A program made the translations under genes and the position numbers. A DNA stretch of 63,575 bases, counting the filler, from Hausera hauseri (taxonomy: Eukaryota), in assembly GCA_046269625.1 (NCBI GenBank). It is 12 parts of 12 records of this genome, joined end to end, with 100 filler letters (N's around TTAATTAATTAA, not from the genome) between each part and the next. Parts side by side here need not be neighbours in the genome. Positions count along the whole stretch, not along the records: positions 46,168 to 50,347 come from JBJURY010717102.1; 11 more parts are not named here. One strand, given 5' to 3'. A model generated the notes under the pieces. The model made no database searches. It had not been told where the DNA came from and was given only the letters and a program-made list of their open reading frames with translations. Shown here piece after piece: positions 1-63,575 of this stretch. Within the stretch, counting starts at the first letter, position 1, and every line of letters begins with the position of its first letter.

Positions 1-500
1 GTCAAGAATTTGAGAAGCTTCTTAGGGATCTGCAACTACTATAGAAGATTTATCCAAGGTTATGCAGCAAAGGCCAAAACATTGGAGCAACTATGCGGGT
101 TGAATAACATGAAACTAATATGGACCGAGCAATGTAACGAGGCTTTCGAGTCAATGAAAAGAGCCTTAGCCACACTACCAATACTACGTTTCCCTGATTT
201 CAACAGAGAACTTATCGTCGATACGGACGCAAGCTTTGACAAAAATGGAGCGGTACTGTCACAGAAGGATAGTTTGGGGCGCGAGAGAGTGATGGCCATG
301 TATTATTTCTGTCAACATTTCAACAATTTCCTATACGGGAAACGGTTCACATTGAGAACGGACCACAAGGCAATAACGTTCATGATAAAGATAAAAAAAC
401 CGATAACAGCCCAATTTCAGACGTGAATCAACTACCTGTCCAGTGTAGACATCAACCTGGAGTACAGAAAAGGCGCATGTCATGCGAACGCAGGTATGCT
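1..500 (+). pseudogene. Ty3/Gypsy pol fragment (RT thumb/connection and RNase H), internally deleted
   Basis: LRSFLGICNYYRRFI, WTEQCNEAF, LIVDTDAS..GAVLSQ, FTLRTDHKAI. The usual AY.S...E..Y....ELLA segment is missing, and there is a stop at 424-426. Confidence 0.9.
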
Positions 501-2049
501 ATGTTGGTTAATTGCTCCCTGGAATTCCAGCAAACTTGGATGACCGGATTTTGGTAACGTCTCTTATCGGAATTAAGGCGGTTCGTAAACAAATTGATAA
601 CCTGTGCTTTTTGGGGAATCAACTTACCCCCAGAAAAAGTTGATGGAACTCCAACAAAATAAGTAGACGGAACACTGGGGAATTTTACCTTAGTCATATT
701 CAAATATTCCACTGGTTGACATCGGATTTATTGGGAAACAATGAAATAAAGAACCATAATTCGACTTTCTGTCATCATTACCCACTTTGATACGCACATC
801 ACCACCAAAATGAATCACGTCAATCTTGACTTTAATAGGAATCCCACAAATGATTAGGTCATTAGCTTTTCCTTCGTCTCCTTTAACATTGAATAATCGA
901 TCAAGAACTATTCGAGCCAACCTCCTTGGAGCAGAGGGTAATAATGGTAGATCAGACTCTTCAGAACGATAATAATTCAAACATTTCCTCACTTGAGACA
1001 TTTTAATGATTTGATCGTATCTTCGAAGGAATGCTGAAACAACACTCTTTTCCGTTGTACTGTAGGTTGTCCAACTGCCTCAATGAATATATAATTCTGA
1101 AAATTCCTCTGGTATGAGGACAAGAAAATCTTTTAACAATTAATTCACAAAATGAAATAGGTTAAATTCCAAAAGAAAGAATTACACAGACAAATTAATA
1201 TTTGTTTTCACTTTCACTTTCAATTGTTCATTCATTTTTTACCGTGATGTATTTAAACATTTACTCCTATATAGTTTTTTTAGTTAACAAAAATCGGGTA
1301 AATCGACTCCCCTCCTCAAGAAACCCGACGACACTTTTCCCAGAATACATTCAAAAACTTGACAGATTTGAAAGAGTTCTCCTAATTCTGCTACATCACT
1401 ATTGGCATTCTGTTCAACAATTGCTTGTAACAATTCGTTGTACGAATTCGATACATTTGATATCGGGCAAATGCCGATTTGCTCGCGCGGGAACACAGCA
1501 GGAGGGCACCCTGCCCGTGGCAAAGGTGAAACTATAACGCAACAAAAAAGGAGGAAAAGTGTTTGTACCATATTCGGTTTTTGTGTGTACAAGATGTTGT
1601 ACTTTGTCGAAGTTTTGTTATCTACTGTACTTACTAAAAGTAACTCTGCGTGTCGTGCTTGCGTATTTGGAGTTTGCTTGCCGAGGTGTTAGTTGAGGAA
1701 AAAATGTCGCATTTTATCGTGAGTATTATTTTGGTTGAAGAAGGTGAAGATTGGAAAGGGTAGTTAGTAAAAGTTGAAGATGAAAGAAGAGGTGGAGATG
1801 TGAAAGATTGAGGATTTGGGAGGGCTCAGACGTTGAGGAGGATTGAGGAAAGATATGACATGAAGCAGAATTTGAAGAATGCGTGTTTGAAGAAAGTTGA
1901 AGATGTGAAGGAGAATGCAAATTTGGAAAAAGTTGAAGGCAAGAATCGAAAGAAGATTTATCTTCAATTGAAAGTCGTGTGTATTTAGTTACATTTGATG
2001 AGCGTGAAATGGTACTAAAGGAATCAAGAAAGGTGCCAGTAGGGTTGGT

Positions 2050-3337
2050 GTTGGTTTGTGTGTCTTCGGGAGAATCATCAATGAAGAAGGCTGGTTTTAA
2101 GTTTGTGACGTGCACATTTTGTTCTTTACCACTTTTAAGAATGGTAGCTGTATGAGAGGATAAATATAAAAGTTTGAATGGCCCCACGTATTGCGGTTGG
2201 GAACTAGTAGGTGAAGGATTGCGAAGCTAGACAAACCTGGCAGTATACAATCATTTGGTATATTTGACTTGTTATAATTTACTATTTTGCAAAATGAGCC
2301 TTTGTTTAGTATTACAGTGATTTTGCGCGCTACGAATCAGCTCGTCCGTTGGTGTGTTGTCCACATCAGTTAACACGTAAAGTGCTCGAATCAGTGTTCC
2401 AAACAGTGTTTCAGATGGTGCACGACCCGTGGTGGTGGAGGGTGTGTTTCGCCAGCCAAGCAGGACAAGAAGTAGAAGAGCTGTCCAGTTTCTGTGTGAT
2501 TCAGTAAGGATTTTAAGTGAGGTCTTTATTGAGCGGTGAAATCTTTCTAGTAAACCGTTCGCTTGGGGATGATATGGCGAAGTGTGTATGTTTAATCCAC
2601 AAGCGATTGACTAAGGATTTAAAGAGATTTGACTCGAATTATGGACCTTGGTCCGTGATAATGAAGCGAGGGGAGCCAAATCTGCTGATCCACGTTTTGA
2701 TGAAGAGCTCAGCGATAGTGTCTGTGTTGGTAGAACGTAATGGAATGGCTTCTAGCCATCGAGAAGCACGGTCCATCATGGTGAGTATGAATTGATGACC
2801 GTTGTCTGGGCGAAGAGGGCCCACTAGGTCCTTATGAACGGATTCAAAACGCGATGTACAGGTGAAGTGATATAATGGTGGCTTCAGATGCTTGTGAGTT
2901 TTGAATTTTTGGCACGCCAAGCATTCCTTAACCCACACCTGTACGTCTGATCTCATCGGCGGCCATATAACGCTACGTTGCAGAAGACGAAAAATTGCTT
3001 TGGCACCCGGATGATAAAGAGTATGTACGTTATGAAATGCAGTTTTCTGCAAAGATGAAGACAAAATTGGTTTGTGATTAACGGGTTTAGAAGTGTCATA
3101 GGCTATTCCGTCTATGATTTTGTGCCATTTAAAATACTTAATAATTTCCTGTGCTGGTACGTTTTGCCGAAGTTCTGCCTGTGAGAATTTGGGAGTGACT
3201 CCAATGATGTTAACCGTTCTGGACAAAAAATCGGCAACCAAATTGTCAGTGCCTGAAATATGTACAATTTTGAAACTGAATGTCGACAAGTACGATTTGT
3301 GACGTTCGTGTCGAGGTGAGGGAGCTTTCATATCCAT
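2050..3337 (-). pseudogene. Gypsy RNase H end and integrase
   Basis: NLVADFLSR, HHCC zinc-binding motif, DLVGP, WLEAIPL, WISRFGSP, ITDQG. Stop at 2639; a GPF-type motif lies near 2180. Confidence 0.92.
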
Positions 3338-3888
3338 GATGCGAATAAGAGGTTTGTGGTCAGTTTGAATCGTAAAAGACCTGGCAATTTACAAATGCGA
3401 GAAATGTTTCACGGCTAATACTATAGCTAGGAGCTCTCTGTCGAACGTTGAGTGACGACTTTCTATTGATGTAAGTTTCGGAGAATAAAATTCCAGAGGC
3501 TCGTTGACTCCGACGGCTGTGGTAGAGGCCTCTGTGGTTAATATCAGATCTGCGTCAGGCTGGGATAAGCTAGAATATCGACAGCTTTTAAACCTTCACG
3601 TAAATGGTCAAACTGGTTGACAAGTTCAGGAGTCCAGTGAATTAATTGTTCCTTCCATCCAGACGATAAAAATGCAAACGGTGCGGTTAATTCAGAGCAG
3701 TGCGCACATATTTGTGAACAAAGTGGAGTGTGCCAAGAAAAGAGCGCATTTCAGTTGTTGTTCGTGGCAATTGAATGTCTTTAAGCTGAGTTATGCGGGC
3801 TTGCTGAGGAGAGTGGCCAAATTTGGTGATGGCATGACCAAGGAAATTGATCTTGTATTGGAAAAAGGAGCATTTGGCGAAATTTACT

Positions 3889-4707
3889 TTAAATTATTTT
3901 GATGAAGGCGTTGAAAACTATGCGTAAGTGCTCAGAATGTTGTTTAGAGGATGACGATGCTATGAGAATGTTATCTATGTAAGGGAATGCAAAGTTTAGA
4001 CCGGCAAGAATTGTGTCTATGTGCCTTTGAAATGTTTGAGAGGCATTACGCAGACCAAAGGGCATGAAGACATACTCAAAAAGGCCAAAAGGTGTTGTTA
4101 CAGCAGTTTTCTGTATGTCAGCAGGTGAGACAGGAATCTGATGGTAGGCTTTATGAAGATCGATGGATGAAAATATGGTGTTTCCATTGAGTTTGTATAG
4201 GATATCATTGATGAGCCGTAATGCATATGCGTCCATTACCACAATGGTGTACAATAGGCGATAATCGCCACAGGGCCTGAAAGTACCGTCCTTCTTTGGT
4301 ACTACGTGTAGAGGTGAGGCTAAAGGTGACTTTGATTTTCTTATAATTCCTGCCTTTTCTAATTCATTGAACTCCGATTCCACAGTTTTGCGTCTGCATG
4401 GAGAAAGTGGTCTAACCTTCTGTTTAATTGATCTTTGGTGTTCAGTGACGATGTGATGGTACGTCGTAGAAGCAGGCTTGAAATTTAGGTCTTTCTTCAA
4501 TGCTCTAGGACAAGAAGTTGTGATATAGTCACGAAAGGCTATGTCCAGTTGCATCAATTGTGAGGTGAGGTGTGAGGTTGTGTCGGTGTTGGCAACTGTT
4601 TTTCTTGATACTGTACGAATGGAAACGTCACAATCGGAGTTATCAACATTCAATTTGTCTAATTTAACAAAGGATTTCTTTAGTATAGACTCCGGAGTTA
4701 CAGCCAA
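3889..4707 (-). pseudogene. Gypsy reverse transcriptase, inactive
   Basis: FSSIDLHKAYHQIPV, KTAVTTPFGLFEY, MPFGLRNASQTFQR. The catalytic YIDD reads YIDN. Confidence 0.93.
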
Positions 4708-7700
4708 CTGCGTGACCAGTGGTGCATTATTTTGTGGTTGTATTTTTGATCACACGATGCTGTCTGCAGTCGACAAGTAAATTGTAGTGCGATAGAACAT
4801 CAGAACCTAAGATGGGAGTTGTCATATAAGCAACAATAAACGTCCATTGAAAAAGTTCAGAGAAATGTGTTAAGGTGAAGGAGACGTCTGCAGTACCAGA
4901 AATGCGTAAAGATTGCACATTGGCAGTAAATAGCCTAGCAGAGGTGGGAAGAATTTTTAAAGAATGGAAAGATGAAAGTAGTAATGAGACGGCTGTAGCC
5001 GAATCAATCAAGAATTTAGTATGGTGTGGAGATGTAAGTGCAGCGTCCAATAGGAAAACAGCATGAGTGCGGCTGTTAAGTGATGAAAGATGGCCTTTGC
5101 CAGAATTTACCGTAGTTTCTGGCGGCTTTAGGTGTTTTTTGAATAGATGAAGAAGTTGGAGTGTTCTGGGTGTAAAACGTACACCATATAAGTAGCGTTT
5201 TGCACTGTCTTTGAACTTACTGTGATTAGAATTTACAGCCTATACAGCATTTTCGGCACTTCGATTGAATTTGGTGTGATAATAGCCGTCGCGAAGGCGA
5301 CTGGCCATCCTGGAGTTTACAGACAACGGTCAGCTTCAATTTGCACTGAGTCGCTCACGACTGGGAAAGGAAAGAGCGTCGAGTCTGCTGGATATAGCCG
5401 AAATAGCCTTGATGTAAAGCCGAATTTTCGGCTCGCATATGTTGAATTTCATTAACTATGTTGTTTGCGTTGTTTGGCGAGTTTTTTAACTGTAGATGTG
5501 CAACTATTGTTGGTGATTGCGTTGCGTGTAAAGCTGAAATCGTTGTACGTGCATTATTGTTATGAAAAATTTCATAACCTTTGTCCGCAAGTTGCGCCAG
5601 TTTATCTACCCACGTAGAATCCTCCACTAAAGTGAGAAGTGCGCGGATTTGGATTGGCAAGGATGATAAGAAATAACGTCTGAGAAGATCAGCGTTATTT
5701 TGTTGGTTCACGCCTAGTGAATTAAGTTGTCAGAGTGAGGTTCGAAGGAATTCTGAAGGTTTTTGCTGGCCAAGAGCATTTTCGTTGAAGTATTTTTGAA
5801 TATTAGAGTCTAGCGAAGGCCCAGTTGATGTACTTACGGCGTCCAATTGCGATTTGTAGAGGTCGGAGTAATTGAAAATATCAGATAGATTAGTGTCGAA
5901 GGATTTTTTGTTGGGCGGCAGATGAATTAGTAAACTGTTGGCTTTCTGAAAGGAATCGGTGATTTTGTGTGAGGCTTGTCAATTTGCGTGGAAATCTAGC
6001 CATGTTCTGCTGGAATTCTAACTATCAACGAAAGAATTGACGCACTGAAAGTGTGAAAAGGAGGAAGGAGTTGGCGACACGAAGGTTATGTTAGGCGACT
6101 TTTTTATCTCATCAGAGTTTGGGTCAGAACCACCATAAAGTTTAGGCTGAAGCGTGACACAAATGGATGAAAAAGGATGCAAAAGAAAGCTATACAGACG
6201 ATCATGCTGACGGATGTTAAAGCCATTGAAAAACAAGGCAAATTCAGACATGTCGGTGGCGTGTAAGATTGGAGTATGTAGCTCTTTTCCTAAGGTATCA
6301 TGATTTGCGGTATGAGTGTGGATGCGTATGTTGTATTTAAAAATGAAAATGGAAAAATAGGGCTGGTTGGAGCAAGAAGCGCGATGTGGTAACTGTTAAC
6401 ATTGGGGTTAAGCGTAATTAAACACTCAACCTTTACTTTATGCTAATATGTAAAGAGTAGACACCTTGATATTTGTTAGGTTTCGTGGACTCCAAAATCA
6501 TGACTTGAAGGGTTTTAGGAGTGCTATAATTTCATCGTATTCATTGTTCTCCTACTAATCACATGCTGTCATATATCGACATATGTACATGAGTTAATGA
6601 TTTAAATTTATGGGAGTGATACATTTATTAACAGTCTATAAGTCTATATCGAAATAAGGAATTTGTATTAGCGGTCATTTTGTATGCATTCGTTTTATAA
6701 TGTTGAGCATAATAACAATTTCGGAATAGTTCGATGTGCTTAATTTCTCAACAACGATTTAAACTACAACTTGTCTGTAATACTTCGTAGAGGTCATTCA
6801 AAATATCGGTCCAACATTTGCTTTCGTAACCTCGATTTAATAATGCTAAGGGGCTTCCATTTCTTGTAATATTGATAATTGGATGTTCGTCACCTTAAAA
6901 TTTCATTATAATTAATTAATCGAGGTCTTTATTCCTATTAAAATTTCGTAATGGATAATTATAATATCCGGTATGTATATCTCAGTCTGAATTTATCATA
7001 AGCCAAATCATATATTCTATCTCCATATTACTCGTCATTTGCATTATTCATATATGTATACATGAATTAACCCAAGGATATAGCATCTTATGATAGACAT
7101 TAGATATTTTTTTCAATGGTGTAACTTTCACTTCGAACTCTATATCAAACTGAATTTGTGGGGAATTTTCTCTGATACCAATATTATCATCATACCTCAT
7201 TAATTCTACTCAACCTTTATGGATTTCGATTATTTCTATTGTATATTACTGATCATCAACAACCAAAGATCATGCATTACTAGGTTTTTAAAGATCATCC
7301 AAACGGTTCGACTAATATTTGCTGAACTAACCGTTATTATTCTCAACGGCCACAAACATCGGGGCAGAAATAATGCATAATGGGTAGTTAATAATACTAA
7401 TTATATTTCTGTTTGTAATCTATATTCCATTATTTCCGAAGCTAACTCCCAAGGTAGTAATAATAATTATTCAAGACTCCAGAACCCAAGAGGCTGTAAT
7501 TTGCATTTTTATATTTAATTCCTTTAGTACAATTGGGATTATTCTTCATCTCTTCCATAACCTTGTACATAACCCTCATCGATGAATATTGTTACCTAAA
7601 TTTTTAAGTTAATCACGCCGCATCAGTTTAACATTTGTCCCCCTTTTTGCATCAAAAGATTGGTCCACTATTGAATTAACAAATTTCAAATAAAATTTTT

Positions 7701-9086
7701 ATCTAACGAAACCAAACACAAAATCGCCCATATTTAGTTATAGATTTGTATTAATTTTAACACTTCAGTCTAATTCTCCGTGGAACATAATTGTGGGTTT
7801 TGTTGGGTTAAAATAAATCCAAAACGACGATAACAATAAATCCAGAGAAGAAGTTTAATAAGAAGAGTTATCAATTAATGATCCACAAATCAATATCTTA
7901 TATATACATATTAATGTCCATATATCTATATACATATATATAGAAAGTCGTGACAAAAGCTTTTCAGTGACAACATTCACAGAAAACCCCAATCATTTCA
8001 TTCTGGAGATTCACCACAATGTGGGCACCACAACATGACGAGATACGAAGAATTAGCCGACAACTTCCAGATAGCTTGATTGAAGATAAAATATATGAGC
8101 TACAAGAAAGAGATATCTTAAGNNNNNNNNNNNNNNNNNNNNNNNNNNNNNNNNNNNNNNNNNNNNTTAATTAATTAANNNNNNNNNNNNNNNNNNNNNN
8201 NNNNNNNNNNNNNNNNNNNNNNACATAGTTCTACGCACCTGTCAACTTACTTTGTTACAAGTGGTGTCCGTGATCCAGCGAACCAAGGCAGCAAAACAAT
8301 ACTGTTTCCTCAGCGTTATTGTACCCAGCTTCACCAGTTTATCACCAGCATCAATTTGTTCGGTGATTTCGTCGCAACACTAATACTCCAGATGTGCCTA
8401 TGATCCGGCGACGACCAGCGACTGTGCAAATCTTGAATGAGCAGACTTACGTGTGCGACACCCCGTAATAAACAGAAACTAACGCAGAAAAGAAGTGTTT
8501 TATTGTGTCAAAAGTTGCACACCTGAGACGGCAAAGCCAACTTGTTTGTGTGAATCGATGTAAACCAAGAACTCTACCTGCCGCACATCATCAATGAACG
8601 TAAGAATACGACTACACCTGAGATGACCAAAGCCAACCCGTGCATGTGAGACTACATAGAGAAATAACTTTTTTGCAGACGATTGACAATAAATACAAAA
8701 TTAACAACTACACCTGTTGACCTCAGATGAGCCTAAGACAATCTTTAAACATTAACAACCAAATGTGCTGTGAATGCCGATGTTTTTCTACATGTGTATC
8801 CTAACCGCACCGAGAAATCTCCACAACCAAGAAACCGGGACGGACGGGACGCCATATGTAAGACCTTAATTATTTTTAGTTAAGTATTATATTTAGTTAT
8901 TTCTTTTGTGAATTTAGGTATAATTTGTACCTAAATTTTTGTTGTTAGCCTAATTTTTAAAATTGTAAACTCATATTTAATCTCTTAAATTACCAGTTAT
9001 TACTCTTCAAATTGAAAGAGGACATAACATCAAGACACTAACACTGACAGAGATCGCTAACTGCTTAGTTTTAAAAGGAGTATAAC

Positions 9087-10592
9087 ATGGAATTTAGACC
9101 AGCAAGTTACAAATGGCGAAGGAATCAGTTTAACAGAAATGATAATTCTTTCAGAGATAGGGGTTATTCTTCTGTAATGGAATCTTCTAATAAACGTTGG
9201 ACGGGAGAAAGAAAGAAGAATATTTATACGTGTTTTTATTGTAAGTCCAAAAATCATTTGGAAGCGGGTTGTTTAAGAAAAGGTCCAAGGACAAATAACT
9301 GGAGAACTAAGGATGAGGAAATCCTTTACACCCGAAATAATAATCCAAGCTTAAATGTAAGCACAGGACAACGACACGAAGCTAGAAATTTAAGAAGAAA
9401 TAACAGAAAGAGCGAGGGAAACAACTTTTCGGGACATTGGAATTCTGCAGAAAAATGTACTAAAAACAGACAGGAACATAGAAGCGGAAGAGGCCGAAAT
9501 GATAGGTTGTATGAAATAGTAGATAGGCTAGTGTGGGAAGTTGAACATTTGAAGAAGGAGGTACACGAGTTTAGAACAGTAAATGGACAATACAGTGTGA
9601 AACCACACACAAATAGTAGAAAGAACGTTAAAGACAGAAAGGTTATAGAAATAGGAGCCATAAATGCGAGAAAAACGAAGAGACAAGAAGAGTGTGCAAC
9701 TATGGAAAACCGCTGCGTTGGGGAGATTAGAACTACGACAACACAGACAAAAGGACTGAGTAAAGGACTTGAGACTATGGACGTAGCGATAACTGCAGTA
9801 GTACAAAGCGACAGTAAGGAAATCCAAACTATAGAGACCAAACACATAATACAAACTAGAGATATAGGAATAACTGCAGCTGCACATAAGGTATGTCAGG
9901 ACATACAAACTCAGACCAAACCGAGTGAAATTCATACTAGAGACATAGGGATATCAGTAGCCGTTAATACGATAAGTCGAGAAATACAAACTAAAAGGGC
10001 GAAAAAGGATCAGAAGGACGAACAAATTAAGGTAGCATTGACAAAAATTAAAGATTTAGAGGAACTTTTACGGCAGAAAGAGGCAACCATCCTTGAATTA
10101 AATGACCAAATTGTGAAGCTTCAATCAAATTCGAACGATGTGCAACAAAGACTGGGAAATGATATTGAATGGCTCAAACAACAATTATCGGAATGCGAGA
10201 AGCAGGCAGAACAGTCGTCGGCTGAAAACGAAAAACTGCGGATGTCCGGCGATCGCCATGAAAATTCCAAAGGTGCATTAGAAACACATCTAAAACAATT
10301 TAAGGAAACTCTGGAAGGAAAAGATGCACTGATCACTGAAATCAAGAAAAGGAACGATACCCTATCGAAATCAAATAATGCGTTGAAGCTAAAATTGCAG
10401 GATAACAATAAATTACTCAAGGAAAAGATAGATTTCGCTAAAGAATTAGATTCAAAGTTCACAGATCACTATAGAGCAATACGTAATATGAAATATCAAT
10501 GTCATGCTCGGAAACTCAATGGGAAAGGATATAAATGCTGTTTTGTATGCGATTCCGCAGCAGCATATGATATTGATATATCATTGTGGTAA
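9087..10592 (+). CDS. Intact intronless 501-aa protein: N-terminal CCHC zinc knuckle, three 27-aa TQT-type repeats, long coiled coil, Cys-rich tail (Gag-like or orphan)
   Basis: CFYCKSKNHLEAGC fits C-x2-C-x4-H-x4-C. Repeats T(M/R)D(V/I)(A/G)I...(K/R/Q)(E/D)IQT; heptad-rich C-terminal half; 1.5 kb open in AT-rich DNA. Confidence 0.8.
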   Translation: MEFRPASYKWRRNQFNRNDNSFRDRGYSSVMESSNKRWTGERKKNIYTCFYCKSKNHLEAGCLRKGPRTNNWRTKDEEILYTRNNNPSLNVSTGQRHEARNLRRNNRKSEGNNFSGHWNSAEKCTKNRQEHRSGRGRNDRLYEIVDRLVWEVEHLKKEVHEFRTVNGQYSVKPHTNSRKNVKDRKVIEIGAINARKTKRQEECATMENRCVGEIRTTTTQTKGLSKGLETMDVAITAVVQSDSKEIQTIETKHIIQTRDIGITAAAHKVCQDIQTQTKPSEIHTRDIGISVAVNTISREIQTKRAKKDQKDEQIKVALTKIKDLEELLRQKEATILELNDQIVKLQSNSNDVQQRLGNDIEWLKQQLSECEKQAEQSSAENEKLRMSGDRHENSKGALETHLKQFKETLEGKDALITEIKKRNDTLSKSNNALKLKLQDNNKLLKEKIDFAKELDSKFTDHYRAIRNMKYQCHARKLNGKGYKCCFVCDSAAAYDIDISLW

Positions 10593-12384
10593 CAAAGGAT
10601 TACCCAAAATTGAGACACAAGTTATCACAGTCACTAACCAGGTAAACTAAGGACAGGGTTGAGTTTAAGAGTGAAGATATTTTTGTTGACTTGTTGTATA
10701 CACTTAAGCGTTTTGATGGAAGTCAAAGCCCAGCTCGGTAGAGTGAAGTGTTAGAAACAATAAATACAAGGGAAGATGATCTGATCATGTGTATGGTTGG
10801 AGACGTCTTGTAGTGGGAGTGAACCCGATACACATAGCGGATAGCTGATTGATGTGTATTCTTTACTGTCATGTTTTGATTTAAATCAGAACAATATGCG
10901 GTTCGCAGACAGTTTTATATTGACAGATGATCAATTTAACATGTGTGGAGAGAAAGGAGTAGAAATAGTATATTGGTGATTTTGTAGAATATGGATTGTA
11001 AAGAGTGTTGGTACACCCAGGTGTTTCTGAATATAGGATTTGATGGGTGGTAATGTCTTTGAAATGTTCGTTGATGGGATATATTTTGTATTAAATGGTG
11101 ATACTTGCTTGAATCCCACCATTTAAAATGTTGGTTTTGATTGTAATAATGTATTGGTATTTTTCATTTTTAAAATATTCATGTTTTAGGTTAGATAGTT
11201 TCAGTCTTTAATATGTCTGATATATGAAATATGATTATATAGGATTGCAACACTTTATTATTATAGTCAATTTTGTTGCTGCAACATTTGGTTTTTGTGT
11301 GAATGTACAAGTGGTTTCATGCTTGACTGATTATTGCTTCAGTTTTAGAGTGATATGTATATGACTGGTCGTTTTTTTTATATTTCGTGTGTGGGTATTA
11401 GTATTGACAGACGAACTGATTGCCAACACATAAACCAGGTTCTGTGACCAGTGTTCGTCATCTGTTTTTGGTATGGAGGACAATATTTCATGTATGCTAT
11501 TTCTATGCACAGTGTGTCCTCTTATTTTGTTTATGCATGTGGAACATGGTATACCATTTATAATATGTGTATGTTATGCTTTCAGTTTTATGACCATGTA
11601 ATGGGCATATATTATTTCATGCAATTGTTGTATTGCTACTTTTAGTTTTGGGATTTGCAGTAAGCATGCAGGTGGCAAAATTACAAAAAGCGGTTCCCCT
11701 GAGTGACATTCAAGTCATAGGACACACCAGACGTAGACGTGGAGGCTTGAAAGACATAAGGATCTCATTGCTTAAAGGATTGTTTGAATCATGGTGGAAC
11801 ACAGGAAATAACTGAGCTAGGGTGAGATATATGAAGGGAAAACTTGGTACAGTTTCACGCTGCACCTTGCATATCTTTTTTCCTTCCCCATCCCAATCTT
11901 TTTAGGACATACATTTTGTTTTCAGATCATTTCATAGACCTTGCAACAGAACCTTTGGGTTCAAAGTGCCTCAGATGATTGATGAGCCCTCTGAACCTTC
12001 AGCAGATTCTTTAGCAGGTTTACCTGAGTGGTGATTGGTGGATCAGGTGACTCGATTAACGGGTTATTCTTTGCTAATAACTTCAAAATGAAGTGTGAGC
12101 ATTGATAAAATCATTGTTTATACAATACGAGATGTACTACATTTACAAATATGATTCAGGAATATGGAGAATGTACTGTTTAGTGCAATTTAGCTGTAGT
12201 GCCAGGCATAAAGATGCTTTTGGATTTGTTCAGGTGCTCCTTTTTAGTGCCTGTCCAATAGTATACTTTGACTGTAATACAAATNNNNNNNNNNNNNNNN
12301 NNNNNNNNNNNNNNNNNNNNNNNNNNNNTTAATTAATTAANNNNNNNNNNNNNNNNNNNNNNNNNNNNNNNNNNNNNNNNNNNN

Positions 12385-12535
12385 GTTTTGTATTTATGTC
12401 AGATATTTGAAAAACTTCATCACTCCAATTCTGATCAAAGTTTTTAACAAATGGTGAAGCATTTATTTTTGATATTCGTACAAAATCACAGATTTTATAT
12501 TTTGTTTTACGTTTCTTTACTTCAACATTATGTAC
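12385..12535 (-). pseudogene. Polinton/Maverick integrase C-terminal fragment
   Basis: KYKICDFVRISKINASPFVKNFDQNWSDEVFQI, closely paralleling VRISKISTTPFIKNFNQN*SDEIF at ~23710-23790. Confidence 0.85.
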
Positions 12536-12542
12536 ATCATTC

Positions 12543-25489: not shown

Positions 25490-25915
25490 GAATTGATCAC
25501 AAAATCTGAATACTTAGCAGGCAAACGAGTTGTTCTTTGTGGTCTCTTGTTGACTACATTGATCTGCGTGCAACTCATTTCATTTCCACTAAAATTGCTA
25601 TCTCCATCAACGTTTTCTGACCAGAATCTTCCACGTCATTAGAAAAATTATGGGAAACATAAGGAGACATTAACCACTTCTCGCCCGTTCCACGTACTTC
25701 ATCTCCATTGTCGTACCGACGTATCATATCTGATACGTGGCTGGGAAGAGTTGTTTCACCATATTTGCAAGACGAAAATTGATTTTCGATGGTCCATGGA
25801 ATTTAACTTTCTGTACACCACATTTTTTACGTGTTTGACTCACATCAAATCGCCCTTTTGAAACAGGATCTGTAATTGCCGTAATTGCCCATCTATCCTT
25901 TTCACTGTTCAACGA
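25490..25915 (-). pseudogene. Possible Gypsy integrase C-terminal remnant
   Basis: KFHGP..I...TYQI (GPY/F-like) followed by RPQRTTRLPAKYSDF, a typical integrase tail. Confidence 0.45.
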
Positions 25916-26107
25916 TTCCTCTCGACAATTCTATTACTTCAGATCGATTTACAGGTTGAAATCCTGTGCATATTTTCCACTTTTCCATCATCTTATTGAA
26001 CCTCGCTGACCTAAATATCAAATAATTATTAACCAATATTTCCCCAGAAGAAACAAATTCATTAAATACTGATTCCATTTAAAAGAAGAAAGACTCCACA
26101 GCAACCC

Positions 26108-27040
26108 TCAAGTTATTGTTGGACTGAAAGTTTTCACTCGTAAATGCTGTCTAAAGAACCAAAAGTCGGTCGGTACCAAATCTGGACTGTATGGCGGGTG
26201 GTTCACAAGCGTCAGTCCTGCAGCTTTAATTGTGATCCGAGAAACAACTGCCGTATGTACTGGCGCACTATCTTGCAAGAACCATAGTGGCATGTTGTTG
26301 CAACGAACAAACTGTAATATGCGGAGTTGATTTTGATGCCGCTATCCGCAAAGTCCGTGTGGTTGATGCACTTTTGGTCCCAGAACACGCCCGTCTATGG
26401 CTTGCCCTTGTCCGCACATTCAAAGATGGCTTCTCTCCAGGCAATTTTCACTCCGCCGACTCACCTTTGGTTTCAGGCAAGTATATGCTAGGTGGAGTTT
26501 CATTGCCAGTAAAGTCTCCCTATGTTCATAAAGAGCCAATTTGTTCTGACAACTTTCCATTAGGTTTTGCATCATCTCACCAGTCAAGAAGCGGGGAACA
26601 AATCTTGAACATAGTTTTCTGATGCCCAATACCGAGGCTGATATTCCGTCGGGTTGCCAGGGATCTCGTGGTGATTCGACGCTCTTCTTCTGCGATTTTC
26701 GGCAATTTTTCATTTACGGAGTTAAAAATTTCTCTCAGACGGCCTTCTATTTATTCATCAAATACTGAGGTGCGTCCACCTGCAAACTCTCTCACCCAAT
26801 ATTTCACAGTTGTTAGTGATGAGCATCGTCCAGGTATGTCGACTACAGAAGCTCAAGGATTTCTCTGAGTGTTTTCTTCTGTAATACGAAAAACTTGATT
26901 ACACTGCTATATTCAACCTCTGACATCATGAATAAAACAAAGAAAACCTATACAGATATAGGTGTTCTTGCAAAAAGTGTCAGGTCCTTAGCCACATTTT
27001 TCTCTTGTTAGGTGGGGTACTTATTGAGCGCACCATGTAC
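26108..27040 (-). mobile_element. Degraded mariner transposon
   Basis: RKLCSRFVPRFLT (WVP motif), LQDSAPVH, HPPYSPDLVPTDFWFF. TIR-like TACATGGTGCGCTCAATAAGTACC on the minus strand at ~27015-27039. Confidence 0.88.
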
Positions 27041-30000
27041 CTCATGGTTTAATTCACACAAATAACAATCTTCATCAAAATGAAATGCTCGATCCACAAA
27101 TATCACTTAACGAACTCTGGAAATTCTATACAGAAAATATGTAATAGATTCTTTTCAGTGTTGCTTAAATCATCGTTTAAACAAAACATTTTATCCATTA
27201 AAACGTTATTCATCACGCAACGCAAAGATCTGTTCATAAGTTTCCCACTGGGCCCATTCATCTTCAAACTTTTTAGTTTTGATGTCGACTCGTTTTGTCG
27301 AATACACCAAATCACCTGAAGGAAACGTCTTCCCACGAATTTATTTCCCGTTCCGACCATCGTGACCCCTTTAGTCTCACATTCCCTTCTCCTATTTTCC
27401 AGTCCGTCCATCATGACCCTTTCAGACATACAAATATCTCCCCCATTATACACCCCAAGTCGATACCCGGAAAAACAACATAATAACAGCAATCAATGAT
27501 ATTATTAAACTTAACTTTAACCAAAATCACCGTCATAATCCTTGTCTCACCACCGACACCAAGCCTAGCACAGAAACGACGGCGTCTATCTCGATATCTC
27601 GTATATAAGTCGTCGGCCAAAATTCTCGTTGCTCTCGAACACTGCGAAGAATACTGACTACCAAATGAAGACTTTTGGAAGAAGCGACTGTTGACGATAC
27701 TGTTAATAAATTTTATAAAACTGAGGTTAACTATGAGTGACTGATGAGTCAAGCTTGATCTCCTGGGTATCATGCTACAACTGTAATGGATCTTGTCACC
27801 TTCCCCATTTTGCTGGTGCACTCTCAATGATCATAACATAGAATGAGAAAATTTAGATGAGAATTCACTTGTTATAGTGGAAATATAATTTACTGAACTG
27901 CGGTGACCTCGCACAATACATTCTACATTTAATGTCAATTGTTCAGTTGGTGGAATTCTAAGAGAGAGACATAGCCTTAAAGGTAACTTAAATCCTTTTA
28001 CATTACACTAAATTTCCTGGCGAAAAGAATTTTGTATCCATAACCCCATAGATTTATGCTGTATTTCTCTAGACGTGAGAGAATAAATTGCAAAGATCGA
28101 ACAACCCATATTAGGTTGCCACATGATAATATAATTCCAGCGTTTTGCGTTTGTTTCTTTTAATTTCACTTTTCTTTCATTTTTTACCAGTATATGACCT
28201 TCGACTCTTTGTTTTATAATATCAAGTATCATATCATCAGAATTCCACAGTGAATTGTTAGGTGGAGGGCACGATTTCATCGAATTTACCATGATTATCA
28301 CATCCAACGCGGATTTTTCAATATCCATCTTCATTAAAATAACTGACATTAATTGTCAAACCTTTTTTAAATTTCAAAATTTTGAATTTTTTATTGATAT
28401 GTAATTTCAATTATCATTATTATTATTCATGTTAATCTACTATTAATGGGCCGTCGCCAGGTCTGCAGCCCTGGGTGAGAAACACAGAGAGGTAGTAGAT
28501 GCTTAAATCGATATATGGACCTAAAGTACGTATAGTATTGGCGAACTAATTATTTTAGTTTCTCGGATGTCGACTAACAAAACACTATATTTTCCATACA
28601 TGTTTTCATATTCAGGCACCTATGTCTCCCTCAAAACAGACTCTGTCCTCCATAACTCATTTCTTTATATACAAATTAATTTTACACATACATACATCCA
28701 TAAATACATACATTCTATATACATGTATACACGCACGCACCTTTTTATTTACACTAATTTTGACTTTTGAACAAACTTTTTCCGGATTCCCAGCTAATCA
28801 GTCGGGTCACAACAAACTCGTTGCTGTTGGCAGTAATGCTCTACGAATTTTAGCAGAGGAATCTCAGTCGAATACTGCTGGGGATTTTTTTCATCAAGCA
28901 ATGGTCCTGCAACATCAAAAATCTTATCATTATCACCATAAGAAGGTAGCTGTAATTCCTGCCGCTACTCTTGGTTTTTCAAATTAGTGTAGCGACTTCA
29001 TTGAGAAGACAAACATTTGTCAAGAGAATCCCATTTATTATCATCAATATCCCAGTGATTAATCATTACAAAATCAGTCAGATAATTTCATTTCTAATTC
29101 CAAATTTCTTGCCAACTCATTGCAAGCTCAGCTCATGCAGAATCATGGTGCAGGTAAATGGCTAAAACATCTATAATTTTTCTGTCAACAATTCAGTATT
29201 GGTTCTGTTCCACCTTTTCTTAACAAATTTGATAACAACAGTTCGTCACTGTCAGACAATCATTTGCAAATTATACAACAGAAGAATTATGAATATCGGG
29301 ATGCTGTTTCTGAAAGTTCCGCGCATTCTCCGGAAGCAATAATGTCAGAACTCACACGGATATATTGCAATTAACTAACCACAGATTGAATAAAATTTTC
29401 GTTTTGTCAATCTACAGAACTTTTCTTTGTTAGGTAAGTAACTAACTCATTTCAATCTTAATTTGCTATTGTTACGATACACTTCTAAACCGAGTTCATC
29501 ACCAAGAAGCCTTTCTGGTTCATTGGATAGTAATCCGTTCCAAAGTAAATGTCTTTTTACTTCTTCCACAGTTTCAACACTTTCATCAAAGCATATACCA
29601 TAAGGGTATGAATCTGTCGCTTTCATAACATCCTGCCTCAATTACAACACCTTTTAAACAATTAACAACCGTTGGCCCGATGTTTAAACCAAATTCCATT
29701 CTTGTCAAACAATAACTTTTCCCTTCGTGCATTACAGTTTGATACGATCACACCGGTCTCAGTTTGAAGAAATATCGTGAGAATTTGAATTTGTATGATA
29801 GTTTCCGTTGTAGAATAGCTAATTAATTTGAACAGACTATAGAAACCTGTACATAATTAATTATTAATCAGTTAGAATGTTGAAGTTAAAATTACCTCGT
29901 ATTAATTGGTGTCTTAATTGAATTTGTCAATTGTTTATCAGAAAAGAATTAGTTAATTGTATCCAACATGAATAGAAAAATCGTGAATAAATAATTTCCA

Positions 30001-30878
30001 TCGAAATAAACATAAGAAAGTTGTGAATAATTGAAAACCCTGATTCGGTGCATAGTATATATACGCAACGAGAAGTAGAGTAAAAGAAGAGTTGAGTTGA
30101 ACGATTTGATGCAGTGTGCCGACCGGAGAAAACGAAATTCAAACCTATCGATATTGGACTCNNNNNNNNNNTAACTGTTGTATCTATTGGTAATTACTAT
30201 TGATCAATATATTGTTTATCTTTTAAAATTCGCTTATAGTTTCGCACTGCTCCTTAAAAGTAGTTAGAGGATCCACTAGGTCTTAAAATTGTGTAATTTG
30301 TATAGTTGAGAGGAGAACTTATTTTAAAATTTGCACAGGACCGCACGCATTTCCAAACATTCTAAAAAGAGACACATTCGTTTAACGAGAACGTTAAACT
30401 GAACTTGCCTAAGATAATCCTTAAATTCAAGTGTAACTACGTCATATTTGAGAGTTGCATAGGGCCCACCCAACTATAACACCATACAATATATAAAATA
30501 TACTCCTTATATTAAACTTATCAAAATTTCCATTTTTGTTCATTGAGTAAATATTCGTTAATTAAAGTCGATAAGTCAAAGGATTTTTTACTACAGTATT
30601 TTTTTCGGCAAATTGCAAAGGTGCTTGTTGTTTACAAGTTAAATTGTAGATAGTTATTTCAGTAAACTGAGATGCACTGATTTGAAGTAAACGATATTTA
30701 TTTCGGGATTTTGAACAATTCGGTTTGGAGGAATATTGAACACTGATAATTTTGACCAGTTTGATGAGCTATAGGCTNNNNNNNNNNNNNNNNNNNNNNN
30801 NNNNNNNNNNNNNNNNNNNNNTTAATTAATTAANNNNNNNNNNNNNNNNNNNNNNNNNNNNNNNNNNNNNNNNNNNNT

Positions 30879-33800
30879 TTGTGCCCAACGTGCAGTAGAA
30901 TTGCGGCCCCTTGTCCATACCCCGACTTTTATGCGATGCACAAGCATCATCTTGGCCCGCTTACGCGTGCAAAGATGATGGTTGTGCATTGCCCCACATA
31001 TCCGCGATACTGTAGTAGTAAAGTGCATGACGTTGATGGTTGCCATAGTGTAATTGAGCAGTACAATGGAGCCAGAATAGTGCACGGTAAACGGGCCTAC
31101 GTTTGTCCCGGTTGTTCTATAGTTAATGAAATCAACTATGAACAATTACATAACCAGCACAAGGACCACTTGAACCAGTTTCAGCGATCCAAAAAGGAAA
31201 TAGTGATGGCGACAAGAAAAACCAGTATCCTCTCAACAAATAGGAAACGTCAGGCCTCAACAAGTCTTGACAAATATATCCGAAACAGTACCGAGCAGCA
31301 GCAGCAACAGCAGGAACCTTCCATTTCTGTCAAATACGATCTAAACAAATCGTACGTGGACATGAAAGCAAACATGTCGGGGACAACAATACTACAGCTG
31401 AGGCATATTCCGTCCAGCGTGAACAACCGGTTTGAATTGGAAATAGAGAAATTCCAACACCAACGTTGCAAAGTGCAATTGCAATGTGCACTTGCAGAAT
31501 TTAAAAATGTTGAAGGTGGCAGGAAACAATGGTACATATCACATCAAGCTGCACCATATTCGGAAGATTTTATCGCCGATGTAGTCAAAAAGCTGGATAA
31601 AAAAATCGTCAATTATACCGAAAAGGGTAGTGGCTGGCGAATTATAAAAATTGCCACTATCAGCTTTACCATAACAAAGTGGAGTGATATGATATATTTG
31701 TCTGGGCGATCATTCATACCGACACTTGCAGCTCTAAAGCAGTCTCTGTCGGTAGTGAATGTACAAAATACCGACGACGAATACTGTTTTATTTACAGTA
31801 TTCTGGCTATACTAAAATACGACGAAGTGGTTAGAAATCATGCAAATCGTACAAAGCAGTATCGGCTGTATTTTTCCGAATTGCAATTTGATGAAAGCTG
31901 GATGCCGATGAAACTGAAAAACATTCCAATTTCAGAACGGCGTAATCAGACGCTGTCAATCAACGTTTTCCGGTACAACACAATAATTGAAATACCAAAA
32001 GACGAAGAAATTTATAAGAACCTCCATGTGAACATAATTTATCGCAGTCGAAACTCGAATGGACGCTCGGTAAATTTGTCCCTGTTTGAGCAGGCCGAAA
32101 AATTTCATTACGTGGCAGTGACAAATCTGAATAGACTGTTAAACATGGAGCATGACCAGTTCATCAAAAAGCGAAAGCGATGCAAATGGTGCCTTGTATG
32201 TCTGCATGGATACAGGTCAAAAACAACATTGGAGAAACATGTGACGCTGTGCAAGCAGAATTCAACTGGAACAACCATGTACGTCATGCTACTCAAAACG
32301 GAGCTCCGATTCAGTGATTGGTCGAAAACGGCAGTCCGGCATGTGGTATATGCCGACTTTGAGGCAATTCTATCACTGCACAACGTGTACGATCAAAAAC
32401 ACGTTCCAATCGCCGTTCGTATGTTGGTTATCCTAATAAAAGCGGTCGATCAGCCGCGGTATTACGCCTTTCACGGCTGAAACTGAGTACGTGATTTCTT
32501 GCAGCAGTTGCAAACCATAGTGGAAACTGAAATCGCACTCTGGTACAGTAGAAATAGTAATAAACCCTTGATGTGGACAGATGAAGATGAACGTCTGACG
32601 TTTATAGTAACAGATGAATATTACCTGCGCCACAAAATATTACCGTTTCACGCACTGGAACAACTCGTACCGGAACACGATCATTTTACTGGTCGATATC
32701 TCGGAGCAGCATGTAATTCATGCAATTTGGCAAGGCGTGTGCGGCTATTCTTACCAGTGATCATTCATAATTTTCGAGGTAATGATTGCCACCATATACT
32801 GAAATGGGCCATTCATGGATTTCCACACTGGAAACTGTCAGTAATCCAACAACAATGGAGAAACACTTGTCCCTGTCAGCATGCATAAACCGGTTCCAGC
32901 TACGCTTCCTCGACTCATTGCAATTTCTCAATGAGTCTCTAGCAAAGCTCGTAAATGCCTTGCCGGATGTGCCGTTAACATTGACGCAATTTCCCACACA
33001 TTGCACGTAGCAAAGGCATATTCCCACATGACTTTGCAACATCACTTGAGCGACTTCGGACAAGAGAGGAATTTCCGCCACGATGACAGGTATCGCAGAA
33101 GATGAATACCGGAAACCACAGAGGTGTTGGACAAAACAGGTTGCAGAAACATGTTGGAGTACATTTTTCAGTATCTCAAACTGGACGTGTACCTATTATC
33201 CGATGTGTTTCAGACATTTCGAGCTAAAGCGTTGGCTGAATTTAGGCTGGGGCCACTCAACTTTTATTCCATATCGGGAATGAGTTTGGCGTCAGCTCTA
33301 ATGTCACTGGATCGAGACATTGAGCTGCTGCAAGACCCGGAAATGTACCGACTGTTTGATGTTGGTATTCGCGGCGGCATGGCATCTGTCAACAAGCATC
33401 AGATCTGCCCTACCGATACCACATCACTACTATATACTGACATTAATAACCTGTGCGGCTGGGCGCTTTCGCAACCCTTGCCGTACGGTTCATTCGAATG
33501 GGTAGTCGATAGACAAGATCTGGACGACATAATGGTCAAACTACCACGAGCAGACATGGCAGGATCAGTCGGATACCTGATGGAAGTCGATGTCGTGGTA
33601 CCAGATGAGCTCATGACGTTTTGGACGATTTGCCGGTCGCACCATTTAATCAATGTTCGCCAGGCTCAAGTAAACAAACTGCTCATGAAGCATGAATTGA
33701 AGCTGAATTACGTGGTCCATTGGAGTCTGCTACAGTTCTACATGCAGCTCGGTATACGCGTCACACAGCTGCATAGTTCAATACGATTTGCTCAGGTCCC

Positions 33801-34648
33801 ATATTCAAAGCGTACATAGATGGAAATTCGGAGAAAGGTGCCGCAGCTTGTACAAAGTTCGAAAAGGACTACTAGAAGCTGAAAAACAATTCTCTGTACG
33901 GAAAAGCAGTGGAGAATCTGAAAAAGCTGCTCAATGTGCGCCTATGCAATAGCGAAAAGCGGTTGGTCATACAAGTAAGGTGCAGTTTCGGCGGTCAATG
34001 ACCATTGCCGATAGATTGGTTGCGGTGCTGTTAAACAGCGAAGTCGTTCTGGACCGGCCAAGTTACATCGGACAAATGGTATTGGACCTGTGCAAGTTGC
34101 GGATGTATGAGCTACAGTATCGTGATTTGGCACGTTACTGGCAAATGTTTGACAGCTGTAACATTAGTATAATTGTCGGTGACAGTTTTTTCCTGCGGCT
34201 GAAAAAAGTCAATCGCGAACAGCTACTGCGGCAAATGCAGTCAGATGGATTACTGGACACGTCCAACTATCCACCGGATCATTCGTTGTACAGTATTGCG
34301 ATCACCAAAATCGGCTGCTTCAAGGATGAAAGTGAAGGCAGGGTTCAGCATCGGGAATGGATATTTCTACGGCCAAAATGTTATAGCCTTTTAACTGACG
34401 GTGGACCGAAAATGCGCGCCAAAGGAGTTCAGTTGGCCCAGACAAAAATAAACCACGGTGATCATCGCCGTATCTATGAAGAAAAAGGACAAACAAAGGC
34501 TGTTATATCACAAACGCCCATGCGATCGATTTAGCACCAGCTGTATACGGTGACCAATACAAAAGTCGCTTTATCATGCAATGATGATAAGCGTAAGTAG
34601 GTGAGGCGAAATAAGAGTTTGGCGTACGGATATTGGCGTTTGGAATAA
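30879..34648 (+). pseudogene. Protein-primed family B DNA polymerase (pPolB, EndoVII/HNH-containing class) of a Polinton/adintovirus, frameshifted
   Basis: KGSGW, vOTU-like DEYCFIYSILA...FHYVAV, C2H2-like CLVC..H, ExoI VYADFEA, HNH-like DHFTGRYLGAACNSCNL, ExoII IHNFRGND, FLDSLQF, ExoIII YLKLDVYLL, motif A YTDINNL, motif B KLKNNSLYGK, GCFKDE, LRPKCY, AKGV, DDKR, AYGYW*. Confidence 0.95.
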
Positions 34649-34844
34649 AACACGCACGCATGAATTCGGTGAAGACAGATCAAATTACTGTGACAATTCA
34701 TTGTAATCTGTTTGTTTTGTATAAATAATGTATATTATTTCTTGTTTTTGCCTTTTGTTTTATTATCATTTAATTTATCTATTTAACTTAATGTGAAAAG
34801 AAACAATATGAAAAATAAACAAAACCAATAAAATTTATTAATCA

Positions 34845-35336
34845 TCATAAGCTAAAATCAAAAGCAAAGTAAGTCAAATCAGTGTAAACTTTCCCAGCTT
34901 CCATATTGGTGATTTGACGCCGTGTAGATCCTTGTATTCTTTCAACTTCAATGTTAGATGGCCTTTAGCTCCTTCCGGTGCCAAAACTGCTTTAGTGCTG
35001 CTGCTGTTTCTCCACCATGTGAACCGACAATTTTCGCAATATTTCCTTTGAGAAAAATCGACGATATATCGCGGATATCGTTACTCAACACCAAATCACT
35101 GTCAACTTTTCTAATAGTGTCTTCCATTGTATCCAAATCATCGTCGCTGATCTTTTTCACCAATAGATTATATTTCACCGGATTGATTTTGACCGTTTGA
35201 GTCAATGGGAATTGAATAGCGTTGTGCAGATAATGTAAGTTGTATCCATTACACAACCGAGAATTTCTGAGCGACTATTTGCTGTACCGTGGCTTTTTGA
35301 GAGACTGTCACTTGCTGAATTGTTTTCCAAAGGCAT
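34845..35336 (-). pseudogene. Unknown Polinton accessory ORF, frameshifted, convergent on pPolB
   Basis: A 100-aa ORF at 34954-35256 with coding-like flanks. It lies between the pPolB 3' AT-rich region and the DEDD-like gene. Confidence 0.4.
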
Positions 35337-35635
35337 TTGTTAAATAAGACAAACGTGAAATGAAATTGCATTCATAATTGTATCAAAGGTTTGTTCTCAT
35401 TGTAAACAATAGATATTTACTTTGTGAGTTTTGTCTCATATCACAATGATACAAATTGCCTCAATGTTACTGAAGTCATTCGTAATAAATGTGTACAATT
35501 TCCATTATAGTCCATGATTACTATTATTATAACCTACACGTATTTATGGTTTTGGAATTATTCAACTGACCAATACTGCTAAACATGACAGGAACATTAT
35601 TTACAGAAAGAAGGAAATACGTACATATATTTATT

Positions 35636-36125
35636 TATTTGCAGGAAACATAGTCAATACAAAGCTGTAGACATTTTTGTAAGCATAATGTGGTTCATGA
35701 TCACAATACGGACATCGGATATCGTCAGGTACCATTGCCAGTGAGTTGTTCGATGTTGTTGAATACGTCGTCATTCGCAACTCTGGAAACTGTAAATGGA
35801 GTTCTGTAAACTTTTGTCAGTCAATTTGATTTTTAATGTAAAATATTGTATTTTCATTGTCAAAACAATCACAAATGTCGCCCATAAGACACGTCGCACA
35901 GAAAATTGAATTGCCGTTATACCAATGAAATCTATGACGATGTCGAAAGAGAAATCTGTTTGTAATTTTCGCTTTTTCTGTCAGGTCATTCCACACAATA
36001 CCGGACTTGAATATGTAAACAAGCGGTTCTAAAATATTACAAACGTCCATAATGCATAATTCCTTTATTACGTACCGGGCATTATCATCTTGGAAAGCTT
36101 CAATATCTATAAATCCTGTCGCCAT
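35636..36125 (-). pseudogene. DEDD-type 3'-5' exonuclease-like accessory protein with C-terminal Cys/His cluster
   Basis: FIDIEAF....YVIKELCI, W..L...AKITNRFL..HRHRFHW..G, FYIK, then past one TGA: CPYCDHEPHYAYKNV. This pattern is familiar from invertebrate Maverick accessory ORFs. Confidence 0.68.
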
Positions 36126-36202
36126 TACTTATCATTTACAAAATCATTTTTGTTTTTAACACAAGCATAAACAACTAACTAATATTATTAATATCACAAT
36201 CA

Positions 36203-36416
36203 TTAAACATAGGTGGTTTTGTCCATATCACCAAAGCCAAATTCTTTGCGTTCAATTCGTTTCGATTCATTGACGCAAAACAATCCCCATTCCGGTAACA
36301 GTGCGCTGAATTCCGCTTCTTCACATCGACGAAAAATGTTTTGTGCGATTGCACTGCCTTTCGAAAAAGCATACGGTTCCCCGGATTGGTTTTCCAGCAA
36401 CACCTTAATTTCACCA
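36203..36416 (-). CDS. dUTPase, C-terminal half (5' end cut by contig end)
   Basis: GEIKVLLENQSGEPYAFSKGSAIAQ (end of motif III to motif IV) and RKEFGFG (motif V-like). Confidence 0.82.
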
Positions 36417-36516
36417 NNNNNNNNNNNNNNNNNNNNNNNNNNNNNNNNNNNNNNNNNNNNTTAATTAATTAANNNNNNNNNNNNNNNNNNNNNNNNNNNN
36501 NNNNNNNNNNNNNNNN

Positions 36517-37030
36517 CTTAAAACTGATGTGCTACGTCTCGCCGACTTATTCGAGCGTTTCAGGAATGTTACCAAGGAAAATAACAAACTGGACCCACAT
36601 ATTTCTTTACTGCTCCGGGAATGTCATGAGCAGCAATGCTCAGATAAATTGGAGTTAAATTGCATATACTCAAGGACTACAATGTGATATTGATGCTGGA
36701 AATGGAAATCGTGGAGGAATTTGTAAAGTAGTTCATCGGCATGCGGAGGCAAATAATCATTATGTCTAATTATGATGAAACAAAACCATCATCTATTATC
36801 ACATATCTGGTTCTAACAACTTATACGGTTGGCAATGAGTCTCAGCTTCCTATATGATATTTTTAAATGGGTAGAATATCCGGACAAAATAGATATCATG
36901 AGCATTACCGATGGTGCTGATATAGGATATATCTTTGAGGTAGATATTCACTAAGATTGGCTTCAACATGCAAAACATGATCAGTTGCCTATTATGGGCA
37001 CCAATGTTAATGGGAAAAGATAAACTCAGA
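36517..37030 (+). pseudogene. Second pPolB fragment (ExoIII to motif A), different subfamily
   Basis: LKTDVLRLADLFERFR, LDP, TAPGMS, RGGIC..HRHAEANN.Y..YDETKPSS.I.YL, NNLYGW, GYIFEVD. Heavily frameshifted. Confidence 0.85.
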
Positions 37031-37898
37031 CGTCGCTTTGTTGGTTTGTTCACGAACGTAAAATAAAATGTACATAAATTATCTCCAAACGAATCTGTTG
37101 CTATTTGCACTGGTTTTTATCTTATATTTAATTATTGAAAACATTGTGATCATTTGCATTTTGACAGAAGAATGAATAATCCAAACCTCAGCAGTTTCAC
37201 GACTGGACACACTTATTGAAAGTGATACTACAAATTTTTAAATATAGGCAAAATCCGATGGATAATCGTAGAACTCAATCAAACAGAATTTCTGCGTTAA
37301 AAATGGCTAAAAGATAAGCAAAATTCAAATCATGTATTTCGTTAAAACAAACCCATCTTTTCTCAAATGGAATATTTATTCACATGCTTATGACTAGAAA
37401 GATCACAAAAAGGCAAAACTATTTTCAATCAAAATATTACACTTCAGAAAGCCGTTCAACTACACAAAACGAATAAATATTTGAAAATTAAAATCCAATA
37501 CATAACAAAAGAAAGCGAGATACATCGAGAAAGCAAGAAAGAGAAAGAACATCAGTTGTAATTGGCATCGAAAATTAAGTTAAAAATGTTGGAAATAGTG
37601 CACCAAAGACGTACGAAATTTCATTTGACAAATTTGAGAAATTAATAAAAGATCCCAAAACCATCATTTTCTGATGAGAAAATTGAAAAAACCCCACTGT
37701 TGAACAGAGTATGTTTGATAAGACGTGAGACAAAAATAACACGTATCTGAGACAAAAAGAATTTTGGCAACATGTTGAAGCAATTTGTTTGCTGTAATAT
37801 GTACTGCTCATTAACGATTGTGAGTTGTTGTTTTCAGTCGGCTGGCGGATCCTGTTGCGGCTGTCAATACTTCGAACCATCTACCATATGTATACTGG

Positions 37899-38640
37899 CT
37901 ACCTCCTTTCTGTAACAAACTGCCTCTGTTGACCATAAACTGTGGCCGGGACTCTTTCAGTTACATTAGATTCAGGCACGGTATTCTGAAAACGAACGAC
38001 GTCCCGTTGAAACTTCTGTATAAGATCCTGCATATGCTGCAATAATCTTCCGAGGGTTTGCCAATATTGAAGAATACAATGATCCGGTCCTAGGAAATAG
38101 TAATCCAGAGGGAGATAGCAAACTTTCTGAGATTCAAACTTTCTTATGTCTCTTAAATCCTGATTACATCTGATACTTTCATCAAGTGTTAATAAAATGC
38201 TCTCAGCTGACTCCATATACTGTTTGTACATAGGAATAATACAAAGATTTTCTTTTTTGAGAATGTCGTCAACTTTATACATAGGATTAACATCTAGTGC
38301 AGTTTTCTGTCATACAAAATCGGAGTCGTTAATATCCGTATTACTGAGACCAAGATTGGATTTAGAATCTGATCTAGAAGCGTATGGCAAATTTGCAGAA
38401 CTAAGTTCATTCATAATCCGATTTTTGAGCTCTTTCAGTATCTGTGTATGTTGTTCATGAATAGGATCTAGGAGTCTGAATATGACTCTTGCAATACTTT
38501 CTGGAAGTCGGCTTTTAACATCAACCACATTTCCACTGGCAACGGCTTTCCGAAACCAAATACACATAATATCTAAACTTCTTTTGTGAGTACGTTCAGT
38601 ATTGATTATTTCTTTGATTACATGATATGGCTTGTCAAGC
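37899..38640 (-). pseudogene. FARP1/2-like RhoGEF (DH domain), disrupted
   Basis: DKPYHVIKEIINTERT and FESQKVCYLPL..YFL.P.H....Y...LGRL match FARP-family DH motifs (DKAYFIAKE...TERT; FELQKVCYLPLN). Stop at 38310. Confidence 0.8.
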
Positions 38641-40339
38641 GATGCTTTCTTTTTTGGTGATAAATTATGTGATCGACTACGTGAGGACGTGGAACTGCGT
38701 CGGCTTAAAGAACCACCTCTGCTGAGGTTAAGACTAGTATCTCTTGTAATCGATGTTTTAAGTAGAAAAAATTCTCATACGAATTACCTAGCGAAAGAAA
38801 TAATTACAATTCGCCAAGAAATTTATCGATGATATTTTCAGATAAAATTGTTCGAAGAAATTGAGATAATTTAAAGAAACAGGACACTTTCGTAGAGGCG
38901 ACTTTGACGAGTTATGAAGCACATTTCCGATGAATAGAAATATTTCACTTCGAGATTTAGCCAAGGCTAAACATCTTGAGCCGGATCGAACTGAATGATA
39001 GTTATCAGATAATTCACCAATGCCTGATCAAAAATGACTTTTCAAATCACAAAAATGTACAATTAACCTCTTAAATGCAGCAGTTATTGATAAAGTGTCC
39101 CTAAAGAACATACGTAGATCTCGACTAACTTTCCGAATATTACGAGAATGGTTCGCAATAAAATCATCAACAAACAATACTCGTTTGCATAATGATGTAA
39201 TGTATTGTTCGTTTAAGCCAATTCTTTGTTGGAAAGTGTCGTTTAATAGGCAAAACAAAATTGATTCTGGTACAACTTTACAAATAGCACATATACATGA
39301 TCGAGTAATCCATTTGAGCATACCTAAACTGAGCATATCTTGATGACACTTCAATAAAATGCTGTTTGTTCCGGTGGATACGAAATAGCAGCATTCGATA
39401 CGTCAGTTGTTTGACTTTCAACTTGCATTTCAAATTGATAACCACTTAGTTCGTCAGTTGTCGCCACCTGCCCAGTATCAATCAGCATCTAATAATCGGT
39501 TTGATTCGTTGCGTCTTGTACGTTAACTTGTAAGAATTCTAAATTCTCGTCAGGATTGAATTGGACAGTCGAACTTTGTCGTGTTCTGCGCCTTGTAAGT
39601 AACTTAAATAATCCACGAAGACAAAACGCTAGACAAAATCGTCGCCTAGGCATATCATCAACCGCCTTTCTTTGTAGCACAATTCGACTTTAAAACGGTA
39701 TCAACTTCTCCGATCACCACCTTTCAAATAAACAAACTTTATACATGATCCATACGGTTAGTGTTACAAACAATAATCAATTATCACCACCATCAAAAGT
39801 TCATTCGACATGTGAACGTGTTTGCAAAGCAAAAGAACCAATCTGAATTTTTGTTTCTCACTTAAATCGATTAACAACATCGATAGAATTCATTAAAAAC
39901 AAAATAAAATTACACTTTGATAAATCTCAAGAAATTAATTTGCAACTATTATTTCATAACAATCCAATTTTAGATCATAACATTTGCAAATTTAAAATGA
40001 CAAAACCGTGCATTCTATACCATGCATTTATTAATGTTTTGTTGAGAAAACGATAATTGCATATGTACCGATTTCGAATGCGGAACGGCTGCAAAAGACG
40101 ATGAGGAATTCCTTTCAAACACTGAATAAAAGGCATTCGGCGGTAAACTAGTTGTACATTGAGATTGAACACGCAATTTCTCACTGTTTGCCACGTTGAT
40201 ATTCGATTCGTAAACACAAAATGTACTACTACGTCTGCAGTTGAAATCCGAACATGAATGTCGGGCCATTTTGTCGTAATTTTTTGAATTCTTTTGAGGC
40301 GGAAGATCGAGGCCGTGCCCAACCAAATGGGCCAAAAGG

Positions 40340-40884
40340 GATCGGCTGCTGTGGTTTTTAAGCTAATGGTTTTTACTGCCAATTCGCTCCTGGTCCACCA
40401 TGGTGCTGCAACCGGTTTCATAAGCCTGTAGGTAGCTGTCAAACTGCAAGTCGGTCTGCTTGAGATTTATGCCTTGCATTTGAGGACTAGTTTGGTTTGG
40501 GTTTTGAGGGCATAAGATTTCGGCCGTAGAAAAATCGTCTCAGGATACTGAACGCAGCCCTTGCTCTCATCTTTAAATTTGCCAATTACAGCTGCGAGAC
40601 GAGTTGAGTACTTCGGATCACTCGTGTCATAGTTCGATGTATATAACTGTTCGTTTGCTATCATTGCCGGTAAAAGTTGCGATTTTAAGTCCGCAGCACA
40701 GCATTCGATGAAAAAACTATCTGTCACTAGCAACAATATTTAACTCGCAATTAAACTGGTGCCTATATGTCTGCAAGTCAATATAATTCAACTCACATCC
40801 GTAAATTGGATAGATCAAGTACGGCCTGACCGATGTATGATGGCCTATCTAATGTGACCATATCTTTATCGAGGAGAACGGCAA
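40340..40884 (-). pseudogene. Third pPolB fragment (C-terminal), paralogous to 33980-34600
   Basis: LDRPSYIGQAVLDL, TDSFF, TSNY, IGKFKDESKG, IFLRPKSY, RIGSKNHQL. Confidence 0.9.
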
Positions 40885-40984
40885 NNNNNNNNNNNNNNNN
40901 NNNNNNNNNNNNNNNNNNNNNNNNNNNNTTAATTAATTAANNNNNNNNNNNNNNNNNNNNNNNNNNNNNNNNNNNNNNNNNNNN

Positions 40985-43690
40985 GTCTGCGCAGCATTCC
41001 GTAGGCCAAAAGGCATGTACAGATATTCGTAGAGGCCAAAAGGAGTAGTGGCGGCTGTTTTCTCGATATCCTCAAGTGCCACAGTAATTTCGTGGTAGGC
41101 TTTGGATAAATCAATAGTAGAATAAATTGTAGTTGAATCGAGACGGTGTAAGATATCCTTAATGAGTGGCAACGGGTATGCATCCATTATGGTCAGAGTG
41201 TTCAACTGGCGATAATCTCCACATGGTCTAAAAGTTTCATCCTTCTTTTGCACGACATGCAATGGCGAAGACCACTGGGATTTGGAGCTACATACAATGC
41301 CGGAGCGTTCGAGGTCTAGAAATTCGGCTTCAACGGCCTGTCTACGACGAGGAGACAATGGACATACTTTCTGGCAGATAGGTCTCTGATGTTGTGTTAT
41401 AATGTAGTGAAAAATGGTATTTGATGGTGTAAAAGACCTGTCTTTTTGAATAATCCTAGAACAAGATACGTTGATGAATTGCTGCAGACTTGNNNNNNNN
41501 NNCGAGATTTTACCAGGAACTGGTTGTATCGGTAACAGTAGCAATTTGGGCGTTATTTGGTGATCGAAAATTAAGTGGTATTCGATGCAGGATGGTAGTA
41601 TTGAAGATGGTAGTGTTACCCAGTGATTTGGTAGTGGTAACGGGTTAACGTTCATCACAGTGCAATCTCCAATCATCAGTAATATCGTTTTTTAATAATT
41701 TATGAAACAAATTGCCATGATTGTAAAAAAATGGTTTGTGCAACGGTTTTTTAATATCGATTTTCGACTCGCATTTACTCGCACAACAGAGGAAATGGTA
41801 TTGACGTGATCGAATCGGTTCTTATTGCAACCACTTGTTAAGCAACGTTGTTTGTAATCGACGGAGATTATAGTGCGAAAGAAAGTCGGATCCTAAAATG
41901 TCTGTCTGGACGTTTGCAAGGATAAACGTCCAGTGGAACGTTTGCGTAAATTTCGGAAGGGTAAAAGAAAGCCTACATGTACTGGAAACATGCATCGGTT
42001 GTCCGGAAGCTGTAAATAGAGGTTTATTTTTGGATGAAGTGTGTTGAGTTGAAAAGGTGAGCGGCAGTAAAGAAATCGTTGCACCTGAATCGATAAGGAA
42101 GTCTATGTGGCGTGATGTTGGTAACGTAGTTACTGCTTTTAATGCAAATATGACGAAAGAGACTTTTCGGCTGGTAGAAACTGGAGAATGGCCTTCGTCA
42201 AAACTCGCCGTAAGCTCTAACGGTGGCATTATTTTTTGGCAGTAGTGAACTTGGGCGGCTGTTAAAAGGTAAGAAAGAAAGTCCGACGTTTGTATGTTGA
42301 GTGTTGCTTCTAAAGGTATAACCAGGAATACACTTATGCGCATCATATTTAAATTTTGCGTGGTAAATGCAAATAGCATTGTTAACGTGATACTTTTGGG
42401 TGTAAAAGCGGCACCCGAGATGATATTTTTGCGCTTAATGAGCAAACCTATCATGGTAAAAACAGATCCGCGATCGTGCCGGAGAAGGTGATCGACCTCT
42501 ACGTACAGAGCGTGTGCGATCGTAGGTGGAACACTTTCGTTGAGTCATAACGATTTCATTTAATCTCTTGTTGATATTGTTTATCGAATAATGTAGGGCT
42601 GTGTTTTCCGCTCGCAACTGTTGTATTTGAGATTCTAATGTATTATCGTTTGCTGTAAGTGCTGTAGAAATGATAGGTTGTGTTAAGATGTAAAACCTCG
42701 TACGTTTTGTCTGCAAGTTCGGATAACTTATCTAGTTCTGTCGATTCCTCGACGACGGTAAGGAAGGCCTTGATCTGAATCGGTAATGCTTTGAGAAAGT
42801 AACGTCATAAGAGATCGGAATTATTTTGTTTTGTAACGCCGAGTGTTTGCAGTTGAGAGAGAGAGGTTCTGAGAAAATCGGATGGTTTTTGTGTACCCAT
42901 AGCGTTATCATTGAAGAGTCTGTGAATTATGGAATCCAGACGGTTCCGCGAGTTTTAAAACTGCATTATAGAGATTGGTGTATGGGTCGGATTGTTGAAA
43001 GATGTCTAAAATATTGTGAATATAAGTCTTTACTGTGGTTGGTAAGAGACAAAGTATGCTATGAGCTTTGGCTGAGTGATCGATAATACTGTTAGACTGC
43101 AGCCAAAGTTTGTGAAAGTTCAGCCGTGTTTTTCTGGACTTTCCATGGTCGATAAAATATTCTGTGCACTGAGAAGAAGCGTGTTTGGCTGGAGGTATAG
43201 TAGGAGTATAAGTGTTAAAAGTAGATAGTGTGGCGACGGTTGTTGATTTATGGAAAAAGGTTAAGGGTGTTAATCTAAAGTTAATTTTATCAGTAGTGAC
43301 AATGGTGAGTGAAGAATTCATGCCACCGCGGATACAAATGTTTATGTGAATAATAATATATTGTGTTCAAGGGACTGAAAGGTTACGAAAATTGACATTA
43401 ATTACAGGTAAGTTGTTGTGAGATAAAACTCAGAGATGTTAGAGAAGTGTAGTACATAATTGTGCAAGTAGGATGCGTCTATAAAATGTGTTGTTCTTTG
43501 TGCGAGTAAATGGCAATTATTGAGGAAGAATAAAAAGGAAAGAGTCGGTGTGAGCCCTAGTGGTTGATGTAGTGACGGAATAGACCATGACGTGGGACCC
43601 ACTGACAGAACAGATGGCCGGGCAGTCTGTCACACTGATGCACACAAAAATCCGGGGAGACCGACTACCCTCCGGTGGGTCCAGTCAAAA
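40985..43690 (-). mobile_element. Degraded CsRn1-like Ty3/Gypsy element (5' part: leader, gag, PR, RT), same family as 1726-6251
   Basis: Gag CFYHDRFAH*AQKYHLGC (C-x2-H-x9-[C>Y]-x3-C), protease FLIDSGATISLLP, ILGSDFL, RT SPLHVVQKKDETFRPCGDYR..MPFGLRNAAQ. Cut at the linker. Confidence 0.92.
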
Positions 43691-43699
43691 ATACAAACC

Positions 43700-45739
43700 T
43701 CAATTTTGGTTTGTATCTGTTATCTGAAAATTTTGTCGAAAAAGGTAGCAATTCATTTCCAATGAGTTGTGTACGGGTGCAAAACTGCGTAGCAGTCCAG
43801 TGGGAAAAGGCGAAACAACATGTGGATGGAACATGTCGGAATATATCATAATTTTCCCGTCATCGTCAAAAGGTTCAATGGTAATAAAACTCCGACATCG
43901 CTGAAAATCAAGTATGGAACAGAATGTTGCAAACTTGGAGTGCCTTTCAATTTCATGGAAGAAAACTCCAAAAATTAGCTTCAACTTCACGTACAAAGTA
44001 TGTTGGTAGGGAATTAAAAGGTGGGTCACAGTTTCGAAACATTTCTCGGAATTGGTACAGGTGTAAAATAAGTGGAACAACGTAGCTCTCCATGCGGATC
44101 AATTGTAATATACCATGCCAGCGAGTTGAAAATTTGTATCGACGACAATGAACAATTCTTTAAGAAAGTCAAGGAGGAAATTTCCTAATGTAAATATCGA
44201 ATCGTGATAGAAGTTTCGGTAGAAGATTGAATCAATACAGTTTACGCTAAACGATAGGGTTTGAAGGGACATAAAGGGTTGATCTTGCGAAAGAATATAC
44301 CAATGTGTTAATAACGATACACCAATGTTCTTAAATTGTAAAAAGGCACAAAGCAGGTCGTGAACGAAATACTTGAAGGTATTATGAGAATAATACAAGT
44401 TAAGGATTGTTGACAACGATCGTAAGATACCGTTAGGCCGCAATACGGAAATGGCAATATCGGAATACTACAAAATACTTTGTACTAACGGAGATTAAAG
44501 ATCGTACACAAAAAATATGGCAACCAGAGGAAGTAACATTTATCTGGAAAAGATATGGAAAAAGCAATTGCTGACAAATCTGCACACAACAGTCACTCTT
44601 ACCCCATCGTGCACCAGTATCTGTTTAATGCTGTCCTTTGGATCTGCGAAACCACTCTTATTCAACGATGGCATTCGAAGGAACGGTCGAATTTTCGATA
44701 AAACATTTTCATCATGCCGAATTGGAAGTATTTGGAATTCGTAGGCACTGCAAAGAAGTTTTAAAAACCCTAATATTTGTGAACTGGACCGCAGTGATTT
44801 TCTGAACATTTCGATTGTAGCATAATGAATGTAATAAAATGCAGCGATCAGTCCCAACTTATTTGGCGGTACATCAATATCGTCCCACTGAACGATGTTG
44901 AATAAACTTTCATTGGCATTTTCTGCATTTTCGAAGTATGAAAGAAGCTTCGGTGTAACGATATTCCAAATAGGAGGCAAATTGTCGTGGAGAATATAAA
45001 CAAGCACTTTCATGGTCTTGATTATACTCAACCCTCTGTAGTTGTTTGATAAGGGAATCCCAACAAGAACCTGTAATCTGGCGAAAAGAAATTGCGGCTG
45101 AGGAATATTGACTCGAGTGTCGTAGTCTATAAGGTAATCAATGTTATCGTATACATCCTTAGATTCTAGTATCTTATCATCAGCACTGTTACTTCCATCG
45201 ATAGCACTGACACTTCCATCGATAGCACTGATACTAACTGTTGAAAATAAATTATGTACATGGTTGCAAATGACACCAAGCCATTGACATTTCGCTAAAT
45301 CCGCTTGGGAGTTTTCCCTGCTTATTATTTCAGTGAAGTTATCAAAACTGGTAGGATCCGGTTTAATGGATGACAAGGAATCCAATGCTTTAATTAAAAT
45401 GCATTTTAGAATACTGAACACAGCATTAATTCGATCAGTCTTCTCGTTATTTTGCTGCTCAGTTCTATCAACGTTCAACTGTTGAGGAGCAGTTTCAAAT
45501 ATATCCTTTAACGGTACGGTAAAATGTTCGTCACAAGAGTCGTAGAATCTTATTCGAAAAGTAGGATCTTTGGGACTGAGCGTGAATTTAAACTCAACAT
45601 GCTGCGATTCAAACGGATAATATCGACTATACTTTCCCATCTTTCCTAAGACTTTAAATGTGGGGCGATTTACTTGATCGCTGTTACATCTGAAGCTCTG
45701 GAACATTGCAAACATAATATCTCCACGAACTGGATACAT
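43700..45739 (-). CDS. Unknown multicopy-family gene: 399-aa open portion (44540-45739) plus degraded 3' part
   Basis: Long ORF with no recognisable domain. LVHDGVRVTVVCRFV..FFHI and the following segment align by eye to 59443-60330. Confidence 0.55.
45191..45231. repeat. In-frame 21-bp tandem duplication (SAIDGSV/SAIDGSN)
   Basis: ACTTCCATCGATAGCACTGA occurs at 45191 and 45212. Confidence 0.95.
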
Positions 45740-46167
45740 ATTTTGATATCAATAATCCGGAAGCATGTTGTTAACGCATAAATGTCACGTTCTTAAACCC
45801 TGTTGCATGATAAAACGTGAGTGAGAGGTTCCGTCAATAGCAATAAATGAGGTAGTAATGTACTAAGTCTCACGGGAACGATAACGCAAAGTTCACCGAG
45901 CAAATCCCGTACTTAATTTGTATGCGGTGATCTTGACAAAGCGCTCAAACCCTTCAACATCTGTTGTAGCAAAGGCAAAAACTCCCTATATAGTCTTTTA
46001 TGAGCTCCAACAACAACTGAATTAAATAAATAGCGTAAAAGGCACATGAAACTACTGGGATCTTTTGNNNNNNNNNNNNNNNNNNNNNNNNNNNNNNNNN
46101 NNNNNNNNNNNTTAATTAATTAANNNNNNNNNNNNNNNNNNNNNNNNNNNNNNNNNNNNNNNNNNNN

Positions 46168-46412
46168 ATATTTTCATTCAGATTCATACATATGGTTACT
46201 GACTGAAGTTTTTCTATTTTGATATTTAGTGGTAAATCTGTTTCTACAATAGGTTTCTTACATCCCATAATACGACAATTGCCGCTTGGAAACATGACAA
46301 TTTTGTAATCTCTATAATTAAGAATACACTGTCTTGGTTTCCATTCGTTAAACTGGAGATGTTGGACATTTTTTGCATCTGTTTTCGCCTTGTAATTAAT
46401 ATTAACTAATAT
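46168..46412 (-). CDS. Divergent TATA-binding-protein-like ORF, partial (runs off the contig; ATA at the expected start)
   Basis: ILVNINYKAK...KPRQCILNYRDYKIVMFPSGNCRIMGCK...IKIEKLQSVTICMNL follows the TBP repeat pattern (NIV.T; LIF.SGK.V.TG.K; FKIQN.V...D). Confidence 0.62.
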
Positions 46413-46505
46413 TTTTAAAAAAATGTCGCAATTACATGTCTATTTATACTTATTTTCAACCAATCAGAATATATAAAGAAATTAATTCAGTTGAAAAGAA
46501 ATAAA
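46413..46505. promoter_or_regulatory. Compact divergent promoter candidate
   Basis: TATAAATA on the minus strand (46441-46448), CCAAT at 46460-46464, TATATAAAG at 46470-46478 and TCAGTT at 46487-46492, between two head-to-head ORFs. Confidence 0.5.
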
Positions 46506-47260
46506 ATGGAGCACTGTATACAAGTTGATACTGATGAAAATGGTAAGGTCATAATTATTGACCCCAATAGTATTATTGATGGAATTATTATGGAAGAAGA
46601 TGAATTTGAGGAATGTAATGACAAATCACCACTGATAAGCGTATAATTTTATGTACAATTTACTTGATTTAATTATTTTAATAGGATTGTGAAAGTTCAG
46701 AAGAGAGTAAAAATAATGTTGATAGAATTATTATGGAAGAAGAAGAATGTAATGACAAATACTCATTGATAAGCGTATATTTTTATGTATAAACTACTTG
46801 ACTTAATTATTTAATAGGATTGTGAAAGTTCAGAAGAGTGTAAAAATGATGATGGACTTATTATGGAAGAATGTAATGTCAAATCCACATTGATAAGCGT
46901 ATAATTTTATGTACAATATACTTGACTTAATTATTTTAATATGATTGTGTAAGTTCAGAAGGCAGTAAAAATAAAAGACCATTTGATGAATATGTAGATC
47001 AACTAGCAATGATCTACCAGTCTAATGCCCTTGCTACTAAAATTAACACTTATGAAAAGGATTTTGATATTAGCAATCTTCTTAAACAATTAACAGATAC
47101 AATTGAAAGTGGTATATTTCACAAATTAAGAATTATGTCTGAAGCCACATTGCCAACAACTGTACGAGTACATGTTGAATTATTCACTAGATGTATGATC
47201 ATTTATGATATCATAATAAATGTTGGTGCAAAAGCGATGGAACGAAAAAAGACTTTATAA
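46506..47260 (+). CDS. Four-exon acidic protein built from a triplicated exon-intron unit
   Basis: Exons 46506-46640, 46685-46774, 46818-46898, 46943-47260. Phase-0 introns of 44, 43 and 44 nt; the third ends AT rather than AG. AATAAA at ~47305. Confidence 0.6.
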
Positions 47261-48077
47261 AAAGACTTGTATGTTTAGTAAACTGTTATATGTAGTTGTT
47301 ACGAAATAAAACTTTTATATGTGTTTATGTGTTCTTAATTTTATAGCCATAAAAAGAACAAGTCACTAAATACAAGATTTATTACAAATATCGTACTTAA
47401 CAAAGTTACTAATTACATTGTTTAGTTCTTTTTGACTGTTTTCCAATTCTTCTACCATTTTGATTATTTTATCAATCACCGGAGTAACAAATCAGTCTTC
47501 TTCGTACTACCTCCAACAGAACCTCGGGTGCTACATACGCAAAATCATCTGTCGTACAAAACAGAGCCTGCACTTCATGTAATCCTTGATGAATTTCTTC
47601 TTGTTTCAATGTTTTATCAATGCTCCATAAACTGTCATTTTCGATTGAAATAAAGCCAAGATATTTGAACTATCTGGTTGAGACATTTTCACAAGTGACA
47701 CTTTTACACTAATATTTATAGTAGCTTTGTGAAATTAAAACAAAATTAAAAAAATTTTGGAGCGAAATTCAAATTTTGAAGTTCGGCTACAAAGCATACA
47801 GTACTCGTGCTTGTGCGTATCACTTTCATAACTGTGTGCCTCCTGTCTACGTCCTATTAATCGTGCGTGTATGTATCACTTTCTCTACCCCGTGAATCAT
47901 TTGCGAACCACATCGATTTTTCTCCGTGGGCCGAGCTTTGATGCTGTGTACTAACATCCATCTACTGATATTTATTCGGAAATCTGAGATGGAAGACCCG
48001 AATTACAATGTGGCACTTCCTCCTTGTTCCCGCTTAAACAATTATCGAATTTTGACTCCATGGGACCTAAAAAAACT

Positions 48078-48965
48078 ATGGGAAGTCTGTACCAGTTGCA
48101 CTTTGGACCAATAATATTCGACATGCACTCGATCGATTTAAATTCTAATAGCACGGCGCATAGTGCATGGTATTTCCAATCGNNNNNNNNNNCACGCGGT
48201 GCCATGTGCTAATCATCAATATTGGCAATATCGGAAAACCGGTATTATTGATTTTTGCACACAGCACATGTACTGAGCACCTGCACAGTGCATATCAAGA
48301 TGCGCCTTGATGTGCACTATCGATTAGCATTTGGTTCCTTTCGATTCGATCAATTGTGCAATGGGCAGCTATCCATTTGTGAAATGTGCATAAATATGCA
48401 TAGCAACTGTACCTAACGGCATTGTTGCCTAAAACACTACCGATCGATAATTCTCCATGTGCACTATCGATTGGCACATGTGCAAATTGATTTATCGATT
48501 CGCACACACCCGGGGGCTGGTGCAGACTTCCCATTTTTATGCTACTGAAATCCACTTAATCGATTTAAATTCTAATTGCACATTCACATAATGCATCGTT
48601 TTTCCAATCGATTGCACCCGATGCCATGTGCTAATGATCAACATTGGAAATATCCGAAATCCGATATTACTGATTTTTGCACACTTGCACATGTGCAGTG
48701 CACATACGCAAGTGCACCAATCGAGGTGCATTAATGTGCACCATCGATTAGCACTTTGTCCCGATCGATTCAATCAATACAGCAGAGCGCAGCAATTAAT
48801 TTGTAAACTGTGCAAAAATGTGCTTAGTAACAGTGCCTAATGGCGCTGTTGCCTAGCACACTACTAATCGATAGTGTTCCATGTGCACTATCAATTGGTA
48901 CATGTGCAAAATTGATTTATCCATTACCTCCCCTCTACGCCGAATGGGACAGATTTCCCATTTTT
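48078..48965. repeat. Two ~428-bp tandem units rich in palindromic hexamers; first unit bounded by an 18-bp inverted repeat (MITE- or satellite-like)
   Basis: ATCGATTTAAATTCTAAT at 48132 and 48559. ATGGGAAGTCTGTACCAG (48078-48095) matches the reverse complement of 48517-48534 at 17/18. Confidence 0.85.
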
Positions 48966-50503
48966 CCCCTATTAACACTAACATTGATTTCCTTCCTTCA
49001 AGTTTTGAGATGTCAATTTTTAATAAACGGTGTTTCTTTTAATCAATTTTTTACATTTTCATCTCTAATCCTAAAACTTAAGTAATTCTAGTAACTAATA
49101 GATTTCAATGTTAAGTACTTTTAAAATATTTTTTGTTAACTTTGCATTTTAATTTTCCTAACTTTTCTCCTCGCTTTTCTGTATTTAAACAACTTTATAC
49201 TTTGGTTGAACCTTGTTGTCAAAATATGACTGCACCTTTTTGAAATTACTCATTATTTAATACACATGTTATGAAAAATCATGTAGGATGTTAGATTGTA
49301 TAAGTACAAGTAAAACGAAATTTGAACAATACATTTTTGATAATTTTCATGCTACAAACAGGACTCAACTATTTATAAAAAATATTGAAAAATTGAACTA
49401 AACCAATGATTTTTACTGAAAGTTACGGCAAAAAGAATAAATTGTATTTAACTATTATGTAATCAAGAAATAAAAAATCCCGTAAAGCGCAAACATGTCC
49501 AAAAGCTCATATTGGTTTTTGAAATATCTATTATCAGGAGTTCATGATTTATTGAAATTATCCTGGACTCTACTGGATCACAAATTGCCGGACTACTTAT
49601 GTCAAAACGTAGGTATAATTTACATGCAATAACTCCTCTGAACAATTATTAAATTATATTAATTGGCAATATTGAAAGCTCTCGTGACTGTCTTTCCAAA
49701 TTTAAAAACCGCTTTAAAATTGATAAACCCAGTGAAAAATTATAGAGCAATAAAATGAAGAGATTTTCCACAAATTCCAAATTTGACGAATTTAATAACT
49801 TATACGGCATAAACCGTTCGTTCAATTTCAAAAATGTTTTATATCTAAAACCGCTAGTGTTATGGCTCTATAATAAAATAGTTTTCAAGCATTTATCTAA
49901 AAATTCATTTTTTCTGAATTTTGGAAAAAATTTTGGTTCTTGTCCCACTGTTTAATGACCGGATGAATAAATATGTACGAATTTCTGGAAAAAATAGTCA
50001 ATCTGATCGGAATTGTTGCAGGTGGTATGTAGATGACGCATATGACCAAGTGACTGCTCATGAACGGTTGGTGGGTAACTAACAAAGAAACAAATTTTAC
50101 TGTAAATGTACAATTTTTATAACATAGTCAGAGAGGCGTGCAAAATATAATGCTGATTAATACTATGAAAAAAATTATGCCGACAAAGCTATAATAACGC
50201 ATTTTGGAGCCTTGAAATGCAGTACCATTTCGCACTTGTTCAAATCCCTCCCACAATGTTTAGAAATTTGGAATTTTGACCACATTTTTATTACTTTTCT
50301 CATATAAATGTTCTTTTAATATTCGATTTATCGATATTTTGTGAATCNNNNNNNNNNNNNNNNNNNNNNNNNNNNNNNNNNNNNNNNNNNNTTAATTAAT
50401 TAANNNNNNNNNNNNNNNNNNNNNNNNNNNNNNNNNNNNNNNNNNNNAACGGGTAATTTTCAATGACGATTATCGTTCGTAACCAACGTCGATTTTCTGA
50501 CAG

Positions 50504-51709
50504 ATATTGGACGAAAATGTCGGTTTGATTCACGCCATTATGGACAAACAACAACATCATCAAGCCCCAGAAGCAGAGGAATTACTGAAAAATCTTCATA
50601 AAAATCTCATTTATCTGGCTACGATTGCCGACCAGACGACATCCAGTGGCAATCAGCAGTCGACAGCAGCACCACAGCAGCCACAACCACAACCACACGC
50701 ACAATTGCATCAACAACAATACAACTATCCACCTGTCCCCGTGTCACAACCGCCTATTGGTATGCAGTACCCAACTGGCGTTCCACAACAAATGCACGGT
50801 CATCAGTATGGGCCAGTTGGTCCGCAAGGATCTGTAAATGGTTTGGTTTTTTATTTGTTATTAAATTATTTTATTTGTTAATCAAAAAATGCTGTTATCA
50901 AAATCAGATTTATCATTGTAGAACAACATGACAAGAAAATTCATCTTTTCGATGAATCCTCCAAAGAGCCGATTCGATCAGATTCAAACGGATCGAGCAG
51001 CAGCGATGCAGATAAAGACAGCATTGATCAGCGAATGAAGGAGCCGATGGCGGCCCCGCCGCGATTGTGCGAGGAAAAGGACAGCGGTGATATGCCGAAG
51101 GATATCGTCGGCAAACAGCTCCAGCAGCAATTTAGCATGCCGGAAATGCTGATGAAGAACGACGACGGACCAATTCTTCACAATGCGGCCGTCAAACAGG
51201 AAATGCCGCCTCCGCATCCAATTGGCATCCATCCGGATAAACCTCCGATGCAGCAGCCACAGCAATACGCCGGTGGCGGCGGTGGACAGCGATTTATGTA
51301 TCTCGGCAGTGGCGGTGCTGGTGGAGCATTCAGTCAATACAATCCGCATTTTGAGCAGGCCGGTGGAGGGAAATTCTATCCGTCCGGTATTTCGTATCAG
51401 GCTGCAGCAGCAGCTGCCGCAGCGAATCCGTACAATTACCAGGGAATGTACAATCCGTATCAGCAGATGGGAACGCCAGCTGGTGCGGCAGCTGCCCATT
51501 ACGGACAGCACATGGTCGGTGGACCAGTCTATCCACAGTATCAGTATTACCAGCAGCCACCACTACAGCCAATCGATGGTCCAAAGGAAGGTCCACTCGG
51601 ACCACCAATGTATCACTCACCGACGGCTGCTGTCGGTCAACCGATGAAACCTCCGCATCAACCGGATATGCATGGGCCAGTTGGTGGTCAACAGCCAACA
51701 AATGAATGA
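50504..51709 (+). CDS. SS18: SS18/SS18L1 (SYT/CREST)-like BAF-complex subunit, 5'-partial; exons 50504-50840 and 50922-51709
   Basis: SSXT/SNH domain ILDENVGLIHAIM...LHKNLIYLATIAD followed by a QPGY-rich region. GT-AG introns at 50453-50503 (51 nt) and 50841-50921 (81 nt) keep the frame. Confidence 0.9.
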
Positions 51710-52499
51710 TCATCTTTGTCTTGCATTTTGTATATTCGTCAATTTATTGATCTTCCTTCTTTCTGACATCCGTGAAATGCCGTTCTGCCAATTTGATGAT
51801 TGATTGGTTGGTTGCGCTGGTTTTCTTTTCATGTTATTTCCCAGTAAATTGTTTGCGTTGTCTTTTGATTCCCCCTCCCCCAACGGACTTACTTTACATT
51901 TTATTTCCCATTATCCATTAAGATTTTAAAACGTCGACATTATCATGATGACAATCACAATTTAATGCCGAGTCATACAATTATACAAAATTTATGCCGG
52001 GCATTATGTGTGGGTGATTTTACCATTTTTTTATTTGCGTTTGTAAATATCGTGACAGAACAGGGGGGGTAAGAACGAAAATTCCTCAACTTTGTGTGGC
52101 GCAGAATTATAATTACGTTATTTTGACATTGGCAAAATTTATTTTCATATTGATTACCACCGTTTTCTATTCCGTGCGTCGTGAGAAATCGTATGTTGAC
52201 CGGATGAAAGACTTTGTAACAATGCGTCAGATTTGTTGTTATGAAAATGTCACTTACCGATAATTGCAGAAAATATTTAAAAGTATCGTTTTTAAATGAA
52301 AAGAAAAATTGGTTTGCCAAAAATTCTATGGTTACTGTGAAAAGGAATTTAAATGGGTATTAATGTTTAATTTCAATTCAATATATTGCCAACAGAAAGT
52401 CAGGAAATTCAAAAATGAAGAAGCTTTTGTAATAAATCTCTTAGGGATGATTTTGTTTTACAATCATCTGGAAGAGGTTGAGGTGGGGATGGTAGAGAC

Positions 52500-53230
52500 T
52501 CGATCTAATAGAATGCTGACCAACGTTTCATGAGACTTCGATAAGAAATTGATGCCAAAAGAATTCCAGAAAGGTGACAACGTGGAAACCTTTATTGGAA
52601 ATGGCGACAGATACTTCGACTTCATAATGATGTCGGATCGGGAAACCGCGCTCCTGTGTCTGTTGGCGGACGGATAGCAGGAAAATATCAGCTTGTGAGT
52701 CAGACGGTGAAAGGTTACCAAAATCGGAGATCTGCAGGAGGTATTGTACTACAGAATGAATGAGGCCGAACCGGACGCCTACTTGAAGAAAATTGAACAG
52801 CTAGTGAGAGGCATCCTCAGCCAAAAAATAACAGCGGAAGCTGTAACAGAGTAATTGATGATCCACTATTGCAACATTACAGAAATGAGAAAGGAAAGAA
52901 AGTTCACGAGGTGGCAACATAGACGGAAGAGATAAACACAGTCATAGAATACACTAGACAGTGTCGACGGAGTTACAGGGATGTGGCGGTGCACAAATTT
53001 GTCAAACCACGACAGGAAAGACGCCCACACAAGCAGGACATGCAACCTCCAACAAGCACCAAGATGTTTTGGTTGCGGGAAAGTAGGACACATTAAAAGG
53101 AATTGCCCAGAAAGGAAACCCATAATATGCTATGGGTGTGGTCAACAAGGGCACAAGACGAAATTGCATAAAATGCAACAGATGTCACCATAAAGGGCAC
53201 GGGGAAGAAGAGTGCTATACAAAATTGGAC
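52500..53230 (+). pseudogene. Retrotransposon Gag remnant with three CCHC knuckles
   Basis: CFGCGKVGHIKRNC, CYGCGQQGH.., and after a frameshift [14 protein letters not shown]. Confidence 0.8.
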
Positions 53231-53244
53231 AAGAGCTGTTAAAA

Positions 53245-54590
53245 CAAATATAAAGAATTCAATTGCTGGAACGTTGGGTGAAATGATACCCGTAATAGCA
53301 ATCCTGTTACGACGATTGACAACAATTGAATTGGACAAACGTTCGCAAAAGAAATTTCGCGATTTTTGGCTGTACATTGTCATAATGGGATTTGCCTATA
53401 CCGATACAAAAATATGGCCGCAGAAATGGTATGAAGGGTTCTGTGAAATAGCGGCAGAAGCTCCGTTTTGTTGTTGCATGAGCCACTTTTGTACGAATTG
53501 GAGAATAATTTGGAATTTTTGTCCAATACTTTAAATCAAATGGAAGTCCATGACATGAAAACAAAACTGATTCAACTCATTGGAAATTCCGTTGAAGTTT
53601 CGCCGTTACTTGCAAAAATGAGCATAACTCAAATTGCATTTTTGATGGCTGTCTACCGTTTCGAATCGTGTTATGCGTGGAACATAGGAAAGATCCGCTC
53701 GTTAGACATCGAACATTTAAATATAATGAGGATGAAATATCATGAAAGACAAATCAGGAATGTGGACTTGTGTTACACAACTTGGCTCGAAAGTCTACGA
53801 AAACTATATAAAGAGAATGAAAAGACACGAATTGAATTATGAACGAGAAAGAATAATTGATATGCACGCACAATTTTTGTTGGTAAAATTTAACCATGTT
53901 CAAAAACGAGTTCGAATTATAGCTGATCAGTTTTTTACGGATCTCAGCAAACCGTTTCAACACAATTTGGAGTGGTACAGTTTTATGTACTATGTTGGAT
54001 ATCAATCAACTATTGTCGAAGGGTGGCTGAATGTTGACTCCAACCATTCGGCACCAATTTACGATGTGCCGAGAACGAATTTCAAACCGTACTTTGTCGA
54101 CGATATTCAAGTGCGTGAAGAGATTTTGAACGATTTCGTTAAGAATTGCAAGTCGATTCCTGACGTTGCCATGCAGTTGATTGCGAATGTCGTCAGATCT
54201 GATTTGATTCAGTAAATTCTCAAACTTGAGAATTCGGTGGAAAATTTTGGCCAAAATTTTGGATTGCCGATTGCCACACAGGCTGTTTTAATTTTTGCTG
54301 GATATCAGACTAATGTCAGCCTTACAAACATTATTAGTAGTTTATCTCAGATCAGATTTACTGATTCTTTCAAATCGGATTCATCGAATTTTATGGCTAA
54401 TTTAAATCTGAGAAGTCGTTATCTGGGAGAAGTAAGTTGATTTCTTTTTCTTATTAAAAATTGGTCGGTCGGTGTGTAAAAATGAAATTTTGATCATTTT
54501 CAGGTTCATGGAATGTTGGATGCCTTTGATAACATTGATTCAATGACCAATCATCTAATCAACGATCTAAAGAAAGCTTGTTCGAAAGGT
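53245..54590 (+). pseudogene. PI4KA: Phosphatidylinositol 4-kinase alpha, internal fragment with frameshifts/stop and a retained intron
   Basis: [61 protein letters not shown]|VHGM. Intron 54432-54503. Confidence 0.93.
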
Positions 54591-54849
54591 GTCTTTTTCT
54601 TTTCGTTAAACTGTGATTTGTTATTTGAAAATGCTATTGTTTTGCCTGCATGCCTACAGAAATAGTTTTCATCAGATGATAATTTTTCGAAGCAGCATTC
54701 CTAAAACGATTAAGATTCGGTTGCTGNNNNNNNNNNNNNNNNNNNNNNNNNNNNNNNNNNNNNNNNNNNNTTAATTAATTAANNNNNNNNNNNNNNNNNN
54801 NNNNNNNNNNNNNNNNNNNNNNNNNNATTGCAACTGTGCAAAAAAAGTA

Positions 54850-56165
54850 TGATGCTTACTTGAAGAGACCGTTTGGCCAACATACATGAATATTTCAGCA
54901 GTTTATTTGACGTTACTAACAAAACTGGTCAATGGCTATGTGCTGAAGATAAAAAACTGTATGAAATACAGATTCAAAGTGAGGGTGATACCCCGGGCGT
55001 ATGCAACAGCAAAGACTGCTATCAAGAGTACAATTCATCCATTAAAGCGAAGAAAGTTTTGTAGAGTTAATGAAGCACTTGAACAACAACAGAGCGTTAA
55101 TTTCAAGAAAGTTCTAGTGGTAGCGAGGTATCTCAAAGTAGCTCTAATGACACTGAAACAGACGAGGCAGAAATGACACGATCATCCACAGCAGAAGGCC
55201 CGAATCAAGGCACACGTCGAAATTGTTCGCAGCAGACTACATCTAGTGCAGTTTTGTTAATACGATCTGGAAAGTTGACACACCGAAGGGCTGCTGCAGT
55301 TAGCAGTTAGTCAGGCATCAAAATAGCAGCTCCTTCTCAGTCAGGTGTGTACTGAGCGGTTTACAGAGAAACAAGTAAAGTAAGAGAAATTTTAAAGCAG
55401 ACTTTGCAGAAGAGCAAATGTTGCTTGCATTTTGATGGTAAGATAATCAAGAAAAAAGAGCATCAAGCAGTGGTATTAAGGAAAGAAGTAAAAGAAGTGT
55501 GACTCGTTGTGATGTGCTACATAACGAAAAGTCTGCTACAACCACAGTAGCAATTCACAACGTATTAGATAAGTAAATTTATGGCCAGCTATTAAAATGA
55601 TAGAATCAGACACAACAAATGTTAACACCGGTTCGAAGTCTGGCGTTGATGTGAAACTTCAGAAACAGTTCCTTGAACATGGTAAACCTGCGCCACTTTT
55701 CATTGGATGAAGCACCATATACTTTATCGTATACTTAGACATGTGTGGATTACTTGGTAATGTAACTGAGTCTTCTAACATACACATCCATTCGTAACTA
55801 GGATACTTAAAGACTGAAATGCTGAAAGAATAGTTTGGAAAGAGAGAGAACAAGGAATACACAGAACTTCAAGAACAGGAAAAGGGTTGGAGAGATGATA
55901 TGAAATTGCTGAATCATCTGATGTGTGTTCAGGAATTACAGGAATTCTCAGAAAATGCCAAAAGTTAACTTTGGTGCTGTTTACTCATCCGAAAGCATTA
56001 AGCTGCCTTCAGATACATTGGTATCAACTTCCTTCACCAATATACACTCAAAGCAGCAATGTGTATGCACAAAGGGCAATAAAAGTATTACAGGACATTG
56101 TTCTTCTTTATCACTCAGCAGAAAAACTGAACTTACGCTTCATATTAACAAATGTCACTTCGTGA
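54850..56165 (+). mobile_element. Degraded hAT-superfamily (hATm-like) DDE transposase
   Basis: LHFDGK, SDTTNVNTG..SGV, FIG followed by a degenerate CxxH, GWRDDM, SNVYAQRAIK (N..AER..K-like). Confidence 0.68.
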
Positions 56166-56542
56166 AGTTGCAGTATAATTTATATTGCACATTGCTAACT
56201 AGCATTTTATACTGCGATGATGTACAAATTTTCAAACTGCTTGATATGACATTGGTTTAAAATTTTATTCAGTTAATTGTGTTTTTGTGCTTCTGTAATA
56301 AAAAGTCATGCACTGATATTATGCAGTTTGTGTGTGTTTCCGAAGTCATACCTAATACAACCCCGCCCATAAATAACGCCGCACCCCGCACATCTGCGAT
56401 GCATTAAAGAAAGTTCTACTCGAAGCAATTGTTTAGAATTATTTATTACTTGAATATTACGGCAATTATTTTGATGTCATACTGTAAATAGATCTTTTGA
56501 ATACCAGAATCTAAAAATAGTGCACACTTCAGCACAACAAAC

Positions 56543-57514
56543 ATGCCCAGATTTTCTCACGATGCCCTCATACAAATTTTGACATTTTTGGATAGTAGCC
56601 ATCATGTCTTTGATTTATCTCGAAGGTCCAGATGTAACCGTCGAACCATTCAGCGACTCCGGAATAAACGAAATCAGATTTAGGTGTTGATGATTTACAT
56701 CGCTCTGGTGCTCCTAAGAAATCTACAGCGAGAAATGATAGAGTCTTAATTCGAACGTAGAGCCAATTGGGGATTAACAGGGAGAGCTCCACAGAATGCA
56801 TGGCGAGATGAGTGTGGTGTTAACTTGAGTTATACAACAGTTAAACGGAAATTATACAACGGTAGCTTTATGTGGCGAATTGCTAAAAAGAGACCTTTGT
56901 TAACGGAAAGAAATCGCCAGTTTCGCTTGAAATGTGCAAGAGATCATTTCCATTAAACTCCTGCTCAGTAGCGGCGTGTTCCATTCAGTGACCAGACTCT
57001 ATTGTACCTCATCCACCATGCCCAGTAACAATATGTCCGTATTCACCTAGGTACCACTGTTTAGCAGGGGAAGACGTCTGCAACCGTTCACTCTGGCGGT
57101 GGTCACATAATGCTTTAGGGTACTCTCTCTGGTAGTGGTCAAATATGTCTCTGTCAGGTCTCCCATCGGCTAGATTCCGAAGAGTACATTCAAACAATCA
57201 CTGATAATGTTATCCCGCTTAACCTACCGGCAAACAACAGTTTCCCAACAGGATAACTGTCCTATTCATAGCAGTCGACAAACAACACAGTTCTTTGAGG
57301 CTTCCGGACTAACATTATTTCGCTGGCCAGCACAAGAACCCGATTTAAGTAAATGTCATCCGATCATGTTGTTTCTAACATGCAGGTACTATGGATGGCG
57401 GCACAGACAGAGTGGGCAGCTTTGGATATGAAAATTTTGACTCGCCTTACAGATTCCATAACTCGCAGACGTGAAAACGTCATTACTGTTCGAGGGGGTC
57501 ATACTCGTTACTGA
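56543..57514 (+). mobile_element. Degraded Tc1-like transposase
   Basis: RSGAPKKST.R.DR, TVKRKL, AKKRPLLT...RLK.A..H, FSD, QQDNCPIHSS, WPAQEPDL, C-terminal GGHTRY*. Confidence 0.9.
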
Positions 57515-57940
57515 GACGATATAGTTTGTATTTATAGTGTATTCTATCATGGACTTTGATTCGCAATTTGACGACAGATACTATGAAAAAATATTGAAAT
57601 CAGGTGCAACGGGGACGGTTAAACCTCTCTTCGGCACGCCATTGTGCATGCTTCATAGTTTTCTCGACAATCTTCACCAACGTTTGCTTGTATCATGAAA
57701 TTCCTCTCAGTTCCATTGCCGACCTAAAGGTTAAAATACGGATGGACATGCAAATGAGAATTCCGAAGCGTGATCTGTGTATTTTGGAAGAGGAATAAAT
57801 GATGAAAAAGTATATAAACTTTTTTAAAAACACAATATAATTTTGACACTAATAGAAAGCATCAAGTATAAAACCAAGAATTCACCACGAATAAACATTC
57901 AAACGCAACATACAAACTAACGTATTAAATATTAATATTC

Positions 57941-59302
57941 TTAATATTCAACATAAATTCTGATTATTGTAATTGAAGAAACTATTACCTGTGATGCAGC
58001 GTAATGTAAAACATTCCAAAAGTAATCATTGTCTGGTGTTGTTGGTTTAGCACCACAAGTCAGAAGGTATTTGACAATCGATGTATAACCTTGATACGTA
58101 GCTAAATGCAGAGGAGTCCTTCCATTCCTATCCTGTACAGAAACAATATCCTGGGAAAATAATCTTATAAGAGCATTTAATATATCAAATTGATCATGGT
58201 ATGCTGCAAGACTAACTAAAGATATCACAATTTTTGACTGACTTAATTCAACACAGTTATTTGAATCAATTGAGCCATATACACAGTCAAGCTTAGAATC
58301 TTTATCCCTTGCATCTAAAAGAATCATCATTCCATCAATATTCCCGTTAACGACCGCAAAGTGCACCGGATATACAACTGTGCCTAATAAATCAAAGCTG
58401 AAGGAATACAAATATTCAAAGCAAGCTTTATGTCCTTTGGCAGCAGCAAAATGTAGAGGACTGTAGTTGTTATGATCCAACCATATATGCATAAGATCTT
58501 CCTTAAATATTTCTTCTGTTTTGGATGAATTTCTCATATGTTCTACTAACTTTTGAACGATATCAAGATAACCACCAGTTGCAGCCATATGTAATGCTGT
58601 CCTGCCACGAAAATCAGATAAGTCGATTTTTGCATCGTATGAGAGCAATAAATCGACACTTTCCATATGTCCATTAGCAGTAGCCCTATGAAGAGCTGTT
58701 CGACCGTATGTGTCTTCTCGATCAACAGCTGCTTTATTTAAAATTAATTTTTCGGCGGCTCTAACATGGCCATTTTGGACGGCAATCATTAATGAGCTTC
58801 GTTTATGTTCATCCGAATGAAATTCGTACCGACCGAAAATATTAAGGTCGAACGATGAATATTCGTCAGATTCAACGTCACTAAAATTTTCATTTAATAC
58901 CTTTTCATTGCCATTTTCTCTAAACGAATCAATTTTGTCATCCAAAAGAGTTTGTTCATCAAAATCATAATCGTCGTCGTCGATACCTAATATATTTCCT
59001 TTAGAACATAGGCGAGAATCGTATATATAGCGGCAGAATCCATCAGACAGAATGATTCGGTATTTATTTTCATCAGTCACGTATTTAACACTAATTGAAA
59101 TGTTTTTGGGATCAGAAATCTTTAAAAAATATGACGCCCAAGGCATAAATGTCTTTAATGCAACACGATGAATAATCCCCGTAGATGGCAACAGTAATCT
59201 AACTTGTGATTTAAAGCACGAAATTACGTTTGCCTTAGTCAAATGCCACCCATTATTCTTGAGAAATTCGGCGACATACAAGACATTCAAACTGTCTTGC
59301 AT
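57941..59302 (-). CDS. Ankyrin-repeat protein, ANKRD28/44/52 (PP6 ankyrin subunit)-like repeats behind an unrelated N-terminus; exon probably ends at a donor at 57988
   Basis: GRTALHRATANGH, DFRGRTALHMAA, YSPLHFAA, VHFAVVNG, LAAYH, GRTPLHLAT. CAG|GTAAT donor. Confidence 0.88.
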   Translation of the reverse strand: MQDSLNVLYVAEFLKNNGWHLTKANVISCFKSQVRLLLPSTGIIHRVALKTFMPWASYFLKISDPKNISISVKYVTDENKYRIILSDGFCRYIYDSRLCSKGNILGIDDDDYDFDEQTLLDDKIDSFRENGNEKVLNENFSDVESDEYSSFDLNIFGRYEFHSDEHKRSSLMIAVQNGHVRAAEKLILNKAAVDREDTYGRTALHRATANGHMESVDLLLSYDAKIDLSDFRGRTALHMAATGGYLDIVQKLVEHMRNSSKTEEIFKEDLMHIWLDHNNYSPLHFAAAKGHKACFEYLYSFSFDLLGTVVYPVHFAVVNGNIDGMMILLDARDKDSKLDCVYGSIDSNNCVELSQSKIVISLVSLAAYHDQFDILNALIRLFSQDIVSVQDRNGRTPLHLATYQGYTSIVKYLLTCGAKPTTPDNDYFWNVLHYAASQVIVSSITIIRIYVEY

Positions 59303-59442
59303 ACGTCGACCTTTAATACGACTTTTATTACAATTATGAACANNNNNNNNNNNNNNNNNNNNNNNNNNNNNNNNNNNNNNNNNNNNTTAATTAATTAANN
59401 NNNNNNNNNNNNNNNNNNNNNNNNNNNNNNNNNNNNNNNNNN

Positions 59443-60420
59443 CAGTAATGTGAGGAACATTCCTTTAGTAGTAGAATTCCGATATGAACCTGACTGTATG
59501 AGAGTAGGAACAAGAGAATGCCAGCTCCTTGATAATGATTGTGAGTACCAATCAAAGTAAACAAAGGTGACAAGAAACTCAACAGCACTGCTGCGCGTAC
59601 TACGAAACCATACACATAGCTTTACGTCGTTACGAACATATGGAACAAAAAACATCGGAGGTGGCAATAAGTATAATCCGGTCGAGTTACCACATATATT
59701 GGGCAAAATCAAAAACAATGTAACAACTGAAGTATCAATCACTTTCGTTATCAGTTCCATGTGTATTCGGTTATGTAAGAAAATCAAAATACTTTGTGAG
59801 TAATCGATGGTTCCAGGAAGATATTCAGAAAGTATGAAATGTGGCGGGGTTGGCTGAAAAATAGATTGAATTTCGAGTTTAAATAGGGATAGAAAGTACT
59901 GTAGAAAATTATTGGGTAAATGAATCGCGATAAATCCCCAAATAATATCATTGAGGGGAGTAAAAATGAAAGGAGAACAAACGGGCTCCGTGTTGTTATC
60001 AAAGTTATTATCAAATTTATAGCTAATTTTAATCCAAAGGCAGGAAAAAGATGGAAATAACGTCATAGAGGAAGATTTGAAACTGTAGACGAGGTTACAA
60101 ATGGGGCATAGAATTTTGAGTTGTGCGAAATGGAGGTATGACAAAACATGTTGTACGTACAAGGACTGAAAATCAGATACAAAACATATAACAAAGGGAG
60201 GAAATAAAAGATATCCGTACAAGATATATGAGAAAAACTAATACCGACAAATCCATACACAACGACTAACCTTACCCCGTCGTGCGCTAGTTTTTCCAAC
60301 GAGCACCGAGTAGAAATATCCATGTAGAACGTAGATGGCCATAGTGGTTTCTTCCATTGTGAAATTGCCGGACCAGCTCTTTCTCGTTCAAGTTTTGATA
60401 AAATATCTGTAGACTGTAGA
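59443..60420 (-). pseudogene. Paralog of the unknown family at 43700-45739
   Basis: LAHDGVRLVVVYGFVGISFSHI and DFQSLYVQHVLSY, versus LVHDGVRVTVVCRFVSNCFFHI and DL*SPLVQSIL*Y. Confidence 0.6.
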
Positions 60421-60551
60421 TTACCCCAAGAGGAAATGATATCGCTCTTCGTTATGTCATCTTACTGAAAATGCCGCATCATTCATACCACAAAAATCAC
60501 GTAAAAAATACAACTGTTAATAATATCGCTGGTACATCGGAAATATCTGTG

Positions 60552-61448
60552 TTAGGTTGAATATGCGACGGCAGATGATGTTTGCATTTTTCTTTTTGTA
60601 GATAGTTTCTGAGAAATAGAACGTTTTGATCGTAACGTTTGATGTTTGCATACGGAAGTGAAATTCGTTGGTGCTAACTTTAAATCGAATTTCTGATCTT
60701 TGCCCATTCGATAACTGTTCTTTTGGCCAGTTTCCCACTGAACGTCAATCCAACCAGTTTTTAATTCCGAAACGACTGTTCCAATGCCCTTTGAATCTTG
60801 ATCTCCCCATTTCCAGTGTGGACCTCGAATAACCTTGGCTCCAAGAACCATTTGCTTTAATGTTTGTCGTCGAGCATTCTGCTTCTCGTGAATTACCTTA
60901 TCTAAAGTTTCTTTGTGCCATGTTCCCAAATCCGAATAGACGTGAATTACTGTTCCATATAACTCAAAACCAAATACAGTCAAATTATGTCTATTTGAAG
61001 AATTGGGTCCATTCTGAAATATTCTAAAGAATCTCAACCATCACTGGGATCGGCGATATTACCTGATTTTAACATCCACGTAACTGATAACGAGTCACTG
61101 TACAATGAAGCATCGTTTTTATGTTCCATTAGTGTTTCCCAACTTCTTCCATCTTTGGAGCCTTGGAAATGGCAATTTCTTGGAGCGAAATCAGTCCTTC
61201 GGCGAGCATCTTAGAATATATGCAGTTGAAACAAACAATCCAAGGTCAGTAGCAATCCAACTGTTCGATTCATCACTAGTATAACATGAATTGTTAGTTG
61301 TTTCATAGCTTGACACAACCAAATCGATGGATTCCGTAGACATATTGGACCCATCTGAGCTGACAACTGAAATGAGACCAATAATTGAGGGATTTTCGTT
61401 ACCGGATTTTATTCTTTCAACATGTATAGTTCCTATATCGTTGTTCAT
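60552..61448 (-). pseudogene. HECTD1: HECTD1-like fragment (SUN-like and MIB/HERC2 domains), disrupted
   Basis: NP...[64 protein letters not shown]...KFDLKLAP. Frame breaks near 61190 and 61040. Confidence 0.92.
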
Positions 61449-62611
61449 TTTTGTATCGCCATCGGCGCTTTTAGTTGATGCTTGAGTCTTGTCTTTTTTG
61501 GGTATATGTTAGAAACCATTTTATTATTTTGAGGAGATTCAAAAGATATTGATTTAATGAATTCTGTTAAAAACTTGTACATTTTTTCGCCCATTAATTC
61601 AACATTAAAATCTTGAAGATGTAAACAAACCCCCTGGAGTACAAGTGATCTTTGTAAGGTTGTCTGATTATGTGATGCAGCCGAAAGTGCAAAAGCTAAC
61701 ATAATTGAACACTTTCGATGTTCAAGATGTTTTTAAACGTTTACCGAATAAATTTGATGTTGGCTTTATTTCTGTTACTCTGTAAAAGAAATACAATAAA
61801 CCTATAAAAACGCTAACTCCAAGAGCCAATATTTTAAATGTCGGTCATCTTTGTTGTTCAGAGTGATATGTTTATAGGTTGTAATTTATTTGGTCTTACG
61901 ACCTTAAAACTTATTCGTTATTTACTTTAGAGTTTAAGATTTCCCCTTCTCTTAAACTCTTTTATTACTTGTTTATAGTAAATAGTAGCCTGTGGGGTCT
62001 ACCGTTATCTGATTCTTTTACTTAATTTAATTGTTCTTAATGTATGAGATTCGTCAGAAGGTACACTGACGTTCCTCCCCCTTAATTATAGTAATTTAAC
62101 GACCGGATTTTACTGTCCGGTGTATGAGAAAAGCGGGTCCCCTTTTAAATTAATTACCCTATTACTATACGTAACCTTTACTTACGTTATTTTCAAAATA
62201 AACAACTATTGAACAAAGAAAACTTTTAATGTAAGAATCACAACAAAAGCTTAAACGAAAAGAATAAAAATATATAGAATCAAACTTTATGGTAAATAGA
62301 TAAAAAGGTAAATAATCAAAATAGACTTACAATTATCTATCATATACATAGCAAAAAGTGTCGTCATTTTCAGAATACAAGAGGTTTATATAGAAATCCA
62401 TTGGAATAAAATTACATGAAAAAATCAAATGTAATTCCAAGAAGTTTTAAAGAATTCGACAAATAATGAAATAATTACAAAGAAATTAATGCCGGTCGTC
62501 TAGACCGTTTAAAATTTCATTCTTTATTTATGTTAGCATGCAATAATAGTGAGAAAATATTTGTGTCTATTTGTGTGTAGTCAATCACAATATGTATCAA
62601 AGTTTTAGAGT

Positions 62612-63575
62612 TTATCCCATGTCGATAATGTTGGCATCAACATCTCCCTCCTTAGACAACGCTGTCCTCAGCGTGAGGGGATAAGTCTTTAATGTGCCAT
62701 TGGAAGCCTGATAATTGGCGGAATGAATGCTTAACCATAATTCTTTATCTTTGATTCTTTTTTTGAGGGTAACTGTTTCTGCTTTGTGATGTGACCTTTT
62801 TTGGGGTCTTTTTGTCAAGTCTACTATTGTAGGAATTGCCGAATTAGCACTAAATGGGATTGATATCGAAGATGAAGCTATTTGATCTGTTGTTTCATTA
62901 ATAGGTATTGGTTCTATTAGATCGACTGTTGCTGGTTCTTGGATTTCCATTGGCGAGAATGCCGGAAGTAGAGTATTTTCTGGTTCAATACGAAACTCAT
63001 TTATGAGACGATAGATTTTTAACACGACCTAGGCTTTTTCTTGTGTTCATAATTGTTAACTCCACCAGTGTTTGCTCCTTAGAACGAATCGGTTTCATTA
63101 AGTAAGCATTAATAAAGGCTAATATAATGATATCATCTCCTGTTATTGGCAGTCTGGCAAAGGATTGACCTTGTCGCAGCTGTAATTCTTCAGGCATTTT
63201 AATGGGATACTCAGGAGTTTTCTTGAACTCTATTTGGGGGAATATTTCCCTTCATATTACCTCTATGTAAATCGTAGGAGACAGTTTACCACTTTATCGC
63301 AATATTATGGCGACGTTCTTGTGAAAACGCTGGTCTAATCTGATTGTGGTAAATGGCGTGATCTCTAATGTATCAGTCATTCCATTTAGATGAGTTCTGC
63401 TCTTTAGCTGGAGTTTTTCCCTGACTACCGATATGTATACCGAAGTAGTCTTGTTAGATAAATCAATAAGATCAGATAATATGACTGAAGCAGTGGACAA
63501 TTGAATAATAAGTCCACTTCTTTGGGTTGTGAGATGGCCTTTCAGATTATTGGGGATGAAGGAGCATTCACCATA
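62612..63575 (-). pseudogene. Unidentified coding-like region in three collinear ORF pieces
   Basis: Consecutive minus-strand ORFs of 68, 66 and 137 aa separated by stops and a frameshift. No recognisable motif. Confidence 0.35.

Follow-up and report, generated by a model that had tools for sequence, protein, structure and literature searches.

Does a mobile element in this genome carry its own TATA-binding factor, and if so, which genes would such a factor serve? The question is raised by a short open frame on the minus strand at the extreme end of a contig (46168-50347) in the window, by which we mean the whole stretch of 63,575 nucleotides that was analysed, a series of small contigs strung together by N44-TTAATTAATTAA-N44 linkers. 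The preliminary description of this DNA had read the frame as part of a highly diverged, minimal TBP-like protein encoded by a virus or mobile element, possibly one of the Maverick-like elements. The host is eukaryotic and probably an invertebrate animal, because the window contains retrotransposon pieces together with exon-like matches to the MIB_HERC2, PI4K_N, RhoGEF, SSXT, Sec63, and ankyrin families. Broken Ty3/gypsy-like retrotransposon genes (protease, reverse transcriptase, and integrase), recognised by motif, lie at 1-5730 and 40985-43366, and an 8-kb contig of purine-rich (GA/GACA) simple repeats with many gaps at 12385-20729 opens with the last 40 codons of a Polinton integrase (12386-12508). 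A sigma-70 scan stayed at chance level and is in any case irrelevant to a eukaryotic host.

Read from 46412 to 46170 on the minus strand, the frame is free of stops, gives 81 residues, and includes every motif quoted in the preliminary description. These residues (46170..46412) comprise the N-terminal lobe and the first strand of the C-terminal lobe of a protein that we term mini-TBP, with no initiator methionine and cut by the contig end. Nine more open codons precede the fragment before a stop is reached, none of them ATG, and the codon aligned with the initiator methionine of the relatives reads isoleucine in the window copy, which is the reason why the fragment is missing from the ORF track, as had been remarked. 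Downstream, the frame enters an artificial N44-TTAATTAATTAA-N44 linker (46068..46167) between joined contigs, so that the second TBP repeat is absent through assembly, and the upstream gene beyond this contig terminus is no true neighbour. The window copy, truncated and start-less, is thus probably dead and likely makes no full protein unless a non-ATG start is used. A canonical TATA box, TATAAATA, lies on the minus strand at 46441..46448, 36 nt before the position of the relatives' start, and is likely the putative promoter of the mini-TBP gene. On the plus strand, CCAAT followed by TATATAAA (46460..46477) faces a divergent gene, and this stretch is likely a putative bidirectional promoter region. 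The divergent accessory gene itself (46506..47260, plus strand) consists of three acidic 109-nt repeats separated by short GT..AG-like spacers and then an 83-residue ORF (47009-47260); it is probably spliced and has no Pfam match.

The identity of the fragment comes from its relatives. Taken alone, it has no match in Pfam and no sequence match in the PDB. The ESM Atlas gives weak evidence, namely TBP clusters at 0.93 whose recognition value does not reach the bar. When scored with a profile built from 88 family members, all less than 60% identical to the closest relative of the fragment, it reaches 107.7 bits, compared with a best score of 10.5 bits in 1000 shuffles, and in the six-frame translation of the window the next match after it has an E value of 0.35. 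Its closest relatives are two proteins of 146 residues, 77% and 75% identical to it, and in both the second half matches PF00352 (E values of 1e-11 and 2e-14). A word-free search gave 45 proteins at E ≤ 0.001, including one spurious repeat protein (P0017), and a 30-sequence profile recovered 402 family clusters among 5800 candidates; searched against the PDB, the same profile matched 35 sequences, all of them TBP. The family has a median length of 151 residues, with a single 357-residue form among the 7999 longer candidates scored, and this search for longer forms returned no cellular TBP.

The full-length relative that is 77% identical to the fragment (P0002) was modelled with a pLDDT of 94.9. 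The model aligns over all 146 residues to residues 66-238 of yeast TBP (Z 13.2-13.6, rmsd about 2.5), its top match has a Z score of 13.7 (rmsd 2.4, 146 residues aligned), and the best match to anything other than TBP reaches a Z of only 6.8. A Foldseek search at E ≤ 0.001 (44 matches counted) gave TBP only among the matches listed. The predicted structure of this relative therefore has the two-lobed saddle of PF00352, as the preliminary description had anticipated, and the fragment is the front half of a member of a family of TBP-fold proteins of about 150 residues. The family is under purifying selection, with dN/dS values of 0.08-0.38 in 16 of 16 pairs that are more than 60% identical. P0002 is only 21-25% identical to cellular TBPs, and relatives are found among Polinton genes, both of which bear out the proposal of a TATA-binding-type factor encoded by a virus or mobile element and not the TBP or TRF2 of the host. 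We consider it very probable that the fragment derives from an element-borne TBP-fold gene.

The residue anatomy of the family suggests what has been kept from TBP and what has been remodelled. Positions are given in yeast TBP numbering, checked against a colinear fungal TBP (in L037) and Table 1 of PMC12529657, and their mapping comes from alignments of sequences and profiles, not from superposing structures residue by residue. From 155 proteins, 135 were of 130-200 residues and 129 passed a stirrup-motif filter, leaving 90 at less than 70% identity. Three of the four intercalating phenylalanines are kept (F116 in 90/90, F190 in 90/90, and F207 in 89/90). The equivalent of F99 is lost, with phenylalanine in that segment in 4/90, the register being that of the sequence alignment. 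N69 is kept in 87/90, as are P191 (83/90) and V213. The two glutamates that bind TFIIB are also kept, E188 in 89/90 together with E186; both stirrup positions are acidic in 135/135 proteins of 130-200 residues, including the six dropped by the filter, and in 26/26 of the loci that reach the stirrup among 29 picked on an N-lobe motif. The window copy ends upstream of both positions. On the DNA face, six residues are replaced by conserved others, V71 by Asn (88 of 90 members), V122 by Arg (89), T124 by Met (90), N159 by Ser (89), I194 by Arg (87), and L205 by Asn (89), and V161 to Thr and V203 to Cys are further conserved changes. As judged from the alignment, the DNA face of the family is polar and conserved. 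In TBPm3, specificity is altered through three positions, I194, V203, and L205 (PMC1636458).

The shortened helices and the missing N-terminal extension that had been noted in the fragment hold for the family as a whole. In the model of P0002, helix H1 is reduced and H2 is absent, there being no helix of at least four residues between the strands at 45-51 and 65-77, and the median spacing across the H2 region is 21 residues versus 34 in TBP. In cellular TBP, TFIIB binding is described as depending on the two glutamates, and TFIIA, TAF1, Brf, Mot1, and NC2 as binding a basic patch that lies largely in H2 (Ravarani et al., 2020, PMC7221094).

The mini-TBP gene of the relatives sits among Polinton genes. 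A scan of metagenomes gave 29 mini-TBP loci, which form 24 groups at 95% identity, and 11 of these loci hold an A32-like ATPase, an rve integrase, an adenoviral-type protease, a polymerase, or a putative capsid gene. A further 14 have a gene that we call Polinton-linked on the basis of the longer loci (ten SSB-like, three DEDD-like, and one F10/LRR pair), and four are short contigs that are uninformative. Polymerase, integrase, and ATPase genes lie beside the mini-TBP gene in L007 and L009, and ATPase, integrase, and protease genes in L025. In L007 and L009 the mini-TBP gene is about 2.2-2.4 kb from the contig end and is directed towards the ATPase, integrase, penton-like, pX-like, and capsid-like genes, and the polymerase gene, at the far side, runs in the converging direction. 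An endonuclease VII-like insert is present in the polymerases of the relatives and makes them resemble the HNH-bearing pPolB2 class of Jeong et al. (2023). The putative capsid ORFs (403-427 and 338-376 residues) are conserved and lie where the double jelly-roll major and single jelly-roll minor capsid genes of a Polinton would be expected; they have no match in Pfam, PDB, or PHROG, and size and position are the basis of the capsid and penton labels. The commonest neighbour of the mini-TBP gene folds like the T7/Enc34 SSB (Z 7.3-8.2, at the caution level of the tool), and three of its four best structure matches are phage proteins, two of them named SSBs; the ESM Atlas did not identify this SSB-like family (F1), and homology of F10 to it is not supported (probability 0.5%). 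The DEDD label of another neighbour was assigned by motif.

Several other features of these loci were recorded. In some elements (L007:1502-2135, L011:2374-3082, L012:1140-1838, L017, and L001) a short GT..AG intron appears to divide the SSB-like gene, which is unsplit in L009 and L010; this points to nuclear, spliced transcription. Accessory genes near element ends (L009:225-719, L012:4008-4316, and L016:1918-3327) encode a ubiquitin-conjugating enzyme, a dual-specificity phosphatase, and a leucine-rich-repeat protein with a signal peptide. A Pfam scan of 45 neighbouring ORFs gave no TFIIB-like domain, in loci that are incomplete and with a method that also misses the putative capsid genes. 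Among the viral contigs scanned, mini-TBP was not found; one pattern match (L030) was rejected as a longer, more TBP-like viral protein. Queries with capsid, ATPase, pX-motif, integrase, and polymerase found no Polinton in the viral contigs, the sole integrase match (L049) being a Mu-like phage by gene content. Five prokaryotic genome records (L033, L035, L036, L037, and L038) carry TBP genes of eukaryote or giant-virus type, one with introns, which is likely bin contamination.

Does the window copy itself belong to such an element? Its own 4.2-kb contig has no hallmark Polinton gene, and this would be expected if the gene were a paralogue of the host TBP, of TRF2 or TRF3 type, or a domesticated copy. 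However, that reading is at odds with the 21-25% identity to cellular TBPs, with the Polinton neighbours of the relatives, and with the residue at L5.1 (F116), which is Phe in 90/90 family members and not the Trp described for TRF2/TBPL1 at this N-lobe position (PMC7221094). It is also at odds with sequencing depth, which, summed, is 6,475-532,872 over 46168-48967 versus 5-22 over 48968-49947, a measure that is not a copy number and that was taken from contigs of a run that also matches the flank without differences and may be the source sample. We regard a host paralogue as extremely unlikely. The depth step falls at the end of a tandem duplication (48120..48965; two copies of about 424 nt, 76% identical) that borders the highly repeated stretch. 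It is about 2.5 kb from the mini-TBP gene, on the upstream side, and this distance resembles that from gene to contig end in L007 and L009. The end of the duplication, near 48965, is the only candidate element end present. Another highly repeated stretch, separate from the element, lies at the opposite end of the contig (50088-50347). Three other runs (X2-X4) were rejected as signs of spread to other species, since they share the depth profile of X1 and X2 has the flank without differences. No RNA data set stood among the runs listed, a result that carries no information on expression. The start-codon position is not among the differences, among the rows listed.

Other contigs of the window carry homologues of the integrase, penton-like, pX-like, capsid-like, polymerase, SSB-like, and DEDD-like genes, 22-72% identical in the matched stretches. 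A Polinton core fragment (20841..24968, minus strand, several frames broken) contains a homologue of family F5, an rve integrase, penton-like and pX-like genes, and the start of the putative major capsid gene. A protein-primed DNA polymerase B (30879..34645, plus strand, several broken frames) has an endonuclease VII-like motif at 32676, and on the minus strand of the same contig are homologues of the two genes most often found beside mini-TBP, an SSB-like gene (34957-35274) and a DEDD-like gene (35637-36128). Both contigs are separate from that of the mini-TBP gene, to which no physical link is seen. Given its high repetition and the occurrence of these Polinton genes elsewhere in the window, on contigs not linked to it, the window copy likely belongs to a Polinton element. 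The suggested tie to Maverick-like elements thus holds for the relatives, through the 11 of 29 loci with hallmark genes, and for this copy it is indirect.

There are two promoter classes in the mini-TBP Polintons. Virion and integration genes are preceded by the sequence ATAAACA, and the TBP, SSB (first exon, F2), and F10 genes by an ordinary TATA box, which TCAY often follows about 30 nt later. In eight core modules ATAAACA is the top 7-mer and occurs 46 times on the coding strand versus once on the other, compared with 10.6 ± 3.0 (maximum 17) in shuffled controls. After de-replication at 80%, 26 of 28 virion and integration genes have ATAAAC in the 120 nt before them, versus 2 of 33 genes of the other class (TBP, F2, F10, F7, and F8) and a background of 27 of 606 tiles from other window contigs; three of the 10 core families were classed only after inspection of their upstream DNA, and including them brings the count to 34 of 37. 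Conversely, a canonical TATA box at 30-70 nt precedes 19 of 33 genes of the other class versus 5 of 37 core genes, with 8 of 18 TBP genes having no canonical TATA box by the pattern used. All of these counts come from related loci (24 groups at 95% identity), so that p-values overstate the case. Upstream of the TBP gene in L001, L011, L012, L017, L018, L023, and L028, TTTAATGCATTAATT-like and TCATAATT-ATG motifs take the place of a clear TATA box.

The position of the motif is also constrained. The distance to the ATG is 31-40 nt for half of the ATAAACA sites (17/34), and the integrase sites, at 83-95 nt, precede a small overlapping ORF by 31-34 nt. Where the motif lies inside the upstream gene, codon choice favours it, with Ile-Asn encoded as ATAAAC in 12 of 18 cases near gene ends versus 3 of 36 elsewhere. 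The core contig of the window has five sites on the minus strand, which is the coding strand (20988..24650, starting at 24650, 23536, 22383, 21398, and 20994), roughly one for each gene, and the opposite strand has none. The C at position 7 of the TATAAACA box is fixed across elements down to 41% capsid identity. The variant GTAAACA is mildly enriched (11 versus 5.0 ± 2.1, maximum 10), ATAAATA is not (10 versus 14.9), and a T immediately precedes ATAAACA in only 32 of 47 sites even though P191, said to demand T there, is kept.

Two small ORFs are associated with these sites. One of 54-100 residues begins with Met-Gly, has Cys-Cys nearby, and overlaps the integrase start in another frame 31-36 nt after ATAAACA (in the regions of L007:4740, L009:4597, and L003:3082, in L024, and near 24614 on the minus strand of the window); it could encode a lipid-anchored virion protein. 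The other, Lys/Arg-rich and of 50-94 residues, has its own TATAAACA site directly 3' of the ATPase gene in L007, L009, L003, and L024, was missed by a 70-residue cut-off in three loci, and is a candidate for a DNA-condensing core protein.

Based on these data we put forward a hypothetical mechanism in which mini-TBP is a late-gene factor that is itself made early and drives the virion and integration genes together with host TFIIB and Pol II, and on balance we favour it with moderate confidence. We propose that host TFIID reads the ordinary TATA boxes of the TBP and SSB genes, so that mini-TBP would be made early. The protein would then bind the TATAAACA boxes before the virion and integration genes, preferring TATAAACA over TATAAAAG, and would recruit host TFIIB through the kept glutamates and hence RNA polymerase II, with the loss of H2 putting it out of reach of Mot1, TAF1, TFIIA, and NC2. 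The parts of this scheme that we infer are the element membership of the window copy, the DNA binding and specificity of the protein, its use of host TFIIB, its escape from the H2-docking regulators, and the order from early to late, and the suggested link between motif and protein rests on their co-occurrence. The changes on the DNA face of mini-TBP are spread over both lobes and do not map only onto the deviating C of the motif. For cellular TBP, the N-lobe is described as contacting the 3' half of the box (PMC1636458) and the second Phe pair as inserting at step 7-8 (PMC1935006), and it is on the side of the Phe pair entering at step 7-8 that the family has lost F99. The wider statement, that a lineage of animal Polintons runs an early-to-late cascade with one 150-residue, TFIIB-wired, H2-less TBP retuned to a private TATAAACA box, we put at an even chance. 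The element would bring its own TBP-fold factor, as the preliminary description had it, but the evidence points to a specificity factor for one gene class and not to a general basal transcription factor.

The motif could have another reader. The Forkhead consensus RYAAAYA includes ATAAACA, GTAAACA is mildly enriched, and position 1 varies, so a host Forkhead protein might read the motif while mini-TBP does something else, for example serving as a decoy, by sequestering TFIIB or sitting on host TATA boxes, a role that the TFIIB glutamates would suit equally well. The strict orientation of 46 to 1, the narrow spacing (17/34 at 31-40 nt), and the lack of ATAAATA enrichment nevertheless fit a core promoter better than an enhancer site, and a decoy has no obvious need for a conserved, retooled DNA face; we consider this combination unlikely. 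It would also be conceivable that host TBP reads TATAAACA as a weak TATA box and that mini-TBP is a regulator-resistant booster of all element promoters with no specificity of its own. Cellular TBP is described as able to accept C at position 7 of the box, albeit only through Hoogsteen pairs that avoid a clash with leucine (PDB 1qn3; PMC4402545), and the loss of H2 would fit escape from Mot1 regardless of sequence (PMC7221094). What such a booster leaves unexplained is the C fixed at position 7 in elements so far diverged and the conservation of six DNA-facing positions as non-cellular residues, and to our judgement it is no more probable than the Forkhead reading. Finally, ATAAACA might be unrelated to mini-TBP and signal either polyadenylation or termination for the upstream gene or the start of transcription: it resembles AATAAA, is often near the end of the preceding gene, and reads AATAAACA in 8 of 47 sites. 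Many sites, however, are found within the coding sequence of the preceding gene, as much as about 100 nt ahead of its stop codon, and one (before F11 in L008 and L009) is in a gap between divergent genes where that strand has no gene upstream, which makes this reading very improbable.

The essence of our proposed mechanism, a late-gene factor with its own promoter word, touches on the question of whether animal Polintons act as viruses with a timed gene programme. The case for animal Polintons as viruses was reportedly argued by Starrett et al. from gene content; a promoter word before the virion genes and a candidate reader for it make a timed programme testable with one small protein and a reporter. 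If the mechanism is correct, mini-TBP and its box would be a natural orthogonal TBP-promoter pair and, unlike the herpesviral solution, one that keeps the contact with TFIIB and deletes the surface for host regulators. It would also inform the question of the minimal requirements of a TBP. The mini-TBP family is where the interest lies; the window copy by itself adds little.

The literature on Polintons holds one trace of such a gene. A 'TBP' gene label appears in the legend of Fig. 5 of Starrett et al. (2021), and apart from this label the Polinton texts searched describe no TBP gene or promoter classes. The texts of PMC11161782, PMC10748475, PMC8097293, and 10.64898/2026.06.19.733378 have no occurrence of TBP or TATA, and PMC7221094 has no mention of polinton or maverick. 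The view that this is an undescribed system therefore stands insofar as the texts searched gave no description of the family or its motif, although the PMC8502044 supplement, Repbase, and subscription papers could contain one, and is tempered by the label already in that legend. In gene content, the relatives' loci are like Polintons, Mavericks, and adintoviruses, with an rve integrase, an A32-like ATPase, an adenoviral-type protease, and a polymerase with an endonuclease VII/HNH-like insert.

With cellular and archaeal TBP (PF00352; 1ytb, 1cdw, 7egb_P), mini-TBP shares the two-lobed saddle and N69, F116, F190, P191, F207, V213, E186, and E188; it differs in having 146 residues where TBP has 173, in the absence of H2 and the reduction of H1 in the model, in the loss of the F99 equivalent, and in the replacement of V71, V122, T124, N159, I194, and L205 by conserved others. 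The TBP-like proteins of large DNA viruses, to which structural matches were seen, are likewise a virus-borne fold that has lost the N-lobe regulator patch, and the best match in a viral structure library is 16% identical. These viral TBPs are described as having lost the TFIIB glutamate signature along with the basic patch of H2 (Ravarani et al., 2020, PMC7221094) and as often coming with their own TFIIB, whereas mini-TBP has lost the H2 patch and kept the glutamates. The herpesviral TBP mimics, which drive late genes from a variant TATA word, offer the closest functional parallel that we can draw by inference: KSHV ORF24, EBV BcRF1, and UL87 would share with mini-TBP a viral TBP fold, a polar DNA face, as described for ORF24, and a variant TATA word before late genes (PMC12529657). 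ORF24, however, is described as a multidomain protein of 752 residues that works in a six-member viral complex, has no TFIIB glutamates, and reads TATTWAA (PMC12529657), whereas mini-TBP is a bare core of 150 residues that keeps these glutamates and has only weak structural matches to the herpesviral mimics.
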